Part shown: in pieces, positions 1-64,000 of the stretch
Position numbering within the stretch: the first letter of the stretch is position 1
Layout of the letters: the number at the start of each line of letters is the position of its first letter
Assembly (NCBI GenBank): GCA_963675295.2
Contig: CAXXKJ010000002.1
Coordinates: 3,456,001-3,520,000, forward strand
From: a bacterium
Lineage (GTDB): Bacteria > Electryoneota > Electryoneia > Electryoneales > Electryoneaceae
Length of the DNA: 64,000 bases
Direction of reading: 5' to 3'
Notes under the pieces: generated by a model
Databases searched by the model: none
What the model saw: the letters and a program-made list of their open reading frames with translations, nothing else
Told to the model about the DNA's origin: nothing
Position numbers and translations under genes: made by a program

Positions 1-2
1 AG

Positions 3-335
3 TGGCGGGAAATGGTCAGTGACTTCCTCACCGATCACGGGAATCTGGTGCAACTGCTGGTGCTGGTCGACGCCCGGCGCGGCATCGGCGAGCTGGATAC
101 CGAGATGGTGCAGTGGGCGATTGAGGAACGTGTCGGTTGCTCGATTGTCCTGACCAAGACCGATAAACTCAAGCGCAGCGAGCTGACGAAAGCTCATCGT
201 GAAGTGCAACACGCCGTCGGTGCGAAAATGCAGGTTTTCCCGGTCAGCGCGTTGAAACGGACCGGTGTCACCGAGCTGCTCGACGCCATCGAAGGCTGGT
301 GGGCCGAGGACGCGTATCAGGGTGGGATGCAGTAG
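3..335 (+). CDS. engB: Ribosome biogenesis GTPase EngB/YihA/YsxC, 3' part (5' end outside the window)
   Basis: WREMVSDFL...LVLVDARRG...VLTKTDKL (G4 motif TKxDK)...VSALKRTG (G5 motif); frame is open to the window edge. Confidence 0.85.
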   Translation, partial: WREMVSDFLTDHGNLVQLLVLVDARRGIGELDTEMVQWAIEERVGCSIVLTKTDKLKRSELTKAHREVQHAVGAKMQVFPVSALKRTGVTELLDAIEGWWAEDAYQGGMQ

Positions 336-343
336 GTGCTTCG

Positions 344-570
344 CGGTCGGCGGGTTACGGTCGGCTGTCGGCGGGCTGCGGTCGGCGGGCTATGGTCGGC
401 AGTCGGCGAGCAAGTGAATTTCACCGCGTAGCGGTGACGGGTGGTTAGCGTGCTTCACCGTGAAGCAGTGACTTGTAACGCGTGTGCTATGCGTTGTAGC
501 GATGGCGGCTGGGTATTGCGTTTCACCGCGTAGCAGTGACGGGTGGTTAGCGTGTGGCTTCAGCCACACG
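344..570. repeat. Intergenic repeat cluster: GGTCGGC-type short repeats, a 34-bp direct repeat and a REP-like hairpin
   Basis: TTTCACCGCGTAGC(G/A)GTGACGGGTGGTTAGCGTG at 419-452 and 521-554; hairpin CGTGTGGC-TTCA-GCCACACG at 551-570. Confidence 0.7.
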
Positions 571-772
571 AGCACGCGTACCCCTCCCCCTTAATTCATC
601 TGCCCACGCACCCTGTAGGGGTGCCGCACTGAACCGCTACTTATCCGTCGTCAACCAATTCTCCTGATCCACCACGCCCGATGACCCCTGCTGGCGTAGC
701 CCGCAGGGGCACATGTTGCGCACGTCCAACGTTCGCCACGAAAACTTCCGCCCGACCTGAGATCGTTTCCGT

Positions 773-2776
773 TTACCCCGCCAATAATCCCCAGATCAGC
801 GGAATCAGGATCAGGAAGATGCCCATCAGGCTCTCGCCGGCGATCAGGCCGGACGCGGTCGGGACGGTGTAGATGCTGTCCACCTTCGGCTTCCACTTGC
901 TCAGGATCAGCTGGATCAGGCCGCCGATGAACATCGACAGTGCATACCAGAAGTGGAACGTAAACGCCAGCCCGAGGCCCAGCGGGGACGGCACCCAGAT
1001 CCGTGCCTTCGGCGGCAGCACTTTCTGCAAGATCACCAGCAGGATTCCGACCAGCCCCCCGATCCACAAGGCCATCTGCGCGGTCGGGTGGATCGATTCC
1101 ATCCCGTTGGCCAATAGTTCCGCGACCGCCGCCCAGACCACTGCCGCCGGCGCGGGCCACTGGTCGGTGCCCAACGCGGATGCGTCCGGAACCAGCAGGT
1201 AGAAGGTCGGTACAGTCACCGCGGTGCCGATAAAGATGCCCCAGAACTGGGCGAGGAACTGCTTGCGTGGCTGTGCGCCAAGTACGTATCCGCTCTTCAG
1301 GTCGATCAGCAACGCGGAGGAACTGTCGGCGACACCGGCGGTGATGCCTGCTGCCATCAGGTTGACTGTTTGACGTCCCGGGGCGATGCCGCCGTAGACC
1401 AGCTGCATCACCTTGCCCATCGCGCCAATCGGGCTGGTGTCGGTTTCGCCGGTGGTCCGGCAGGCGACCAGGGCGAGGAAGAAGCTGAGGAAAATCGCCA
1501 GCGCGCTCATCCAGATCGGCATGCCGAAGGCGACTTGTGCAACGTAGATAATGCCCAGCGCGCCGACCACGCCGCCAGCCACCATCCACGATCCCGGCAC
1601 TTCGATCTTCTTGATGTACTCGTCCAGCTCCGGGTTGCCCGACCCCTTGGACTTGATGCCGATGATGCTGCCGACGCCACTCAGCGCCCGCACCACCGAC
1701 TTCCACTGCATCGCGAACGCCAGCAGACCGGAGGTGACCATGCACGCCGCCCCGCCCCAAAGCGACCACGAAACCATCGTGCGGTACTCGAGTGATTCAA
1801 TCACGCCCTGGTTGTACATCATCGGCACGAGAATCACCCAGTTGAGGATCGCGCCGAGCATGATTGACGCCGCGACACGGAAGCCCATCAACCCGCCCGC
1901 CGCGACTAGCAGCAACGATCCTTCGCCGGCTACGGTGTAGTCCATCGCCTTCTTGCCGAAGATCGGATAGACGCCCTCGATGATCGTGAACGCCTTTTTC
2001 ACGATCCCGATTTCCATCAGCATCGCAGGACCGTCACGCAGCAACGTCAGCAACGCACCCAGCCCGCCGGCAATGAATAGAGCGTTAGCCGATTTTTGCG
2101 CCTGCGATTCATCAGTGATCGCACCTTCGGCGTCCGCCGCTTCGGCCTCCGCGGCAGCTTCCCGCTCCTCGTCCTCGACCGTGACGATGTCCGCCACTGG
2201 CTTCTGTAGCGCCGGCTTGTGATCGAGGTCGTGGTGCAGGCTGCGAAGCGTCGCCGCCGCCGCAATACCAGACGGGAACCGCAGCCGTTCCACGTTGATC
2301 ATCTGGCGCTTCATCGGAATCGCCATCGTCACGCCGAGCAACGCGAGGAAGAAGATCCACAGGGTGAGGTGGAAGTAGCCGATGTGCGCACTGTTGACCA
2401 GGACAAACGCCGCGACCGCGCTGACCAGCGTGCCGCCGGTGGAATAACCCGCTGAGGACGCCGCCGACTGCATCGCGTTGTTCTCAAGGATCGTCATGTC
2501 AGACTTGGTGACGCCGATCTTGCGGAAGAATTTCCAGATCGCCCACGAGAGCACGCAAGCCGTGATCGCGACACCAAATCCCCAGCCCGTTTTCAGCCCG
2601 ATGTACAGGTTGGTCAGACTCATGATCGCGCCGAGCGCGAGGCCCATGATCGCGGCACGCAGGGTCAGCTGCGGCATGTCGCCACGATAATGTTCTCTGT
2701 AGTAGCGGAGTTCCTGTTCTTCAGACGTCAGAACGTGACGTGCAGCGGAGGTGCCTGGCTGGGTGTCCTGATCCAT
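773..2776 (-). CDS. OPT family oligopeptide transporter
   Basis: QLTLRA, NLYIGLKTGW, ENNAMQSAASS, LRFPSGIA, DLKSGYVLGA motifs; many TM helices. Confidence 0.92.
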   Translation of the reverse strand: MDQDTQPGTSAARHVLTSEEQELRYYREHYRGDMPQLTLRAAIMGLALGAIMSLTNLYIGLKTGWGFGVAITACVLSWAIWKFFRKIGVTKSDMTILENNAMQSAASSAGYSTGGTLVSAVAAFVLVNSAHIGYFHLTLWIFFLALLGVTMAIPMKRQMINVERLRFPSGIAAAATLRSLHHDLDHKPALQKPVADIVTVEDEEREAAAEAEAADAEGAITDESQAQKSANALFIAGGLGALLTLLRDGPAMLMEIGIVKKAFTIIEGVYPIFGKKAMDYTVAGEGSLLLVAAGGLMGFRVAASIMLGAILNWVILVPMMYNQGVIESLEYRTMVSWSLWGGAACMVTSGLLAFAMQWKSVVRALSGVGSIIGIKSKGSGNPELDEYIKKIEVPGSWMVAGGVVGALGIIYVAQVAFGMPIWMSALAIFLSFFLALVACRTTGETDTSPIGAMGKVMQLVYGGIAPGRQTVNLMAAGITAGVADSSSALLIDLKSGYVLGAQPRKQFLAQFWGIFIGTAVTVPTFYLLVPDASALGTDQWPAPAAVVWAAVAELLANGMESIHPTAQMALWIGGLVGILLVILQKVLPPKARIWVPSPLGLGLAFTFHFWYALSMFIGGLIQLILSKWKPKVDSIYTVPTASGLIAGESLMGIFLILIPLIWGLLAG

Positions 2777-2904
2777 GGTCTTCCCTCAAACTGGGTGGGC
2801 AACTGTGAGAATGCGTCAATATAGGGGATTGACCCGGCTCGGGCTACGGGACAGGGACGAAACCGTGAATTTGTCAGTCGCGGCGACGCCGGGGTCCAGC
2901 CCCA

Positions 2905-3132
2905 TCAGTCCCACTGTTCCCGCAACCAGTCATGGACAGCCGCCGCGTACTCATCGGTCTGCTCGTGCCCGGCGTCAAAGGTCTGAAACTCAACGTTCAG
3001 GTACTCACCCACCCGTACCCACGATTGCGCGGAGTACAGTAGTGGCGAATCGTCGGGAGTGACGGCGAATGCGGATGGCGGCAGTACAAGGCATGACAGA
3101 ACAAAGAAGAAGATTACACTGACCCGAACCAT
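2905..3132 (-). CDS. Short hypothetical exported protein or gene remnant
   Basis: 75-aa ORF with signal-peptide-like N-terminus ending AFA and a G-rich RBS upstream. Confidence 0.4.
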   Translation of the reverse strand: MVRVSVIFFFVLSCLVLPPSAFAVTPDDSPLLYSAQSWVRVGEYLNVEFQTFDAGHEQTDEYAAAVHDWLREQWD

Positions 3133-3260
3133 GACGCTCCCCCCCTTTTGGCGTCGATTGCCTGTTCATGTTTCTGATAGGGACAGAATGAAGCAGGAAT
3201 CGTTACACGCCTGGGTACCTCCATTCCATGGACAGTTGAAATGAAGCGTCTGCGGAATGT

Positions 3261-4687
3261 CTAGTGGATGGCTGAATCGCTTGGAATCAAGAGACGCACC
3301 TGATACCAGCCGGATTCCGTGAGTGCAGACACCATTTCGATTCCAAGCAGGGCTGCATAGTTCTGTGCCAGGGTCAGCCCCATGCCGAGATGAAACTCAC
3401 TGCGACTGGTTTCTTTTCTCCAGAATGGTTCGTTCATATGCTCAATCTCGGTAATGTCCAGATCAGGAGCAGGGTTCTCAATTGTCCAGCTGGTGACATT
3501 GGGATCGGAATCAACCCAACACCGAACTGTGGCACCATCTGGTGAATGCAGTACCGAGTTCGAGATGAGGTTCTGCAACAACGATTCGAGCTGACTTGAA
3601 CTGCTGGATACGCAAATGCCATCCCCGACTTGCAGATCCAGCTTAAGATTTCTCTGATTTGCCTGGCCTTGCAATCGGTCCCATACCGCGCGCGTCAATG
3701 CGGACAGATCAACTTGCGTCATTACAATGGTGATTTCATGCTGCTGCATCCTCGCCATTGCTAGCAGAACGGAGACCGTCATCTCAAGCTGTTTTGCGAT
3801 CGCCTCAGCGTCTTCGAAATACGCCCTGACATCTTCATTGGTAGCCACGAAAGCGTCATTCAATGCGACCTCCGCCAGCGTGCGCAATTCTGCGATGGGA
3901 GTTCGCAACTCATGCGCAGCGTCGGCGGTGAATCGCCGTTCCCGGTTGTAGGCTGCTTCCATGCGTTCCAACAGCTGATTGAAGGATTTAACCAGGGGTT
4001 TCAGTTCTGCCGGTTGCTCGTGTGTCGGGAATCGATGGGATAGCTGGTCGGTTTGCAGCTGCCTGACCTTGAAGCTGAAACGGTCCAGCGGAGCCAAACC
4101 TCGTCTGACTACCAGCAGGACTAGTGGTATGGTGAGGATAAGTAGCAACAGTGCGGTGGCAACAATCCCCAGTTGAATCAACGTCAGCGTCTTATCAAGC
4201 CCTGATCGAGAAACCGCCAGTGTTAAAGTGTGTTCGAAATTTTCCCTGGGTTGATCAGATCCCGAGCCACGTTCGATGCGAGGTATGTACCGAATAAGAG
4301 CCGCTCGTGCAGATGTCCGATCTTCCCGGCTCATCGAATAAATGATGAGCGAATCAGTTACTGTAGCAAAGTCCATCAATGACAGTTGCACGCTGGTATC
4401 TGATCGAACACAACCCTGCCCAGCTTGTCACGCAGTTCATAATCGATCACCAGCCCACCGGCTTCCAGTCCCGTGATCGACAGATCCTCGAGGTCGAACT
4501 CGAATTCACCCTCTTCATTGATTTCGGTGACCTGTAGAATTGCATCCGCCCGGCTGAGCAATGCCTGGTCGAAGGCGGCAATCAGTGCGTGTCTGGTGAC
4601 TCCATACACTGCGAATCCAGCCAGCACAACAAGTAGGCTCAAACCAGCAAGTAGTCCAGCGATCAACTGTATGCGAATGGAGTTCAC
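3261..4687 (-). pseudogene. CusS/QseC-like sensor histidine kinase split by a frameshift (ORFs 4376-4687 and 3261-4391)
   Basis: N-terminal ORF has TM1 and the start of the periplasmic domain; second ORF has TM2, HAMP, H-box FTADAAHELRTP and HATPase_c (LLQNLISNS, GMGL); frames overlap near 4376-4406. Confidence 0.8.
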
Positions 4688-5361
4688 AGGCTTGGATCCC
4701 GCAGGATATATCCCTGACCCCGTCTTGTTTCGATCATGGATGGCTGACCTTCGACATGCAGCACTTTTCGCAGTGCGCTGATCGCCGACTCAATAGCATT
4801 ACTGCTTGGCTGGTTCGCGAAATCGTAGATGTGATACATGAGTTCACGGGATGAGACGACTTTTTCCTTGTGCAGAGCGAGGTATTCGAGGACGGCATAT
4901 TCACGTGGTTTCAACGGCAGTATCTGGCCACTGCGTGAAACCTCTCGTAGATTGAGGTCTAAATTCAGATCACGGATTGGGATGTTCGGCGCCTGTATCC
5001 TGTACTTGCGGCGTACAAGCGCTTGCACCCGTGCAAGCAACTCCTCCAGCGCAAAAGGTTTGACGAGATAGTCATCCGCTCCCGCCTCCAGACCCCGAAC
5101 CCGATCATCGACCGTGTCCCGTGCGGAAAGGATCAACACTCCGGCCTCAACACCGTCCTCTTTCATACGCTGCAATATGGACATGCCATCAATCTTCGGC
5201 AGCATCAAATCAAGTATGACCACATCATAGTCGGAGTGATGCAACAACGACAGGGCTTCGCTGCCGTCGGACACCGTATCGACAGCGTATCCGGCTTGAC
5301 GAAGCCCTTTCGCGACGTAGCGTTGCAACCGCTGTGCGTCTTCAACGACAAGACAGCGCAT
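4684..5361 (-). CDS. OmpR-family response regulator
   Basis: MRCLVVED, ILDLMLP phospho-Asp, GADDYLVKPF, C-terminal winged HTH (IETRRGQGY); stop overlaps the kinase start. Confidence 0.93.
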   Translation of the reverse strand: MRCLVVEDAQRLQRYVAKGLRQAGYAVDTVSDGSEALSLLHHSDYDVVILDLMLPKIDGMSILQRMKEDGVEAGVLILSARDTVDDRVRGLEAGADDYLVKPFALEELLARVQALVRRKYRIQAPNIPIRDLNLDLNLREVSRSGQILPLKPREYAVLEYLALHKEKVVSSRELMYHIYDFANQPSSNAIESAISALRKVLHVEGQPSMIETRRGQGYILRDPSL

Positions 5362-5409
5362 TGTACCCCGGGGGTAATCTAAGGTTTGCTGCAAACATAC
5401 GAAAACGAC

Positions 5410-5913
5410 TCAGTCATCATCCTCTTCGTCGTCATCTTCGTTGTCATGCATCAGCCTGCCATTGCCAAGGAAATGGAGTTCGCGGGTGTCATCTCCATCG
5501 CGAATCTCGATTTCGAAATAGGTGACCGTGACTTGTTCCGCCTCACGGATTTGCGCATCTGGAAAGTGCTGCTGCAGGTATGTCTGAATTGCAGCCGTCA
5601 GATCCTCGGCGTCAATTTCAATCTCGGTTGCCAACAACTCACCGCCGGCACCGACCTCGACCGTGAATTCATCACCATCCACCTCGGTTTCTGCTTCGTA
5701 GACGGTGTAGCCGTCCTCCTCATCCATCTCGACTTCCTCGGGGACAGCGTTGTTCAGCTGAGCGAGCAGCGTGGTGCGCACCACTTCCGGAACCTGATCC
5801 CACGGAACTGTGGTTTCCCCATCTTCTGCGAACACGTTGACAGCGGTAAATACTGTTAAACCACAAAGAAGCAAGGTGGCAATCCCACGTCCAATCGCAA
5901 TGCGTAACTTCAT
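5410..5913 (-). CDS. Exported acidic PepSY-like domain protein
   Basis: Signal peptide, repeated YEAE/FEIE..G.L units typical of PepSY-like folds, acidic tail; adjacent to the two-component pair. Confidence 0.65.
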   Translation of the reverse strand: MKLRIAIGRGIATLLLCGLTVFTAVNVFAEDGETTVPWDQVPEVVRTTLLAQLNNAVPEEVEMDEEDGYTVYEAETEVDGDEFTVEVGAGGELLATEIEIDAEDLTAAIQTYLQQHFPDAQIREAEQVTVTYFEIEIRDGDDTRELHFLGNGRLMHDNEDDDEEDDD

Positions 5914-5979
5914 CTTCCCCTCCTGCCTTTCAGCATGTTGCATCAACTTACAGTTTAACGGTTTAGACATTCTAAACGA

Positions 5980-6837
5980 TCACCAGCGATGGAAGCTGAA
6001 CATCAATCCATATTCCGGTGCCCAGTCGACCGATGTTGGCGTCAAACCAAACGAGTTGTTGAATTTGATCAACCCCCAATCGGCGAAATGGAATTGAATT
6101 TCCGTGATCGCTTCATCGTTCTCAACCGCGAGAAACACCTTCCAATTGTCGTTCAACCGCTTCAGGTATTCCACCGCAACCTCGTTCAAACCAAATTCCT
6201 CTTCATCCATGTTGTATTCAGCTGACACACGAAAAGTGAGCGTTCCGAACGAGAACCCACGAATCACCCCAGTCCCCAGTTTGAATTCGTAATCGGGCGT
6301 TCCGGTGAGATCCTTGTCACTGTTGAACGGATACACGGTTTCGAAATAGCTGTAAAACCCAGGCCGTTTCGCGGTTTCCTTCAGCCAATAGTAGTCGAGC
6401 TGGGTTTGTACATCCCCCAGCCCTGATTCCTTGATTTCTCGCGGCATGGTAGACAAATCTTCATCCGCCTTTTCGAGTTCTGCTGTGATGTAGGCAGCTT
6501 CGATCTCTAGAACCAACCGGTCCGTAATCCCATACCCGAGAAAGATGAGGAATTCGTTGGCGTTGTAGTCACCCTCAAAATCTTCATCCAGGGCAGCACC
6601 AAAATCCGTTGGGTTGTATTCTTCCTGCGCGTTGATGTAGTACTCGTAGAATGGATAGAGCATCAACTCGCCCTTGCGGATGTGTGTACCGAACATCGAT
6701 GTTGGGCTGCCGGTTCCGCGATCCATCAAGTACGAAGGCAGTTCATCAACGGGTTCCATCGCTGGACTGATTTGTGGTTGTACAAAAAGTGTGATCGTCA
6801 CCAGCAGGATGATGGTGAGCAGCAAGCGTTGGTTCAT
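5980..6837 (-). CDS. Putative outer-membrane beta-barrel protein
   Basis: Signal peptide, SGLGDVQ motif seen in MetA-pathway-like porins, amphipathic strands, aromatic C-terminus. Confidence 0.55.
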   Translation of the reverse strand: MNQRLLLTIILLVTITLFVQPQISPAMEPVDELPSYLMDRGTGSPTSMFGTHIRKGELMLYPFYEYYINAQEEYNPTDFGAALDEDFEGDYNANEFLIFLGYGITDRLVLEIEAAYITAELEKADEDLSTMPREIKESGLGDVQTQLDYYWLKETAKRPGFYSYFETVYPFNSDKDLTGTPDYEFKLGTGVIRGFSFGTLTFRVSAEYNMDEEEFGLNEVAVEYLKRLNDNWKVFLAVENDEAITEIQFHFADWGLIKFNNSFGLTPTSVDWAPEYGLMFSFHRW

Positions 6838-7049
6838 TATCGACTCCTCCCTCGAGTGAGCTGCAAGATCAGGTATGAACGTACCGCATGTGCGATGATA
6901 GCTCCGGCAACATTACCAGAAGCCAATGGGACGTAACCCTGTGGAGTTCCCGAAGCAGGCATCATCCCGATCCCCGTTTGCCCCTCGCCCACCCGTTGCG
7001 CTACCTTCCCCGCGCACAACGGGATCAACCCTCAAGCATAGCGGATACC

Positions 7050-8102
7050 ATGGCACCTTCAGGCAAGAAGCGAATCCTCAGCGGCATGCGTTCCACCGGC
7101 CGCCTGCACCTCGGCAATTTCGTCGGCGCACTCGAGAACTGGGTCAAGATGCAGGGCGAATACGAGAACTATCATCTCGTCGCCGACTGGCATGTCTTGA
7201 CCACGGACGCCGAACACACCGGCGAGATTCTCCCGAACACGCTCGAAATGGTGCGTGACTGGCTCGGCGCGGGCATCGACCCGAGCATCAGCCCGATGTT
7301 CCGGCAATCTCAGGTGAAAGAACATGCTGAGCTGCATCTCCTCTTCTCAATGCTGGTGACTCAGTCGCGTCTCGAACGCAACCCGACGCTCAAGGAACAG
7401 ATCCGCGACCTGCGCGAAAAATTGCAGGCGCGCGATCTGGACGACGAGGACCGCCCGGAGAATGAGGTTACCGATTCCGGTTTGATCACGTATGGCCATC
7501 TCGGCTACCCGGTGCTGCAGGCGGCGGACATTCTGCTCTACAAGGGTGAGGTAGTGCCGGTGGGCGAGGATCAGCTGCCGCATCTCGAGATCACGCGGGA
7601 AATCGCGCGCCGCTTCAACCGCTACTACGGCGAGGTGTTCCCGGAACCGGACGGCTACGTGCTGGAGGAAACCAAGTTCAGCCGTCTGCCGGGCCCAGAT
7701 GGCAAGCGCATGTCCAAGTCGCTCGGCAACACCATTTTCCTCAGCGACGGTGAGGAGGAAACCGGCAAGCGCATCATGGGCATGGTCACCGATCCGCAGA
7801 AGGTTCGCCGCAATGATCCGGGCCGGCCGGAAGTGTGCAACGTGTTCACCTACCACCAGAAGTTCAACCCGGACGAAGTCCCGCAAATCGAGGAAGACTG
7901 CAGGAGCGGCGCGTTGGGTTGTGTCGCCTGCAAGAAGAACTGCGCGGCGAAATTGAATGACTATCTGCGTCCGATGCGTGAACGCCGCCAGCAGTACAAC
8001 GATGACGCCGTGATGGACGTACTCACTACCGGAGAGACGAAAGCACGAGCCGTCGCGCAGGAGACCATGGCGCAGGTTCGCGACGCGATGAAGTTTGGAT
8101 GA
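7050..8102 (+). CDS. trpS: Tryptophan--tRNA ligase
   Basis: SGMRSTGRLHLGN (HIGH-like), YPVLQAADIL, VPVGEDQ, RMSKS (KMSKS-like); start placed at ATG 7050. Confidence 0.97.
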   Translation: MAPSGKKRILSGMRSTGRLHLGNFVGALENWVKMQGEYENYHLVADWHVLTTDAEHTGEILPNTLEMVRDWLGAGIDPSISPMFRQSQVKEHAELHLLFSMLVTQSRLERNPTLKEQIRDLREKLQARDLDDEDRPENEVTDSGLITYGHLGYPVLQAADILLYKGEVVPVGEDQLPHLEITREIARRFNRYYGEVFPEPDGYVLEETKFSRLPGPDGKRMSKSLGNTIFLSDGEEETGKRIMGMVTDPQKVRRNDPGRPEVCNVFTYHQKFNPDEVPQIEEDCRSGALGCVACKKNCAAKLNDYLRPMRERRQQYNDDAVMDVLTTGETKARAVAQETMAQVRDAMKFG

Positions 8103-8163
8103 TCCTTTCCGAGCGCTGGCCGCCGACCGTATATTTCAGATTGAGCCAGTGCTGGAGGTTGGT

Positions 8164-8403
8164 ATGAAAGTTGGAAGCTACACCGTTGTGTACACCCGTG
8201 ACGAAGAGGGCGGGTTCATTGTGACCGTTCCCGCGCTCAAAGGAGTTGTCACGTACGGTGATACGCTGGAAGAAGCCCAGGAGATGGCGAAAGAAGCCAT
8301 CGAGGGATTTCTAGAAGCCTTGCACTCAGAAGGCCTTCCCATCCCGGAGGAAGGGCAGACAACCGCAGTGGCTGAACAGATCAATGTGAAGGTTCCGGCA
8401 TGA
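8164..8403 (+). CDS. hicB: HicB family antitoxin (short, no DNA-binding domain)
   Basis: GGFIVTVPALKGVVTYGDTLEEAQEMAKEAI...G.PIP; GGAGG RBS before ATG 8164. Confidence 0.9.
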   Translation: MKVGSYTVVYTRDEEGGFIVTVPALKGVVTYGDTLEEAQEMAKEAIEGFLEALHSEGLPIPEEGQTTAVAEQINVKVPA

Positions 8404-8624
8404 CGCCACGCTTTCCAACGCTGACACCCCGGAAGATGGTGAAGGTCTTGAAGAAAGCAGGATTTGTAGAGCATTCACAAAAAGGCAGTCATCTGTATCT
8501 GCACCATCCGGATGGCCGCTGGACCACGGTGCCCATGCACGCACGGGATTTAAAACGAGGGCTGATTTTCTCAATTCTTGATCAAGCCGATATTGATCCG
8601 GATGACTTCTTGAAACTCCTCTAA
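8400..8624 (+). CDS. hicA: HicA family mRNA interferase toxin
   Basis: LKKAGF...QKGSH...TTVPMH..DL..G; ATGA overlap with hicB. Confidence 0.92.
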   Translation: MTPRFPTLTPRKMVKVLKKAGFVEHSQKGSHLYLHHPDGRWTTVPMHARDLKRGLIFSILDQADIDPDDFLKLL

Positions 8625-8626
8625 CC

Positions 8627-9388
8627 ATGCCCTTCACCCTCAACATCGACGTCTATTCCGGTCCGATGGACCTGCTGCTGCACGTGGTTCGTCAGAACCG
8701 GATCGACATGCTCGAATTGCCCCTCGCGCAGATCGCAGAGGGGTTTCTCGAGTACGCACGGGAGGATAACGGCCTCGACCTCGATGAAGCGGGTGAAGTG
8801 TTGTACACGGCTTCGCTGTTGATCCGGATGAAAGTCCGGTTCCTGCTGCCCACCGAGGATGCAGCCGACGACGAGGACAGCAACGGCGACATCGAGCGTG
8901 ACGAAGAGCTGGAGGAGATGTTCCTCGGGATCGTCGCGGCGGCCCGTGAACTGGCAGACAGTGAAGCGCGGCAGCGCTTGCATTTTAAACGCGGTCAGGC
9001 GGCGGGCCAGGTCGAGGTGGACGAAACCGAAGCGTTGCTGCAGGATCTGAACGTGTTGCACCTGGCGGAAGCGTTCCGGCAGGTGGAACGCAAGCTGGAG
9101 CAGAAGCCGGCGCGTCAGCTCGCCCTGTTCAAGGTCACCGTCGAGGAACAGGCGGTGATGATTCTGCAAGGCCTGGCGGAACAGAAGAGCATTTCCTTCC
9201 AGCAGATCGCGGAGATGCTGACCGAACGGATCGAGGTCGTGGTCACCTTTCTCGCGATGCTGGATTTGCTGCGTCTGGGTAGAATCAGCTTGCGTCAGGA
9301 CGAACTGTTCGGTGAGATTCTGATTCAGCGCGGGCCAAAGTACAAGGGCACTGTCATTCGGGATGTGGAGGACAACGGGAATGGCTGA
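8627..9388 (+). CDS. scpA: Segregation and condensation protein A
   Basis: YSGPMDLLL at the N-terminus; VVVTFLAMLDL...RQDELFGEI at the C-terminus. Confidence 0.92.
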   Translation: MPFTLNIDVYSGPMDLLLHVVRQNRIDMLELPLAQIAEGFLEYAREDNGLDLDEAGEVLYTASLLIRMKVRFLLPTEDAADDEDSNGDIERDEELEEMFLGIVAAARELADSEARQRLHFKRGQAAGQVEVDETEALLQDLNVLHLAEAFRQVERKLEQKPARQLALFKVTVEEQAVMILQGLAEQKSISFQQIAEMLTERIEVVVTFLAMLDLLRLGRISLRQDELFGEILIQRGPKYKGTVIRDVEDNGNG

Positions 9389-10193
9389 TCAACCGGTAGC
9401 TGATAACGGCGCGGAACGAGACACCGATTGGTTCGTCCCGCAGGTGGAAGCGTTGCTGTTCGCGGCGGAAGAACCGTTGCGTGACGCGGACATCTCCGCC
9501 GTGCTGCCGGGGTTGCTTGAGGCGGGTGTCGGCCAGGTCATGGACGCGTTGGAGCATAAGTACAGGGACGGCGACCACGCGTTAACCGTACAGCGTGTCG
9601 CCGGCGGCTGGCGGCTGGCGACCCATCCCAACTACGCCGACCTCGTCCGCACGCATCTGAAGGGCAAGGTTCGCGGACGGTTGAGCAGGGCATCGCTGGA
9701 AACCGTTTCGATCATCGCCTACAAGCAGCCGGTCAGCCGTGCGGAAATCGAGCAGATGCGCGGCGTTGACAGCGTCCAGACGCTCCGTCACCTGATGGAC
9801 CGTGGCCTGATCAAGGCGTCCGGCCGGGCGGAAGCGCCGGGACGTCCGCTCTTGTACACCACCACCGCCGCATTTCTCACCTACTTCGGCCTGGACTCCC
9901 TCTTCGAGCTGCCCGATCCCGGCGAATTGCTCGCCGAACCGGACGAGGTGTCACAGGGCTCCGAGGTTCAGGTCGCGCGCGGCCCGTTTGCCGGTGGAGA
10001 TACCGGCGTCGAGCAGGAATGGTATCGTCCCCGATCGGACGGAGATGAAGCCGGCGCGCCCAAACAAGATCTTCCCGATGAGCAAGACGATCAACCGGAC
10101 GCCGAATTCATCGAAGCGGACAGCGCGGACGAATCCGCGGCTGCCGAATCCTCGGAATCGGAGTCCTCTGAGAAAGATCTGGGAGACAAGTAA
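9381..10193 (+). CDS. scpB: SMC-Scp complex subunit ScpB with acidic tail
   Basis: VEALLFAA, LSRASLETVSIIAYKQPVSRAEIEQMRGVDS, GRPLLYTTT..FL.YFGL. Confidence 0.95.
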   Translation: MADQPVADNGAERDTDWFVPQVEALLFAAEEPLRDADISAVLPGLLEAGVGQVMDALEHKYRDGDHALTVQRVAGGWRLATHPNYADLVRTHLKGKVRGRLSRASLETVSIIAYKQPVSRAEIEQMRGVDSVQTLRHLMDRGLIKASGRAEAPGRPLLYTTTAAFLTYFGLDSLFELPDPGELLAEPDEVSQGSEVQVARGPFAGGDTGVEQEWYRPRSDGDEAGAPKQDLPDEQDDQPDAEFIEADSADESAAAESSESESSEKDLGDK

Positions 10194-10712
10194 GTCTGAT
10201 CCAGTTCCAGCACCAACGATCCTCCTCCCCATTCCATCCACAGTTTTCATCGTTTTTCTTCTTTTATCAATTCCCATTTTCGATGATGCAACCTGTTCAA
10301 AATGCACCAAATCGTCATCAACTTTCCAAAAGCAATTTCATCTGCTGCCCTGTTTGCACCTTCCCGAAAAATCCAAATTCAGTCCATAAACTGTTGTAAT
10401 GATAATGAGTTAAAAGACGTGAATCCGCAACATCTCCCCTCTCGCTTGTGACTCAACTCACAAAATCTTCTACTGAAAATGTTGACTTTTTATCGTTACG
10501 CGAACAAAACTCATGATGGAGGATCGGACACTGGTTTGTCACGCCTCAGATTCGACCCGAGAACTAGTCCCCGGGTTCTGGCTCAGCACCTGCACTCCTG
10601 CTCCGCTCACCACCGGATCCGCATCCTTTGATCACAATCTCGAAAACAAAAAGCTGTTCATAAAGTGTGCAACGACCGCTTCCGGTGGAAGCACAACTGT
10701 TGGGGGTGATCG

Positions 10713-12158
10713 ATGAGAAAACTGTTCACGTTCTTTATCCTGGTTGGTTTGGTCTTCATGGCGGTTCCGGGCCATGCACTGGAGAAAAAGCCGGACGTGC
10801 TGCACTACGGCATCTCAGTTGGTGGTGCGATCGGGGACAACATTTACAATCGTGAGAACTGGGTGCCGCAGTTCCGTGGGCATCTCGGTCTCGAAGTCGC
10901 CTCCATGGTCTACACCGAGTTCGGCCTGCACTACGCCGGGCTTCGCGGTGACGCCACCCGCCGTGGGTTCAAGGGCTACAAAACGAACACCCTGATCGGC
11001 GACTGGCGGATGGTTTTCTCGCCGTTTGACATGTCACCGGTACAGCCGTTCATCTACGCCGGCTTCGGTGTCAGCAAGGATCTTCAGGTCAGCGACAGCG
11101 ACCTCTTGCCCGTCGTGCCGTTCGGTGCGGGACTGCGGTTTTACATCGCACCGAAACTGGCGATCGACCTCAGCGGAACGTACGACCTGTTTATCTCGGA
11201 CGATCTTGATGGCTACGAGCGTGAGGGCAAGAAAAACCCGATCAGCGGCGGCAAACACGACGCATTTTACGGGTTCATGGTCGGCTTGTCAGTTGTTCCG
11301 GAACGTGTGGACTGGGAAGCGCTCGAGCTCGCGGAGAAGCGGCGCATGGAAGAGGAAGCGCGCCTGGCGGCATTGGCTGCGGATCCGGACGGTGACGGCC
11401 TGACCACCGGCGACGAACAGAACAGCTACAAGACCGATTCGCAGGACCCGGACACCGACGACGACGGACTGCTCGACGGCGCCGAAATCCGTACATACTC
11501 GACGAATCCGTTGAAGGCGGACACCGACAGTGACGGTCTGGACGACGGCACCGAGGTCAACAAGTTCAAGTCGAATCCTTTGCTCACCGACACCGACGCC
11601 GACGGCTTGGCGGACGGTGTCGAGGTCAGCCTCTACAAGACCGATCCGGCGAACAATGATACGGACGGTGACGGTCTGCGTGACGGCGAAGAGATCAGCA
11701 TCTACAAGACCGATCCGACCATGGTCGACACCGACATGGGCGGTCTCAACGATGGAGCTGAGATCGAACGCGGCAAGGACCCGCTGAATCCGGACGATGA
11801 CGGTATAGTGCTGGAAACCGGCAATGAGCTTGTGCTGCACGGCATCAACTTCGAGCTCAACAGCGACAAGCTGACCCCGAATTCGATCACGATTCTGGAA
11901 GGTGTGTACGAGGCGCTGCTCGAGTTCCCGGACGCCGAAGTCATCATCGAGGGTCACTCGGACAGTTCCGGAAACGACGAATACAACCTGGCGCTGTCGC
12001 AGAAACGCGCGAATGCCGTGATGACGTGGCTGGTGCGCAAGGGAATCGACTCCCGCCGTCTCGAAGCGGTTGGTAAGGGTGAAACCGAACCGATCGCGGA
12101 CAACGGCACCGCGGAAGGGCGTGCGCAGAACCGCCGTATCGAGTTCTCGGTGAAGTAA
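10713..12158 (+). CDS. OmpA-family protein: beta-barrel + Ca-binding DxDxDG repeats + peptidoglycan-binding domain
   Basis: Signal peptide; about six DTDGDGLxDGxE..T(D/N)P repeats; [33 protein letters not shown]. Confidence 0.9.
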   Translation: MRKLFTFFILVGLVFMAVPGHALEKKPDVLHYGISVGGAIGDNIYNRENWVPQFRGHLGLEVASMVYTEFGLHYAGLRGDATRRGFKGYKTNTLIGDWRMVFSPFDMSPVQPFIYAGFGVSKDLQVSDSDLLPVVPFGAGLRFYIAPKLAIDLSGTYDLFISDDLDGYEREGKKNPISGGKHDAFYGFMVGLSVVPERVDWEALELAEKRRMEEEARLAALAADPDGDGLTTGDEQNSYKTDSQDPDTDDDGLLDGAEIRTYSTNPLKADTDSDGLDDGTEVNKFKSNPLLTDTDADGLADGVEVSLYKTDPANNDTDGDGLRDGEEISIYKTDPTMVDTDMGGLNDGAEIERGKDPLNPDDDGIVLETGNELVLHGINFELNSDKLTPNSITILEGVYEALLEFPDAEVIIEGHSDSSGNDEYNLALSQKRANAVMTWLVRKGIDSRRLEAVGKGETEPIADNGTAEGRAQNRRIEFSVK

Positions 12159-12213
12159 GCCACGATTCTAAACAGTCGCGTCGCAGGCTGACGCAAGTTG
12201 AAAATTTCCAACT

Positions 12214-12248
12214 CATCCCTGCCGTTTCACGCGGCAGGGATGTTTTTA
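12214..12248 (+). terminator. Intrinsic terminator
   Basis: CATCCCTGCCG / CGGCAGGGATG stem followed by TTTTT. Confidence 0.8.
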
Positions 12249-12394
12249 TATTTGCCAGAGGGGATCAAATTCGATCTGGAACCCCGAATCCGATTTGACT
12301 GGAGATACGAGTAGCGCGCAATTGGTTCATTGCGATACTATTATGCCAACATGGGAAAGAGTTAAGGGTTGAAACACGAACCGAGGGGGTCAGG

Positions 12395-13837
12395 ATGAAG
12401 TCAGGGTCCAAGTTTGTGGTACTGTTGTTGTTGCTCGTGTTCGCCGCGCAGACGTATGCGGAGATGGACACATCGAACCTTCACTACGGTATCGCGGTTG
12501 GTGGAGCAATGGGCGATAACCGTCACAACCGGGAAAACTTGGTGCCCCAGTTCCGGGGTCACCTGGGGATTGATCTGATTCCAAGGCTGTGGGTTGAGTT
12601 TGGCATCCGCTATCATGAAATCGGTGCTGATCCAAACAAGCTTGGGAATTTCGGGTACGAGACGAACAACCTGATGCTTGATTGGCGTGCCGTTTTCACA
12701 CCGTGGCACATGTCTGATTGGCAACCATTTGTTTTCCTGGGGTACGGTGTCATTCAGGACATGGACAACGGTAGCAACGGCGTGATGCCGATGATTCCGA
12801 TGGGTCTGGGGTTGCGTTACTACCTGATGGAAACTCTCACCATCGACGGAACCCTGACCTACGACATCGCGCTGGATGACGACTGGGATGGGTATGAACG
12901 TCGCGGCAAGAAGAATCCGCTCACGGGCAACAAGCACGACTCCGCGTTTGGCTTCCTGCTCGGCTTGACCGTGGTGCCGGAACGTATCGACCATGAAGCC
13001 GTGGCCGCCGCGGAAAAGGCGCGCATGGAAGAGGAAGCCCGTCTCGCCGCGCTGGCGGCAGACCCGGATGGCGATGGCCTCACCACCGGCGACGAGCAGT
13101 CCATGTACAACACCGACCCGAACGTGGCGGACACGGACGGCGACGGCCTGATGGATGGCGCCGAGATTCGCACGCACCAGACCGACCCGACGATGGCCGA
13201 CACCGATGGTGACGGCCTTTCCGACGGTGACGAGGTCAACACCTACATGTCTAATCCGCTGGTTGCCGACAGTGATGGCGACGCCCTCGCGGACGGCGCC
13301 GAGGTGAACACATACGGAACCAACCCGGGCTCGATGGACACGGACGGCGATGGTCTCTCGGACGGTGACGAAGTCAACGTCCACATGACGAACCCGACCA
13401 GCATTGACACTGACCTCGGCGGCATGATTGACGGCATGGAGATCGAGAAGGGCCGCGACCCGTTGAACGGCGAGGACGACGGTATGGTGCTCGAAACCGG
13501 CAAGGAGCTGGTGCTGCACGACATCAATTTCGAGCTCAACAGCGACAAGTTGACGCCGAACTCGATCACCATCCTTGAAGAGGTTTACGCCGCGCTGATG
13601 GACTTCCCGGAAGCGGAAGTGATCATTGAAGGCCACTCGGACAGCTCGGGCAACGACGACTACAACCTGTCGCTGTCGCAGAAGCGCGCCGAAGCGGTCA
13701 AGACCTGGCTGGTCAACCGTGGCATTGACGCGAGCCGGATGGAGGCCGTCGGTATCGGTGAAGCCGATCCGATCGCGGACAACAGCACCGCGGAAGGCCG
13801 TGCCGAGAACCGCCGCATCGAGTTCAAGGTGAAGTAA
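12395..13837 (+). CDS. OmpA-family protein, tandem paralog of 10713-12158
   Basis: Same architecture; near-identical linker and OmpA_C domain. Confidence 0.9.
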
Positions 13838-13870
13838 CTCACGCAACGCAAGTCAGATTGAGTTTCTCAA

Positions 13871-13910
13871 GCCGTCCGGCATCGCATTGATTGCCGGACG
13901 GTTTTTCTTT
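13871..13910 (+). terminator. Intrinsic terminator
   Basis: CCGTCCGGCA / TGCCGGACGG stem followed by TTTTTCTTT. Confidence 0.8.
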
Positions 13911-14196
13911 GCCCATCACAGAGTGGCAGGATTGGTCGCTTTTTGTTGAAACGTCATACAATCTACCCCGCGTACTTGATAGCTGCACGACAGAAACTGG
14001 AGTTTTAAACGATGAATGCTCTTGGCTGAATTCAGCCGGTTTCCTATCCAGAAAAATCGTGAGATATTGCTTTGAATTCAGGTCTCTGGAATCATGCGCA
14101 GGAGCTGTTTATTTGACACGACATCACAGGTCCACATCGCTATCTTGGCGTTCGACCAACAGTCCCGGTTCCGGATAAGCTGCGAGAGGTTGAGGA

Positions 14197-16683
14197 ATGC
14201 CTGCCAGGCAAATACGTCTTACGATTGTCCTGCTGATTCTCTGCACCTTGTGCGCGCTTTCAGCTGACGTGATTGCCACACCGGACCCCACGTCAACACC
14301 GGCCAGCGCGGTTTCCGGCCGCGTGTTGGACAACACGACTCGTGAGCCGGTTGTCTCCGCTAACATTCTCCTCGTTGGCACGACTCTGGGTACAACAACC
14401 GATTTGAACGGATCGTTCACTCTCTCCAACCTCGAACCCGGCTCATACAGCCTGCAGGTCTCCGCGCTCGGATACCGTACCCAACTGGTGGATGAGATCA
14501 ACCTGCTGCCCAACCGAGTCCGCACCGTCGAAGTCCTGCTCGAGGAAACGGTCCTCGAAAACGAAGCCGTCACCTTTACCACCGGCTACTTCGCAAACAC
14601 GTCCCCGGATCTCCCCACCTCGTCTCGCTCGTTGCGCTATGAGGAAGTACGACGTGCGCCGGGTGCTGCGGAAGACGTGCAGCGGGCGATCCAGGCATTG
14701 CCCGGAGTGGCCGGAGAAAGTGACCAGAACAACGAGATCGTGGTCCGTGGTGGTGACCCTTCCGAAAATCTGACCGTGATGGACGGCATCGAGGTCGAGA
14801 ATATCAACCATTTCGGCTATGTCGGGTCTACCGGCGGGCCGGTGTCGGCGTTGAATAATGAATTCCTCCAGGATGTCACCTTCGCCTCCGGCGGATTTTC
14901 CGCCCGGTACGGCGACAAGCTTTCCAGCGTACTGGATCTGACCCTGCGCGAGGGATCGCGGTCCCGTTTCTCCGGCGCCGCCAACCTCGGCATGGCTGGA
15001 ATCGGCGGCAACGTGGAAGGTCCGATCCAGAACGGGCGCGGCTCGTACCTCATCGCCGCGCGTAAAAGCTACCTCGACTGGGTCGCCGGGGGGGGGACCG
15101 GGCTGACCTCCGTCCCCTACTACTGGAACACGCAGGCGAAGATCGCCTACGACCTCAGTTCCCGTCACCTGCTGACCGTCAATGCGCTGTACGCCAACGA
15201 CAAGATCCTCATCGACGAAGATGAGGAAGGCAGTTTCAGCCGTGGCGTCGAAAAAGTGGACACCAACAGCGACCGGCTCATCGCCGGCGCACGTCTGCGC
15301 AGCCTCTGGGGGGCAGGATACACGGATCTGGTTATTGCCGGTGTCGCCAGCGACTACTACTACGACGTCTACGAGATCGACTACAACGCCGCCGGTGATC
15401 GGCTCGAAAGCCGCTGGGCGAAGCAGACCATTGACGAGAACACCTATCAGGTCAGCCTGCACTGGAACGGGAACGGGTTCGGCTATGACGACTGGGGCGC
15501 CGGTGTGGTCTGGAAACCTGTCGAGTTCACGCAGGACACCTGGCGTCAACCGGACACCACCGTCTTCAATGACGGTTACCTCCAAACCCTCGGATTCCCG
15601 GTTCCGGCGGATGGGTTGCCGGATACTGTGGCCTACGCTGACTACGTCAACCGGCTCGGGCTGAAATCCAGCAAGTTCGGCGGCTACCTGCAGTATCGTT
15701 GGCGGCCAGTGAACCGTTTCTCATTGCTCGCAGGTGCCCGGTACGACGGTTTCGCATTCTCAGACGATCACACGGTCGCCCCACGATTGTCCTTGTCCTG
15801 GCTTCTGCATCGTGACATCGAGCTGACGGCCGCGTACGGGATCTACTACCAGGCGCAACCGTTATTCCAGTATGTCTGGGACCCGTTCGGCGGCAACGAA
15901 ACCCTCCCCCATATCCGCGCGGATCAGTACGTGCTCGGCATCAGCCTCGAGCCGCGAAGTTCAACCCGTCTCAGCGTGGAAGGCTACTACAAGGAATACT
16001 CAGACCTGCTGGTGCCCGAGGAAGCGGTCGTCCGTGAAACCACCGGCAACTACTTCTTCGACAGCGAACGCATGCTGGCCGATCGCGCCAAAACCGCCTG
16101 GGGCGTGGAAGTCTTCGCGCAGCAACGGATGTCGGCGAACTGGTACGGAACCTTCAGCTACTCCTACGGGAAGGCGGAAACCGATGATCCGGCGTGGGGC
16201 GTTCACCCTGCGAGCTATGATTTCCGGCACGTATCGACCCTCGTGCTCGGCTACCGTACCTCGCTGCTGCAGTATGACTGGTATCGCAAACAGCTGGACC
16301 AGCCGTGGGGCATCGTGTTGCGTGTCCTGCCGTTAAACGGGGACGAATTGCAGCTCTCGACCCGTTACCGCTTCATCAGCGGCCGGCCGTACACGCCACA
16401 GGTGTGGTACGAGGAGGGCGAGGCGTCGCCTGATCCCATCTACGAAGCTCACTGGGCGCCGGACGACCGCAACAGCGCGAACTACCCGTCCTATTCACGC
16501 TGGGACGTTCGTCTCGACAACAAGTATTACTTCGGGAAAACGTCGCTCACCTTCTACCTCGAAGTGCAGAATGTCCTCGACCGGAAGAACGTTTCCGACT
16601 ACGCGTACGGCGACGACGGCGAGGTCGATACCATTTACCAGTTCCGCTTTTTCTTCGTCGGCGGGATTCGATTTGAGTTCTAG
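14197..16683 (+). CDS. TonB-dependent receptor with N-terminal carboxypeptidase-regulatory-like domain
   Basis: VSGRVLD...GTTTDLNGSF; plug motifs IQALPGV, VRGG..EN, GGFSARYG; C-terminal NVLDRKN...GIRFEF. Confidence 0.92.
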   Translation: MPARQIRLTIVLLILCTLCALSADVIATPDPTSTPASAVSGRVLDNTTREPVVSANILLVGTTLGTTTDLNGSFTLSNLEPGSYSLQVSALGYRTQLVDEINLLPNRVRTVEVLLEETVLENEAVTFTTGYFANTSPDLPTSSRSLRYEEVRRAPGAAEDVQRAIQALPGVAGESDQNNEIVVRGGDPSENLTVMDGIEVENINHFGYVGSTGGPVSALNNEFLQDVTFASGGFSARYGDKLSSVLDLTLREGSRSRFSGAANLGMAGIGGNVEGPIQNGRGSYLIAARKSYLDWVAGGGTGLTSVPYYWNTQAKIAYDLSSRHLLTVNALYANDKILIDEDEEGSFSRGVEKVDTNSDRLIAGARLRSLWGAGYTDLVIAGVASDYYYDVYEIDYNAAGDRLESRWAKQTIDENTYQVSLHWNGNGFGYDDWGAGVVWKPVEFTQDTWRQPDTTVFNDGYLQTLGFPVPADGLPDTVAYADYVNRLGLKSSKFGGYLQYRWRPVNRFSLLAGARYDGFAFSDDHTVAPRLSLSWLLHRDIELTAAYGIYYQAQPLFQYVWDPFGGNETLPHIRADQYVLGISLEPRSSTRLSVEGYYKEYSDLLVPEEAVVRETTGNYFFDSERMLADRAKTAWGVEVFAQQRMSANWYGTFSYSYGKAETDDPAWGVHPASYDFRHVSTLVLGYRTSLLQYDWYRKQLDQPWGIVLRVLPLNGDELQLSTRYRFISGRPYTPQVWYEEGEASPDPIYEAHWAPDDRNSANYPSYSRWDVRLDNKYYFGKTSLTFYLEVQNVLDRKNVSDYAYGDDGEVDTIYQFRFFFVGGIRFEF

Positions 16684-16729
16684 TCCGGGCCGTAATACAC
16701 GGCATGGTGTTGCGCTTCTCAGTGGGCCG

Positions 16730-16757
16730 CAAACCCCCGAGACGGGAGGTTTGTTTG
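16730..16757 (+). terminator. Probable intrinsic terminator
   Basis: CAAACCCCCG / CGGGAGGTTTG imperfect stem followed by a T-rich tail. Confidence 0.5.
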
Positions 16758-16829
16758 GTTGACCATTTGCGTTACATCTCCGATATTGCTAGACCAAACT
16801 TGTGAAAACCGGAACCAGTGAGGTGGGCA

Positions 16830-18578
16830 ATGGATGTGCGCGGAAAGAAGGGGATGGTGCTCGGCGGTTTTGGTCTTGTCGGCATGGCGGTGTGCCGCAA
16901 ACTGGCCAGCGAAGGGGTGAATGAACTGATCGTCACCTCGTTGAAGGAACAGGAAGCGAACAGTGCCTGCGCCACCTTGTCCAGCGAATATCCGGACGTC
17001 ACCTTCACCCCCGCTTGGGGCGACCTGTTCGTCCGTACGGATTTTAAGGATTCCTCCCGCCGGGACGTCATGTCCGACCCGGACAAGCGCCGCACCTTCA
17101 TCCGTGACTTGCTCGATCCGCTCATCCCGGAAGTGTATCAGCGAATCACGTTGTATGATCAAATCGTCACGAACAAGCCGTACTTCGTGATCGACTGCAT
17201 CAACACCGCGACCGGGATTGCGTACCAGGACGTGTACGAGCAGTCGGAAAAGGTGCTCGACAAACTTGACCGTTACCGTGACAAGCCAGTGGACGACGAG
17301 CTCACCGACGTCGTCGAGGACCTGATCGCGAGCATGAACGCCCCGCAGCTCGTGCGTCACATCCAGATCCTTCACAACGCGCTGATCGATGGCGCGTGCC
17401 GTGGCTACCTCAAGGTCGGAACCACCGGTACCGGCGGCATGGGCCTCAACATTCCGTATACCCACAGCGAGGACCGGCCGAGCCGTGTCCTGCTGACCAA
17501 GAACGCGATGGGTGGCGCGCAGACGTTGATGTTGTTCCTGATGGGCCGGACGCCGTTGCAGCAGGATGACGGCTCCATCCGTGAGATCTTCGTCAAGGAG
17601 ATCAAGCCCGCGGCTGCAATCGCGTGGAAAGGTGTCAAGGCTGGCGAAATCCGCAAGCGCGGCGTATCGTTCCCGCGTTTCAACATGCCGATGGACAAGG
17701 CGTTGCCGCTGGGTGATGTCGTTTCCAGCCGTGCGGAAGACGGTCCGTGGTCCCGTAACGGCGACGATACCCTGAAGAGCGTCTACATCGATACCGGCGA
17801 AAACGGGATTTTCTCGGAAGGCGAGTTTACCGCGATCACCGAGATGGGCCAGATGGAATTTGTTACGCCGGAAGAAATCGCGCAACAGGTGGCGTGGGAA
17901 CTGATGGGCGGAAATTCGGGCCATGATGTGATTGGTGCGTTGGACGCGTCCGTGCTCGAACCGACGTACCGCGCTGGTGTGTTGCGCCAGGTGGCGTTGG
18001 ATAAGCTTCGCTACGTCAAGAAGCAGTGGGAAGAAGACGGCGCAGACCTGGACGAATCGGTCGCGTTCGAGCTGCTCGGCCCGCCGCGGCTGACCAAGCT
18101 GCTGCACGAGGCGAACCTGATCCGTCACGCGTACCAGACGATGCGCGCGGCGTCGATGGCGAAACCGGGCGAGATCGCGGACGAATGCCGCTCGGTGCTT
18201 GGCCGCAACGAGAAGCTGCGTAGCGCGATCCTCAGCGTCGGTGTGCCGGTGCTGCTGCCGGACGGGAAAAGCTACCTCCGTGGACCGAACCTGCTGATCC
18301 CGCATCACGCCGTCCAGACCGAGTTCGACGCGACGCCGGAAAACATCGACTACTGGTGCGATAAGGGCTGGGTGGATTTGCGTCCGTCCAACATGGAACG
18401 CTGGCTCGGCTGGTTCGACGCGATCCTCCGTCAGAAAGACGAACGCCCGAGCGACGATACAAGTAGCCGCTTCGACTTCGACGAAACGTATTTCGATCCG
18501 GATGAAGAGATCAACCCCGGGAAGATGGCCGGCTGGATCTTCATCAACATCGACAAGGGTAAGCGGGTGAAGCGGTAA
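16830..18578 (+). CDS. Uncharacterised large Rossmann-fold (SDR-like) oxidoreductase
   Basis: N-terminal VLGGFGLVG dinucleotide-binding motif; IDCINTAT; KVGTTGTGGMGLNIPYTHSE; strong GC3 codon bias. Confidence 0.65.
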   Translation: MDVRGKKGMVLGGFGLVGMAVCRKLASEGVNELIVTSLKEQEANSACATLSSEYPDVTFTPAWGDLFVRTDFKDSSRRDVMSDPDKRRTFIRDLLDPLIPEVYQRITLYDQIVTNKPYFVIDCINTATGIAYQDVYEQSEKVLDKLDRYRDKPVDDELTDVVEDLIASMNAPQLVRHIQILHNALIDGACRGYLKVGTTGTGGMGLNIPYTHSEDRPSRVLLTKNAMGGAQTLMLFLMGRTPLQQDDGSIREIFVKEIKPAAAIAWKGVKAGEIRKRGVSFPRFNMPMDKALPLGDVVSSRAEDGPWSRNGDDTLKSVYIDTGENGIFSEGEFTAITEMGQMEFVTPEEIAQQVAWELMGGNSGHDVIGALDASVLEPTYRAGVLRQVALDKLRYVKKQWEEDGADLDESVAFELLGPPRLTKLLHEANLIRHAYQTMRAASMAKPGEIADECRSVLGRNEKLRSAILSVGVPVLLPDGKSYLRGPNLLIPHHAVQTEFDATPENIDYWCDKGWVDLRPSNMERWLGWFDAILRQKDERPSDDTSSRFDFDETYFDPDEEINPGKMAGWIFINIDKGKRVKR

Positions 18579-18621
18579 GAACGGTTGACGGTAATCGGTA
18601 TTCGGTTGTCGGTAAAATCTC

Positions 18622-18649
18622 AAATCCCCGGGTTGTGGCCCGGGGATTT
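18622..18649. terminator. Bidirectional terminator between convergent genes
   Basis: AAATCCCCGGG / CCCGGGGATTT. Confidence 0.7.
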
Positions 18650-18665
18650 CTCTGTCTGGCCGATC

Positions 18666-19961
18666 CTATTTCAAGTGACCCCAGAACCGTTCGAAGTCCT
18701 GCTGGTAGCTCATGCAGCCAGCGTTGAGGGCGTCGACATCCATCGTTCGCCACTTGGGATTCATCGCCTCGGCGCGGGCGCGGTCGAGGTTGGTGTCGTT
18801 GATCCAACCGTCGATGTAGGTGACGGGTTCGTATTCGTGAATCGGTTTTGTATAAATCCAGCCGTCGCAGAAGTCGATGATGGAAAAGATGCCGTCGTTG
18901 GCTGGCGGGATGTAGTCCCCTACCCCATCGTCCGACGTTGATCCCAGGCCCTGCGGGCGGTCGTAGCCATGCATGTACACCGCATCGGTGATCGGAAGAC
19001 GTTCCAGCGGTGAGTCGGCGACATCGAACCCGGTTGCGAACGGGCCGGCGTCGCGGTTGAGCATGAACGCGTCCAGCCGTCCCCCGGCCGGATGCACGAA
19101 ATCGGCGTCGTATCCAGCGGTGGTGTTCCACGGGGCGTGCAGGAAGACGGTGACGACGTCGGTACCGAGCGAATCGCGGAGGACGTTGCCCATGCGGATC
19201 CGTCCCCAGCTCACGAATGCGCCGTCCTTGACGACGGGTTGCCGGTAGCCGGTGAACGCGTGGTGGATGCCGCAGTGGACCAGGACCTTCGCGCTGTCGG
19301 CGTTGACGGATGTGAGGATCGGCGTCGCCCAGTCGGCTTCGGTCTGGCCATTCAGCACGCGATCCCAGACGGCGTCGTCCTCCCAGTCCGCTTCGGTCTT
19401 GAATTGGCTGAAATCGAGCGTGTTGTTCAGGCCGAGGACGCGGAGCGCGGGATCGCCGGGCGTGCGGTTATGATTGACCAGCCACGCGGCGTGCAGGATG
19501 TCGATGTAGTCCTGGTAGCCCCACGGCATGAACTGGCGGAACTGAATCTCGCGGGCGGTGGCTGACGACCACTCCGGTGCGTTGACCAGCGAGTCAATCA
19601 ATGGCTGGTCCGAGCGGCGGGCGAATTCGGTGGCGAAGGTGGTGACGCCGGACGCGTGCAACGGCGCGAGCAATGACGCGACGAACTGTTCATCATGCTT
19701 GATCCGGTGCTGCTCACCGAGGATGACGACGTCGTGATGCGCGAACAGGCTGGCGATGTAATCGTCCGGGTCGCGACCGTAGTAGTCGAACCACGTTTCC
19801 AGCTCGGCCTGGAGGTCGTCGGAGATGGCAGGCGGGTCGATCATGCTGGATGACGACGTGTCGCAGCAGGACGTGAACAGGGTGATGGGTAGCGTGAACG
19901 CCAGAAGTGGCAGCAGCATTGACAGCGATGTGCGTCGGATCAAACCCAGCTTGGTAACCAT
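18666..19961 (-). CDS. Putative lipoprotein, ChaN/EreA/TIKI-like superfamily
   Basis: G-rich RBS before ATG 19961; lipobox-like FTSCC; DVVILGEQH, FATEF, LVHCGIHH motifs; lies at the 3' end of the 773-codon ORF 18666-20987. Confidence 0.6.
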   Translation of the reverse strand: MVTKLGLIRRTSLSMLLPLLAFTLPITLFTSCCDTSSSSMIDPPAISDDLQAELETWFDYYGRDPDDYIASLFAHHDVVILGEQHRIKHDEQFVASLLAPLHASGVTTFATEFARRSDQPLIDSLVNAPEWSSATAREIQFRQFMPWGYQDYIDILHAAWLVNHNRTPGDPALRVLGLNNTLDFSQFKTEADWEDDAVWDRVLNGQTEADWATPILTSVNADSAKVLVHCGIHHAFTGYRQPVVKDGAFVSWGRIRMGNVLRDSLGTDVVTVFLHAPWNTTAGYDADFVHPAGGRLDAFMLNRDAGPFATGFDVADSPLERLPITDAVYMHGYDRPQGLGSTSDDGVGDYIPPANDGIFSIIDFCDGWIYTKPIHEYEPVTYIDGWINDTNLDRARAEAMNPKWRTMDVDALNAGCMSYQQDFERFWGHLK

Positions 19962-21119
19962 CTCCCCCTCCCCCGTGTTTACGACGAGCCGATGGATGGC
20001 CGCCTCCGCCACCTTGTTTGCGGCTGTCGGAATCAAACTAAACTGCGGAGCTATGGGGTGCAACGGGGATTCGGGGATGAGTTCGGGCATGTCGTAACCC
20101 GGGCGCGGGGCTTGGGGCGCCGGGCTCAGGGGTTGATGGTGCTTCGGTGTAGGATGGTCCCGGACTGAAGTACGTGGGCGTGGGTCTACCGGGGACACTT
20201 TGGGGACAAAGTGTCCCCGGTTCACGTTGGATTCGAGTGTGGACGGTCCGCGTCCGCAAGCGGACACGGGCACATCCTGGTTGTGATTGAAGCGGACGAA
20301 ACCGGCGTGCGCGGAATAATAGCCGTTCTTCTCCCGGAAAATCAGATCCGGGTAGATCAGGCGGCAGGGGTTGGGCTTGGTCGTGCGTTTCAGCCCACGG
20401 TTCCAGCCGCCGCCTGGCCCGTCCGGACCCTGGCCGGGTTTGTAACGCTTGCGTGGTTTGGGTTTCGGGCGTTTGAGGCGACCGTATTCGTCGAGCAGCT
20501 CCGGTGGGACGGGCTCGCCGGAGGAATCGTAGACGGTGGGCGGAGTTCGGAGGACCGGGCCGCCGTTGATGGCGATGGGGAGTGAACCGGGCTCGGGGCT
20601 TGGGGTTCTGGGCTCGGGGGGTGATTCAACCGGCGGATGATCTGCGGTAGCAGAGCTCCCGCGGGCATTTTGATTATGCAGCTCCTGCGGTTCGGGTGGC
20701 GGTATGTCGTGATCCCCGGGTTGACACCCGAAGCTAGTTAGATGCCACCCCTTCGGGGTGGTCGTGCCGTCGAAAGTTGTCGTCTCGACTGGACGGACTT
20801 GCGCGACGCCATGAAGAATTAGCATCTTCCACAGCGAAGCGACGATTCCCTTGACAGCACGGACAAGACGTACGATCCCCCGTTTCCCGATGGTGATGAG
20901 GGAAATACAGGTGTGGATGGCTGGTTGTCGATGCGTCGTGGGCTGCATGGCGGGATGGCTGTGGTGCGCGTGATGGGATCCGCTCACGATGAACGGATGT
21001 TCAGAATTATACTTCCTTTTGTGTTGGTTGTCAAGGCGTTGCGCTAGCTTCGAGAGGATTTTTTAGCAGATCCAGTACATCAATTATTTGCCTACTGAAA
21101 CGACTTCCATGGAGTTCAC

Positions 21120-22511
21120 ATGTTCAGAACGCTACTAGTTACACTACTAATTACCTCCTTCCAAGTTACATACGCAGTAGATTCATGGTTTGAACACACA
21201 ATAATTGATAATATTTCTGCTGAGGGCTTATACACTTCTGATATTAACTCAGACGGCTTTATTGATATTATTACAGGATCTGATTCACTTATTGTTTGTA
21301 TAAATAACGGTGATAACACATTTAATACACATTATTTTAGCATTAATGAAGGCAATATTTACTTAATCACAAGTTTAGCAACTGCTGATTTAGATTCAGA
21401 CGGCGATTTAGACATTATTGTCGTTTCTGAGTATATAGAAGACACACTTATTTGGATGGAAAACACTGATAATGGATTTCTAAAACATAGTGTTGATAAC
21501 GATATGCAATATTATTATGTAACAGTTTATGATATTGATAACGATTATGACATGGATATTATTACGTTTGGTTCACAGAGTCATATTTGGTTTAATGACA
21601 ATGCAACATTTACTTCGTCATTAGTAGGTAACAATTTGGGTATTGCTTATGATGCCGATATCGATGATTATGACAATGATAGTGATCTAGATATAGTCGT
21701 CTTAACATTTGACAACATCATTATGTTTTCTAATACCGGAAACAATATCTACAATCAAGGTATTATTGATACTGCTGAACCTTTTCAAGGATTCTGGTCC
21801 ATAGAGTCAGGTAGAATTAATGATGATTTGAAGCCAGATATTGTCGTTTCATCTAATAGTGAGATAAAATGGTATGATGTATATCAAGATACAATATACT
21901 CAAATAACATTTATCAACTAAATAACTATGATGACATTAGCTTATCTATTATTGACATGGACTACGATGATGATAGTGATATTATATGCGCGTTTAAACT
22001 GTCAAATAAACTACTATGGTTAGAAAATACCAATGACAATTTATGGAGTACACATCTAATAGGGTTAAATGAGACTACACAAAATATATTTGGTTCATCT
22101 GTTAAAAGCGAACAGTTTGACGTTGATCCAGATGTGGAAGTTGTACTAGCACTTTCATCAAAAATAGTCTGGTATGATTACAATGATTATCCATTGATAA
22201 TTACTCCAATAGTAACAAATATACCACCTGCTGGTGGTTCTATTCTCTATTCTTTGTCTTTAGTTAATCCAACATTGACAGCTCAATTCGGAATAAACTA
22301 TTGGACATCTATTACACTTCCGAACGGTAACACTCTTAGCCCTATAGTGACTGCTACTTTTAATATAGGTCGATATAGAACAATTATTATTGATCAACTA
22401 TATCAAAATGTGCCCAGTTTTGCGCCAAGCGGAACATACGTTCATACTTCAAATGTTGGATACTATCCAGAAAGCCTCTTGAATGCAAGCTTTGAATTCA
22501 CAAAAAACTGA
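21120..22511 (+). CDS. Secreted FG-GAP/VCBS repeat protein with a shared C-terminal Ig-like domain; very AT-rich
   Basis: Repeated DxDxDGDxDI motifs with WxEN; signal peptide; abrupt GC drop relative to flanks. Confidence 0.85.
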   Translation: MFRTLLVTLLITSFQVTYAVDSWFEHTIIDNISAEGLYTSDINSDGFIDIITGSDSLIVCINNGDNTFNTHYFSINEGNIYLITSLATADLDSDGDLDIIVVSEYIEDTLIWMENTDNGFLKHSVDNDMQYYYVTVYDIDNDYDMDIITFGSQSHIWFNDNATFTSSLVGNNLGIAYDADIDDYDNDSDLDIVVLTFDNIIMFSNTGNNIYNQGIIDTAEPFQGFWSIESGRINDDLKPDIVVSSNSEIKWYDVYQDTIYSNNIYQLNNYDDISLSIIDMDYDDDSDIICAFKLSNKLLWLENTNDNLWSTHLIGLNETTQNIFGSSVKSEQFDVDPDVEVVLALSSKIVWYDYNDYPLIITPIVTNIPPAGGSILYSLSLVNPTLTAQFGINYWTSITLPNGNTLSPIVTATFNIGRYRTIIIDQLYQNVPSFAPSGTYVHTSNVGYYPESLLNASFEFTKN

Positions 22512-22535
22512 TTGACCTTGAATAGTTTTGTGAGA

Positions 22536-22567
22536 TAAAAATACCCACTATCTAGTGGGTATTTTTA
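22536..22567. terminator. Bidirectional terminator
   Basis: TAAAAATACCCACTA / TAGTGGGTATTTTTA perfect inverted repeat between convergent genes. Confidence 0.8.
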
Positions 22568-22596
22568 GATATCTGCTCACATGTAGTCGGAAATCC

Positions 22597-23661
22597 TCAC
22601 ACCCCCACCAACTCCTCTTTCAAATCGTACTGCTTGATGTAGTTCTCGAGCAGTTCGACTTCGTCCCGGTTGCCCATGAACAGCGGAACACGTTGGTGCA
22701 GTTCTTCGGGTTGGACGTCGAGGATATCCATGACGCCGTTGCTCGCGGCGCCGCCGGCCTGTTCGATGACGAAGGCCATCGGGTTGGCCTCGTACATCAG
22801 GCGCAGCTTGCCGTTCGGCTTCTTTTTCGTGCCCGGGTAGAGGAAGATGCCGCCGTACAGCAGGTTACGGTGGAAGTCGGCGACCATTGACCCGATGTAG
22901 CGGGACGACATTGGTTTTTCGAGCGTCTTGCCGTCGAACGAGGCAGCGCAATCGTCACCCTCAAGGCATTTGCAGCGTTCGATGTAGCGGCGCACACCTT
23001 CGGACCAGTCCCTGGTGTACGATTCGTTGACCGAGTAGATGCCGCATTTTTCCGGCAGCCGGATGTTCGAGTGGCTGAGGATGAAATTGCCGATGGACGG
23101 GTCGAGGGTGAAGCCGTGCACGCCGCGGCCGGAGGTGTAGACCATGACGGTGGACGACCCGTACAGGATGTAGCCGGCGGCGATCAGGTTGCGTCCCGGC
23201 TGGAGGAAATCTTCCAGCGCGCCGGGTTCGCCGGGCGGGGTGACGCGGCGGTAGATGGCGAAGATCGAGCCGATGGAGACGTTCGCGTCGATGTTGGACG
23301 ATCCGTCCAGCGGGTCGAGCAGCACGACGTACTTGCCGGAGTTGACGTACGTCGGTCCGCGCACGAGGTCTTCGGCCTCTTCGGATGCCATCGCGCAGAC
23401 GTGCCCGGAGTATTTCAGGATGTGCATGAACAGGTCGTCGGCGTACTGGTCGAGTTTCCGCACCTCTTCGCCCTGGACGTTGATATCACCGGTGAATCCG
23501 GTGATTTCGTCGACAAGTCCGGCTTTGTTCACCTCCCGGTGGATGATTTTGGCGGTGAGCACGATTTCAGACATCAGGGATGTAAACTCACCCGTCGCTT
23601 GCGGGTAGCGGCGTCCTTCAATCGAGATGTGCCGATTGATGGTGATAAACTCCTGCGCCAC
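22597..23661 (-). CDS. fbp: Class 1 fructose-1,6-bisphosphatase
   Basis: NVQGEEVRKLD, ASEE, DPLDGSSNIDANVSIGSIF, RYIGSMVADFHR, GKLRLMYEANP. Confidence 0.97.
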   Translation of the reverse strand: MAQEFITINRHISIEGRRYPQATGEFTSLMSEIVLTAKIIHREVNKAGLVDEITGFTGDINVQGEEVRKLDQYADDLFMHILKYSGHVCAMASEEAEDLVRGPTYVNSGKYVVLLDPLDGSSNIDANVSIGSIFAIYRRVTPPGEPGALEDFLQPGRNLIAAGYILYGSSTVMVYTSGRGVHGFTLDPSIGNFILSHSNIRLPEKCGIYSVNESYTRDWSEGVRRYIERCKCLEGDDCAASFDGKTLEKPMSSRYIGSMVADFHRNLLYGGIFLYPGTKKKPNGKLRLMYEANPMAFVIEQAGGAASNGVMDILDVQPEELHQRVPLFMGNRDEVELLENYIKQYDLKEELVGV

Positions 23662-23909
23662 GGGTACCTCCGGGTTCGGTGTTCCGATTGACGAGGGGGT
23701 GCAAAACGCGGAGAGCTACCCTTGTGGGGCAGCCCGGACGCGCCTTCAGATCCTGTTAGAAAAAAGGTACGCCAGCTTGTTCGAGGATTCAACCCGTTCG
23801 CGCAAGGCTAAGAATCTCCCGAACACCCGATGTACCAACAAGTAGCGCCGATTTGCAGCCCGGTCTCCGGGGAGCGAAATCGGCGTAAATTTCGAGCTCT
23901 CGCGCGCTG

Positions 23910-24836
23910 TCAGTCAACGTTCAACAGCGTTTCCGCGCCCTGTTTGATCAAATCTTCGGCGACCCGATCGGCCAACACCTTCGGGTCCTGGCCACCTTCG
24001 ATGCTGGAGAACGCTTCGGCCATCTCGCTGCCGTCCAGCGACATCACGCGCGCGTTCATCCGCATCCCTTCCTGACCATACCAGCGTGCAAGCGCGCCGA
24101 GGGCGGCGTGGCAGCCGGCGTTCAGGTTGCGCAGCAACGCGCGTTCCGCCATCAGGCATTGCCACGTGGCGTTGTGGTTCGTCGGTTCGAGCAAGGCGCG
24201 GGTCTGCTTGTCGTCCTCACGGATCTGGACGGCGACGATGGCCTGTTGCGCGGCGGGCAGGATCTGGTCGAGAGAGAAGACGTCGTCGATACGCCACGCG
24301 AGGCCGAGGCGTCGCACACCGACCCACGCGAGCAGGGTGGCGTCCACAGTGCCCTCGTCCACCTTGCGGATACGGGTCTCGACGTTGCCGCGAATGCTGG
24401 TCGTGTTCAGGTCGGGACGGATGCGTTTCAGCGAGGCCACGCGTCGCGGGCTGGACGTACCGATCAACGACCCTTCCGGCAGATCAGACAGGCGGATGTG
24501 GTCGCGGAGGATCAGGGCGTCGTTGACGACACCGCGTTCCGGGACGGCGGCGAGGTCGAGGCCGGGCGGGTTCGCGGCGGGCAGATCCTTGGCGCTGTGC
24601 ACGGCGAGGTCGACCTTGCCGGCGAGCAGTTCGGACTCGAGGTGCTTGACGAAGACGCCGGTTCCGCCCATCGCGGCGAGGGGCGTTTTGAGGTCCTTGT
24701 CGCCGGGTGCCTCGGCGATTACCAGCTCGACGGTGAGGTCCGGATGCGCCTTGAGGATCAGGTCACGCACGGTGTTCGCCTGCCACAGTGCGAGCGCGCT
24801 GCCGCGTGTGCCAAGGCTGAGGGTTTTATGGGCCAT
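23910..24836 (-). CDS. hemC: Hydroxymethylbilane synthase
   Basis: GTRGSALALWQA, DLAVHSAKDLP, GTSSPRR, IRGNVETR, AGC cofactor Cys. Confidence 0.96.
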   Translation of the reverse strand: MAHKTLSLGTRGSALALWQANTVRDLILKAHPDLTVELVIAEAPGDKDLKTPLAAMGGTGVFVKHLESELLAGKVDLAVHSAKDLPAANPPGLDLAAVPERGVVNDALILRDHIRLSDLPEGSLIGTSSPRRVASLKRIRPDLNTTSIRGNVETRIRKVDEGTVDATLLAWVGVRRLGLAWRIDDVFSLDQILPAAQQAIVAVQIREDDKQTRALLEPTNHNATWQCLMAERALLRNLNAGCHAALGALARWYGQEGMRMNARVMSLDGSEMAEAFSSIEGGQDPKVLADRVAEDLIKQGAETLLNVD

Positions 24837-24850
24837 GAAAACGGGTTCCG

Positions 24851-25519
24851 TTAACGGTTGAGCTCCGCCGCCCACGTTTGCCAGAGGTCGTGCGGCGGAT
24901 CCGCGGAATCCCAAGCTGCAAGTTCGGAGTCGCTAACCGCAAGGAAACGGTCGTACATCGCTTCGCGTTGGGAGAACTCGGACACGTGTTCCTTGACCCA
25001 GCGGCGGAACGTCGATCCCCAACGGACACGTGGCGCCCAGCGTTCGGCGAAGTCGTGCAGCTCGTGCTTCAGGTGCCGCGCGAGGAACGGCGCTTCGCCC
25101 TCGGTGGAGATGGACAGCTGCAACGGTTCGTCGCGGACCACGGCGGCGAAATAGACGGTGCACAACTCGGGAACGTCGACGATGTTGACGGGGATGCCGT
25201 CCGCCTGGCATTCGGCGGAGATGGCTTCGTTAGTCGCGGGGTCGTCCGTGGCGGCGATGACGAGGTTGAACGCGACTTTCTTCGGGTCGTGGTGACGGCG
25301 CAGGCGTGTGTCGCCGGTGCAGTAGAGGCGCTCGAGCAGACGCACGGAGCGGTGCTCCTTCGCCAGCGCGCGGATCTCGGGGTGGACATCCTGCGAGATG
25401 ATGGTGATGTGCGCGCCGACCTCACGCAGCTTGTGGACCTTGTGCAACGCGACCTCTCCCCCGCCGACGACGAGGGCGCGGATACGGTCACCACGGAAGA
25501 TGAGGGGTAGTGTGGACAT
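24851..25519 (-). CDS. Precorrin-2 dehydrogenase/sirohydrochlorin ferrochelatase (SirC/CysG N-terminal type)
   Basis: LVVGGGEVA, LVIAATDD, VNIVDVPELC, ISTEGEAP. Confidence 0.9.
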   Translation of the reverse strand: MSTLPLIFRGDRIRALVVGGGEVALHKVHKLREVGAHITIISQDVHPEIRALAKEHRSVRLLERLYCTGDTRLRRHHDPKKVAFNLVIAATDDPATNEAISAECQADGIPVNIVDVPELCTVYFAAVVRDEPLQLSISTEGEAPFLARHLKHELHDFAERWAPRVRWGSTFRRWVKEHVSEFSQREAMYDRFLAVSDSELAAWDSADPPHDLWQTWAAELNR

Positions 25520-25611
25520 GGCTGGGTCCGGTGGTTGACGGTTCAGGTGTGGAATGTACGGCGGGCAGGGTGTGTTCAGGTGCGCTCTGGGGGTTCGGTG
25601 ACTGGCCAGTA

Positions 25612-25711
25612 GTCATTCTGAACGAAGTGAAGAATCTCTCTATTGCAGTTCTACTATAAGTCAACGGAAAACGAGAGATCCTTCTCGTGCCAATGGCACG
25701 TCAGGGTGACA
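25612..25711. repeat. REP/REPIN-like palindromic element, GTCATTCTGA...TCAGG(A/G)TGAC family
   Basis: GTCATTCTGAACGAAGTGAAGAATCTC ... GAGATCCTTC...TCAGGGTGAC; related copies near 35404-35430 and 51422-51514. Confidence 0.75.
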
Positions 25712-25720
25712 ACCAAGGTG

Positions 25721-26935
25721 CTATCGCTTCGCTTCCAGTTCCGTCTGTGTCTTGCGGATGATTTCATCAACTTCAGCCTGCGTCTGAAGCACACCCCATG
25801 TTTGATCTCGCTCGCCTACGGGGACTTGATCGATGAGTCCCGGCTCAATATCACCATCAGGTTGTAATTCATCTACTTTTATATATCGGATAGCATCCGC
25901 ATATACAAAACCATCACTTTGGTTAATTATAGTTGTTCCCTGGACCCGCCCGTTTGTTATAGGCCAAGTACCTATGTAATCCCACATATTATAACCTCTA
26001 TTGGTGTGAAAAGAATTACTTTCATAAATTCCATAGGCGTGATAGGTTATAAATTGAAATCGCGGGGAAATAGAATTGTAGCCGGTATTGATATTCCACA
26101 CGTACATCTCATACAAACCTGGTTCAACAAGCTGATCCACACGCCAACCCGCGCGTCGCTCACCATATCCACGCGTATGATATAGCAAGGAACCACCTTT
26201 CGCGTCAGGGTGCTCAAAAGTCTGCCAATTGCCACTAATGATCACAAACTGCGGATCACTGTTGTCGATTTCGTAGACTGCTGAGAAAGGATGGACAAGC
26301 ATACGCCAAGCTGAGGTATCTGATGCCTGTGGGTCATATTCCCCGTTTGTAAACCCATCATCCATAAGAAACATGATGAAATCTACTGGTCCATGATAGA
26401 AAGGTTCTTCATACACGACTGCTCCATTCTCAATGAGTTCTCCATCTATTATCGGGGCGTATTCATGATCGCCAATAAATGTTAAGTATATATTGTCATC
26501 TTCAGGATCATCATACATGATGACGCAAAACCATTCTTCCCCAAACCGTACATTTGTCGGCGGATCAGCGATCAGCACAGGCGGGTCATTCACCTCGATC
26601 AGGTCAAGTTCGAAGGTCGACGAGTTGGACAGCTCACCGCCCGCGAGCACCATGAACTCGCCGGTCACATTCACGTCGTTGTTGAGATCCGGTATGAACG
26701 TAACCGTGCAGACACCCTCCACCACGGATATGTTCTGCACCGTTCCACCGACGACGTTGTACACATGGCAGTCGGTGGCAAGGTCGCCGTCATCATCGGT
26801 GTAGTTGAGGATCACTTCACCTTCGGTGTCTTCCCATGTCTGACCGAACGAAGGCGTGGCTACGGGTGGTGTGGCGAATGTGGTGAAGGCGAGTGCAAAC
26901 AGGCCGATGAGTGTGAGGCTGGCGATCCACTTCAT
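25721..26935 (-). CDS. Secreted protein with cadherin/Ig-like domains and a golvesin-like/CBM-like C-terminal domain (paralog A)
   Basis: Signal peptide MKWIASL; VNDPP and DPEDD Ig-like motifs; IDNSD...GNW...YADAIRY jelly-roll motif. Confidence 0.7.
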   Translation of the reverse strand: MKWIASLTLIGLFALAFTTFATPPVATPSFGQTWEDTEGEVILNYTDDDGDLATDCHVYNVVGGTVQNISVVEGVCTVTFIPDLNNDVNVTGEFMVLAGGELSNSSTFELDLIEVNDPPVLIADPPTNVRFGEEWFCVIMYDDPEDDNIYLTFIGDHEYAPIIDGELIENGAVVYEEPFYHGPVDFIMFLMDDGFTNGEYDPQASDTSAWRMLVHPFSAVYEIDNSDPQFVIISGNWQTFEHPDAKGGSLLYHTRGYGERRAGWRVDQLVEPGLYEMYVWNINTGYNSISPRFQFITYHAYGIYESNSFHTNRGYNMWDYIGTWPITNGRVQGTTIINQSDGFVYADAIRYIKVDELQPDGDIEPGLIDQVPVGERDQTWGVLQTQAEVDEIIRKTQTELEAKR

Positions 26936-27006
26936 GGTGATGTCCCCCTGGACGGTTGTCCTTGAATGGAGTGTAGCTTTGACTATCCGCCGTTTGCAAG
27001 AAATCG
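26936..27006 (-). promoter_or_regulatory. Duplicated upstream region with putative sigma70 promoter and RBS (second copy at 28215-28285)
   Basis: TTGCAA-N18-TACACT and GGGGGA RBS on the minus strand, conserved upstream of both paralogs. Confidence 0.55.
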
Positions 27007-27050
27007 TGATACCAGTTTGACAGCAACCCAAGCCACCGGAGCCTTGATTG

Positions 27051-28214
27051 TCACCTTGTATCCGTATCCGCCAGTGAATCAGGGTCGCAGTCTTCACAGG
27101 GGATGTCATCATACCAGGACGGGTCGTCAGCTGTCCCGTCTACGGGAGGCCATTCATTCACTTTGATATACCTGACTGCATCGGCATACACAATACCGCT
27201 CGGCCTGGCACGCAAGGTCACGCCTTGTGGAATGGTGTTATCAATGGGATATCTGCCTATAATCACCCATTGACCGTGTGGCAGCGGTTCAGAGTGAAGA
27301 CAATCTCCGTGAATACCAAGTGAATAATGGTGCTGATAACAAAATAACCGTGCCATCAGCTGATCATGACCAGTAGGGAATTGCCACGCATACATATCAT
27401 ACATGCCAGACTCCACGACTTGGTCAACACGCCAGCCAACCCTTGCCTGATCACCAGGCTGCGTATACATAAGCGAGCCGCCAATAGCCTCAGGTAAGTC
27501 ATACGTATTCCACCAGCCATTCATGACCATAAACTGCGGGTCAGAGTTATCAAATTCATAGTGGGTAATGTACGGCTGGATAATAACGGTAAACACCTGC
27601 TCTGCTGATTGCGGGTCAGGCTGGCCATTAGTCCAGCCATTGTCAGTGAATGTTATGGTGATTGCTACAGGTCCACGAAAGTTTTGAGACCATGTAAGCT
27701 GGTCTCCTTGATGAAAAACACCCTCAGCTTCAGGACCGAAGTAGTTATCACTAATAATCGTGTAGGTTAAGTCATCACCTTCAACATCCTCCACAACGGG
27801 ATGATAGACATAACTTGTACCATATTGGCCAGTCAATGGCGGCGCAGAAATGATAACCGGCGGATCATTCACCTCGATCAAGTCGAGTTCAAAGGTGGAG
27901 ATGTTGGACACTTCGCCGCCCGCCGTCACGGTGAAATTACCGGTCACATCTACATCGTTGTTCAGGTCGGGGGAGATGGTCACCGTGCACACACCACCCA
28001 CCACGGACGTTGATACCACCGTTCCGCCGACCACGTTGAACACGTCGCAATCAGTGGCAAGGTCGCCGTCGTCGTCCGTGTAGTTGAGGACCACTTCGCC
28101 TTCGGTGTCTTCCCACGTCTGACCGAACGAAGGTGTGGCTACGGGTGGTGTGGCGAATGTGGTGAAGGTAAGTGCAAGCAGGCCGAAGAGCGTGAGGCTG
28201 GCGATCCACTTCAT
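27051..28214 (-). CDS. Secreted protein, tandem paralog B of 25721-26935
   Basis: First ~118 aa highly similar to paralog A; FDNSD...YADAVRY. Confidence 0.72.
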   Translation of the reverse strand: MKWIASLTLFGLLALTFTTFATPPVATPSFGQTWEDTEGEVVLNYTDDDGDLATDCDVFNVVGGTVVSTSVVGGVCTVTISPDLNNDVDVTGNFTVTAGGEVSNISTFELDLIEVNDPPVIISAPPLTGQYGTSYVYHPVVEDVEGDDLTYTIISDNYFGPEAEGVFHQGDQLTWSQNFRGPVAITITFTDNGWTNGQPDPQSAEQVFTVIIQPYITHYEFDNSDPQFMVMNGWWNTYDLPEAIGGSLMYTQPGDQARVGWRVDQVVESGMYDMYAWQFPTGHDQLMARLFCYQHHYSLGIHGDCLHSEPLPHGQWVIIGRYPIDNTIPQGVTLRARPSGIVYADAVRYIKVNEWPPVDGTADDPSWYDDIPCEDCDPDSLADTDTR

Positions 28215-28404
28215 GGTGATGTCCCCCTGGACGGTTGTCCCTGCAAGGAGTGTAGTGTTGACTATCCGCCGTTTGCAAGAAATCGAGGCGGATTTGGCCG
28301 ATTCGCAACCAGTCCGGGGAGCAAGCTGCGGAACCTCTCGCGATTCGAACCAGCCAGCCAGATGCTCCCGACCAGCAAGCTGGTCGGGGCAGACACAAAT
28401 AACC

Positions 28405-28465
28405 GTCTACGAAAGGTCGGACTTGTGGGTGTAACGTGACCGTCGTATGCTGGAACACTGTGCAC
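28405..28465 (+). promoter_or_regulatory. Conserved 61-bp promoter element (copy 1)
   Basis: TTGTGG-N17-TATGCT; about 53/61 identical to 30019-30079. Confidence 0.6.
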
Positions 28466-28583
28466 GAGCGTGAATCGCTGGTGGCTGGTTGGCCAGGGAA
28501 GTCTTCGCTTCCCAAGTATCCACCGGTAGAAACCCGTGTCACAAGATGACCCGGGCCACCCGTCTGCGTGACGAGGAGGAACT

Positions 28584-29957
28584 ATGGTGAGGAAAACGGT
28601 AATTATATGCCTTGTTGTATTGACGCAGCTTGCCTGGTCGCAGAGTAATCCGCCGATTAATCTCCGTACGCATGTGCAACCCGGTGGTATTGTTACACTG
28701 AACTGGGATGAACCCTTCGATGGACTGTACGAAGATTTCGAGGACAGCATTGCGCAGGATTTCGAGTGGTTGACCCCCGGTGGCGGCAGTCTTGTCATTG
28801 AGAATGGTTACGCGGAACTGGAAGCTGGTATCGGGTTGGGTAACTGGGCATCTGGCGCATACATGCCAGCGGATTGTGCAGATTTGACCTGTGAGATCGA
28901 GTTGGAAAATGTACTCTGGGGTGCATCAAAGGGATTGCTGTTCCGTGGTGACGGCCCCAGAGACGATGATTTCAATGGTTACGGTTTTCTATTAGGAGGT
29001 TACCCTGGTATTCCGAAATTTCTCGTTGGAGTCTGGATTGACGGTAGCCCTTGGCATTTGATCTATTGGACAGATTCAGATGCGATCAATGACGGTCAGG
29101 GAGCAACGAATGTCTTGAAGGTCGTGGCGCAGGAATCAACGGCCGAATTTTACATCAATGACGTCTTAGTCGATACGGAGGAAGACCTTTACTTCACCAA
29201 TGGAAAGGTCGGTTTCATGCAGGCGGAAGCCGAGATTGTCCGCTACAACTGGATCACTTGCGCCGATACTGCCGCGCTGTTGGAGCGAAACGCTGAGATC
29301 GAGCGTAGCGAACCTGTGAACGAATGGCTGGATATCTCCGGTCAGCCAACCAATCAATCACCGGAATCATGGAGTTTCCAGAACAGAAAAGGAGAGATCC
29401 TTAGCTCCGCTCAGGCTGACAAAAGGTGGGACAACAATAGCCACGATCTGGACGAGTTCGTCGAATACCGCGTCTACCGGGACGAAATCCTTATTGGCAC
29501 GTCCACGACCGGAGAATACATTGACCAGCTCGACAATTACGGCGAATCTGAGTACCGTGTATCGGCGTATTTCGATCCCGAAGGCGAATCGCACCTCTCG
29601 GTCCCAGCGACGGCTCACTGGAACACACTTACGTTCACGCTGACACCGCAGTTCACGATGATCCCCGGCGATGGCGGCGAAGTTCTTTATGATGCGCAGT
29701 TGTTCAGTGAGCTGGACCTGTTGGTGCCGAACGTCTCCTACCAGACCTTCATTACCGATCCAGATGGTGTCGCTCACGGCCCCGCGATCTATCGTCACTT
29801 CACATTGCGGCCATTTGCCAACCACTGTTTCACCGGTTTGTCGCAGCCGATCCCAGATGATGCACAGGTTGGCCACTATGTTTTCACGGGCAAACTGTTC
29901 CATCGCGGAAACGTTGTTCTCGAGCAGTCGTTCCCGTTTACTAAGATGGGGCCGTAG
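28584..29957 (+). CDS. Secreted protein: DUF1080-like lectin fold + FN3-like domain + shared C-terminal domain
   Basis: Signal peptide; PINL..VTLNWDEP; N.LKV....FYIND.LV...GKVG; YRVYRD...YRVSAY..EGES. Confidence 0.7.
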   Translation: MVRKTVIICLVVLTQLAWSQSNPPINLRTHVQPGGIVTLNWDEPFDGLYEDFEDSIAQDFEWLTPGGGSLVIENGYAELEAGIGLGNWASGAYMPADCADLTCEIELENVLWGASKGLLFRGDGPRDDDFNGYGFLLGGYPGIPKFLVGVWIDGSPWHLIYWTDSDAINDGQGATNVLKVVAQESTAEFYINDVLVDTEEDLYFTNGKVGFMQAEAEIVRYNWITCADTAALLERNAEIERSEPVNEWLDISGQPTNQSPESWSFQNRKGEILSSAQADKRWDNNSHDLDEFVEYRVYRDEILIGTSTTGEYIDQLDNYGESEYRVSAYFDPEGESHLSVPATAHWNTLTFTLTPQFTMIPGDGGEVLYDAQLFSELDLLVPNVSYQTFITDPDGVAHGPAIYRHFTLRPFANHCFTGLSQPIPDDAQVGHYVFTGKLFHRGNVVLEQSFPFTKMGP

Positions 29958-29984
29958 GACAGTATAGTAGCGACAAAATATTGT

Positions 29985-30017
29985 AGCCCGGTACGTAGTG
30001 TGCCGGACTGTTTTTTT
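29985..30017 (+). terminator. Intrinsic terminator
   Basis: AGCCCGGTAC / GTGCCGGACT imperfect stem followed by TTTTTTT. Confidence 0.6.
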
Positions 30018-30018
30018 G

Positions 30019-30079
30019 GTCTACGAATGGTCGGACTTGTGCGTGTAATGTGACTGTTGTATGCTGGGGCACTGTACAC
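30019..30079 (+). promoter_or_regulatory. Conserved 61-bp promoter element (copy 2)
   Basis: TTGTGC-N17-TATGCT; repeat of 28405-28465. Confidence 0.6.
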
Positions 30080-30104
30080 ACACGCAAATCACAGGTAGAT
30101 AACT

Positions 30105-31277
30105 ATGATGCGAACCACCCTCACGACGAAGCGAACGATCCTCATGACGCTGCGATTTTTCCTATTGGTAGGATTGGTTCTCCTCCCCGTCCTAACCGCC
30201 GCGCAGGTGGAACAGGACTTCCCGTTGGGGAATTCCGGCGAAACGATCACCATGGTGTATGTCGAGCCGGGCTCGTTCATGATGGGCGCGCAGCCGGACG
30301 ATCCGAACGCGCAGGACGACGAACATCCGCAGCATCCGGTGACGTTGACGCGTGGCTACTGGATCGGCAAGTACGAGCTGACGCAGGCGCAGTGGACGGC
30401 GGTGATGGGCGACTGGCCATACTGGTTCCCGGGGGAGAATCACCCCGCCGAAATGATGTCATGGAACGACATTCACGACTCGTTCCTGCCGGCGTTGAAC
30501 GAAGGGCTGGACGCTCCGCAGTGGCGTCTGCCGACGGAGGCGGAATGGGTGTATGCGGCGTGCGCCGGGCGTGACAGCACGCGGTTCTGGTGGGGCGACG
30601 ACTGGGACTTCGAGCAGCTTGGAAATTACGCGTGGTACTGGGACAACAACACGCCGCACGGCACGAAGCCGGTCGGATTGAAGGAGCCGAACCCGTGGGG
30701 GCTGTACGACACGGCGGGGAATGTGTGGGAGTTTGTCGCCGACTGGTACCGGCCGGATTATTACGCCAACAGCCCGGAAATCGATCCGCCGGGACCGTTC
30801 AACGGGCGTGTGCATCCGATCCGTGGCGGGGCGTGGCGCTCACCAGTGCAGAACATCCGCACGGCCGACCGTGGCACCCGCATCCCGCACCAGATCCGCT
30901 ATTGTACCGGCCTGAGGCTGGTGTATGACCCGGAAGCACAGCCCGCGGATTTCGTGCTCGAGATGACACCGGCGAACCTGAGCGTGCCGTCCACGGGCGG
31001 GCCGCTGGAATTCGCGGTCACGTTGACCAACAACACCGCGCAGGCGCAGCAGGTGATCGGCTGGACCGAGGCGATCTCGCAACAGGGTGTGCAATTCTAC
31101 CCGCTGCTGCAACGGTCGCTGAATTTGCAGCCGGGGAGCGTGACGTTCACCGGGCTGGTGCAGGACATTCCGCCCAACGCGCCGGCGGGATCGTGGACGT
31201 TTGTCGCGCGGCTTAGCATCCAGTCGCTGCCGAACGTGCAGGCGTGGGATAGCTACGAGTTTCAGAAGGAAGAGTGA
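30105..31277 (+). CDS. Secreted formylglycine-generating-enzyme (FGE/SUMF1) family domain protein + shared C-terminal domain
   Basis: PGSFMMG, YELTQAQW, RLPTEAEW, PNPWGLYDTAGNVWE, RGGAW, GLRLV. Confidence 0.9.
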   Translation: MMRTTLTTKRTILMTLRFFLLVGLVLLPVLTAAQVEQDFPLGNSGETITMVYVEPGSFMMGAQPDDPNAQDDEHPQHPVTLTRGYWIGKYELTQAQWTAVMGDWPYWFPGENHPAEMMSWNDIHDSFLPALNEGLDAPQWRLPTEAEWVYAACAGRDSTRFWWGDDWDFEQLGNYAWYWDNNTPHGTKPVGLKEPNPWGLYDTAGNVWEFVADWYRPDYYANSPEIDPPGPFNGRVHPIRGGAWRSPVQNIRTADRGTRIPHQIRYCTGLRLVYDPEAQPADFVLEMTPANLSVPSTGGPLEFAVTLTNNTAQAQQVIGWTEAISQQGVQFYPLLQRSLNLQPGSVTFTGLVQDIPPNAPAGSWTFVARLSIQSLPNVQAWDSYEFQKEE

Positions 31278-31425
31278 AAGGTCAGTGGTCAGTTCTCAGT
31301 GGTCAGTGGTCAGTGGTCAGGTCGGTAAATCAGAAAACCAGTTGGCCCGGGTCATCTCGTGATTCGGGTTTCATGTCTCTGTAATCAGAAACCCAAGGCT
31401 GAAGCCCCGGGCCACCCCTCAAAAA

Positions 31426-33735
31426 CTATTTCAACAGTGTCACGCGTTTTGTTCGCGTCTGGCCGTTCGCCTCGGCGTGGATGAAGTAGCTGCCGCTGGG
31501 CAGTGTGCTGGCGTTCACGCGCAGGGATTGGCGTCCGGCTGGAACCGGTGAGTCAGCCAACCGCAGCACCCGGCGTCCGAGAATGTCGTAGAGGTCAACA
31601 CGCAACAGTCCGGCGGCGGGCATGGTGACTGAGATGCGCGCGTTGGCGTTGAACGGATTCGGCCAGACCGGGCTCAGGGTGAATCGGCTGGGGATATTGT
31701 GCGATGCAGCTTGGTACGACGGGTCTTCAACACTGACTGTCGTGGGCATGTCGAAAATGCGGAATTGTTTGTCCACATTGTAGATCACGTCGTCGCCGGG
31801 TAAAACACCCCTGGAATGGGAGTGAGTTGACTGCGCGATGACCTCAGGCTGGGCCGGATCCTGCGTCAGATCCAAGACGTACAAACCGTTACCACCATAG
31901 TACCAACACGCATACAAATAGCCCCAACGAGCGGCAATTTGATAGGGAACTCCCCCATAAAGATCTGCGAAGCTGAATGTTCCATCCTGAACAATGTTGA
32001 GAGGATCACTGAGATCGTAGCATCGAAGTTCGGACTCGTCCCAACCCCATTCAATGTGACGTCTCCAGACAGTTGCGTAGGCACGATTGGCCTCAATCGT
32101 GGCCGAGGTGAATGAAATCACAACATAGGGATCTGGATCTTCAACCTGCTGTGAAAATCGAAGTACCGGGTTCAGGGGATCGGCGAGCGAATGGATCTGC
32201 GTGTAATCAGAGCCTGTCGTGATCATCCAGTCATCATTGACCTCGACCTGGGCCACCCCGATCCCGTCCGCACGGGTAATCTCCACTGGCGAGCGGGACC
32301 AGGTTACATCATAGATAACGACGCAGTTCCATGCGGCAACGTACAGCATGTGATTTTGGAAATCGGCATCGAACGGCTGATAGTCAAGCTGTATGTCACG
32401 GATTAAGGTCAGATTTGACGGGTCGGACGAATCGATCAGATGAAACACCGGGCAGTCTTCGTCGAAAACGTACAACGTGTGGTACATGGCGACAACGTGA
32501 TCGCCAGCAATTGGCAGGTGACTCAACATCACAGGATGTGCCGGGTCGGACACGTCAATCGCGTCCAGACCGTCCCAAGCGTCGACGACAAACGCGATAT
32601 CGTCTTTGATATCGAACTGACCAATTTGACTCATGCCATGGTAATGATACAACAACCTTAGATCACTCAGGTCGCTTGTATCGAGCCCCATCAGTCCATA
32701 GCCGTTGCGTCCACCGGGTAGAGCGGAGAGGCCATTTTCCGGATTCCGAACCATGTAGTCGATCGGCTGGATGGTGTTCAACGTATCCAACAGAATCGGC
32801 TCGGAAGGATCTGAGAACGAATAGCTGGCCAGGTAGTACTCGGACCCGTCCCACCGCCGTGCGAGCCCGCCTACACCGTCGGGGGTATCAAAGGTTTGCA
32901 GATCGATTGGAGTCTCATCCTCGTCAAATTGATACAGCAGCACCGGATTGGTGGGGTCGGATACGTCATGGACGTACACGGTATACATTTCCGCCGTGAA
33001 CAGAAGGTTGTCCCGGTAAGAAAGCAGATAAGGGGAAGACCAATCGGGGAATATGTTCTCGTAAATGACGGGATTGTTCAGATCGGTCAGGTCGATCACA
33101 TTGATCTGGTCCCAGTCTGTTTCATAAACGATCCGGTTATCGTCGCAATAGAGCTGCCACGAATCGATGGCCATCAGATCGTGATCCAGGACGACGAAAT
33201 CCTGCAGGAATACGGGCTGGAGCGGATCGCTGACATCCATGATTCGTAGCGTGTCATCATCGACTCCAGACTCACCCACACAGTAAACTAGGATTTGATT
33301 CTCGTCTTGGAAGATTTTAACCGGGGTTGTGGGCAATTCATGGTTGTCTACAAACTCAGGGTTAGCCGGATCGATTATATCCCAGATTTGCAATGAATCG
33401 CCGTCCAGCGTATTCGTGATCTGATAAAACGCGTTGCCGACTCTGATGGGTGAACGACCCGTCATGTAGTTTGTCGGAATTGATCGCTCCAAACGAATCC
33501 AGTCTGGATCCTGTGTGTTCAACACATCCAGCACATAGTCTTCCGGTACCAACGTAATATCTGCTGATACTGGATAGGCCGCGTATGGCATCGACCAGGC
33601 GGGATACGTGGCGGATAACAGTTGCAATTCTTCCTGAGCGTGGGCGGTGGGTGTTGCGAGGAAGGTCAGTACAAGAAGAACACCGATGATTCGTGGCATG
33701 AATCCGGGAGAGGAAACAGTCGTAGTTGTCAACAT
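31426..33735 (-). CDS. LVIVD-repeat beta-propeller protein with T9SS type A sorting domain
   Basis: Many DVSDPxxP repeats; C-terminal WPNPFN...LYDILGRRV...LPSGSYF...KRVTLLK. Confidence 0.88.
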   Translation of the reverse strand: MLTTTTVSSPGFMPRIIGVLLVLTFLATPTAHAQEELQLLSATYPAWSMPYAAYPVSADITLVPEDYVLDVLNTQDPDWIRLERSIPTNYMTGRSPIRVGNAFYQITNTLDGDSLQIWDIIDPANPEFVDNHELPTTPVKIFQDENQILVYCVGESGVDDDTLRIMDVSDPLQPVFLQDFVVLDHDLMAIDSWQLYCDDNRIVYETDWDQINVIDLTDLNNPVIYENIFPDWSSPYLLSYRDNLLFTAEMYTVYVHDVSDPTNPVLLYQFDEDETPIDLQTFDTPDGVGGLARRWDGSEYYLASYSFSDPSEPILLDTLNTIQPIDYMVRNPENGLSALPGGRNGYGLMGLDTSDLSDLRLLYHYHGMSQIGQFDIKDDIAFVVDAWDGLDAIDVSDPAHPVMLSHLPIAGDHVVAMYHTLYVFDEDCPVFHLIDSSDPSNLTLIRDIQLDYQPFDADFQNHMLYVAAWNCVVIYDVTWSRSPVEITRADGIGVAQVEVNDDWMITTGSDYTQIHSLADPLNPVLRFSQQVEDPDPYVVISFTSATIEANRAYATVWRRHIEWGWDESELRCYDLSDPLNIVQDGTFSFADLYGGVPYQIAARWGYLYACWYYGGNGLYVLDLTQDPAQPEVIAQSTHSHSRGVLPGDDVIYNVDKQFRIFDMPTTVSVEDPSYQAASHNIPSRFTLSPVWPNPFNANARISVTMPAAGLLRVDLYDILGRRVLRLADSPVPAGRQSLRVNASTLPSGSYFIHAEANGQTRTKRVTLLK

Positions 33736-33842
33736 CGTGCCCCCCAGCAGTCGTTGTGAACATTGGTATAGAGAATTGATCTACTCTTTAACCTAGTCGG
33801 GAAAGCGGACGGGCGCAATGAAATGGGGAAACCTGGAGGATT

Positions 33843-35315
33843 TTACACCTGCCGTCTCAGGCGTTTGACGGGGATGTTGAGTTGTTCGCGGTATTTCTGG
33901 ACGGTGCGGCGGGCGATCTCGTAGCCGAATGTCTTCAGCTGGTCGGCGATGGCCTGGTCGCTGAGCGGCTTCTTTTTGTTTTCGGCGGCGATGATTTCCT
34001 TTAGCTTTTCCTTGATCGCGCGGGTGGAGACGTCGTCGCCGGACTCGGTGGTCATCTTGTCGTTGAAGAAGAACTTCAGTTCACGGACGCCGTACGGAGT
34101 CTGAACGTATTTCTCGCGGCTGACACGGCTGATGGTGGAGATATCCATGCTGATATCTTCGGCGATATCCTGCAGGATCATCGGCTTGAGGTCGGCGTCC
34201 CGGCCGGTCAGGAACCACGGTTTCTGGCGTTCGACAATCGCACGCATGGTGCGCAGCATGGTGGTCCGGCGCTGCATGATGGCGTTAATGAACCAGCGTG
34301 CGCTCTCTGCCTTCCGCATCGCGAACTCACGCGCTTCCTTGTCGGAGTTACGCTTCAGGATCAGCTTTTTCAGCTCGTCGTTGACGTAGAAGCTGGGGAT
34401 GTTGCCATCGTTCAGCATGACGGCGAATTCGGGTTCCTCGTCCTCGTCGTGCTGGATGATTTCGACGACAAGGTCCGGGAGGATGTAGTTCGTCTTCTCG
34501 TCAATGACACCCTCGCCCGGACGTGGGTTGAGCGTGGCGATCACCTCGAACGCGCTTTGCACTTCCTGCGGGGTGATCCCGAGCGCGGAAGCGATTGGTT
34601 CGAAGCGGCGGTTGACGAATTCGTCGAAATGGTCGCGGAGGATCAAGTACGCGGGCTCATTCTGCTTTTTCCGCACCTCGAGCTGGATCAGCAGGCATTC
34701 GCGCAGGTCGCGTGCGGCGACACCGGCGGGCTCGTACCGTTGGACGGCGTGCAGGACCGTTTCCACTTCCTCGCGTGAGGATTCGGTGAGGCCGGCGATC
34801 AGGTCGAGCGGAGCGTCCAGGTAGCCGCGCACATCGAGGCTGCCGATGATGTATTCGCCGATCAGCATCTGCTTGTCGGTAAAATGGTCCATCCGCAGCT
34901 GTTCGATCAGGTCTTCGCCGAGGGTCTGAACGTCGGCCTGCGGGATCTCGACCGCTTCGGCGAGGGATTGGTTCGACTTGTACATCCGGCGGTCGTCCGC
35001 GCGGGCGTCTTCCTGATCGTCAAAGAACGCCTCCCAGTCAGGTTCGCGTTCCTCGGACTCGGCTTCCTTCGCTTCACGATCCTCAGACTCTTCCCGGGCT
35101 TCCTTGACCGCGCTCGACTCGAGGGTCTCCCCTTCCGGCTGGACCTGGTCCATTTCCCGTTCATCGGCGATTTCAAGCAGCGGATTCTGCTCGAACTCCT
35201 GCTGGAAGCGGGCTTCCAGTTGAAGCAGCGGGGTCTGGATAAGCTCCGACCGCAGAATCTGCTGCGGCTGGGCGACCATCTCCTGCTTGAGGCCGATGAC
35301 TTGGGAAAGTTGCAC
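33843..35315 (-). CDS. rpoN: RNA polymerase sigma-54 factor
   Basis: RpoN box ARRTVQKYRE; STISR; GVAARDLRECLLIQL; PLSDQ. Confidence 0.97.
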   Translation of the reverse strand: MQLSQVIGLKQEMVAQPQQILRSELIQTPLLQLEARFQQEFEQNPLLEIADEREMDQVQPEGETLESSAVKEAREESEDREAKEAESEEREPDWEAFFDDQEDARADDRRMYKSNQSLAEAVEIPQADVQTLGEDLIEQLRMDHFTDKQMLIGEYIIGSLDVRGYLDAPLDLIAGLTESSREEVETVLHAVQRYEPAGVAARDLRECLLIQLEVRKKQNEPAYLILRDHFDEFVNRRFEPIASALGITPQEVQSAFEVIATLNPRPGEGVIDEKTNYILPDLVVEIIQHDEDEEPEFAVMLNDGNIPSFYVNDELKKLILKRNSDKEAREFAMRKAESARWFINAIMQRRTTMLRTMRAIVERQKPWFLTGRDADLKPMILQDIAEDISMDISTISRVSREKYVQTPYGVRELKFFFNDKMTTESGDDVSTRAIKEKLKEIIAAENKKKPLSDQAIADQLKTFGYEIARRTVQKYREQLNIPVKRLRRQV

Positions 35316-35319
35316 TCGC

Positions 35320-35595
35320 TAGTCCTGAGTTATGAGTCCTGAGTCTTGAGTCACTGACAGTTCAGCTGTGAGCTGTGAGCTCAAAATAAACTGCCAACAC
35401 CTAAATCCTTCAGTTCGTTCCGGATGACACCTTAAAACCAGTTGTGAGTGATGAGTTATGAGTTTTGAGTCAAAGACAATTGACAACCGATCACTGATCC
35501 CCGGTCATTGATCACTGACTACCGGCACTGCTGATCAGACTGCTAGAGTTGATGTGTGTCTTTTGAGCCCTGAGCCCCAAGCCCAGAGCCCGTGT
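35320..35595. repeat. Intergenic heptamer repeat arrays and a partial REP copy between lptB and rpoN
   Basis: TGAGTTA/TGAGTCC/TGAGTCT, TGAGCTG, GAGCCC(T/C)(G/A) runs; ATCCTTCAGTTCGTTCCGGATGACAC near 35405. Confidence 0.65.
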
Positions 35596-35664
35596 TCTAC
35601 ACTGACAGTAATATAACACATTCTCGGAGAATTATAACTATCTATTCTCCGTTTTAAGGTACGG

Positions 35665-36429
35665 CTACGCCTGGGCCCGTTTCAGTTCAAATGTCTCGCC
35701 GAGGTAGAGTTTCCGGGCCTCGGGGTCGACCGCCAGTTCCTCGCTGGACCCTGACTTGAGGATGCGTCCCTCGTACAGCAGGTAGGCGCGGTCGGTGATT
35801 GCCAGAGTTTCGTGCACGTTGTGGTCGGTGATCAGCACTCCGATCCCGCGTTTGACCAGGTTGCGCACGATGTCCTGAATGTCCGCGACGGCGATCGGGT
35901 CGATCCCGGCGAACGGTTCATCCAGCAGGATGAATTTGGGATCGGTAACGAGGCAGCGGGCGATTTCGGTACGCCGCCGTTCTCCGCCGGACAGGTTGAA
36001 CGCCTTGCTCTTGCGGATGTGCGTGATCGACAGTTCTTCCAGCAGGCGTTCGACAATCTCGCGGCGTTCCGACCGGCTGGCGGGCATGGTCTGTGCGATC
36101 GCCATCAGGTTGTCCTCGACGCTCAGTTTGCGGAAGACGCTGGCCTCCTGCGCGAGATAGCCGATGCCCATGCGTGCCCGCTGGAACATCTTCATCCGCG
36201 TGATATCCTTGTCGTCGAAGAGGATGCGGCCCTCGTTGGGCTGGATCATACCGACGGTCATGTAGAAGGATGTGGTCTTGCCGGCGCCGTTCGGGCCGAG
36301 CAGTCCGACGATCTCCTCCTGCTGAACCTCGATGGTGACATTATTGACCACCGTCCGGCGTCCGTACCGCTTGACGAGGTTCTCCGCCCGCAGACGGCTT
36401 CGTGTTGTACCCTGTTTATGGTCGTTCAT
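35665..36429 (-). CDS. lptB: LPS export ABC transporter ATP-binding protein
   Basis: [46 protein letters not shown]. Confidence 0.97.
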
Positions 36430-37693
36430 TGCGCAGCTTTCCAGCGAGGTGTGGCGGGTAGAAGGTGCCTTCGGTGCCACCCAGGACACGCACGCTCTGC
36501 AAGTTGTTCTCTTCGATGTTCAGTTCGACGTGATCGCCGCTGACCTCGTTCGATCCCTGGTCGACGCCGTCCTGGAAAACGTGGTAGATGCCGACCGCCT
36601 GGCCGTAGCTGGCCATCTGGCTGATCTCGCCTTCGGTGAAGGTGAGCACGATCCGCTTGCCACGCAAGGAAGACCGCGGGGCGGTCTCGATGCTGTCGGA
36701 CGGTGTGTAGGCGACGGCGTTGCCCTTGACGACGGCGGAATCCAGTGTACCCTCGCGCATGTACATCCAGATCGAGTCGCCGAGGACTTCGTCCCGAATG
36801 TGCAGGATGCGCGGTTCTCCGACCAGCAACGCGAGATTGGAATCGGGGTAGAAGAACAGCTCGTCCCCCCACCCCTCGACGTCATGCCAGGTGATCTTGA
36901 CGTTGTCCCGGGCCAGCGCGAGGCCGTTCAGAGCGTCGTATTCCATGTATTCACCGACCACACGCGCCTCTTCCTGTTCGAGACTGTCGATCTGGATCAG
37001 GATTGGATTGGCCGGGATACGGGCGAACTGGCGCTCGGTGTCGTAGGTGCCGTTGTCGCCGGTGATGACGATCTTGCGGCGCAGATCCCGGCCGATGACG
37101 TTACGGTCAAAGGTGGCGACGTCGCTGACTTCGTCGTACTGGGCTTGTTCGCAGTACATGATCACGGAATCACGTTCAAGGATGACGTTTCCGCGCGCGA
37201 TGCTGCGGCGGTTGTTTTCGTAGTAGAAGACTTCGTCCGCCTTGAGGCTGCGTTCCGGGTCGATCATGACCACGTCGCCGTACATCTCAAGCAGGCCCTG
37301 CTGGCGGCGGTGACGTGCCCAGTCGCACCAGGTGGTCATGCTGTCCTGGATGATCTTGACATTGTTCTCGAGCAGGACGACTTCCTCGCCGCGTGCGTCC
37401 TCGATCTGCCGCAGCTCGCCGGCCCGGTCGAGGATGATTGCGCCGCCAGTGTCACGGCCCTGGCCGTGCCAGTCGCCCCGATCGTCCACACGATTCTGTC
37501 CGGAGACGATGGAATCTGACTCCATCTGCTGCCGCAGCTGTGCCTCTTCCGCACGTTTTTTTGCGATTGCCTTCGCCCGGGCCATCATTCCGGGGTCCGC
37601 TTCTTTCGTTTCGGTGCTGTCCTGACCGACCGCCGTGGTGAACAGGATGGCTAACGGCAACACGAGCAGCATGAGCAGACGTGGGATCCTCAT
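36416..37693 (-). CDS. OstA/LptA-like periplasmic LPS transport protein (long, multi-repeat)
   Basis: Signal peptide; repeated beta-jellyroll units (ARGNV, ARDNV, VKGNA); located between lptC and lptB. Confidence 0.8.
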
Positions 37694-38520
37694 GCCCCAC
37701 CTCCCCCGCTCGTAGCGGTGGTGTCGGTGGCGGAGGAATCCGTAACCGTGGAGTCAACGGCTGAGGTCTCGAACCGTTTCCCGAACGGCGACGCGGAGGG
37801 CGTGGCGGTGGAATCCTCGTCACCGTCTCCGCTGGGTCCGACGACGGACATGGTCTCTGACAACGGACGGTGCTGGCTTCGCTGGCGAGATGCGTCCAAC
37901 GCGGAATCGGCCTTGGTTTCTTCGCCGGGACGTGCTGGCGACAGCAGCATCCCGCCGCGTGGACCATCGCCATCAGAGTTGCGATGGCTGATGCCGGTCG
38001 GGTTGAGGATACGCTTCATCTTGAGGTCGTCGGTCGCGACCAGGCCGGTGCCGTGCAGCGTGTCGTAGTCGGTGATGATGGTGACGGTGGTGTCGTTGGT
38101 GATCAGCTTGCTGTCCCGTTCCCACCGCAGACGCGGGGTGAGGATGGTGGTTCCGGTGTCGGTTGTGACGACGACGTTGCCGATGGCGACCAGTTGTTCG
38201 CCATCTTCGAGCACCTGCCCGCTGTCGGCGGTGAGGTGGCTGGACTGGACACCGTCCTCGTAGAAAAAGATTTCGATACCGCCGTAGAAGATCGCCTTGT
38301 CCTTGCGGTCGTAGCGGTCAAGGTGCGGCGCGGTCAGCATGAACAGCTTCTCGCCGGCGTTGGAATGGGTCAGGGTAACGTCCTCGAATTCCTGCGACGG
38401 CAGGCCGAAACGGAGTTCATCCTCCGCCAGTTCGGTGCCGGTCTCGACATCCACGCAACCGTTGAGCGCGACGATCAGCGCCAGCAACAGGGGGATGGTG
38501 TGCAGGATGATCCGGTTCAG
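37690..38520 (-). CDS. lptC: LPS export protein LptC (lipoprotein); start uncertain (CTG 38520 or TTG 38487)
   Basis: Lipobox LNGC; LTADSG, AIGNVVV, L.W motifs; kdsC-lptC-lptA-lptB synteny. Confidence 0.85.
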   Translation of the reverse strand: MNRIILHTIPLLLALIVALNGCVDVETGTELAEDELRFGLPSQEFEDVTLTHSNAGEKLFMLTAPHLDRYDRKDKAIFYGGIEIFFYEDGVQSSHLTADSGQVLEDGEQLVAIGNVVVTTDTGTTILTPRLRWERDSKLITNDTTVTIITDYDTLHGTGLVATDDLKMKRILNPTGISHRNSDGDGPRGGMLLSPARPGEETKADSALDASRQRSQHRPLSETMSVVGPSGDGDEDSTATPSASPFGKRFETSAVDSTVTDSSATDTTATSGGGGA

Positions 38521-38523
38521 GAG

Positions 38524-39084
38524 TTACAACCCTCCCGCAGTGTCGTTTTCAATGCTGTCAAGCACCGCCTGGTACTTGTCCTGGGCTTTGACGATGGCTT
38601 CAACGGCGTCACGGATGACCCCGCGTCCGCCAGGTGTTTCGATGACGGCGTCCACTATCGCCTTGACGTCTTCGTGCGCATCGCTCGGGGCCATGGATAC
38701 GCCGACGCGTTTCAGCACCGGAATGTCGAACAGGTCGTCGCCGATGTAGACCGTCTCCTCCGCCGGGATGCCGGTTTCGTCGAGGATTTCCTGCAGGAAG
38801 CCGGTCTTGCGGAAATGGCCGCCCTTGATGCGGTCGATCTTGAATTTTTCCAGCCGGCGCTTGAGCAGGTCGACGACATTGCCGGTAATCACGGCGAACT
38901 CGAGACCGGCGAACTTGCCCATGACGAACCCGAAGCCGTCCCGCATCGAAAACGCCTTCATCGACATGCCGTTTTCGTTGTAGTAGGCGGTGCCGTCGGT
39001 CATCACACCGTCTACATCAAATATGACAAGCCGAATCGCTTTCAGTTTCTCCAGCACCGTTTCGTCACGAACGGTAAGTCCCAC
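38524..39084 (-). CDS. kdsC: KDO 8-phosphate phosphatase (HAD family)
   Basis: FDVDGVMTDG, DGFG, YIGDDLFD, GGRGVIRD. Confidence 0.93.
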   Translation of the reverse strand: MGLTVRDETVLEKLKAIRLVIFDVDGVMTDGTAYYNENGMSMKAFSMRDGFGFVMGKFAGLEFAVITGNVVDLLKRRLEKFKIDRIKGGHFRKTGFLQEILDETGIPAEETVYIGDDLFDIPVLKRVGVSMAPSDAHEDVKAIVDAVIETPGGRGVIRDAVEAIVKAQDKYQAVLDSIENDTAGGL

Positions 39085-39461
39085 TCTTTCGCCCTCCGGG
39101 TTCCCCGGTGTATACGCTTGCGGGGACCGTGAAGATCCCGCGCCGTATCACATTTTGGTGTCTGGCCTGTTTTTTGCTCTGCAAAGCTACCCAAGCTCAC
39201 GGGTACGAAGCAAGGGCAATCTTTCCGAGCTCAGCAGGCTCATGGAAACAGCAGGATGCAAGGTGTGGAATCACAGAAGGATCGTTGCCCCAGTCAGCGG
39301 GCAGGAGTACCTCCCGGGACAGAGAGAGTAGCCGGCATTATCTCGGCAACTCCGCCCCGTCCTGCCGCGTGCACACGATACCCGGCAGCTCATTCGCGCC
39401 AGCCTGGCAGCTGTGTGGCAGGTGCCAGGCAGACGCCCCATCATGACGATAAGGATTTCTG

Positions 39462-40994
39462 ATGACCGAGAATTTTGCGAAGCAACCCTCCCCCGAAGAA
39501 CTACAGCGGGATATCCAGAACTTTCTCAAGGACAAGTACGGTGCGGACGCAGTCCATGCCGAAGTCGACACCCTCGGCGCGAAGGAAATGGAAAGCACGC
39601 CGAAGGATGACGAAGAGATCGTCATCGATTTCGACATGACCCCGCGTGAACTGGAAGAATACCTCAAGGAGTATGTCGTCCGGCAGGAGGACGCGATCGA
39701 GGTGCTGGCGACCAAGGTCGCGACGCACTTCAACCGCATGCGTTGGGAACGGGAAGAAGGCAAGACGTGGAAACGCATTCCCGGGCAGATCAAGCCGAAC
39801 GTGCTGATGATCGGTCCAACCGGCGTCGGTAAGACCTACATCATCAAGCTGATCGCGGATCGATTGGGTGTGCCGTTCGTCAAGGGTGACGCGACCAAAT
39901 TCAGCGAAACGGGGTATGTCGGCGGTGATGTCGAGGATATGGTGCGCGACCTGGTGCGCGCGGCCGGCGGCAACATCAAGCAGGCCGAATATGGCATCAT
40001 CTACATCGATGAGATCGACAAGATCGCAGCAAGCCAGGGGCTGGCCGGGCCGGATGTCAGCCGCTCGGGCGTGCAACGCAACCTGCTCAAGCTGATGGAA
40101 GAAACCGACGTCGAACTGCGTGTGCCGCACGACCTCGCCTCGCAGATGGAAGCGGTGATGGAAGCGCAGCGAACCGGCAAGGCGCCGCGAAAGAAGGTCA
40201 ACACGCGCAACATCCTGTTTATCGTCAGCGGTGCGTTCAACGGGCTCGACGACATTGTGAAACGGCGGATGAACCGTCAGCCGATTGGCTTCGGCGGAGA
40301 TGTCGACACTCAGGTGAAGCACCGTGACGACCTGCTCAGCTTCGTCACCACGCAGGACCTGATCGATTACGGCTTCGAGTCGGAATTCATCGGCCGGTTG
40401 CCGGTGCTGGCACGGCTGGAGGATCTGGACACGGACGGCCTGTACGAAATCCTCTCCAACGATTTCAACGCCGTCACGCAGGGTAAGATCCGTGACTTCG
40501 CGGCGTATGGCATCGAGCTGAAGTTCGAGGATGACGCGTTGCAGCTGATCGCGCGGCAGGCGTACGACGAGAAGACCGGCGCGCGTGGGCTGACCCGTGC
40601 GGCAGAACGGGCGTTGATCACGTTCGAGAAACACCTGCCGTCAACCAGCGTGCGCGAATTCACGTTGACCGCGGAGGCGGTGAAGAATCCGAAGCCGGTG
40701 TGCGCAGAGCTGGTGTTCAATGCGACAGTGCGGGACGCGGTGCTCGAATTCAAGGAACAGACGGGGATTATCCTCTCCCTGACATCGGCTGCAAAAAAGT
40801 GGTTGAGCGAGGAAGCGAATCGTGTCAACAAGACACCGGGCGAGCTGCTACTGAATACCTTCGCGCCGCTGCACTACGCGTTCAACCTGCTGAACCAGGA
40901 ACAGGTGCGCGTGACGAAAACCTTGCTGCAGCAACCGAAACAGACCATCGAAGCGATGATCAAGAAGAGCTATCAGCCAAGCAAAGATGACTGA
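39462..40994 (+). CDS. ClpX-like AAA+ ATPase without N-terminal zinc-binding domain
   Basis: GPTGVGKT, DATKFSETGYVGGDVE, IDEIDKI, DVSRSGVQRNLLKLME, IGF loop, EFIGRLP, TGARGL. Confidence 0.88.
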   Translation: MTENFAKQPSPEELQRDIQNFLKDKYGADAVHAEVDTLGAKEMESTPKDDEEIVIDFDMTPRELEEYLKEYVVRQEDAIEVLATKVATHFNRMRWEREEGKTWKRIPGQIKPNVLMIGPTGVGKTYIIKLIADRLGVPFVKGDATKFSETGYVGGDVEDMVRDLVRAAGGNIKQAEYGIIYIDEIDKIAASQGLAGPDVSRSGVQRNLLKLMEETDVELRVPHDLASQMEAVMEAQRTGKAPRKKVNTRNILFIVSGAFNGLDDIVKRRMNRQPIGFGGDVDTQVKHRDDLLSFVTTQDLIDYGFESEFIGRLPVLARLEDLDTDGLYEILSNDFNAVTQGKIRDFAAYGIELKFEDDALQLIARQAYDEKTGARGLTRAAERALITFEKHLPSTSVREFTLTAEAVKNPKPVCAELVFNATVRDAVLEFKEQTGIILSLTSAAKKWLSEEANRVNKTPGELLLNTFAPLHYAFNLLNQEQVRVTKTLLQQPKQTIEAMIKKSYQPSKDD

Positions 40995-41031
40995 CGGGCT
41001 CTGGGCTCTGGGCGAAAAGGAAGCCAAAAGA

Positions 41032-41067
41032 ATGGCCGTGTCAACTTGAAGACACGGCCATCTATTT
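41032..41067. terminator. Terminator between convergent genes
   Basis: ATGGCCGTGTC / GACACGGCCAT stem. Confidence 0.7.
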
Positions 41068-41095
41068 ACTCAAAAACTCACCACTCACAACTGCG

Positions 41096-42463
41096 TTACT
41101 TCTTCATCTCCTCCTGCACTTCGATGCGTTCGACGAACTTGATGTCGAGACCTTCGAGTTCCTTGAGGATCGGGGTGTAGATGGCGGCGTGGATCGGGAT
41201 ATGTGACCCCGTGAGCTTCAACTGATCGGTGAGAATCAGCTTGACCGCGATTGCGGCGGGCAGGCCGACGGTTTTGCTCATGGCGGTTTCACCGCCGGCG
41301 TCCCCGTACTTGATCATCGTGCTGATGATCTTCTCGCTCGGGCGTGGCTTGGCAGCGTCCGGGTAGTCGACCAGCATCTTGTGGACGAGGATGACCATGT
41401 CGCGGCCATTTTCGGGCAACGCGAGTTTCTTCGAGATGAGGTGGACCATGGCATCGGCCGGAGTCTTGCCGGTGCAGCCGCATTTTTCGTCGTCGAAGAG
41501 CCCGAGCCACTCGAGCTTTTTCATCGTGTAGCCGGTCGCATTGATGCGCAGGTAGTTGGCGACACGCAACTTGATGTCGGACCCGTTCACATGGGGCGGC
41601 AGGCACATTTCGACAATGTCCCGCATACTGCGATCGTGCAGGTTGGGGATGGTCAGCTCGTCGTTGGTCAGGCCGAGGTTGATGATCGGCAGCCAGCTTT
41701 CCGCAAAGGACGGATTGCGCAACGTGCCCCGGATCATGGTGACAGCGTGCTGCAGGCCGAACAGGTCTTTGTAGGCGAGGCTGTCGCGGTTCGGGTAGGC
41801 TTCCAGGGTGCCGATACCGTCCACATCCACCGGCCACGTCTGGCGGAACACCTGATGGTAGGGCAGGATCTTGATCATCCCGTCCTCGAGGTACTGTGCG
41901 CCATTTCCGCCGGCGACAACGACGTTGTACGGATTCCACGTGATGACGTATTCGAACGGATTCGGGTCTTCGTCGTTGGCGGGTAAGCCGGACCCGTAGG
42001 AGACGAACTTGCGGATGACGCCGCCATCGGAACGGACGCGTGAAATAATCTCCTGGGCGCTCATCAAGTCGATGCCGGGATCGAGGCCGGTTTCATTGAG
42101 GATGAGCACGCCTTCCCTTTTCGCGGTCACGTCCAGCTCACGGATTTCCTTGCTGCGATAGGACGCGCTGACCATGTGCACGCCGTGCTGCACGCACTCA
42201 TAGGCTACCTGGTACTGGAAACGCGGGGCGAGGAAGTTGACGACGACGTCCGCATTCTTCACCTGGTGCTCGACCATCGACGGGTCAGTCACATCGAAAA
42301 AGATCGCAGTACCCTTGGGATGGTCGCCGACGCGTTCTTTGGCGGCTTCCTGATTGTAGTCGCCGACGGTGACGAACCAGTCGTTTTCCGCCGCGTTTTC
42401 GAGCAGGTAGCGAATCAGGCTGGGCGAGCTCTTGCCCGCGCCAAGGACGAGGATGTGCTTCAT
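41096..42463 (-). CDS. Saccharopine dehydrogenase family protein (Lys9-like)
   Basis: ILVLGAG, NETGLDPGID, YVITWNP, EAYPNRDS, RGTLR, AMSKTVGLP. Confidence 0.92.
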   Translation of the reverse strand: MKHILVLGAGKSSPSLIRYLLENAAENDWFVTVGDYNQEAAKERVGDHPKGTAIFFDVTDPSMVEHQVKNADVVVNFLAPRFQYQVAYECVQHGVHMVSASYRSKEIRELDVTAKREGVLILNETGLDPGIDLMSAQEIISRVRSDGGVIRKFVSYGSGLPANDEDPNPFEYVITWNPYNVVVAGGNGAQYLEDGMIKILPYHQVFRQTWPVDVDGIGTLEAYPNRDSLAYKDLFGLQHAVTMIRGTLRNPSFAESWLPIINLGLTNDELTIPNLHDRSMRDIVEMCLPPHVNGSDIKLRVANYLRINATGYTMKKLEWLGLFDDEKCGCTGKTPADAMVHLISKKLALPENGRDMVILVHKMLVDYPDAAKPRPSEKIISTMIKYGDAGGETAMSKTVGLPAAIAVKLILTDQLKLTGSHIPIHAAIYTPILKELEGLDIKFVERIEVQEEMKK

Positions 42464-42639
42464 CGGAGTGGCCTTTGCAAGTCCGTACAACGTTCAGAAC
42501 AACGATTTGGCGAAGGTAGCGAACGCGTAGAATGCGGACAAACAAGGTCGCTCCAAGGGCTTGTCCTGATGTGGCTAGATCCCCTTGCCAGTTGCCTGGG
42601 AGGTATCTACGTTATTGGAAACTGGACCTGCCTGGGGGA

Positions 42640-43299
42640 ATGACGATGATCCGTGCCATGCACTGCCTGCTCGCCCTTTTGCTCCTGCTGACGCCAGCCC
42701 TCTCATTGGCTGAAACCCACTCGCCGCTTGGCATCCGTGTCGAACGATCGCTGGAACAGACCGGCGACTCTGCGACAGCCGCAGTGGCAATCACTGTTGA
42801 AAACATCGAGGAACGACGGGCTGCTGTAGACGACCTGCCGACACGTCTGCGGTTGGCGTTGATGGTCGAACATGGGCGGTTGATCGAAGGTGTGGATCTG
42901 GACGAATCGTTGTCGGGGTATGAAGCCGGGCGGGAATTGAGCGCGGATGAGACCCGGTTTCACTGGTTTTTGCTGCCGATTGCGATGACAGTGCCGCTGT
43001 ACCTGTACTGGACGGGAAACCCGTACGCGCTGGCCCTGGGGGCTCTATTCACCCCGATTGCGTTGGTGACGGTGTTCATCACCAGTGCGAAGACACCGTT
43101 GCCGGATCTGCCGGAAAGCTTTCAGAACTCATTGCTGGACCGGTCACCCGACTTTACCGACGGTGCACAGATCGGATTCTCCATCTCGATGAAAAACCGG
43201 CGCATGAACCTGGTGTTGCTGGGGACACTGACCGGCGCGGCACTGTTCGGGCTCGCCCTGGGTACATTGGACGAGCCCGAATTCGGCGAACAAGACTAG
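42640..43299 (+). CDS. Hypothetical membrane protein
   Basis: Signal peptide plus three hydrophobic segments; G-rich RBS. Confidence 0.6.
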   Translation: MTMIRAMHCLLALLLLLTPALSLAETHSPLGIRVERSLEQTGDSATAAVAITVENIEERRAAVDDLPTRLRLALMVEHGRLIEGVDLDESLSGYEAGRELSADETRFHWFLLPIAMTVPLYLYWTGNPYALALGALFTPIALVTVFITSAKTPLPDLPESFQNSLLDRSPDFTDGAQIGFSISMKNRRMNLVLLGTLTGAALFGLALGTLDEPEFGEQD

Positions 43300-43314
43300 C
43301 CTGTGACAGCCGGG

Positions 43315-43941
43315 TCAGTCCTTCCCAGGCTCGAAGCGTTCGGTGTGGACGATGTCGTCATAGCCCAGCCGTTTGACACGATCCGGTGGCGGAGTCTTCT
43401 CATAGCCGACGGTCAGCAGCATCACCGGCATGTAATTCTCCGGAATCTCGAACGCCTCGATCACCTCCGGCGGACGAAAGCCGATGATCGCGGCGGTGTC
43501 GAGCCCGCGTTCCTTCGCGGCGAGCATCATCATCCCGATCATGATCGACGTCGAACGGATCGCCTCATCGCGCTGTACAACCGGATTCAGGCCGTAGAAC
43601 TTGCCGGATACGACGCGCAGGTGCTTGTCATCCGGGTAGTAGCCTTTCTCGATCCAGTCAGGGATGAAGCGGTCGACGTCGGTGTGGGCGTCAATCTTGC
43701 CGAGCACGATCAGCACGGCGGATGCGTCCTTGATGTGCTTCTGGTTCAGCGACGCGTCGTGCAGCTTCGCCTTGCCCTCCTCAGAACGCACGACGATAAA
43801 CCGCCAGTGGTTGAGGTTGAATGATGAGGGCGCGAGGGTCGATACCTCGATCAGCTCGCGGAGTTGTTCGTCGCTGACATGCTTGTCGGGATCGTACGAA
43901 TGCACGGACCGGCGTGCGGTGATGGCTTCGGAAACGGTCAT
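43315..43941 (-). CDS. Nitroreductase family protein
   Basis: RRSVHSY, APSSFNLNHWRF, LAAKERGLDT..I.GF. Confidence 0.92.
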   Translation of the reverse strand: MTVSEAITARRSVHSYDPDKHVSDEQLRELIEVSTLAPSSFNLNHWRFIVVRSEEGKAKLHDASLNQKHIKDASAVLIVLGKIDAHTDVDRFIPDWIEKGYYPDDKHLRVVSGKFYGLNPVVQRDEAIRSTSIMIGMMMLAAKERGLDTAAIIGFRPPEVIEAFEIPENYMPVMLLTVGYEKTPPPDRVKRLGYDDIVHTERFEPGKD

Positions 43942-44064
43942 CGGTCGTGGAACTCCTGGTGGTTCAACGGATTGTGTTTGTTTGGGTCAACTAACTGATA
44001 GACTGGCAAACGTAGGGCCGGTTTCGGGGATGGGCAACTACGACTCATGTCTCTCGTGGTTGAA

Positions 44065-44985
44065 TCAAGCCCGGTGGATGGATTTCCAGATGCGGCCCGC
44101 AAGGCCGGTGGAGATGGCGACGCCGATGACGGTGATGGTTCCGCCGAGCAGCAGGGGCAAGTCGAGCGGCTCGTCCAGCATGAAGTAGCTTCCCAGCGCG
44201 GCGATCAGCGGCACGAGGTAAATGAACATGGCGGCGGTTGATGCTTCCACACGTTTCAGGACGTACCCCCACATCACGAATCCGTACACGGTGCAGCCGA
44301 GCGAGAGGAACATCAGCGCCCAGAAGAGGTCACTGGACATGGTGGAGACGACCTGCATCAGTTCCGGTCCGATGAAGAACACCAGCGGCAGGCTGCCAGC
44401 GGTGATCGCGGAAACGGTCGATCCGACCGCGCCCAGTCTCGGGGCGGTGTTGCGGATGACGGAGGTGTAGAGTCCGATGCTGAGCGGCGCGCCGAGGGTG
44501 ATCACCATGCCGAGCAGGTTTTGTGCGCGCAGTTCCGGGGTGCCGTATCGGGCGAAGACGACGAACACCAGTCCGGCCAGCGCGAGAACGAGTCCGATCC
44601 AGGTGCGCGGGCGTGGGCGTTCACGCAGGAACAGCATCGCGACGATGGTGATCATCGCGGGATTCAGCGCAATCACGAGGGCGCCGAGTGACGCCGGAAG
44701 CATGGAAAGGCCGGTGTTGAGCGAGAGGTTGTAGAGGCTGACCATGAACAGACCGGCGATCAGCAGTTCGAGGGTCATGCGGCGCGTGAGGCGAAGCTGG
44801 CCCCGGACGGCTTTAACCAGTAGCATGACGGCGAATACGGCGGCGGCGGGGATGTAGCGCAGCAGCACCATCTGCCATGGTGATGCTTCCCGCAGTCCGA
44901 CTTCGATTGCGATAAACGACAAACCCCACAGCACCATCACGCTCAGGGCGATCAATGCTGTGGGGATGCTCAGTCCGGATTTCAA
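44065..44985 (-). CDS. DMT/EamA family transporter
   Basis: LWGLSF, two EamA-like repeats, YLVP...LDEP; about 10 TM helices. Confidence 0.9.
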   Translation of the reverse strand: MKSGLSIPTALIALSVMVLWGLSFIAIEVGLREASPWQMVLLRYIPAAAVFAVMLLVKAVRGQLRLTRRMTLELLIAGLFMVSLYNLSLNTGLSMLPASLGALVIALNPAMITIVAMLFLRERPRPRTWIGLVLALAGLVFVVFARYGTPELRAQNLLGMVITLGAPLSIGLYTSVIRNTAPRLGAVGSTVSAITAGSLPLVFFIGPELMQVVSTMSSDLFWALMFLSLGCTVYGFVMWGYVLKRVEASTAAMFIYLVPLIAALGSYFMLDEPLDLPLLLGGTITVIGVAISTGLAGRIWKSIHRA

Positions 44986-44990
44986 GGCTG

Positions 44991-45317
44991 TTAGTTCAAG
45001 TTGCGGTCAACGAACATGGACAGGTGCTGCTTCGGCACAGCGCCCACCACGCGGTCCGCTTCCTGGCCGTTCTTGAACAGAATCAGCGTCGGGATGCCAC
45101 GGATGCCGAGGGCGTTCGCGTGCATCGGGTTCTCATCGGTGTTGACCTTGGCGACCTTGATCTTGCCTTCGTAGTCACCGGCGATTTCTTCCACGATCGG
45201 GCCGACGATACGGCACGGCGCACACCACGGCGCCCAGAAGTCCACCAGTACGGGGACGTCAGACTGCAAGACTTCCTGTTCGAATGTCGCGTCAGAAACG
45301 TGCGTCGGTTCTGCCAT
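44991..45317 (-). CDS. trxA: Thioredoxin
   Basis: [20 protein letters not shown]. Confidence 0.95.
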
Positions 45318-45566
45318 CTTGACTGCTCCTTCTCTTCCTTCGCGAATGCAAACGTCGCGAATTGTTTATGTATTCAGTGTTGCGAATCTACTTACGGGTT
45401 TGTGAGCGGCAAAGGGCTCAGAGACAAACACTGTCACTGTTCGAGCGCTCCACGATCGTTGACGCTGCTTCCTATCTGCAGCGAATCGTCTACCAGGTGC
45501 GCTCATCTCGTTGGATGCACGACGGAAAAAAGGTTGCAACGGGGGACTCCGGGACGGAGCTCCGGG

Positions 45567-47342
45567 TCAGCGTATCAGCTCGTGGATGGTCATGTTGCCC
45601 TTTGCGAACACGGGCTGCAGCGATTCCAGCGCGCTGGAGTCGAGATCCGCTTCGGCGAGCTCAACCGGAATTTCCCGGTTGCGATCATGGATGAAGAACA
45701 CGCGTCCAGTGGGGGTTTCGTCCCGGCTGTACAGCACCTGGCGGCCGTCCCCGTAGCGATCGAGATAGAAGCCGATCACCGGGAAGCTCATGTTCCAGCG
45801 CACGAAATCGTCCGGTTCGAGGTTGGTGTTGAACCACTCCGCCGCCGCGATCATGCCGGTCTCGTAGGTCTGGCGGTGGTTCAGCGTGCGGGCGTAGTTG
45901 CCGATTTCCGCCACGGTCATGTTGAGCAGCAGCAGGATGCCGACCAGGACACCGCCGACACGCAGCAGTCGCGGAGAGGGGATCAGCTTCGTCAGCAACA
46001 GGCTGAATCCGGAGGCCGCCGCGATGGCGAGGAACGGCACCACCCAGGTCCAGACCCGGGTAAACGGGTGCACCTGCTGGATCACGACCAGCGCCAAGGT
46101 GACCACAACCAGCGGCACGATGAATGGCCACGGTTTCTTCTTCCACGGATGCAGGACCAGGCTGACGAGGATCGAAACGGCAAGAACGAGCTGCAACCAC
46201 AGCGGCAATGTGCCGGCGAGGTAGTCGTGGAAGCCGGATATCCATTCCGGCATCTGGGTGCGCCACTGGGCGGAGGTGATCGCGACGACATACTGGTTCG
46301 CGTACACCGATTCCGGCCCGGAGACGACGAACACCGGCAGGTACAGCAGCAGCGTCAACGCCACCGCGACCCAGCCGTAGATCGCGAGGTACTTGAACCG
46401 CACCTTGAGCGGGTGACCGTTGGTGAACAGCAGCCACACCCAGAGGAACGCGACGGGATACACTCCGGTGGGGATGGTGTGCACGCTGAGCGCGGCGAGC
46501 AGGGCGAACATCAGCCACGCCGCCCGGTTGCGGGAATGGATCAGCGTGAAGGCGAGCAGCGCCATCAGCAACACGAGCAGCAACTGCAACGAATAACCGC
46601 GGCCCTGCGTCGAGTAGCGGATCATCCAGTGGCTGGCGGTGACCAGCGTCGCCGCGAAGAGGCCGGTCTGGATGTTGAGCACCCGTCGTCCGAGCAGGTA
46701 TGTCAGGGGGATCGTCAGCACGCCGAAGATCAGCGCGGGCAGGCGTACCGCCCACGCGGACGCGCCGAACAGTTCGATTGTGCCGTGCATGAACACGTTG
46801 TACAGGATGTGGTTGTTCGGCGCCTGGTAGTAGCTGAGGATGACATACAGCGGCCGTGAGGCGAAGAACAGGTAGCTGTAAGATTCGTCGTACTCGAGGC
46901 CGTCATTGAAGTACAGCATTCGCAGCACGACCCCAGCGAGGGTCAATCCGATCAGCGCCAGTTGCTGCCAGAGAGAGAGTTCGGCCCACGCCGCGCGTGC
47001 CGCCTGCCCCAGCGACCGCACGTAGATGCGCAGATCCTCGCCGAACCGGTCCAGCCCAAGCGCAAACCGCCGGCGGAACACGATCAACGCGGTCGTCAGC
47101 AGGCTGAGGATCGCGAGGCCGTATGCCAACTTGTGCTGCAGGTTGGCGTGAAACGCGGGCGTGAAGAATTCGACTTCGTCATCCGAGACCGCGTCCGCCT
47201 GCGCTTTCAGGGTTTCATACGGGACCAGCGCGACGGTCAACCCGGCCGCGATGATCAGCAGCAGCACGATGAAGGTGGTCGCGAGCAGGGTTCGGGCGGT
47301 TCGCGACGCGGGCAGGCGAATGTCGTCGTTGTCGGTGGCCAT
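45567..47342 (-). CDS. GT-C membrane glycosyltransferase (ArnT/PMT-like)
   Basis: LEYDE, NNH.LY, WAVRLP, YSTQGRGY; many TM helices; next to a GT2. Confidence 0.8.
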   Translation of the reverse strand: MATDNDDIRLPASRTARTLLATTFIVLLLIIAAGLTVALVPYETLKAQADAVSDDEVEFFTPAFHANLQHKLAYGLAILSLLTTALIVFRRRFALGLDRFGEDLRIYVRSLGQAARAAWAELSLWQQLALIGLTLAGVVLRMLYFNDGLEYDESYSYLFFASRPLYVILSYYQAPNNHILYNVFMHGTIELFGASAWAVRLPALIFGVLTIPLTYLLGRRVLNIQTGLFAATLVTASHWMIRYSTQGRGYSLQLLLVLLMALLAFTLIHSRNRAAWLMFALLAALSVHTIPTGVYPVAFLWVWLLFTNGHPLKVRFKYLAIYGWVAVALTLLLYLPVFVVSGPESVYANQYVVAITSAQWRTQMPEWISGFHDYLAGTLPLWLQLVLAVSILVSLVLHPWKKKPWPFIVPLVVVTLALVVIQQVHPFTRVWTWVVPFLAIAAASGFSLLLTKLIPSPRLLRVGGVLVGILLLLNMTVAEIGNYARTLNHRQTYETGMIAAAEWFNTNLEPDDFVRWNMSFPVIGFYLDRYGDGRQVLYSRDETPTGRVFFIHDRNREIPVELAEADLDSSALESLQPVFAKGNMTIHELIR

Positions 47343-47349
47343 GGTCGGC

Positions 47350-48048
47350 TCAGCGCATCAGGTTGTATTTGAGGATGCAGTACAGGTGCCGGAACGCGTC
47401 CTTGAAGCGGATTTTCTTCCCCTCCTGGTACGTGCGGCCATAATAGGAGATCGGGACTTCGTACACCCGCCAGCGCGAGGTAACAGTCTTTGCAGTCAAC
47501 TCCGGGTCGATGCCGAAGCCGTTCTCGTACAGTGTGATCGAGTCCAGCACCTCGCGGCGGAAGGCTTTGTAGCAGACGTTGATGTCGGTCAGGTTGACGT
47601 TCGTCAGCAAATTGCTGAGGAAGGTCAGCGCCTTGTTCGCGAGGTAATGCCAGTAATAGAGAACGCGGTGCGCGCCGATGGAGAGGAAGCGGCTGCCGTA
47701 GACAACGTCCGCGATGTCATCCTGGATAAGGTGGACGAGCCGTGGGATCTCGGCGGGATCGTACTCGAGGTCGGCGTCCTGGATGACGACGACATCGCCG
47801 GTGGCGTATTTGAAGCCAGTGCGCAAGGCGCCGCCCTTGCCCCGGTTCTGCGCGTGACGGATGAATTTGACCCGCTCATGCGCGGTTTCCAGCTCCCGTC
47901 CGATCCGTGGGCTGTCGTCACGCGAATGATCGTCCACCAGGATCACTTCCAGCTCGTCGAACCCGTAATCCACCGCAAGCACTCGGCGGACCAGTTCGCT
48001 GAGAGTCGCTGCTTCGTTGTAGATGGGAATGACGATGGACAGTTTCAT
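47350..48048 (-). CDS. GT2 polyprenol-phosphate glycosyltransferase (DPM1-like)
   Basis: SIVIPIYNE, VDDHSRD, NRGKGGA, QDADLEYDP, VYGSRF, EVPISY.GR. Confidence 0.92.
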   Translation of the reverse strand: MKLSIVIPIYNEAATLSELVRRVLAVDYGFDELEVILVDDHSRDDSPRIGRELETAHERVKFIRHAQNRGKGGALRTGFKYATGDVVVIQDADLEYDPAEIPRLVHLIQDDIADVVYGSRFLSIGAHRVLYYWHYLANKALTFLSNLLTNVNLTDINVCYKAFRREVLDSITLYENGFGIDPELTAKTVTSRWRVYEVPISYYGRTYQEGKKIRFKDAFRHLYCILKYNLMR

Positions 48049-48202
48049 TGCCGCTCCGTGTGCCGCGTGTCTCGTTCGTGTTGAAACTACACGCTGAGAT
48101 GCAGGAGGCAAGAGGGAATTGAGAGACGGGGGGCGAAGAGATTTAAATGGCTCAATGAGATTTGTGAGTCGATTTTCGCATTTCAGAGGTGCAGCAGAGA
48201 TC

Positions 48203-49528
48203 CTACTCTTTTTTTGTCGGATACGGCGATTCACCAACTAGCTCAATGCTGTAGGACCGAACGCCGATCAAACTGCTCAATGCAAGTTCAAGATCGACCA
48301 GCGACCTTCGACTCTCATCAGCGGAATGAATCAACTTAGAAATCCAGACCGTCATTGTCCTTTGACGCTTTAAATTGCCAAATCCCGGTTTGAGTACAAG
48401 GTCAACTATATTAAAATACTGCCGAAGTAAAACACGTGTCACGGCATAGATCTGACCCGGGACATCGATGGTAACAATTTCAAGGATTAGCTCTTCGAAT
48501 TTTCCTTCCGTACTGGACTTCGGAATCAGTTTCCGTACGGTTGTTGTAAGATCCCACTTTCGTTTATAAAGATTTAACATCTTTTTTTCTTCCTTATCCG
48601 GCTTGTACACTTCCATTTTAAAATCTGTCGGCTTATTTGTGTCTACCGAATCCTTACTAAACAACTTTGCCATAAATGCGGCCAGATCTAAATCAGATGG
48701 CGGGTTATATTTTGACTTGAAAGTAACATAGATCGATGCCATAGATGTATATATAGAGGAAGAATGAGATACATGCAAAATATTGATGTTATTTGAAAAG
48801 AAATACATAGATAGATAGTGTATTAGACCAATAAAGTCAGGCCCATTGTAACGAGCCACATGTATATTATTAAATTCAGTATGATCATCGTCAACATATT
48901 CTTTATATTTTTTGAAATCTATATCTATTCTGTCCATAATTTCCCTTCTTTTTCTTATTATCGTTAATTTTATAGCCTTATCTTTACTATAATAGACTAA
49001 CGGTTCTTTTTCATCTGTTGTTGCATCTTTAGCCATCAACCTACCAACCGTTTTAGCGTTTATAGTATTTTCAAATTCTTTTAGAATCCATTCAGGAAGG
49101 AAATCATTAAGGTACGGATGTTTTTTATCCTTATCCTCGAATTTCCACAACGATGAATCCGGAACTTTCCAGTAAATATTGACAACAGGCTCATCATAAG
49201 CACGATCGACATCGGTTTCAGAATAGTTGTATTTTTTGAAGGTTTTGTACTCGTATTGAATAGGTGTTTCGTTCGTATTATTGTACGGGATACTTCTTTC
49301 TCCCTCTGTCAGGTAGTACAGTAGCACGAGGCGATCCGCGTTTTTCAGCAGATTGTCCACCACATCCTTCAGTTTCGTTTTATTCTCATCTCTATCGTCA
49401 ATTTCTCTGGGATCGGCTTCGAAGAACAGGGGACGATACCCATTCATACACAGCATGTGGACTGTATCCTTCCGTTCCTGTAGGAGCTCAGATACTCGTG
49501 AACTAACGAACACACTGATCGGATCCAT
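48203..49528 (-). CDS. AT-rich hypothetical protein: DUF4062-like N-terminus + two ACT-like domains
   Basis: VFVSS...L..ER...G..P..FE...QYEY at the N-terminus; GPDFIGLIHYLS..F..NNINI and DVPGQIYAVT.VL...FNI ACT-like motifs. Confidence 0.65.
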   Translation of the reverse strand: MDPISVFVSSRVSELLQERKDTVHMLCMNGYRPLFFEADPREIDDRDENKTKLKDVVDNLLKNADRLVLLYYLTEGERSIPYNNTNETPIQYEYKTFKKYNYSETDVDRAYDEPVVNIYWKVPDSSLWKFEDKDKKHPYLNDFLPEWILKEFENTINAKTVGRLMAKDATTDEKEPLVYYSKDKAIKLTIIRKRREIMDRIDIDFKKYKEYVDDDHTEFNNIHVARYNGPDFIGLIHYLSMYFFSNNINILHVSHSSSIYTSMASIYVTFKSKYNPPSDLDLAAFMAKLFSKDSVDTNKPTDFKMEVYKPDKEEKKMLNLYKRKWDLTTTVRKLIPKSSTEGKFEELILEIVTIDVPGQIYAVTRVLLRQYFNIVDLVLKPGFGNLKRQRTMTVWISKLIHSADESRRSLVDLELALSSLIGVRSYSIELVGESPYPTKKE

Positions 49529-49611
49529 CGTTATACTCCCTGATGAAAGACTGATAACATATCTCTAATGAATAATCAACACAAAGTAAATAGAAGGTTT
49601 AAAAGAAAATA

Positions 49612-50145
49612 AACTACCCCGCAGCAAGCTACGGGGTATCGACTACTCACAGCTCAAGTCGACTTTGATGTAGCGGCTGGTAGTTAGCTTCTGTACCTTG
49701 GTTCATAACGTATTTTCTGATTGTATTTTCGTCACCGTGCGGACCTACGGTGGATATATAATAACCTTTTGTCCAAAATTCCCCACCCCAGAGCTGCTTT
49801 TTAACTTTGGGTTGTCGGATAAACATCTCTCGTGCTGTTATGCTCTTTATAGTTCGTACTAATTTTGTAGCACTCATGGTTGGCACGGATTGCACTAAGA
49901 AATGCACATGATCTCTATCTATTCCAATTTCTATAAATTCTATTTCATAACGTTTTTGGATTTCAAAGCAGATATCCTTTAATGTTAAATCTATCTCAGG
50001 TTCATCAAATACAACACGACGGTATTTCGCTACACATACAAGATGGTATAGCAATATCGATACGTTGTGTTGTTTTCGGATCAGCTCAGACATTCCACAA
50101 GAAACCAACTGCAGCTGGCCGAAGCAAGCTTCGGGGCATCAACCG
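49612..50145 (-). mobile_element. IS200-like insertion sequence (tnpA only) with subterminal hairpins; ends approximate
   Basis: Hairpins TACCCCGCAGC-AA-GCTACGGGGTA (49615-49638) and CCGAAGC-AA-GCTTCGG (50119-50134) flanking tnpA. Confidence 0.8.
49647..50093 (-). CDS. tnpA: IS200/IS605 family Y1 HUH transposase
   Basis: YHLVCVAKYRR, DHVHFL (HUH), KSITAR, LWGGEFWTKGYY.STVG, I.KYV.NQ. Confidence 0.95.
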   Translation of the reverse strand: MSELIRKQHNVSILLYHLVCVAKYRRVVFDEPEIDLTLKDICFEIQKRYEIEFIEIGIDRDHVHFLVQSVPTMSATKLVRTIKSITAREMFIRQPKVKKQLWGGEFWTKGYYISTVGPHGDENTIRKYVMNQGTEANYQPLHQSRLEL

Positions 50146-50392
50146 CACTGGAGTGAAATTCATATGCGCTTTCACAAATACCAGATGATGTTAGTCTATA
50201 AATAACAGATGTCTAGCACATAGTTTAGACTCTCCTAATAATATTGGCATGCAGTGAATGGCCATTCACAAGATAATTGGACCTGCAGCGAATATGGTTT
50301 TCTGAGGATCATAAATAGAAGTATATCCCCACAAGTCATGTAAAATATTCGGTATGGTCAGCCAATTCCTACCAGTCGAAGCTGCACAGAGT

Positions 50393-50426
50393 ACCGGGGA
50401 CACTTAACGGAGTAAGTGTCCCCGGT
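50393..50426. repeat. Palindrome ACCGGGGACACTT...AAGTGTCCCCGGT (second copy at 20188-20221)
   Basis: 14-bp perfect stems at both sites sharing the same 13-bp arm. Confidence 0.75.
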
Positions 50427-50451
50427 TGCGGATAACAAATTGATTACGTGA

Positions 50452-51231
50452 TCAGCACTCGATGCCGTGAGCTTCGGCGACACCGGTAAGCAGGCCGTTG
50501 ATGGCGTCGAGGGCCTCGCTGGTGGCGGCGAGGACTTTTTGCGCCTCATCGGCAGATTCCCGACCCACGGACTGAAGTCCGTGGTAATTGCCATTGGATT
50601 CCACCTCCACGGACTGAAGTCCGTGGTAAGACTCTGCCGGATTCGACGTGACGCGTTCCAGCATCGCGCGTTCGGCGGCGGAATGTTCGACGTCCGCGAC
50701 GATATGCTCGGTGAAATACTCCCACGCGCGTTCGTCGGTGAACCCGTAGAACTCCTTCAGGCCGTCGATTTTCGACTGCGACACCGCCGGGATCTGGGAC
50801 TCGTAGGCATACAATGCGGCCAAACCTTCGGCGACGGAGCGGTTCGCGCAGATCTCCCGGAACGTGCGGATGGTGGCCTGAGTGTGCGAGTTGGCGGCGG
50901 TGGATTCGGCGTCCTGCGCAGTCATGCCCAGCCCCTCGGCAAACTGCAGCCACAGCTCGGGGTGGGTCGGGGCAGAACCCTCTTCGTCGTTGAGGTTCTC
51001 GGTCAGGTGGCGGCGGACGTCGAGGTCCTCGGTGTGGGCGTGCAACGCGCTGATGTAGGTCGGGAACGCCTTGACGTGCTGGTAGTACTGGCCGGCATAG
51101 TCGCGGAGGGCGTCGAGGCTGAGTTCGCCGGCGGTCCACGCCTGGTAGAACGGGTGCTTGAGCAGGTGCTTGGCCTGAATCAGGTCGTCGATCCGGTCAA
51201 TCAAACGGGTCGCTTCGAGGGTTGCGGGCAT
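50452..51231 (-). CDS. CADD (CT610)-like heme-oxygenase-like diiron protein, putative pABA synthase
   Basis: HLLKHPFYQAW, ENL.DEEG...HPELW, ALYAYESQ, K..GL..FY, YF.EH..AD.EH. Confidence 0.85.
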   Translation of the reverse strand: MPATLEATRLIDRIDDLIQAKHLLKHPFYQAWTAGELSLDALRDYAGQYYQHVKAFPTYISALHAHTEDLDVRRHLTENLNDEEGSAPTHPELWLQFAEGLGMTAQDAESTAANSHTQATIRTFREICANRSVAEGLAALYAYESQIPAVSQSKIDGLKEFYGFTDERAWEYFTEHIVADVEHSAAERAMLERVTSNPAESYHGLQSVEVESNGNYHGLQSVGRESADEAQKVLAATSEALDAINGLLTGVAEAHGIEC

Positions 51232-51421
51232 GGCGGTTCCTCAATCGGTTGTGTAGTCTCTGGCTGGAGTTTGGTTCTCCTAACACAGGGAAGGTACACG
51301 GCGGAGAGGGTTGTTGCAACGCTTGCCGTTTCCTCCGCCTCAGCCTACCTTTCGGCGGTCGGTGGGCTATGGGCTATGGGCTGTGGGCAATGGGCTACCG
51401 GCTATAGGCTATTGGCTCATG

Positions 51422-51514
51422 TGTCATTCTGACGATTGCGAAACGATCGGAAGAATCTCCAGCTCTGATTCAGGTTGGATGAGTTGGAGATCCTTCACTT
51501 CGTTCAGGATGACA
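51422..51514. repeat. REPIN-like palindromic element, GTCATTCTGA...TCAGGATGAC family
   Basis: TGTCATTCTGA...GAAGAATCTCCA ... TGGAGATCCTTCACTTCGTTCAGGATGACA. Confidence 0.75.
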
Positions 51515-51590
51515 CCCCTTTGCCTCTGCACACGGTACACGGTACTTCAGGACTCAAGACTCAGAACTCATGACTCAGGACTTTCCTTCG

Positions 51591-52946
51591 ATGGCTTCTC
51601 CGAAACCGCGCTCGTTCAAGGGCACACGTGACTTCACCCCGCGCGAGATGATTCCGCGTGAACAGATCATCGGCACGATGAAGCGGGTGTTCCGGTTGTA
51701 TGGCTTCAGTCCGTTGGAAACTCCGGCGCTGGAAATGCTCTCGGTGTTGACCGGCAAGTACGGCGACGAGGGCGAAAAGCTTCTCTACAAGCTGGATTAC
51801 AAGAACGATGATTTCGAGAACCGGGTCGCGTTACGCTATGACCTGACGGTTCCGCTGGCACGTGTGATCGCGTCGCATCCGGAATGGCCGGTCCCGTTCA
51901 AGCGCTACCAGATCCAGCCGGTGTGGCGCGCGGACAAGCCGCAGACACGGCAGGGGCGATTCCGTGAATTCTACCAGTGTGACATCGACACCATCGGCGC
52001 GCCGGAGGGGTTGGCGGACGCGGAGATTCTCGCATTGACGGTCGCGATGCTGGACGAACTTGGCTTCAAGGACGGCGACAAGCGGGCGGTCGTGCAGCTC
52101 AATCACCGCAAGGTGCTGGAGGGAATCACGGTTCTGGCCGGGCATCCGCGTGAGGATCTCGCCGGGTTCTGCCGCGCGTTGGACAAGCTTGACAAGATCG
52201 GCCGCGAGGGGGTTGACGCCGAGCTGAAGCAGATCGGTGTCACCGATGACGGGCTGCGTCGTCTCGATGACGTGCTGCCGTTGGGCGAAGGCGGCAAGAA
52301 TCCGCATGAAGTGATCGAAGCGTTGCGCGGTGTGTTCGCGGACGAACCGGTCGCGTTGGAGGGGCTGGACGGACTGGCGTTGATCCTGACCAACCTTGAG
52401 CAGCTGGGGACGCCGTTGGACCGCATCAACCTCAACCCTGCGCTGGCGCGTGGGCTGGACTACTACACCGGCGCGGTGTTTGAATCGACGTTGCCCGAGC
52501 AGCCGCACATTGGCTCGTTGACCGGCGGCGGACGTTACGACAAGCTGATCGGCCTGTACGGCGGCGGTGACAAGCCGGCGGTCGGTACGACGATCGGTCT
52601 CGACCGCATGTTCGCCGCGATGGAACAGCTCGGCATGGCGGACACGGAAGCGCAGACGGTTACTCGTGTGCTGCTGGCGGCGTGGTCGGACGATCAGTTC
52701 GGCGCGTGCCTGCGGGCGGTGCGGGTGTTCCGTGAGGCGGGTGTCCCGGCGGAGGTATTCCCGACGACCGGAAAGTTGAAGAAACCGTTCTCGCACGCTG
52801 ACAAGCTGAACATTCCGTTCGTCGCGGTGATCGGTCCGGACGAGGCCGACCATCCGGACGGTCTGCATGTGTCGTTGAAGGATTTGCGCGCGGGGACGCA
52901 GGAGACGGTGCCAGTCGGAAAAGCGGTTGAGCTGGTGAACACGTAG
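51591..52946 (+). CDS. hisS: Histidine--tRNA ligase
   Basis: KGTRDF, LRYDLTVPLAR, GRFREFYQCD, LARGLDYYTG, GGGRYD. Confidence 0.97.
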   Translation: MASPKPRSFKGTRDFTPREMIPREQIIGTMKRVFRLYGFSPLETPALEMLSVLTGKYGDEGEKLLYKLDYKNDDFENRVALRYDLTVPLARVIASHPEWPVPFKRYQIQPVWRADKPQTRQGRFREFYQCDIDTIGAPEGLADAEILALTVAMLDELGFKDGDKRAVVQLNHRKVLEGITVLAGHPREDLAGFCRALDKLDKIGREGVDAELKQIGVTDDGLRRLDDVLPLGEGGKNPHEVIEALRGVFADEPVALEGLDGLALILTNLEQLGTPLDRINLNPALARGLDYYTGAVFESTLPEQPHIGSLTGGGRYDKLIGLYGGGDKPAVGTTIGLDRMFAAMEQLGMADTEAQTVTRVLLAAWSDDQFGACLRAVRVFREAGVPAEVFPTTGKLKKPFSHADKLNIPFVAVIGPDEADHPDGLHVSLKDLRAGTQETVPVGKAVELVNT

Positions 52947-53039
52947 TATTTCCCTCCAGGGGAAATCGTACCAGAATTTCCGGATGAACCGGGGTACAGG
53001 GGGTATCTGCCGGACGTCCTTGTTGAGAGGAAACCGTCC

Positions 53040-54014
53040 ATGAAAGCCATTGTCTGTACCCGGTATGGGAGTCCGGACACACTCGAGCTGCGTGAAGTGG
53101 ACCAACCGGTGCCGCAGCCGGATGAGGTCCTGATTCGGGTTCGCGTCGCAACGATTTCTCCCGCCGACATTGCGGCGCGCACCGGCCAGCCGTGGTTCGC
53201 TCGTCTCGCCTTTGGCCTCACCAAACCGAAGAAAACGGTTCTCGGCTCTGAGTTTTCCGGCGTCATCGAAGCGGTGGGCGCGAACGTGGACAATTTCGCA
53301 CCTGGCGATGAAGTGTTCGGCGCGTCCGGCGACGATTTCGGCTGCCACGCCGAGTTTGTATGCATGTCGAAGGACGAAGCGATTGTCCGCAAGCCCTCCT
53401 CCCTGTCCCATGAAGATGCCGCGGCACTGGGCGACGGCGCATTGACCGCGTTGCCGTTCCTGCGTGATCTCGGAAAATTGCACAGCGGCCAGGATGTGTT
53501 GATCAACGGTGCGTCCGGCGCGGTCGGATCGGCGGCGGTGCAGTTGGCGAAGCACTACGGCGCGATGGTGACCGGTGTCTGCAGCACGGCGAACGTCGAG
53601 TTTGTCACTTCGCTCGGCGCGGACCATGTGATCGACTACCGCAAGGAAGACTTCACGGCCTTAAGCCGCCGGTATGATATCGTGTTTGACACGGTCGGCA
53701 AGAGTTCGTTTTCGCAGAGCCGGCGTGTGCTCAAACCGGGCGGAATCTACTTGCGAACCATACCAACCTTCGCGGTGTTGTTGCAGATGTTGACGACGAA
53801 ACGGTTCGGCCAGAAAAAGGCGGCGATCGGGTTCATGGGACTGCGTCCGCCGCACAAGAAGATTGCCGACCTGCGGCTTTTGGCGGAGTTGTTTGACCAG
53901 GGCACCGTGAAGCCGTTTATCGGCAAACGCTTCCCGATGACCGAATATGTCCGGGCGCATGAGTTGGTGGAATCCGGACACAAGCAGGGCAATGTGGTTC
54001 TGACAATGACGTGA
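53040..54014 (+). CDS. MDR-family NAD(P)-dependent oxidoreductase (zinc-independent type)
   Basis: MKAIV..YG.P, VLINGASGAVG, LGADHVIDY, GNVVL. Confidence 0.9.
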   Translation: MKAIVCTRYGSPDTLELREVDQPVPQPDEVLIRVRVATISPADIAARTGQPWFARLAFGLTKPKKTVLGSEFSGVIEAVGANVDNFAPGDEVFGASGDDFGCHAEFVCMSKDEAIVRKPSSLSHEDAAALGDGALTALPFLRDLGKLHSGQDVLINGASGAVGSAAVQLAKHYGAMVTGVCSTANVEFVTSLGADHVIDYRKEDFTALSRRYDIVFDTVGKSSFSQSRRVLKPGGIYLRTIPTFAVLLQMLTTKRFGQKKAAIGFMGLRPPHKKIADLRLLAELFDQGTVKPFIGKRFPMTEYVRAHELVESGHKQGNVVLTMT

Positions 54015-54087
54015 TCAGGGACTCAACGGGTCGCGTCGAGGTCAATGGAGTGAACCTGGCAGGCTTTTTCACCCCCCGGAGTTGACC

Positions 54088-54972
54088 ATGATCAAGACGG
54101 ACAAGAACATTTCGTCGTGGAAAGCGATTCGAACCTTCATGAAGGTCGGATCGTGTTCCGAGACGATGTGCAACGTGCTCAACCGTGCGTACGAGCAACC
54201 GCTGGAAACGGAAGAGAACGCCGCGATGCCATTGGCCGGCGGGCTGATGCAGCAGGGGTACCAGTGCGGCCTGATCTGGGGCGCGTCGCTGGCGGCCGGC
54301 GCGCAGGCCTACCGGCAGTATGGAGCGGGACCGCAGGCGGAATCGATGACGATCCGTGCCGCGCAGAAGGTGATGGGATCCTTTCGCACCCACAGCAAGG
54401 ACACCAATTGCTTTGAGATCACGGAAGTGGACTGGCGTGTGCCGAAAGAAATGCGCAAGTTCATGCTGAAGGGCGGCCCGATCCGTTGTTTCCACCGTGC
54501 AGGCCGGGCGGTACCGTTGGCTCATCGTGAACTGAAGGACACGTTCGCAGGAGCTGCGGAGGAATCGCCCGATGCGCCGGAGGGCCCGGTCAGTTGCGCG
54601 GCGGAGCTGGTCCGGAAGCTGGGTGGCAGCGAGCTACACCAGACGATGGCGTCCGGATTTGCAGGCGGGATCGGGCTTAGCGGTGGTGGCTGCGGAGCGT
54701 TGGGCGCGGCGATCTGGCTGTATGCGATGAAAGCGAAGGATGCCAACGGCGGCAAGTTGGATTACAACGACCCGAAGCTACGGCAGTTGGTCGAAGGATT
54801 CGCGAAACACAGCGGCTTTGAGTACGAGTGTGAGCAGATTGCCGGGCGGACGTTCAAGGACACGAGCGACCACGCCGCGTACCTGCGACAGGGTGGTTGC
54901 ACCGACCTGATTAACCAGCTGGCTGCGGATGTTGACGCCGGGCCGGCCACCACGGAGTCACCGGGCACGTGA
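54088..54972 (+). CDS. C-GCAxxG-C-C family redox protein with two tandem domains
   Basis: SCSE...LAGG...CGLIWG...NC and SCAA...FAGG...CGALG...EC...C. Confidence 0.8.
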   Translation: MIKTDKNISSWKAIRTFMKVGSCSETMCNVLNRAYEQPLETEENAAMPLAGGLMQQGYQCGLIWGASLAAGAQAYRQYGAGPQAESMTIRAAQKVMGSFRTHSKDTNCFEITEVDWRVPKEMRKFMLKGGPIRCFHRAGRAVPLAHRELKDTFAGAAEESPDAPEGPVSCAAELVRKLGGSELHQTMASGFAGGIGLSGGGCGALGAAIWLYAMKAKDANGGKLDYNDPKLRQLVEGFAKHSGFEYECEQIAGRTFKDTSDHAAYLRQGGCTDLINQLAADVDAGPATTESPGT

Positions 54973-55682
54973 CAGAACGAATTATACCACCATCACCCCG
55001 TACCCTCGCCCGGGTGACGGGAATCCTCTACCTGGTCATCTTCATCACCGCCGGCTTTGCAGAAGGGTTTGTCCGTGGTGGGCTGGTGATCCCCGGTGAT
55101 GCGGCAACCACGGCGGCGAACATCCAGGCGTCGGAAGGGTTGTGGCGCGCGGGATTCGTGGCCGATCTGATCGCATTCACCTGCGACGCGCTGGTCGGAA
55201 TCCTGTTCTACGTGCTGCTCAAACCGGTGAACTCGACGTTGGCGCTGGTGGCGTTGGTGCTGCGTCTGCTGGGTCATCCGGTGGTCGCGACGGTGAATCT
55301 GCTCAACCATTTCGCCGCGTTGCACGTACTGGGTGGAACCGGCACCCTGGCTGCGTTCAGCCCTGAACAGTTGCAGGCGTTGATGATGGTTTTCCTCGAC
55401 CTGCACGGAACTGGCTATTTGATCGCGGGCGTGTTCTTCGGCCTGCATCTGGCGTTGCTCGGGCACCTGATGTTCAGATCGGACCGTTTCCCGCGTTGGG
55501 TCGCGTTGCTGGTCGGACTGGCGGCGGTGGGCTACCTGATCGAGAGTTTCGGTACCTTCCTCGCGCCGGGTGGGGCAGATGTCTACGCGATGATTGTGCT
55601 TGCCAGCGCGGTGCTCGGAGAAATGGTGTTGACGCTGTATCTTCTGATCAAGGGCGTGAAAACGGTACCGGCGGACGCGTAA
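54969..55682 (+). CDS. DUF4386-like membrane protein
   Basis: ARVTGILYL, GDAATTAANI, FFGLH, PRW, GE...LYLLIKG. Confidence 0.75.
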   Translation: MTERIIPPSPRTLARVTGILYLVIFITAGFAEGFVRGGLVIPGDAATTAANIQASEGLWRAGFVADLIAFTCDALVGILFYVLLKPVNSTLALVALVLRLLGHPVVATVNLLNHFAALHVLGGTGTLAAFSPEQLQALMMVFLDLHGTGYLIAGVFFGLHLALLGHLMFRSDRFPRWVALLVGLAAVGYLIESFGTFLAPGGADVYAMIVLASAVLGEMVLTLYLLIKGVKTVPADA

Positions 55683-55723
55683 GCCGGTTGGCGTGCTACC
55701 ATCCAGCAAGCCTGGGGAGATGA

Positions 55724-57232
55724 GTGGATCTATACGCGATACCGGTGCTGATTTCGGGGATTCTGACCGGGTTGCTGTCGATCATCACGTGGCTGTTCCG
55801 GCGGCGTGAACGCATCAACCGTGCCTTCTCATTTTTCACTGCCGCGATTGCGATTGACAGTTTTACCTACTTCGCCTGGTTCCAGGTTGGCAGCATTGAT
55901 CTGATGCAGACGTGGATGCGATTCATTTTCGTCGTCGGCTTCCTCGTGCCGATCGGGCTGATCGTGTTTTTCTTCGCGTTTACGGGTTATGACAAACGGA
56001 TGGACGAAAAGGTCCTCGGTATCAAGGTGCGGCATTACGCCTGGTTTTATTACTCCCTGTTTGCCGCGTGCATCCTGATGTCAATCTTCACCGACTGGTT
56101 GATCGCGCTCCCGGAACACCCGCAGAATATCTGGGATCATGAGGCGGGACCGTTTACCTATGCCATCTTCCCGCTGTTCGCGATGACGTCGTTTTACATG
56201 CTGATGCTCGCCTACCGTGCCTATCGCGATTCCGAAAACCGGCCGGACAAACGCTTCATCCAGCTGGTCAGCGTGGGGACGGTGTTGTGGATTGTTGTCG
56301 GCCTGACCAGCTCTGCGCTGACAACCCCTTCCAGCATCGTTGGCCTGTCCCTTACCTACTTCGGCAGCAGCGTGATGGCGGTTTTCTACTTCATCGCGAT
56401 TGTCAATTACCAGTCGGACAAGGTGCACGAGCTGAATGTCGGGCTTGAGCGGAAGGTCGAGGAGCGCACCCGTCACCTCGAAGAAACACGCGCTCAATTG
56501 GTGCAGAGCGAGAAGATGGCTGCGTTGGGCCACCTGGTCGCCGGTGTCGCGCATGAGATGAACACCCCGGTCGGTGCGGTCTACAGCACGCACAGCACAT
56601 TGACCGCCGCCGCCAACAAGTTGCGCAAGACGCTCGCGGATGAGCACGCGATCAACGTGGACGAGTCGAAAAACCTGGCGAAGGTGCTGAAGGTGCTGGG
56701 CAATGTCAGCGAAGTGATCCGTACCAGCGGGGAACGCATCACCGGGATCGTGAAACGGCTGAAAACGTTCGCCCAACTGGACGAAGCGGACGTGCAAACG
56801 GTCGACTTCAACGCCACCATCGAGAACACGCTGGAGATGTTCTCGTTCCACCTCAAGCCGGGGGTCACGGTTCGCACCGAGTTCGCCGAGCTGCCGCCGA
56901 TCACCTGTTATCCGGCTCAGATCAACCAGCTCGGGTTCCAGTTGCTGGCGAACGCGAACATGGCGATCGTCGGCGAGGGCGAGATCGTGCTGCGGACGGA
57001 GCAGCGTGAGGGCGAGCTGCGCTTCAGTGTGCAGGACAGCGGTCGTGGGATCCAGCCGGACCATGTGCCGCGATTGTTCGATCCGGGATTCACCGCGTGG
57101 ACGCTGAATGTCGGCACCGGGCTCGGCCTCGCGATTTGCTACCAGATCGCGCAGGAACACAAGGGCCGGATTGAAGTGCAGACGGAGGTTGGTACGGGAA
57201 GTACGTTCACGCTAATCTTTCCCATAAACTGA
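55724..57232 (+). CDS. 7TM sensor histidine kinase (NtrB-like core)
   Basis: Multi-TM N-terminus; QLVQSEKMAALG.LVAGVAHEMNTP; DSGRGI, FDPGFT, GTGLGL. Confidence 0.92.
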   Translation: MDLYAIPVLISGILTGLLSIITWLFRRRERINRAFSFFTAAIAIDSFTYFAWFQVGSIDLMQTWMRFIFVVGFLVPIGLIVFFFAFTGYDKRMDEKVLGIKVRHYAWFYYSLFAACILMSIFTDWLIALPEHPQNIWDHEAGPFTYAIFPLFAMTSFYMLMLAYRAYRDSENRPDKRFIQLVSVGTVLWIVVGLTSSALTTPSSIVGLSLTYFGSSVMAVFYFIAIVNYQSDKVHELNVGLERKVEERTRHLEETRAQLVQSEKMAALGHLVAGVAHEMNTPVGAVYSTHSTLTAAANKLRKTLADEHAINVDESKNLAKVLKVLGNVSEVIRTSGERITGIVKRLKTFAQLDEADVQTVDFNATIENTLEMFSFHLKPGVTVRTEFAELPPITCYPAQINQLGFQLLANANMAIVGEGEIVLRTEQREGELRFSVQDSGRGIQPDHVPRLFDPGFTAWTLNVGTGLGLAICYQIAQEHKGRIEVQTEVGTGSTFTLIFPIN

Positions 57233-57239
57233 CAGGGGG

Positions 57240-57466
57240 AACCACGGAATACACGGAAAAGCAACTGACGTCCACGAAAACCGCGAAAATGAAACGAAAA
57301 AACAAAAGAAACATCTTTATGAATAAATCATAATGGATCGAATTATGCAGCATTATTTATATTTATCATTATCTGTATTATCAATTATTATAGGTTGTTT
57401 TCGCTTATTTTCGTGCATTTTGTGGACTATCATCTTTTTTCCGTTTATTCCGAGTATTCCGTGGTT
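57240..57466. repeat. Nested long inverted repeat around an AT-rich core
   Basis: AACCACGGAATACACGGAA (57240-57258) vs TTCCGAGTATTCCGTGGTT (57448-57466); inner imperfect pair 57270-57300 / 57398-57427. Confidence 0.75.
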
Positions 57467-57481
57467 GAGGAGAGGTATTTG

Positions 57482-58474
57482 ATGGCATACAAAACGCTTA
57501 TTCTCGGTGGAACGGGTTTCATCGGGCATCATATCGCGCGTGAGTTGCTCGCGAAGGGTCATACGGTCCGTGTGCTGGCGCGTGCGGGCGGCGACCGGTC
57601 GTTGCTCAAGGGGATGGATGTCGAGATCGTGGACGGCGACCTCAGCGACTCGTCCTCCCTGCTCGCGGCGCTGGAGGGCTGTGACGCGTTGATCCACGCC
57701 GCCGCGCACTACCCGGTGTGGTCGTTGGACGCCGACCGTGAGGCGGAACTCGGGCGTCAACAGATCCTGCGTGTGCACGAGGCGTTGGCGAAACATCCGG
57801 TCGAACGCTTTGTCTACGTTTCCGGGCCGGCTGCGGTCGGGCGCTATCCGGACGGGCGTCCGGCGGACGAAGACGCGCCGTGGCCGGAGGAACGCCGCAA
57901 GTCGGCGTATGCACGGGTGAAACGTGAGATGCAGGACCTGGTGCTGTACAACGCGCGGCGGACGAATGCGACGGTGGTTGTCCCGACCGGCACCTTCGGC
58001 CCGGGGGATCGCAAGCCGACGACCGGCCAGTTGATCGTGGACATCGCGGCCAACCGTGTGCCGGTGGCGTTGCACGGACGCACGAACGCGGTGTCGGTGT
58101 TCGCGGTGGCGGACGGTGTGCGGCGGACGTTGGAACAGGGCGCGGTCGGGCGGCTGTATGTGCTCGGGGACGAAAACCTGACGGTGCTCGAGCTGTGCAC
58201 ACGGATCGCGGATATCGTCGGCGTGCGCGCGCCACGGCTGGGCCTGTCGCCGGACATTCTGCGGCCGGTCGCGGTGATCGGGGAACACCTGGCGCGGCGG
58301 ATGCGGAAAGACCGTCCCGCGGTGCCCGTGGTCGGCCTCGACTTCGCGCTGTTCGGCACGCACCTCAGCAGCGACGTCGCGCGGAACGAACTGGGCTATG
58401 ATCCGTCGGCGTATCCGCTGGACGCGGCGCTGAAGGACGCGTGGGAGTGGTTCAAGGATCAGGAGATGGTGTAA
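57482..58474 (+). CDS. NAD-dependent epimerase/dehydratase (HpnA/dihydroflavonol reductase-like)
   Basis: ILGGTGFIG, GDL, IHAAA, YARVK, GPGD.KPT.G. Confidence 0.9.
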   Translation: MAYKTLILGGTGFIGHHIARELLAKGHTVRVLARAGGDRSLLKGMDVEIVDGDLSDSSSLLAALEGCDALIHAAAHYPVWSLDADREAELGRQQILRVHEALAKHPVERFVYVSGPAAVGRYPDGRPADEDAPWPEERRKSAYARVKREMQDLVLYNARRTNATVVVPTGTFGPGDRKPTTGQLIVDIAANRVPVALHGRTNAVSVFAVADGVRRTLEQGAVGRLYVLGDENLTVLELCTRIADIVGVRAPRLGLSPDILRPVAVIGEHLARRMRKDRPAVPVVGLDFALFGTHLSSDVARNELGYDPSAYPLDAALKDAWEWFKDQEMV

Positions 58475-58575
58475 GTTCATGGGTCGGTACAGGTTCAGGG
58501 ATTGGCCGGACCCGTTGCGCGGCGTCTCCGTTCCCCGGAACGGATTCTGCGTGGTAGCAGCGAATACAAGGGGGG

Positions 58576-58695
58576 ATGATCATGGCACAGCTGGTGATGT
58601 TAGGCGATTTCTTTCTGGGGCTGGGCGTTTTGCTGATCGGCCTCGCGGCGTTGTGGGGCGTGGCGGTGTGGAACGAAAAGGGGAAGAAGGGGTAG
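58576..58695 (+). CDS. Small single-TM membrane protein (37-39 aa), below the ORF-track cutoff
   Basis: MIMAQLVMLGDFFLGLGVLLIGLAALWGVAVWNEKGKKG; AAGGGGGG RBS; basic tail. Confidence 0.55.
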   Translation: MIMAQLVMLGDFFLGLGVLLIGLAALWGVAVWNEKGKKG

Positions 58696-58763
58696 CACGT
58701 TTAGCTTTATATAAAACTAATATTATATAATATCTAAAAATACATTATCAATATAACCGGTTA

Positions 58764-59723
58764 TTAAAATTCGATGTATTGAAACAATTTTTGTTCAGAT
58801 TCTGGTAGCCGAGATATCAGTTTAACGTAATAACGCCGATTTATCGGCTTTATAAACGAAAGATACCCATATATTTTCATCCTCATCATTTTTTTGTCAT
58901 CAGTATCATTTTCTAACTTATTGTAGTGATATATCATTGATCGTATTGTACGGTATTTTCTCCTACCAACACTAACTTTATCATCATGTACTATTAAACC
59001 AGTTACTAATTTTCTCATTCCCGGCCCCATGATCCTTGTTTTCTCACTGTTTATTTTAAATTCTTCATCATTTACTATTTTTCCTACACCAATTCTTGCT
59101 TTACAAATCAGTTTTATATTATTTCCAGATATTGACATATCATCCGCGTATCTGCTATACGAAAGGCCTCTGGTTTTACAGTATCTATCTATTCTCTTAT
59201 CCATTATTTTAACTACTAAATTTGAAATCGCTGGTGATGTGGGAGCACCTTGAGGGAGCACTCCATTTCTTGTACAAAGTTTTGAAAGCATAAATGCAGC
59301 TTTATTACTGTATCCTAAATATCTGAATAGTAAGAATACGCGTTTTAAAGTAATACTGGGAAAAAAATCCTTTATATCAAGACATAATACAAATTTATTT
59401 CCCATATGAGCCTCTGCATTATCTATTATTGAGTATCCATATCTAAACCCTGTTGCATTATCGGGTAAATATATGCCAACTGGATCTAATACTCGTCTTA
59501 ATATCCATTTTTGTATCCCCTTCAACGTTGTTAATGGCGCATCTATGGCTCTATTTCCTCCGTTCTTTTTTTCAATATTAAAATGTATATAATATCTTGA
59601 TGAATCTTTAATAATATTAAATAATAAATATTTTGAAACACGTAATAAATAACTTAGCTCTTCCAAGGAATCGAAATCTGGAAGTTCCTCTACCTGGGCA
59701 ATATGTTCTGCAATCGGATCCAT
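58764..59723 (-). CDS. Retron reverse transcriptase
   Basis: KKNGGNRAIDAP, NAEAH (retron region X NAxxH), DIKDFFPSI, LPQGAPTSP, YSRYADD, VTG (region Y); 319 aa. Confidence 0.93.
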   Translation of the reverse strand: MDPIAEHIAQVEELPDFDSLEELSYLLRVSKYLLFNIIKDSSRYYIHFNIEKKNGGNRAIDAPLTTLKGIQKWILRRVLDPVGIYLPDNATGFRYGYSIIDNAEAHMGNKFVLCLDIKDFFPSITLKRVFLLFRYLGYSNKAAFMLSKLCTRNGVLPQGAPTSPAISNLVVKIMDKRIDRYCKTRGLSYSRYADDMSISGNNIKLICKARIGVGKIVNDEEFKINSEKTRIMGPGMRKLVTGLIVHDDKVSVGRRKYRTIRSMIYHYNKLENDTDDKKMMRMKIYGYLSFIKPINRRYYVKLISRLPESEQKLFQYIEF

Positions 59724-59738
59724 GACTGTTTAAAAAAG

Positions 59739-59892
59739 GGATCGGAGTGAACTTTCCTAACTCTGAGAAATCCGTCAACTAAGCGACAGCCGAGCGAAGG
59801 CTGTCGCTTAGTTGAACGAGAGATGCTACATAACCTCATGGACGGCGCAACACCATCCGTAGTGTTCTAAGGAAGTGTAAACACTCCGATCC
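59739..59892 (-). ncRNA. Retron msr-msd non-coding RNA
   Basis: 11-bp perfect a1/a2 inverted repeat (59739-59749 / 59882-59892); CCTTAG with candidate branching G at 59867; msr stem-loop near 59840-59858; 17-bp perfect msd stem 59775-59791 / 59799-59815. Confidence 0.85.
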
Positions 59893-59899
59893 GCAGCCC

Positions 59900-60787
59900 T
59901 CAATAAGCATCTAGAATGTAGTTGCTTCGAATTAAATCAAAAGATGTAGAATGTTGTATTGTCTTTTTAACCAATCCTGACACAAAAGCATACCCTTGAC
60001 TTGTAATTTCATAATTATACCCCTGTACTTTTAAATACAAATCATTTATTAAAATATTTAACGATATAGGGATATTTTCATCTGCAACTTTTTGTGAATC
60101 AGGTATATTATGCAAATCAAGTAAGTATTTATACGCATCTATCAATATAGGTTCCGGAAACATATCAACAAATGAAGAGAAAAACAAGACAAAAAACTTT
60201 ATCTCAAGAGGATTTGATATAAAATCTTCTAATGATGTCTTCTTATCTCCAACAATTTTCCTTACTGCACTATGAATGTTTTTTATGATCTGCTTGCTGT
60301 ATTCATCGCTTAATATATTATCAAGATCATAGTATATAATTATGGAATCAGTATGTTTATCAAGATATCTAACGGGACCTTGCATTATAAAACTATTAGC
60401 ATTTTTGTATTGTTCATCAACTAAAACTATTAATTTATCTTTAAGTTTTTCATGATTTGTGAAGGATCCTAGCTCTGTAAAAGATCCAGGACTCTCTGGT
60501 ATGATTAAAACTGACTCCACACTTGACGCTAGTGTATTTTCTAATTCTAGTAGATTATATTTTTTACCTCTATATAGTAGATCTGTAAAAATATGTTCAG
60601 GATAATACACTTCTACATCAAAACCATATGCCTTTATTTCTAAAAGCCTATTTTTTATAATTTTTCTGATTGATTCTTGTTCATTAATGCTTTTACCAAC
60701 AATAAATAATTTTATCCTTTTTTCTATTAGGCTAGGATATATAAGGTCTAATGTATCCCTTGCTATATTTCGAGTCGTCGAATTCAT
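59900..60787 (-). CDS. Retron type II-A-like effector (NDT-like domain + putative C-terminal winged helix)
   Basis: YPEH.F..L, NLLELEN.LA, IIPESPGSFTELGSF, SFI.QGP; C-terminal Y.IT..G motif. Confidence 0.85.
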   Translation of the reverse strand: MNSTTRNIARDTLDLIYPSLIEKRIKLFIVGKSINEQESIRKIIKNRLLEIKAYGFDVEVYYPEHIFTDLLYRGKKYNLLELENTLASSVESVLIIPESPGSFTELGSFTNHEKLKDKLIVLVDEQYKNANSFIMQGPVRYLDKHTDSIIIYYDLDNILSDEYSKQIIKNIHSAVRKIVGDKKTSLEDFISNPLEIKFFVLFFSSFVDMFPEPILIDAYKYLLDLHNIPDSQKVADENIPISLNILINDLYLKVQGYNYEITSQGYAFVSGLVKKTIQHSTSFDLIRSNYILDAY

Positions 60788-60861
60788 GTCTTTGGCTCAC
60801 TTTTCTTGCATCCATCCCGAAGAGGACTGACGTGAAAACGCTGACAAGAGGAACCTATGGT

Positions 60862-60890
60862 AAGATATGCTCAATTAGTCGAGAAATCAA
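60862..60890 (-). promoter_or_regulatory. Putative sigma70 promoter of the retron operon
   Basis: TTGATT-N17-TATCTT on the minus strand about 75 nt upstream of the effector start. Confidence 0.35.
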
Positions 60891-61072
60891 TACTCTGAAC
60901 TTTACTTATATAAACCTATCAGGAATAGTTTTCGAAGGCCCTTTACCTAGCCTTCATTTGATTTACATCGAATTGAACTTTTCCTCTCCTCGTGGCCTCT
61001 ACTGGTAGACGGGTGCATGGGACGTCGTGTGGGTCGGCGTGCCTGTGTGGATCTGAAGCTGGAGAGGAAACC

Positions 61073-62794
61073 ATGAAGCAACCACGTTTGAATCGCACAT
61101 CCAGGCCGCACAGGGCCAGTACGTCTGAGCCGCACAGAGCCAGTACGTCGAAGCCGCGCAAAGCCGGTACTTCAGTGCCGTATAAGTCCACCGTTACCGA
61201 ATCCGCGTTTGCGAGCAAACACGGCCACGTATCAATGCACGGGCGGCTGACCCGCACCAGCCAGCTGGTACGGGCACACACACCAAGGGCGTACAACCTC
61301 CTCGCGTCCGCGTCTGCAAGCAGACACGGCCACGTATCAATGCACGGGCGGCTGACCCGCACCAGCCAGCTGGTACGGGCACACACACCAAGGGCGTACA
61401 ACCTCCTCGCGTCCGCGTCTGCAAGCAGACACGGGCACGTATCTCACGGGCACATATCTCACGGGCACGTATCTCACGGGCACATATCTCACGGGCACGT
61501 ATCTCCCCGGAACATGCCTAGCGGATCAGCCGCGTTTGCAAGCAAACACGGGCACTTATTTATCCACCCCATCCTGACGATCGTGTTGCTGCTGATGCTG
61601 ATCGCGGCGATACCGGGCTGCACACCGCGTGCGTCCGAAGAGATTCCGCGGCCGGAGGAGATTGTAAGCAAGCGGGTGATCGTGTATGACCAGCCGACGT
61701 ACGACGACCTGTCGCAGAAGTGGTCGGCGTATTATGACGCGTTCCCGTCGGAATACGCGTACGCCAACTGGATGTACGCCGCGCGGTATGCGAAGTGGGA
61801 CGATTACGAGACGTTGCTGAAGCGTGGGCTCAGCCTCTACCCTGCCAACCCGACGTTGCTGTACCTGATGTCGATGACGTTCGGCAACGGGTCGGAGGAC
61901 GCGCTGGCGTACACCGAGCGTGCGATCTACCTCGATCCGGGGTATACCGACCCGTATTTCAACCTCGTCGGCGAGGCGATGGCACGTGGCGACGACGAAC
62001 GCACGCGGACGGCGTTGGCGAAACTGCTCGAGCAGGGCGCGGTGGACGACCTCGTGCTGGATTACGGTTACAACATGCTGGCGACGTTGCAGCCGGACGC
62101 GATCCTGATCACGAACGGCGACAATGATACGTACCCGTGCTGGATTCTGCAGCAGGAGCTGGGGATTCGCACGGATGTGAACGTGATCAACCGGTCGTTG
62201 CTGAACACGGCGTGGTACCCAGGGTATGTGATCGAGCGTGGCGCGCCGCCGTTCATTCCGTTGGGCGAGGTAGACGCGTTCCAGGCGGAACACAAGGCGG
62301 AGTCCGGCGATCAACTGATTCTGCGGATCGTTGATGCGGCGGAGAAGCAGGGCCGGCCGGTGTATTTCGCGGCGACGATGTATGAAACTCCCGCGATCCA
62401 GCCGTTGATGGAGGATGCGCCGTTGTTCGGGCTGTCGCTGCTGGTCAGCGATCCAGGGCGGGACACGGATATCGACGCTGAACGGGAACGAGCCGCGCGG
62501 GTTATTCTGGACGAGTATCGCACGCAGGCGTTGCAAAGTTGGCGGACCCGGTACGCGTCGAAAACGGTCGCGGCGGGAGTGTCGATCTCGCGGAATTATT
62601 TCTACGCGACGTACGATCTGGCGACACATCTGGACTCGCGTACCTTGCAGCGTGACCTGTTCTTCTGGAATCGGGACAACACGTTCGGGCTGTTCGACGC
62701 GACCTCGGAGGACAACATGAAACGGGCGTGGTGCCGGATCGAGGGAGTCCCGGAAATCCGGGCGTGGTGCGAAGGTGAAGGCTACGAGGAGTAG
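61073..62794 (+). CDS. TPR-like putative lipoprotein with GDNDTYP motif and repeat-expanded N-terminus; start uncertain (61073 or 61515)
   Basis: GGAGAGG RBS before ATG 61073; lipobox-like IPGC; TPR-like helices; ILITNGDNDTYP..LQ...IR.DV.VIN.SLLN..WY. Confidence 0.65.
   Translation: MKQPRLNRTSRPHRASTSEPHRASTSKPRKAGTSVPYKSTVTESAFASKHGHVSMHGRLTRTSQLVRAHTPRAYNLLASASASRHGHVSMHGRLTRTSQLVRAHTPRAYNLLASASASRHGHVSHGHISHGHVSHGHISHGHVSPRNMPSGSAAFASKHGHLFIHPILTIVLLLMLIAAIPGCTPRASEEIPRPEEIVSKRVIVYDQPTYDDLSQKWSAYYDAFPSEYAYANWMYAARYAKWDDYETLLKRGLSLYPANPTLLYLMSMTFGNGSEDALAYTERAIYLDPGYTDPYFNLVGEAMARGDDERTRTALAKLLEQGAVDDLVLDYGYNMLATLQPDAILITNGDNDTYPCWILQQELGIRTDVNVINRSLLNTAWYPGYVIERGAPPFIPLGEVDAFQAEHKAESGDQLILRIVDAAEKQGRPVYFAATMYETPAIQPLMEDAPLFGLSLLVSDPGRDTDIDAERERAARVILDEYRTQALQSWRTRYASKTVAAGVSISRNYFYATYDLATHLDSRTLQRDLFFWNRDNTFGLFDATSEDNMKRAWCRIEGVPEIRAWCEGEGYEE
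61104..61505 (+). repeat. Nested tandem repeats with 21-, 105- and 15-bp units
   Basis: About 3 imperfect 21-bp units; 105-bp period (ACGG(C/G)CACGT at 61221, 61326, 61431); 5 x CACGGGCAC(G/A)TATCT. Confidence 0.85.
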
Positions 62795-62796
62795 CC

Positions 62797-63345
62797 GTGG
62801 ACGACTGGACGCTGTACCGGCAGGCAAAACGTGGCAACGAGGCGGCGTGGCGGATGTTGATCGCGCGGCACGGGCCACGTCTGCTCAACCTGGTCGCGTT
62901 CACGACAGGATCGCCGGAAGCGGCGCAGGACGCGGTGCAGGAGGTGTTTCTCGATTTGTACAAGCGTCCGCCGAAGCATCAGAAAGGGAGCCTGGCGTCG
63001 TACCTGAGCACGGCGGCGTGGCGGCTGGCGTTGAAGGCGAAGAAACGGCACGCGCGGGTGGTGCGGTTGCAGGTGGACGAAGATCATGCCGGTGGGATTG
63101 AAGATGAACAACCGTCGGCGCTGGACACGGTGCTCAAGTCGGAGCGGGATGTGTACGTGATGCGGGCGATCAACCGTCTCGAAGACGATCTGCGTGATGT
63201 GGTGTTGCTGCGGTTTTACGGCGGGTTGGCGTACGACGCGATCGCACGGGAAGTGGGCGTGCCGTTGGGGACGGTGAAGTCGCGGCTGTTCCGGGCGGTT
63301 CGGCTGTGTGGTGAACAGTTGAAGCAGATCGGGTGGCTGGACTGA
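62797..63345 (+). CDS. ECF sigma factor
   Basis: AQDAVQEVF; region 4.2 LAYDAIAREVGVPLGTVKSRLFRA. Confidence 0.92.
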   Translation: MDDWTLYRQAKRGNEAAWRMLIARHGPRLLNLVAFTTGSPEAAQDAVQEVFLDLYKRPPKHQKGSLASYLSTAAWRLALKAKKRHARVVRLQVDEDHAGGIEDEQPSALDTVLKSERDVYVMRAINRLEDDLRDVVLLRFYGGLAYDAIAREVGVPLGTVKSRLFRAVRLCGEQLKQIGWLD

Positions 63346-63577
63346 CAGGTGTGAGGTATGAGGTGTGAGGAACGGATGGCTGCGGATGATTCGCGGTAGT
63401 CTTCACTGTACTGCGGGCATCGGTCGGGGACGGAAAAGCCGCGATAGCCGTCGAAACAGACCGGCGGACAATCACGGGCACCGATCCACCAACCGCTGAC
63501 AGTACGAGAGACGAAGGACCAGAGACGAGAGACCAGTGGTGAGTTGTGAGTGATGAGGAACTGATCAGGATATAAAG

Positions 63578-63961
63578 ATGAATCACATTTCAGACGATCA
63601 GGTGCTGGCGTTTGTGCTCGGCACATTGGATGAGAAGGAACGCGCGCAAGTGGCGGAACATGTCACCGTTTGCAACGACTGCGCGGCGCGGGTTGAGGAA
63701 GCGCGGCGTGAAGTGAATGCGCTGGGCGGTGTGCAGACCGTGATTCCGGTGCCGGAAATACCGTTGCCGGTGAACCGTGGCACGGTGTGGCGGGAGATTG
63801 TGAAGGCGGCGGCGGTGCTGCTGGTCGGGTTCGCGATCGGGTGGGCCGTGACATCCCAGCGTGCGCCCGAGGTGGTGACCGTGGTGCCGTATGCGGTGAA
63901 CGCGTCCGCGCCGGTGGACAGCGGGCTGGTGGCGTCGGAGGCAGTGGATTTGCGGATCTAG
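63578..63961 (+). CDS. Zinc-finger (zf-HC2) anti-sigma factor
   Basis: H...EHVTVCNDC (HxxxCxxC) followed by a TM helix; downstream of the ECF sigma factor. Confidence 0.85.
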   Translation: MNHISDDQVLAFVLGTLDEKERAQVAEHVTVCNDCAARVEEARREVNALGGVQTVIPVPEIPLPVNRGTVWREIVKAAAVLLVGFAIGWAVTSQRAPEVVTVVPYAVNASAPVDSGLVASEAVDLRI

Positions 63962-64000
63962 GCAGATGACTTGCTATTGAAATCGGACGAATTCTCGTGA

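Follow-up and report, generated by a model that had tools for sequence, protein, structure and literature searches.

The window, the 64,000-nucleotide stretch of bacterial DNA analysed here, carries on its minus strand an intact open reading frame (48203..49528, ATG start) for a 441-residue protein, which consists of a DUF4062/NIR-like head, a linker and tandem ACT domains. This architecture, in which a DUF4062-like head of TIR/NDT fold is joined to two ACT domains within one solitary gene, is common to the protein's family and is supported by profiles, fold searches and the conservation of the family. Judging by sequence, structural model and analogy with characterised systems, we regard it as somewhat probable that the gene encodes a one-gene NADase whose activity a metabolite controls by way of the ACT domains, and which would probably serve as an accessory conflict or stress module.

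The original prediction described an AT-rich gene for 441 residues adjoining an IS200 element, and the exact coordinates, the low GC content and a Y1_Tnp domain in the next open reading frame were all found. The gene has a GC content of 0.38 in a genome of ~60% GC, and the interval 48001-50000 has a GC content of 0.395-0.396 versus about 0.6 around it. The window stretch is present in four sequencing runs, all from one study and the same organism, and the assembly at the locus is confirmed from runs X1 and X4, with no variant. The gene lies in an AT-rich insertion of 2.26 kb (48134..50392) that comprises the gene, the IS200 copy and a further 235 bp of upstream sequence, likewise AT-rich; on one side of it is a gene for a GT2 glycosyltransferase and on the other a haem-oxygenase-like/TENA gene. 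In the sister genome G001 (91% identity) this site is empty, with both flanks about 39 bp apart, and the left junction in the window is spanned by a 21,425-base contig of run X1. No terminal repeats of the 2.26-kb islet were found; Rfam and tRNA scans of the window returned nothing, including no retron msr call, so that the window offers no tRNA integration site. The gene is foreign, and it was probably acquired horizontally, as an AT-rich islet holding a single gene.

The IS200 copy (49607..50157, minus strand) contains tnpA at 49647-50108 (Y1_Tnp, E 4.1e-36) and lies upstream of the gene, 78 bp from its start codon. The idea that the gene is a passenger of an IS200/IS605 element is ruled out, since seven further 100%-identical copies in the genome and copies at 96% identity in G001 span 49607-50157 only, and the end hairpins (49619-49643 and 50119-50143) enclose tnpA alone and exclude the gene. 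The gene would have arrived first by horizontal transfer, and the IS200 would have landed in its upstream region later. A hairpin at 49638-49615, with a T-run behind it, resembles a terminator; because it lies within an element 78 bp upstream of the start codon, the gene may be silent in the window genome.

The head (aa 1-212; 48893..49528, minus strand) is assigned to a TIR/NDT-like, flavodoxin-type domain of the DUF4062/NIR kind by Pfam, VIA-align and hhalign. With the window protein alone, hmmscan aligns PF13271 to residues 6-93 (profile positions 2-78 of 82) at E 2.6e-4 and 21.5 bits, versus a cut-off of 24.7 bits, and a six-frame search of the window reaches 24.8 bits, just above that cut-off. 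The resemblance to DUF4062 that had been noticed by eye is borne out at the level of the family: DUF4062 is recognised in 30 of the 36 relatives in the alignment (best E 5.5e-11), the family profile finds the DUF4062 domain of KpSwz in the PDB (10wc_A) at E 1.2e-4, and hhalign pairs the N-terminal family alignment with three bona fide DUF4062 proteins, themselves defined by PF13271 matches of E 3e-24 to 5.6e-20, at 95.2% probability (E 2.7e-8, 101 columns). Residues F7, S9-S10, E18-R19, E37, D65 and G76 of the head are common to the bona fide DUF4062 proteins in a MAFFT alignment, and an insertion of about 75 residues between strands D and E (alignment A1) is specific to this lineage.

In the full-length model (pLDDT 78.1, pTM 0.82) strands and helices alternate over residues 5-206. 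The TIR/NDT-like fold expected of the head agrees with its structural matches, as VIA-align returns Z scores of 9.2-11.7 for residues 1-212 against NDT, RCL, MilB and many TIR domains. On the N-glycosidase side these are RCL 2khz (Z 11.7), NDT 7o62 (11.3), MilB 4ohr (11.0) and NDT 6evs (10.9), and on the TIR side the RPS4 TIR 4c6t (10.9), the SARM1 TIR 9hq0 (10.2) and ThsB 6lhy (9.3), followed by TIR-STING (7un8, 9.2; 9lmq, 8.7) and TIR-SAVED (7qqk, 8.4), where Z gaps under 1 count as ties. Folded alone from a 16-row alignment truncated at 140 residues, the head reaches a pLDDT of 62.8 with residues 156-212 unmodelled; a Foldseek search with this domain-only model gives no match at E ≤ 0.001, its top rows being TIR-STING, the RPS4 TIR, ThsB and NDT, and a PDB search with the single sequence gives rows at chance level only (FphE 0.0094, RPN11 1.1). 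Ankyrin-repeat matches of a five-sequence N-terminal profile are spurious and arise through the motif GHTPLYIE; that profile matches KpSwz at only E 0.093. The best score in the ESM Atlas, 0.76, is to DUF4062 clusters and serves as a lead only.

The original prediction took DUF4062 for an effector of conflict systems, and experiments described in the main texts of three preprints from 2026 now show such domains to be anti-phage NAD+ hydrolases. According to these texts, KpSwz, TEP1, PsAvs2, Vulcan, VstA and Eva01 split NAD+ into ADP-ribose plus nicotinamide (10.64898/2026.05.01.722283; 10.64898/2026.09.04.749371; 10.64898/2026.06.25.731849). The activity needs a conserved glutamate in KpSwz (E97) and TEP1 (10.64898/2026.05.01.722283); the corresponding NADase residues are given as E108 of PsAvs2, E98 of Vulcan and E103 of VstA (10.64898/2026.09.04.749371) and as E87-Y88 of Eva01 (10.64898/2026.06.25.731849).

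The substrate of the head in the window protein need not be NAD+, because its top structural matches are the N-glycosidases RCL, NDT and MilB, marginally above the TIR domains. The head could accordingly be read as a nucleoside or nucleotide N-glycosidase or transferase, similar to NDT, RCL/DNPH1, MilB or BcmB and still controlled by the ACT domains, a reading to which we give a low probability. The Z scores of 10.9-11.7 for RCL, NDT and MilB are slightly over the 9.2-10.9 of TIR domains, yet Z differences of less than 1 are ties. PsAvs2 offers a precedent in that the initial annotation of its domain was CMP hydrolase, as the main text of its description relates (10.64898/2026.09.04.749371), and the subfamily is divergent, falling below the Pfam threshold and lacking the Q/W/E motif of the Swarozyc/Evangelion type. 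By sequence, however, the domain is a DUF4062, and the DUF4062 proteins named above are reported to hydrolyse or deplete NAD+.

The candidate catalytic glutamate of the head is E93 (codon 49250..49252, minus strand), identified from conservation and Pfam coordinates within the motif T-P-I-Q-Y-E-Y and followed by Y94. It is the glutamate of the QYEY motif that had been singled out for mutation, a choice that fits its invariance in 36 of 36 sequences and in 16 of 16 of a second alignment. In the model, the first turn of helix 89-101 holds E93, beyond strand 66-71. The Pfam alignment ends at residue 93, which corresponds to profile position 78, the position at which the three bona fide DUF4062 proteins have the glutamate of their E-[YF] motif; E93 is thus the likely counterpart of the conserved E-[YF] glutamate at the start of helix C. 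MAFFT and hhalign set its register 2-3 residues off, in low-confidence columns, and for this reason its identity with the canonical DUF4062 glutamate is one that we infer.

The C-terminal half contains two ACT domains, as had been proposed from its motifs. The first (aa 222-308; 48605..48865, minus strand) has the ligand-loop motif G229-P-D231-x-x-G234 and is identified from the model, conservation and a Pfam ACT match to residues 230-269; the second (aa 343-433; 48230..48502, minus strand) has the motif D355-x-P357-G358-Q and is identified from conservation and the model, in which its pLDDT is 88-96. Both units show the βαββαβ order in the model, with strand 222-230, helix 235-245, strands 248-258 and 263-272, helix 279-293 and strand 304-308 in the first, and strand 343-354, helix 359-369, strands 373-381 and 389-400, helix 403-418 and strand 423-433 in the second. 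PF01842 matches the window protein alone at E 0.0074 (16.5 bits versus a cut-off of 27), and among the 36 relatives ACT is recognised in 33 (best E 2e-10), ACT_4 in 16 and ACT_AHAS_ss in 15. VIA-align with residues 220-436 finds the regulatory domain of IlvA (9d2s, Z 13.1, 160 residues aligned) and the ACT pair of aspartate kinase (3l76, Z 12.6), and the modelled units pack as an intramolecular pair, in the manner of the isoleucine-binding regulatory domain of threonine deaminase.

The likeness to GcvR and PurU in the original prediction reappears among these matches at differing strength. The Foldseek list is headed by tandem-ACT regulators and includes 2nyi, SerB, GcvR (1u8s) and the AHAS small subunit, while the family profile against the PDB finds the ACT domains of the AHAS small subunit (E 6.9e-8) and homoserine dehydrogenase (E 5.7e-5) and, weakly, PurU 3w7b and 3nrb. 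The entry titles of the ACT structural neighbours name Ile, Val, Lys, Thr, Ser or Gly as ligands.

ACT domains are textbook allosteric amino-acid sensors, and they also often mediate oligomerisation. The ACT pair could therefore be for dimerisation or scaffolding only, or the protein could be a catalytically silent adaptor, without metabolite gating and perhaps a silenced remnant in the window genome, which we consider improbable. Besides the oligomerising habit of ACT domains, this would fit with the fact that no ligand can be named from the sequence and that the IS200, with its terminator-like hairpin, cuts the gene off from its 235-bp upstream DNA. Conservation, however, peaks in the ligand loops: P357 and G358 are invariant and D231 and G234 nearly so, which makes the β1-α1 ligand loops the best-conserved sites of the C-terminal half. 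The reading frame, moreover, is intact and retains every residue that is invariant in the 36-sequence family alignment, and the head keeps the residues that it has in common with bona fide DUF4062 proteins. A homodimer prediction (two copies, alignment A1) scores 0.01 and 0.11 versus a mark of 0.42 and is uninformative either way.

The family is rare and has one fixed architecture. It comprises 50 cluster representatives at E ≤ 1e-3 (29 at E ≤ 1e-10) among 1.84 billion, usually 350-390 residues long, and both domains also occur in 5 of the 15 remaining matches outside the 36-row alignment. The columns invariant across the 36 sequences are R19, E37, G76, P89, E93, P357 and G358, which belong to motifs of the head and to an ACT ligand loop. 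The window protein forms a long branch, away from the part of the tree that holds the loci of known context, and it has a full-length homolog at 30% identity (E 4e-39). Related loci were found with eight closer sequences, so the recovered loci are biased towards the GHTPLYIE clade.

The gene is sporadically distributed. It is present in one of 79 genomes searched from the window's own phylum and was not found in the other 78, in two of 401 Acidobacteriota (a reference genome and one of 400 further sampled genomes) and in two of 201 genomes of the family of G062, also of the Acidobacteriota. A pattern search of viral contigs gave 21 matches, and no relative is encoded at any of them. The gene has a lower GC content than its right flank in 11 of 13 loci and than its left flank in all 15, and, in keeping with the original prediction, its homologs belong to no conserved metabolic operon, given this composition and the sporadic occurrence.

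Metabolic genes nonetheless recur beside it. An alanine dehydrogenase and/or aminotransferase gene adjoins the gene in 4 of 15 loci (L009, L021, L025/L026 and L024): alanine dehydrogenase is a direct neighbour in three of 15 distinct loci and in two gene orders, upstream of the gene in L009 but downstream of it in L021 and L026, and a class I/II aminotransferase gene lies directly upstream in L025/L026 and L024. The proteins of these loci are just 43-63% identical to one another and fall into at least two well-supported clades. The protein might then be a metabolic regulator or enzyme and not an immune one, in which the ACT domains sense an amino acid such as alanine and the head, in concert with alanine dehydrogenase and aminotransferases, tunes the turnover of NAD(P)+ or nucleotides; the classic amino-acid sensors among its ACT matches (IlvA, aspartate kinase, SerB, GcvR and AHAS) would suit such a role. 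We think this unlikely, as the gene is too sporadic for core metabolism at the frequencies given above, and even at the loci linked to alanine dehydrogenase its GC content lies 10-19 points under that of the flanks, as an insertion would show (0.35 versus 0.47/0.50 in L009, 0.41 versus 0.60 in L025 and 0.40 versus 0.56 in L024). Sister proteins, furthermore, sit in unrelated contexts, for example L008 versus L009, and the window gene has housekeeping genes as neighbours, with no amino-acid gene adjacent.

An accessory conflict or stress module, the role that we favour, has some company in defence and mobile genes. Defence-type or mobile neighbours (PADLOC, Abi/restriction and mobile genes) occur in 4 of 15 loci, with PDC-S09 at L019, an rve integrase, PDC-S33 and TIR_2 at L020, AbiU2 and PDC-M19B at L022, and an IS3-type transposase and GmrSD/HEC-06 at L027; integrases are found on the flanks of L007. 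Two further PADLOC matches are false, the DpdF match at L009 being a RecQ protein with RQC and HRDC domains and the PD-T4-6 match at L007 an NHL-repeat protein. The window locus does not amount to a dense defence island: its defence matches comprise a type II-A retron, with its pair of genes (RT E 3.9e-104, NDT E 2.2e-60) 9-10 genes off, and a mad3/mad8-like match at 35665-36489, and PADLOC has no model matching the window gene.

In the scheme that we infer for substrate, ligand gating, direction of the switch and biological role, the DUF4062/NIR head would be the predicted NAD+ hydrolase of a self-contained sensor-effector, and the ACT pair would bind a small metabolite at its conserved glycine-containing β1-α1 loops. 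Binding or release of the ligand would shift the arrangement of the heads or the oligomeric state and so turn the hydrolase on or off. The role would most likely be accessory, namely abortive infection or growth arrest through NAD+ depletion with a metabolic signal as the trigger. More tentatively, and with some doubt on our part, the protein may be the first immune-type NAD+-destroying effector wired to a primary-metabolite sensor, firing when phage takeover or starvation shifts an amino-acid-type pool; the recurrence of alanine dehydrogenase and aminotransferase neighbours suggests that the pool might be tied to alanine or pyruvate. Should such wiring be true, the infection signal would be the metabolic state of the cell and not a phage protein or a signalling nucleotide.

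Regulation of an NADase by a small molecule has clear parallels. In SARM1, TIR-STING, TIR-SAVED and ThsA, a TIR-type or SIR2 NADase is inactive until a small molecule binds the fused sensor, and the SARM1, TIR-STING and TIR-SAVED domains are among those that the head of the window protein matches. Their sensors are ARM, STING, SAVED or SLOG domains that read NMN/NAD+ or signalling nucleotides, whereas primary metabolites, for instance amino acids, are the usual input of an ACT pair. Conversely, IlvA, aspartate kinase, the AHAS small subunit, SerB and GcvR have two ACT units side by side with the same D-x-P-G type of loop, but there they control biosynthetic enzymes or serve as a transcription factor, while here the output would be a TIR-like hydrolase and the gene moves horizontally.

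Among DUF4062 systems, the closest in layout are Swarozyc (KpSwz; PDB 10wc) and Evangelion (Eva01), which, as their main texts describe them, are likewise single genes with an N-terminal DUF4062 TIR-like head, a conserved glutamate and a controlling C-terminal region, and which also spread horizontally, the known systems often residing on mobile DNA. They differ in the C-terminus, reported in those texts as a helical stalk/AUX that senses the phage portal in KpSwz and as a short AUX tied to phage replication in Eva01, in place of the two ACT domains of the window family. The head insertion of about 75 residues is a further difference, and the Q/W/E motif of Swarozyc and Evangelion is absent (MAFFT: S-Q-W-E in L003 versus K-L-K-D in the window protein and A-K-x-x-M-D in the family); since it is likewise missing from two of the three bona fide DUF4062 proteins in the comparison, this motif marks lineages and not DUF4062 as a whole.

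That a DUF4062 system can consist of one gene with a sensor at the C-terminus is established in the main text of a recent preprint, which also proposes small-molecule sensing for VstA (10.64898/2026.09.04.749371). VstA of the Vesta system, a small NIR protein like that of the window, is presented there as a NIR domain with an uncharacterised C-terminal domain, which is proposed to bind a small molecule released in infection; of published ideas, this one comes nearest to a ligand-gated DUF4062 enzyme. Vesta is, however, a two-gene operon with the alkaline phosphatase VstB, whereas the Pfam matches of the neighbours in the window and 14 other loci include no phosphatase, and the published main text does not describe the VstA sensor as ACT.

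The original prediction did not recognise this architecture as a described system, and among the papers listed by our literature search none describes an NADase or defence system with an ACT sensor, nor a DUF4062-ACT fusion. ACT as a domain name is absent from the main text of the three DUF4062 preprints, whose supplements or figures (Fig. S1D of Osinski et al. is one that annotates auxiliary domains) may show the architecture. In those main texts, the published DUF4062 sensors are the protein-recognition modules STAND/TPR, HEAT and the portal-binding AUX, together with one uncharacterised and possibly ligand-binding domain. The NAD+-degrading effector role of DUF4062/NIR, common to bacterial immunity and human TEP1, was shown only in 2026. 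A DUF4062-ACT fusion would widen the inputs of this effector to ordinary metabolites. The family, with small soluble proteins of about 360-440 residues, would, if gating is confirmed, provide a simple model for metabolite control of TIR-like NADases, a question that is central also to the biology of SARM1; if it is a metabolic regulator instead, it would represent the first non-immune role of a bacterial DUF4062 domain.

As a minor observation, single mentions of the term 'ACT domain' occur, among the papers listed, in those on a capsid-sensing immune system, on toxin-antitoxin-chaperone systems and on the toxSAS FaRel2.

The DUF4062-ACT gene (48203-49528, - strand) is a 441-aa ORF with an ATG start and a GC content of 0.38, set in a stretch of 0.395-0.396, against a genome-wide value near 0.6. 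The neighbouring upstream ORF, likewise on the minus strand (49647-50108), codes for a Y1 transposase of the IS200 type (Pfam Y1_Tnp, E 4.1e-36), and the original prediction of an AT-rich gene beside an IS200 element is thus borne out in its ORF, its low GC and its neighbour. Taken alone, the protein gives borderline profile matches: DUF4062 (PF13271) over aa 6-93 with E 2.6e-4 and 21.5 bits against a cut-off of 24.7 bits (24.8 bits in a six-frame search of the genome), and ACT over aa 230-269 with E 0.0074. An NCBIfam scan returned a weak ACT match and nothing else, and PADLOC returned no match for this protein.

When 5.8 billion proteins were searched by word matching, P0002 was the sole relative to emerge (30% identity over the full length, E 4e-39). 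Among 1.84 billion representatives, searched exhaustively with HMMER, 50 proteins reach E <= 1e-3 and 29 of these E <= 1e-10; they are mostly 350-390 aa long. Aligning 36 of the 50 shows R19, E37, G76, P89, E93, P357 and G358 to be invariant and K20, P33, D231, G234, N249, E414, G422 and V423 nearly so. When each aligned member was scanned, 33/36 matched ACT (best E 2e-10) and 30/36 matched DUF4062 (best E 5.5e-11). Both domains are present in five of the 15 hits outside the alignment; a sixth, a DUF4062-Mrr_cat protein, aligns through its head only, and the rest are fragments or lack a Pfam hit. On these scans of aligned and left-out members, the DUF4062-ACT proteins form a small family with one fixed architecture.

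An AlphaFold2 model built from the 36-row alignment (mean pLDDT 78.1, pTM 0.82) is divided by an all-against-all structural search into residues 1-212 and 220-436. The first part of this predicted model matches both nucleoside 2'-deoxyribosyltransferase-type enzymes (RCL 2khz, Z 11.7; 7o62, Z 11.3; MilB 4ohr, Z 11.0) and TIR domains (RPS4 TIR 4c6t, Z 10.9; SARM1 TIR 9hq0, Z 10.2; ThsB 6lhy, Z 9.3). Modelled by itself on a truncated alignment, the head is poor (pLDDT 62.8), and the best Foldseek rows for that model, TIR-STING, RPS4 TIR, ThsB and NDT, include none at E <= 0.001. By the alignment, the window protein carries about 75 extra residues between head strands D and E relative to most relatives. 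The second part matches tandem-ACT regulatory modules, with the isoleucine-bound regulatory domain of E. coli threonine deaminase (9d2s) at Z 13.1 over 160 aligned residues and the aspartate kinase ACT pair (3l76) at Z 12.6, and its secondary structure resolves into two clean beta-alpha-beta-beta-alpha-beta units (222-308 and 343-433). Foldseek with the whole model ranks IlvA, 2nyi, aspartate kinase, SerB and GcvR (1u8s) at the top and the AHAS small subunit lower. The family profile in turn matches the AHAS small subunit (E 6.9e-8), the tandem-ACT protein 2nyi (E 1.3e-4) and the DUF4062 chain of the KpSwz structure, 10wc_A (E 1.2e-4). Family scans, profile comparison and structural matches therefore bear out the predicted DUF4062 head and two ACT domains.

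Ordinary DUF4062 proteins with other C-terminal parts occur in three genomes of the same phylum (PF13271 E values of 3e-24, 5.6e-20 and 9.1e-24). Profile-profile comparison links the family head to these three proteins with 95.2% probability (E 2.7e-8, 101 columns), and F7, S9, S10, E18, R19, E37, D65 and G76 are common to them and the window protein. E93 of the T-P-I-Q-Y-E-Y motif is the candidate for the catalytic residue; the predicted model places it in the first turn of the helix following strand C. In the 36-row alignment position 93 is invariantly E, while position 91 is freely variable. In Pfam coordinates E93 falls on profile position 78, where the three same-phylum proteins carry the Glu of their E-[YF] motif. 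Its equivalence to the canonical DUF4062 Glu is well motivated but not proven, because MAFFT and hhalign displace this segment by 2-3 residues in low-confidence columns.

According to the main texts of three recent preprints, DUF4062 is a TIR-like NADase family, with some 20% of its bacterial members located in defence islands, and KpSwz (Swarozyc) requires E97 and an auxiliary domain and is activated by a phage portal (Osinski et al., 10.64898/2026.05.01.722283). The domain has been renamed NIR, with NAD+ depleted by PsAvs2 (E108), Vulcan (E98) and Vesta VstA (E103), and the authors suggest that the VstA C-terminal domain binds a small molecule (Le Mouellic et al., 10.64898/2026.09.04.749371). 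Evangelion groups DUF4062 systems that consist of one gene, vary in their AUX region and carry the motifs F11, E87-Y88 and Q/W/E (Ibarra-Chavez et al., 10.64898/2026.06.25.731849). The main texts of these three papers do not mention an ACT domain, and literature searches for NADases or defence systems with an ACT sensor returned nothing relevant, so the ACT-fused form appears undescribed in the literature searched. It would fall among the ligand-gated TIR-like NADases and single-gene DUF4062 systems and is no new category. The predicted sensor-effector is strengthened by the experiments that now establish DUF4062 as an NADase effector.

We favour, at somewhat better than even odds, a one-protein switch in which metabolite binding to the intramolecular ACT pair would control a DUF4062/NIR N-glycohydrolase, most probably an NADase that works through E93, carried as a sporadic accessory module acquired horizontally. 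The architecture by itself is much more certain, and the analysis also establishes the folds, the conserved residues and the gene's foreign origin. The ligand may be an amino acid-like metabolite or another small molecule, the control may be activating or inhibitory, and the role may lie in defence or stress. Less probably, the head is a glycosidase of nucleotides rather than NAD+: its highest structural scores are to deoxyribosyltransferase-type enzymes, with the TIR domains close behind. Against this, the characterised DUF4062 proteins deplete NAD+.

The gene is of foreign origin. Its flanks are ordinary, with a GT2 glycosyltransferase, a PMT_2-type glycosyltransferase, thioredoxin and an EamA transporter on one side and a haem-oxygenase-like/TENA protein and histidyl-tRNA synthetase on the other. 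In the window 2.26 kb (48134 to about 50392) separates the GT2 side from the haem-oxygenase-like side, whereas in the sister genome G001, with flanks of 91% identity, the gap is about 39 bp. The left junction is spanned by a 21-kb contig assembled from an independent set of reads. At the right edge of the insertion, and directly on it, lies a hairpin with a perfect 14-nt stem, ACCGGGGACACTTA / TAAGTGTCCCCGGT (50393-50426), which belongs to a REP-like repeat family, with about 34 similar copies dispersed in the same genome, many more in three same-genus genomes, and one at the empty site of the sister genome.

The gene is not a passenger of the IS200 copy (49607-50157, as delimited by repeat copies, holding the tnpA-type ORF), because seven other copies in the same genome, 100% identical, and 96% copies in G001 all cover this stretch alone. 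These copies also mark the element as recently active. Its insertion point is 78 bp ahead of the gene's start codon; it parts the gene from an AT-rich upstream segment of 235 bp, has left a hairpin with a T-run between them, and may have cut off the promoter. A less likely reading of the gene is that it is silenced or that its ACT pair is only a scaffold.

The family was found in 1/79 genomes searched in the phylum (the window's own), in 2/401 Acidobacteriota searched, query genome counted, and in 2/201 genomes of the taxonomic family of G062, another carrier genome, both previously known; named records are Acidobacteriota MAGs (Thermoanaerobaculia, Pyrinomonadaceae), and 0/21 pattern matches on viral contigs encode a relative. 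Gene GC is below that of the left flank in 15/15 loci and below the right flank in 11/13, being equal in L027 and higher in L023. Distribution and GC together fit an accessory gene that moves horizontally.

Neighbourhoods were compared at 15 distinct loci (the window, L006-L009, L018-L024, L025/L026, which carry the same protein, L027 and L034), the context loci all being recovered with patterns from one clade of the family; in the tree, the window protein sits on a long branch elsewhere in the family. No conserved partner gene was found across the 15. Mobile or defence-type neighbours occur at four: L020 (9137-13962: an rve integrase, a RelA/SpoT-like PDC-S33, PADLOC candidate at E 1.4e-124, a 513-aa TIR_2 protein, PDC-S59, and DUF4258), likely a defence islet on a metagenome contig; L027 (an IS3-type transposase and GmrSD/HEC-06); L022 (AbiU2 and PDC-M19B); and L019 (a PDC-S09 nucleotidyltransferase and DUF433). 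Integrases lie upstream in L007. Amino-acid genes directly adjoin the family gene at four loci: alanine dehydrogenase at three, in two gene orders (upstream in L009, 6132-7247; downstream in L021, 1667-2782, and L026, 1544-2656), and a class I/II aminotransferase at two (L025/L026, at L025 202-1380; L024, 2-295), the linked members being 43-63% identical to each other. The recurrent alanine dehydrogenase may be a clue to the ligand, or it may mark a hotspot where insertion is favoured. It would also suit a less likely reading, in which the protein regulates alanine and NAD metabolism; in the tree, alanine dehydrogenase-linked and defence-linked loci are interleaved. Neighbours at the remaining loci are uninformative. 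Two PADLOC matches were discarded as false: DpdF at L009 is a RecQ, and PD-T4-6 at L007 is an NHL-repeat protein.

Within about 12 kb of the window gene, the only defence systems are a mad3/mad8-like match and, 9-10 genes away, a type II-A retron pair (58764-60787, -) carried by a second AT-rich islet (GC 0.30-0.35). The pair comprises a reverse transcriptase (58764-59723, -; PADLOC RT_II-A E 3.9e-104, Pfam RVT_1 E 5.7e-24) and a nucleoside-deoxyribosyltransferase-like effector (59900-60787, -; NDT_II-A E 2.2e-60); Rfam at gathering threshold found no msr/msd RNA. FG-GAP-like repeats (PF13517, E 2.3e-15) characterise the 463-aa product of a third AT-rich islet (21120-22511, +, GC 0.32), for which PADLOC gave no match. 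Another DUF4062 architecture occurs in G037, a genome of the same phylum, where a gene (L005, 1495-2997) combining a DUF4062 head (E 5.6e-20) with HATPase_c_4 and Fic-like_C directly follows a type I restriction S-subunit-like ORF.

Follow-up and report, generated by a model that had tools for sequence, protein, structure and literature searches.

A divergent and probably intact Ec86-type (II-A3) retron in an AT-rich island of an Electryoneota genome

The window analysed here, a stretch of 64,000 nucleotides from a genome of the Electryoneota, is interrupted by an abruptly AT-rich block with two co-oriented genes and a 176-nt structured spacer (Table 1), which raises the question of what kind of element this block is and how it relates to known systems. 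The initial annotation, made from the letters of the DNA, read it as an intact, horizontally acquired type II-A retron with an NDT-like effector. Our analysis upholds and narrows this reading: the block is very probably an intact three-part retron on the minus strand belonging to subtype II-A3, the kind of Ec86 (Retron-Eco1), to which it is a divergent addition. The likeness is observed at the level of gene content, gene order, motifs, protein fold and hallmarks of the non-coding RNA (ncRNA). The GC content of the 2.25-kb island is 0.319 (32%), as against 0.640 in the left flank (57395-58690) and 0.617 in the right flank (61000-63400). The GC content of the spacer (0.494) is well above that of the island's coding sequences (0.28-0.32), which suggests constraint on its structure, and it folds with -76.3 kcal/mol (z = -6.03), a value that none of 200 shuffles reached.

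The reverse transcriptase (RT) carries the motifs with which it was initially described, i.e., NAEAH (NAxxH) at residues 102-106, YADD at 192-195 and VTG at 240-242, as read from the translation and the alignments. It is matched by Pfam RVT_1 (5.7e-24) and by the PADLOC model RT_II-A (PDLC02941; 3.9e-104), and reaches 273.3 bits with NCBIfam NF038233 (retron_St85_RT; cut-off 235); retron RT models score it at 200-346 bits. The Ec86 RT structure 7v9u matches it at 8.8e-58, and in the search of the PDB the Ec86 RT obtained 199 bits, followed by the retron RT of Ec67 with 119 bits and the RTs of Ec78 and the "St85 family" with 93. The identity to the Ec86 RT of Escherichia coli BL21 is 37% over 301 aa. 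In a tree built without a reference set of all retron types, the RT falls inside a 36-row group that contains Ec86 (SH-aLRT 94), on a long branch (end branch 1.43) and with no well-supported sister. The effector is also long-branched, and both proteins are at most 46% identical to any sequence compared.

[quoted passage not shown] It is matched by the PADLOC model NDT_II-A (PDLC02930; 2.2e-60) and by NCBIfam NF038232 (St85-family effector; 137.5 bits, cut-off 100), and for both proteins the best PADLOC models are those that are also the best for the Ec86 proteins of BL21. The nearest solved structure is that of the Ec86 effector (7v9x_C; 7.6e-27), and the identity to the BL21 protein is 30% over 266 aa. 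Consistent with this, the three top PDB folds for the AF2 model of the effector (pLDDT 90.8) are all the Eco1 effector (TM 0.69-0.78), which is also the only protein that the predicted fold matches at E<=1e-3, over its full length; the stretch 193-276 of the model is made up of helices and a beta-hairpin. The motif PESPGSFTELG, noted initially and located at residues 97-107 in the translation and the alignments, is identical in the Ec86 effector, including its catalytic Glu. E105 aligns with Ec86 E106, the residue mutated in PDB 8qbl (E106A in the title), and is invariant in 40 relatives; it is therefore predicted to be the catalytic Glu of the NDT-like site. As a point against the II-A3 reading, the position of Ec86 D69, reported as a base-binding residue (10.1101/2023.08.16.553469), is occupied in the alignment by T68, with D69 of the window protein directly after it. 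Our local copy of Pfam-A has no family for the effector; a precomputed entry, PF28093.1, is listed in the protein database for it and for three relatives.

The order of the parts on the minus strand is effector, ncRNA and RT, with both ORFs of full length. The initial annotation had placed the ncRNA correctly between the two genes; however, its statement that this differs from an ncRNA-RT-effector order in Ec86 must be corrected. In the Ec86 locus of E. coli BL21 (II-A3; strain B/BL21) the same three parts follow each other in the same order (effector at 1318-2241, ncRNA, RT at 2404-3366; locus L095), and a construct in a preprint bears the name "effector-ncRNA-rrt" (10.1101/2023.08.16.553469). 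The order effector-spacer-RT is found in 76 of 80 related loci, whose spacers measure 100-317 nt (median 181). Since Ec86 itself and these loci share the order, we consider it to be the norm for II-A3, and the seemingly unusual architecture, being standard, does not open a new question. The 80 II-A3-like loci of other phyla (e.g., L015, L016, L022 and L079) resemble the window in cassette, spacer length and ncRNA hallmarks, and none of them is close: the effectors are 27-45% identical (best segment) and the RTs 34-46%. A plasmid of E. coli that encodes a St85-family effector (L002) was considered as a second reference and set aside, as it has no RT ORF of at least 150 aa downstream.

Table 1. 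Features of the island in window coordinates
Feature	Position	Strand	Remarks
AT-rich island holding the retron	58700-60950	.	borders from composition only
Retron reverse transcriptase, 319 aa	58764-59723	-	ORF
Spacer between effector and RT, 176 nt	59724-59899	-	
Predicted retron ncRNA (msr-msd), 154 nt	59739-59892	-	outer a1 to outer a2; fold, alignment
a2	59739-59759	-	outer arm 59739-59749 and inner arm 59751-59759, separated by one unpaired T
msd hairpin with a perfect stem of 17 bp and a loop of 7 nt	59775-59815	-	inverted repeat I2; predicted msDNA stem-loop
Conserved msr hairpin, 8 bp	59840-59858	-	RNAalifold, covariation
Predicted branching (priming) guanosine	59867	-	directly after a1; invariant TTA-G column
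a1 inner arm, ending TTA	59868-59876	-	pairs with 59751-59759
a1 outer arm, 11 nt	59882-59892	-	perfect complement of 59739-59749; inverted repeat I24
Effector, 295 aa	59900-60787	-	ORF; co-oriented with RT
Upstream untranslated region of effector, presumed promoter region	60788-60950	-	GC 0.405

In an alignment with 54 ncRNAs from related loci, the spacer of the window matches at three places: the TTA-G, which is invariant, the msr hairpin and the beginning of a2. The predicted priming G is invariant in all 55 aligned ncRNAs, and likewise in all 51 relatives, among them Ec86. For the msr hairpin, RNAalifold gives compensatory changes at seven of the eight pairs (55 sequences), and in the 51 relatives the hairpin is 97.5% paired, again with changes on both sides at 7/8 pairs. 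When the a1/a2 and msr helices are taken together in these 51 relatives, i.e., without the window, 88.8% of the positions are paired compared with 68.2% in shuffled and 45-50% in slid alignments, and both partners have changed in 19 of the 22 pairs. It should be noted that the paired percentage is partly built in, because the rows of the alignment (61/78) were chosen for the outer stem, which does not apply to the TTA-G register and the covariation. In the window, the inner a1 arm stands in register with the covarying a1/a2 helix of the family; read by eye, eight of its nine positions are paired with a2, with one C-A mismatch. The end of a2 is 15 nt away from the start codon of the RT. Folded as DNA, the predicted msDNA region (59762-59832) gives -21.6 kcal/mol (z -6.78).

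Searches with covariance models partly weigh against this reading of the ncRNA. When 58300-61300 was compared with Rfam (E<=10), three chance-level matches and no retron family were obtained. Two covariance models were built from relatives with the window left out, one full-length (R1) and one of the 5' module (R2). With default filters, R1 has no match in the spacer; with the filters off, it yields AT-rich chance alignments (E 0.2-0.45) and the msr hairpin alone (8.1 bits, E 1). At E<=0.05, R1 detects 18 of the 26 related loci that were held out from it. The best match of R2 in all 64 kb lies in the spacer (59825-59877, minus strand; 15 bits), and is weak: E is 1.1 for the whole window, which is not significant, and 0.0037 in a search of 221 nt.

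The ncRNA has the a1/a2 arms, the TTA-G and the msr hairpin of Ec86, and it departs from Ec86 in several respects. Only 8 nt separate the branching G from the conserved msr hairpin, so that the first msr stem-loop, present in Ec86 and most relatives, is absent; this is also the case in six of the 54 other aligned ncRNAs (L017, L022, L025, L026, L044 and L051). Unlike in Ec86, an internal loop (5 nt/1 nt) interrupts the a1/a2 helix, and a1 starts 7 nt after the stop codon of the effector gene, whereas a1 of Ec86 overlaps the end of the gene. The predicted msDNA would be about 65-75 nt long instead of 86. The msd of the window contains no CCWGG (Dcm) site. As Dcm has been reported as a trigger of Ec86 (10.1101/2023.08.16.553469), this trigger cannot act alike here.

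The composition also bears on the origin of the island. GC at the third codon position is 0.24 in the RT gene and 0.20 in the effector gene, compared with 0.79-0.80 in three neighbouring genes, and this argues for horizontal acquisition, as proposed initially. The cassette was most probably acquired from a low-GC donor that is absent among the sequences compared. Within the phylum, the effector family and an RT above the cut-off each occur in one of 79 genomes, namely that of the window itself, which has a single Pfam RVT_1 match, the RT described here, and likewise a single match to the effector family. No DNA match to the island was found in 30 relatives. As the initial annotation had stated for the edges of the island, no tRNA was detected, here in the whole window, and a scan of five flanking ORFs revealed no integrase-like domain; Ec86 adjoins phage portal and terminase genes, whereas the island has no adjoining prophage genes. 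Two repeats were considered as island edges, a direct repeat of 13 nt (58707-58719 and 60906-60918; 12/13) and an inverted repeat of 11 nt (58768-58778 and 60964-60974), and both were treated as chance, because in this AT-rich sequence there are some twenty similar pairs. A same-genus genome (G001) was considered as an empty site. Its identity to the window (85%) extends only up to 58483, and the best counterpart (69% identity) of its next gene lies about 1.9 kb past the end of the window; the resulting difference of about 7.4 kb is far larger than the island, and this genome therefore does not define its borders. A scan for promoters and terminators was uninformative, since it gave nine promoter-like sites where 10.8 are expected, and no terminator.

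Four other explanations deserve consideration. The abrupt jump in composition at both edges and the absence of the island from the relatives would also be expected if foreign AT-rich DNA had been misjoined during assembly or came from a contaminant. However, both borders are bridged without differences by contigs from public runs, which come from two samples of a single study: Logan contigs from three runs of the first sample cover 56500/56536-61248 with 0 differences, and in the second sample one contig (57665-59347) crosses the left border and another (60684-61053) the right one. Although this bridging provides weak independent support, because the genome may stem from the very sample whose contigs cover the region in full, we consider a chimera most improbable. 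Still less credence, close to none, is given to a non-retron RT (group II intron, DGR, Abi or DRT/UG) next to a gene that has nothing to do with it, the two being separated by a terminator hairpin. The matches pointing that way are weak, the RT scoring 55 bits with the group II RT/maturase model TIGR04416, 40 with Drt2, 33 with Drt3a, 22.5 with Drt4 and 14 with Drt5, and all of them remain far below the cut-offs (300, 390, 200, 450 and 550, respectively), while the retron models score above theirs. Besides, NAxxH and VTG are present, the adjacent gene codes for the matching retron effector, and the spacer has family-specific elements in common with 54 retron ncRNAs. The scan showed no terminator-like site, and neither an intron RNA fold nor a DGR template/variable repeat pair was seen.

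The other two explanations accept a retron. Retron-Sen2 (St85; II-A1) is a toxin-antitoxin system with, as in the window, a retron RT and an NDT-like and DNA-binding effector (RcaT), and the window retron might be of this kind, with an effector that is toxic alone and the RT-msDNA as antitoxin. NCBI models indeed name both window proteins "retron St85 family"; however, they name the Ec86 proteins in the same way. The type II effectors share one architecture (PMC7736814; 10.64898/2026.10.13.758329), and Ec86, Ec73 and St85 are all listed under type II in Table 1 of Mestre et al. 2020 (PMC7736814), in agreement with the initial annotation. The same table separates the RTs of Sen2 and of the Ec86 kind (clade 1 vs clade 9). 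The PADLOC models that fit the window proteins best are the Ec86 ones, the other RT_II-A models scoring 88-126 bits lower, and, as in Ec86, the ncRNA is flanked by the effector and RT genes. The order in Sen2 is presumably msr-msd, effector and RT, with the ncRNA upstream of the effector. For a Sen2-like retron, this order is given in PMC11701397. The stretch upstream of the effector in the window folds no better than shuffles (z -1.54; 15/200 as good), so there is no second structured RNA there. These differences make a Sen2-like system very unlikely in our view. Unlike that of Sen2, the msd of the window has no GATC. Somewhat less improbable, though still unlikely, is a genuine II-A3 cassette that is silent or non-functional in its host, possibly due to poor transcription of foreign AT-rich DNA or to a drifted ncRNA that the RT no longer primes. 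This may be supported by the observations that R1 misses the ncRNA, that a mismatch and an internal loop interrupt the inner a1/a2 arm, that the GC3 is extremely far from that of the host, and that the proteins lie on long branches. Against it, both ORFs are of full length with every catalytic motif kept, the spacer still has its invariant G, its msr hairpin and two perfect stems of 11 and 17 bp, its elevated GC suggests structural constraint, and R1 also misses (at E 0.05) eight of 26 other loci that have both genes.

For an intact II-A3 retron, expression, msDNA production, defence and a trigger would be expected from the homology to Eco1. The ncRNA would fold via its a1/a2 arms, and the RT would bind the conserved msr hairpin and prime from the 2'-OH of G59867, a role predicted for this guanosine from the established biochemistry of retrons. 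Copying of the msd would then give a multicopy single-stranded DNA with the 17-bp hairpin as its core. The NDT-like effector would be held in check by the RT-msDNA complex until a phage factor altered the msDNA, and would then be released or activated; by means of E105, it may hydrolyse NAD+ or deplete adenine nucleosides, and the infection would be aborted. For the Eco1 effector, NAD+ hydrolysis, also mentioned in the initial annotation, and lack of toxicity on its own are stated in 10.64898/2026.10.13.758329, where the Sen2 effector is described as toxic and tetrameric, and the trigger as Dam methylation of a GATC in the msd. The effector of the window may therefore likewise prove harmless when expressed by itself, in contrast to what the initial annotation proposed to look for.

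The predicted msDNA thus contains neither of the known methylation triggers. A bolder view, which we regard as possible but doubtful, is that the retron is a deep-branching orphan among the Ec86-type retrons. Its ncRNA would be minimal (one msr hairpin), and its predicted msDNA of about 70 nt would be almost entirely the 17-bp hairpin; with neither CCWGG nor GATC in this msDNA, the retron would have to sense a different phage activity. If true, it may also serve as a new and compact scaffold for producing DNA with retrons. Also apart from this view, the divergent and compact RT-ncRNA pair might suit retron toolkits, with a modest practical value. The locus would be a clean example of a defence cassette gained horizontally and recently. 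With it, a further lineage joins the hosts of a defence system already spread over many phyla, 19 phylum labels being represented among the related loci.

The AT-rich block is a real type II-A3 retron that is apparently intact, has the standard architecture of its subtype and is divergent. As the initial annotation described, it holds two co-oriented genes separated by a structured 176-nt spacer: the GC content of 58700-60950 is 0.319, against 0.640 and 0.617 in the flanks, and the predicted fold of the spacer has an energy of -76.3 kcal/mol (z -6.03). The segment upstream of the effector gene shows no structure (fold z -1.54). Third-position GC is 0.20 in the effector gene and 0.24 in the reverse transcriptase (RT) gene, versus 0.79-0.80 in three neighbouring genes.

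Coordinates of the retron features and of the Ec86 reference genes
Feature	Position	Strand	Remark
Effector ORF	59900..60787	minus	295 aa
RT ORF	58764..59723	minus	319 aa
Spacer between effector and RT ORFs	59724..59899		176 nt; both ORFs co-oriented
Outer a1/a2 (flanking inverted repeats of the ncRNA)	59882-59892 / 59739-59749		perfect 11-bp inverted repeat
Invariant G after TTA	59867	minus	predicted priming G
Conserved msr hairpin	59840-59858	minus	
Perfect hairpin in msd	59775-59815		17 bp
a2 start	59751-59760	minus	
Ec86 effector, E. coli BL21	L095 1318-2241		
Ec86 RT ORF, E. coli BL21	L095 2404-3366		
Neighbouring genes			7TM histidine kinase; NAD-dependent epimerase; protein without Pfam family; ECF sigma factor; zf-HC2 anti-sigma factor

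The RT matches Pfam RVT_1 (5.7e-24) and the NCBIfam model for the retron St85 family RT (273.3 bits, cut-off 235), and its top PADLOC model is RT_II-A (PDLC02941, 3.9e-104, 346 bits), the next model scoring 52 bits lower. The group II intron and DRT models of NCBIfam were all far under their cut-offs, and the motifs read earlier were found at residues 102-106 (NAEAH), 192-195 (YADD) and 240-242 (VTG). Among solved structures the nearest is the Ec86 RT (8.8e-58, 199 bits), followed by another retron RT at 119 bits. A tree built from 77 RTs, omitting the short ORFs of loci L042 and L066, places the RT within a 36-row group that includes Ec86 (SH-aLRT 94), on a long branch (1.43) and with no supported sister.

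For the upstream gene, the NCBIfam model for the retron St85 family effector scored 137.5 bits (cut-off 100), and the PADLOC run proposed at the outset returned NDT_II-A (PDLC02930, 2.2e-60), in agreement with the NDT-like type II-A effector suggested there. The Ec86 effector is the sole real match among solved structures (7.6e-27). An AlphaFold2 model built from 40 homologues has a mean pLDDT of 90.8, and in a Foldseek search its best three PDB entries were the Eco1 (Ec86) effector over the full length (TM 0.69-0.78); no fold other than Eco1 was matched in the PDB at E<=1e-3. The motif PESPGSFTELG is indeed present and is identical in the Ec86 effector. In the alignment, E105 corresponds to Ec86 E106 and is invariant across 40 effector relatives; E106 is termed catalytic in preprint 10.1101/2023.08.16.553469, and it is mutated in PDB entry 8qbl, whose title carries E106A.

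The initial annotation was mistaken in stating that the gene order differs from that of Ec86, because in E. coli BL21 Ec86 also reads effector, msr-msd, RT, with a spacer of 162 nt and an a1 arm that reaches into the end of the effector gene. The Ec86 proteins of BL21 have the same top PADLOC models as the window proteins, and NCBI applies the "St85 family" name to them as well. In Mestre et al. 2020 (PMC7736814), Ec86 is type II-A3 and St85/Ec73 are II-A1. When one genome per species was scanned, 80 loci encoding effector relatives were found in many phyla, and in 76 of them an RT lies downstream of the effector on the same strand; no RT follows in L035 (which stops soon after the effector), L072, L081 and L091. 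Spacers range from 100 to 317 nt (median 181; the 76 loci, L001 and the window), and the order and the 176-nt spacer of the window are therefore normal for the subtype. At 2117-4031 of L002, on E. coli plasmid NZ_CP019246.1, a St85-family effector lies at the position that Ec86 has in the P2-like prophage of BL21, beside the same DinI-like gene, with no RT ORF of at least 150 aa after it; this locus may be what is left of a decayed retron.

By script, 61 of 78 loci were found to have their spacer enclosed by an outer stem of 9 bp or more. The window was aligned with 54 of the 60 other stem-bearing loci, leaving out L071 (nearly a duplicate of L070) and L079, L083, L087, L090 and L093 (spacers of about 290-317 nt). 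Common to the aligned ncRNAs are an invariant G (55/55 sequences) directly after the TTA that closes a1, a hairpin whose loop is of UUYC type, and an a2 that opens with TAA preceded by G. RNAalifold recovers the msr hairpin with compensatory changes in 7/8 pairs, and, numbering pairs outward from the invariant G, positions 4-18 pair far more than in shuffles. A second alignment of 51 sequences excluded the window, included Ec86 and dropped the poorly anchored L020, L025, L073 and L094; here the a1/a2 and hairpin helices were 88.8% paired versus 68.2% when shuffled and 45-50% when slid, a percentage that is partly built in because the rows were selected for the outer stem. The helix register and the covariation, with changes on both sides in 19 of 22 helix pairs, are not produced by that selection.

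In the window, a1/a2 is two-part: the outer 11 bp are followed by a 5-nt/1-nt internal loop and then by 9 nt of inner arm (59868-59876 paired with 59751-59759), in which one position is a C-A mismatch. G59867 lies just 8 nt from the conserved hairpin, and the first msr stem-loop, present in Ec86, is therefore missing here, as in 6 of the 54 other aligned ncRNAs.

Rfam has no match for the spacer, and R1, a full-length ncRNA covariance model built from 51 relatives without the window, found nothing anywhere in the window under default filters; with filters off, only the msr hairpin was matched at the spacer (8.1 bits, E 1). Of 26 held-out loci, R1 detected the ncRNA between effector and RT at E<=0.05 in 18, gave a weak hit in 2 and missed 6, so that a miss is not rare with the same cassette, yet it is still a miss. 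R2, a model of the 5' module (a1 end, G and hairpin) also built without the window, had its top match of both strands of the 64 kb at 59825-59877 (minus), covering all 71 model positions at a weak 15 bits, with E 1.1 for the window and 0.0037 for the 221 nt around the spacer alone.

By homology, the RT would recognise the msr hairpin, prime from the 2'-OH of G59867 and copy the msd starting beside a2 at about 59762. Ec86 is named for the 86-nt length of its msDNA, and this length, with the position relative to the conserved hairpin in Ec86, points to a predicted msDNA of roughly 65-75 nt, which folds as DNA into a 17-bp stem-loop (z -6.78). PDB titles describe filaments of RT-msDNA and effector for Eco1, and preprint 10.1101/2023.08.16.553469 reports a phage Dcm as trigger and depletion of adenine nucleosides; neither CCWGG nor GATC sites occur in the window msd. 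That the block functions as a retron, makes msDNA and responds to a trigger is an inference from homology.

The genome of the window has a single RT and a single effector of retron kind, and it is the only one of 79 genomes of the phylum with the effector family or with an RT above the family cut-off; no island-like DNA was found in the 30 relatives compared. Another genome of the phylum encodes a type VI-like 300-aa retron RT (L105, G058:C8, 1489-2391 minus; top PADLOC model RT_VI, 227.6 bits), and the two ORFs beside it have no PADLOC match. The best effector representatives are 34-45% identical, with one fragment at 50% (1.84 billion representatives; 1508 clusters at E<=0.001), and the best RT match is 44% identical at 91% coverage, none exceeding 46% (5.8 billion proteins); judged by sequence, both proteins are without a close relative. 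Composition points to a low-GC organism as donor.

Contigs from public runs (two samples of one study, the better-covered of which may itself be the source of the genome) cross both block borders without differences, and the junction with GC-rich DNA is therefore not specific to the assembly. In keeping with the initial annotation, there is no integrase among the five neighbouring genes scanned and no tRNA in the whole window. A 13-nt direct repeat at the block edges (58707-58719 / 60906-60918, 12/13 identical) could have arisen by chance, as could a 15-nt word at 60967-60981, upstream of the effector, that matches the a2 region at 59741-59755 in 13/15 positions; both lie in AT-rich sequence, where similar pairs are numerous.

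To the right of the retron, 61000-61560 contains a 105-bp tandem duplication (61202-61295 / 61307-61400, 97%), three copies of a 24-bp repeat (61105-61176) and words of 30-40 nt that recur many times in this genome and in same-genus and same-family genomes; with a contig depth about 9x that of its flanks, it looks like a dispersed REP-like repeat, and the 600-aa ORF 60992..62794 probably has its true start after it. Another dispersed intergenic repeat is the AT-rich stretch at 57243-57470 (GC 0.36-0.43), which separates the histidine kinase gene from the epimerase gene and has many partial copies elsewhere in this genome and in the same-genus genome G001. The gene after the epimerase in G001 has 195 matches spread over the genome of the window, where it forms part of a very large paralogous family. 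Two further AT-rich islands lie in the window, both without PADLOC matches: 21001-22500 (GC 0.32-0.44) holds a single ORF, for a 463-aa FG-GAP repeat protein (21120..22511 plus; Pfam FG-GAP_3, 2.3e-15), and 48001-50110 (GC about 0.40) holds a 441-aa ORF (48203..49528 minus) with a weak, sub-threshold DUF4062 match, adjoined by an IS200-like Y1 transposase (49647..50108 minus, 4.1e-36).
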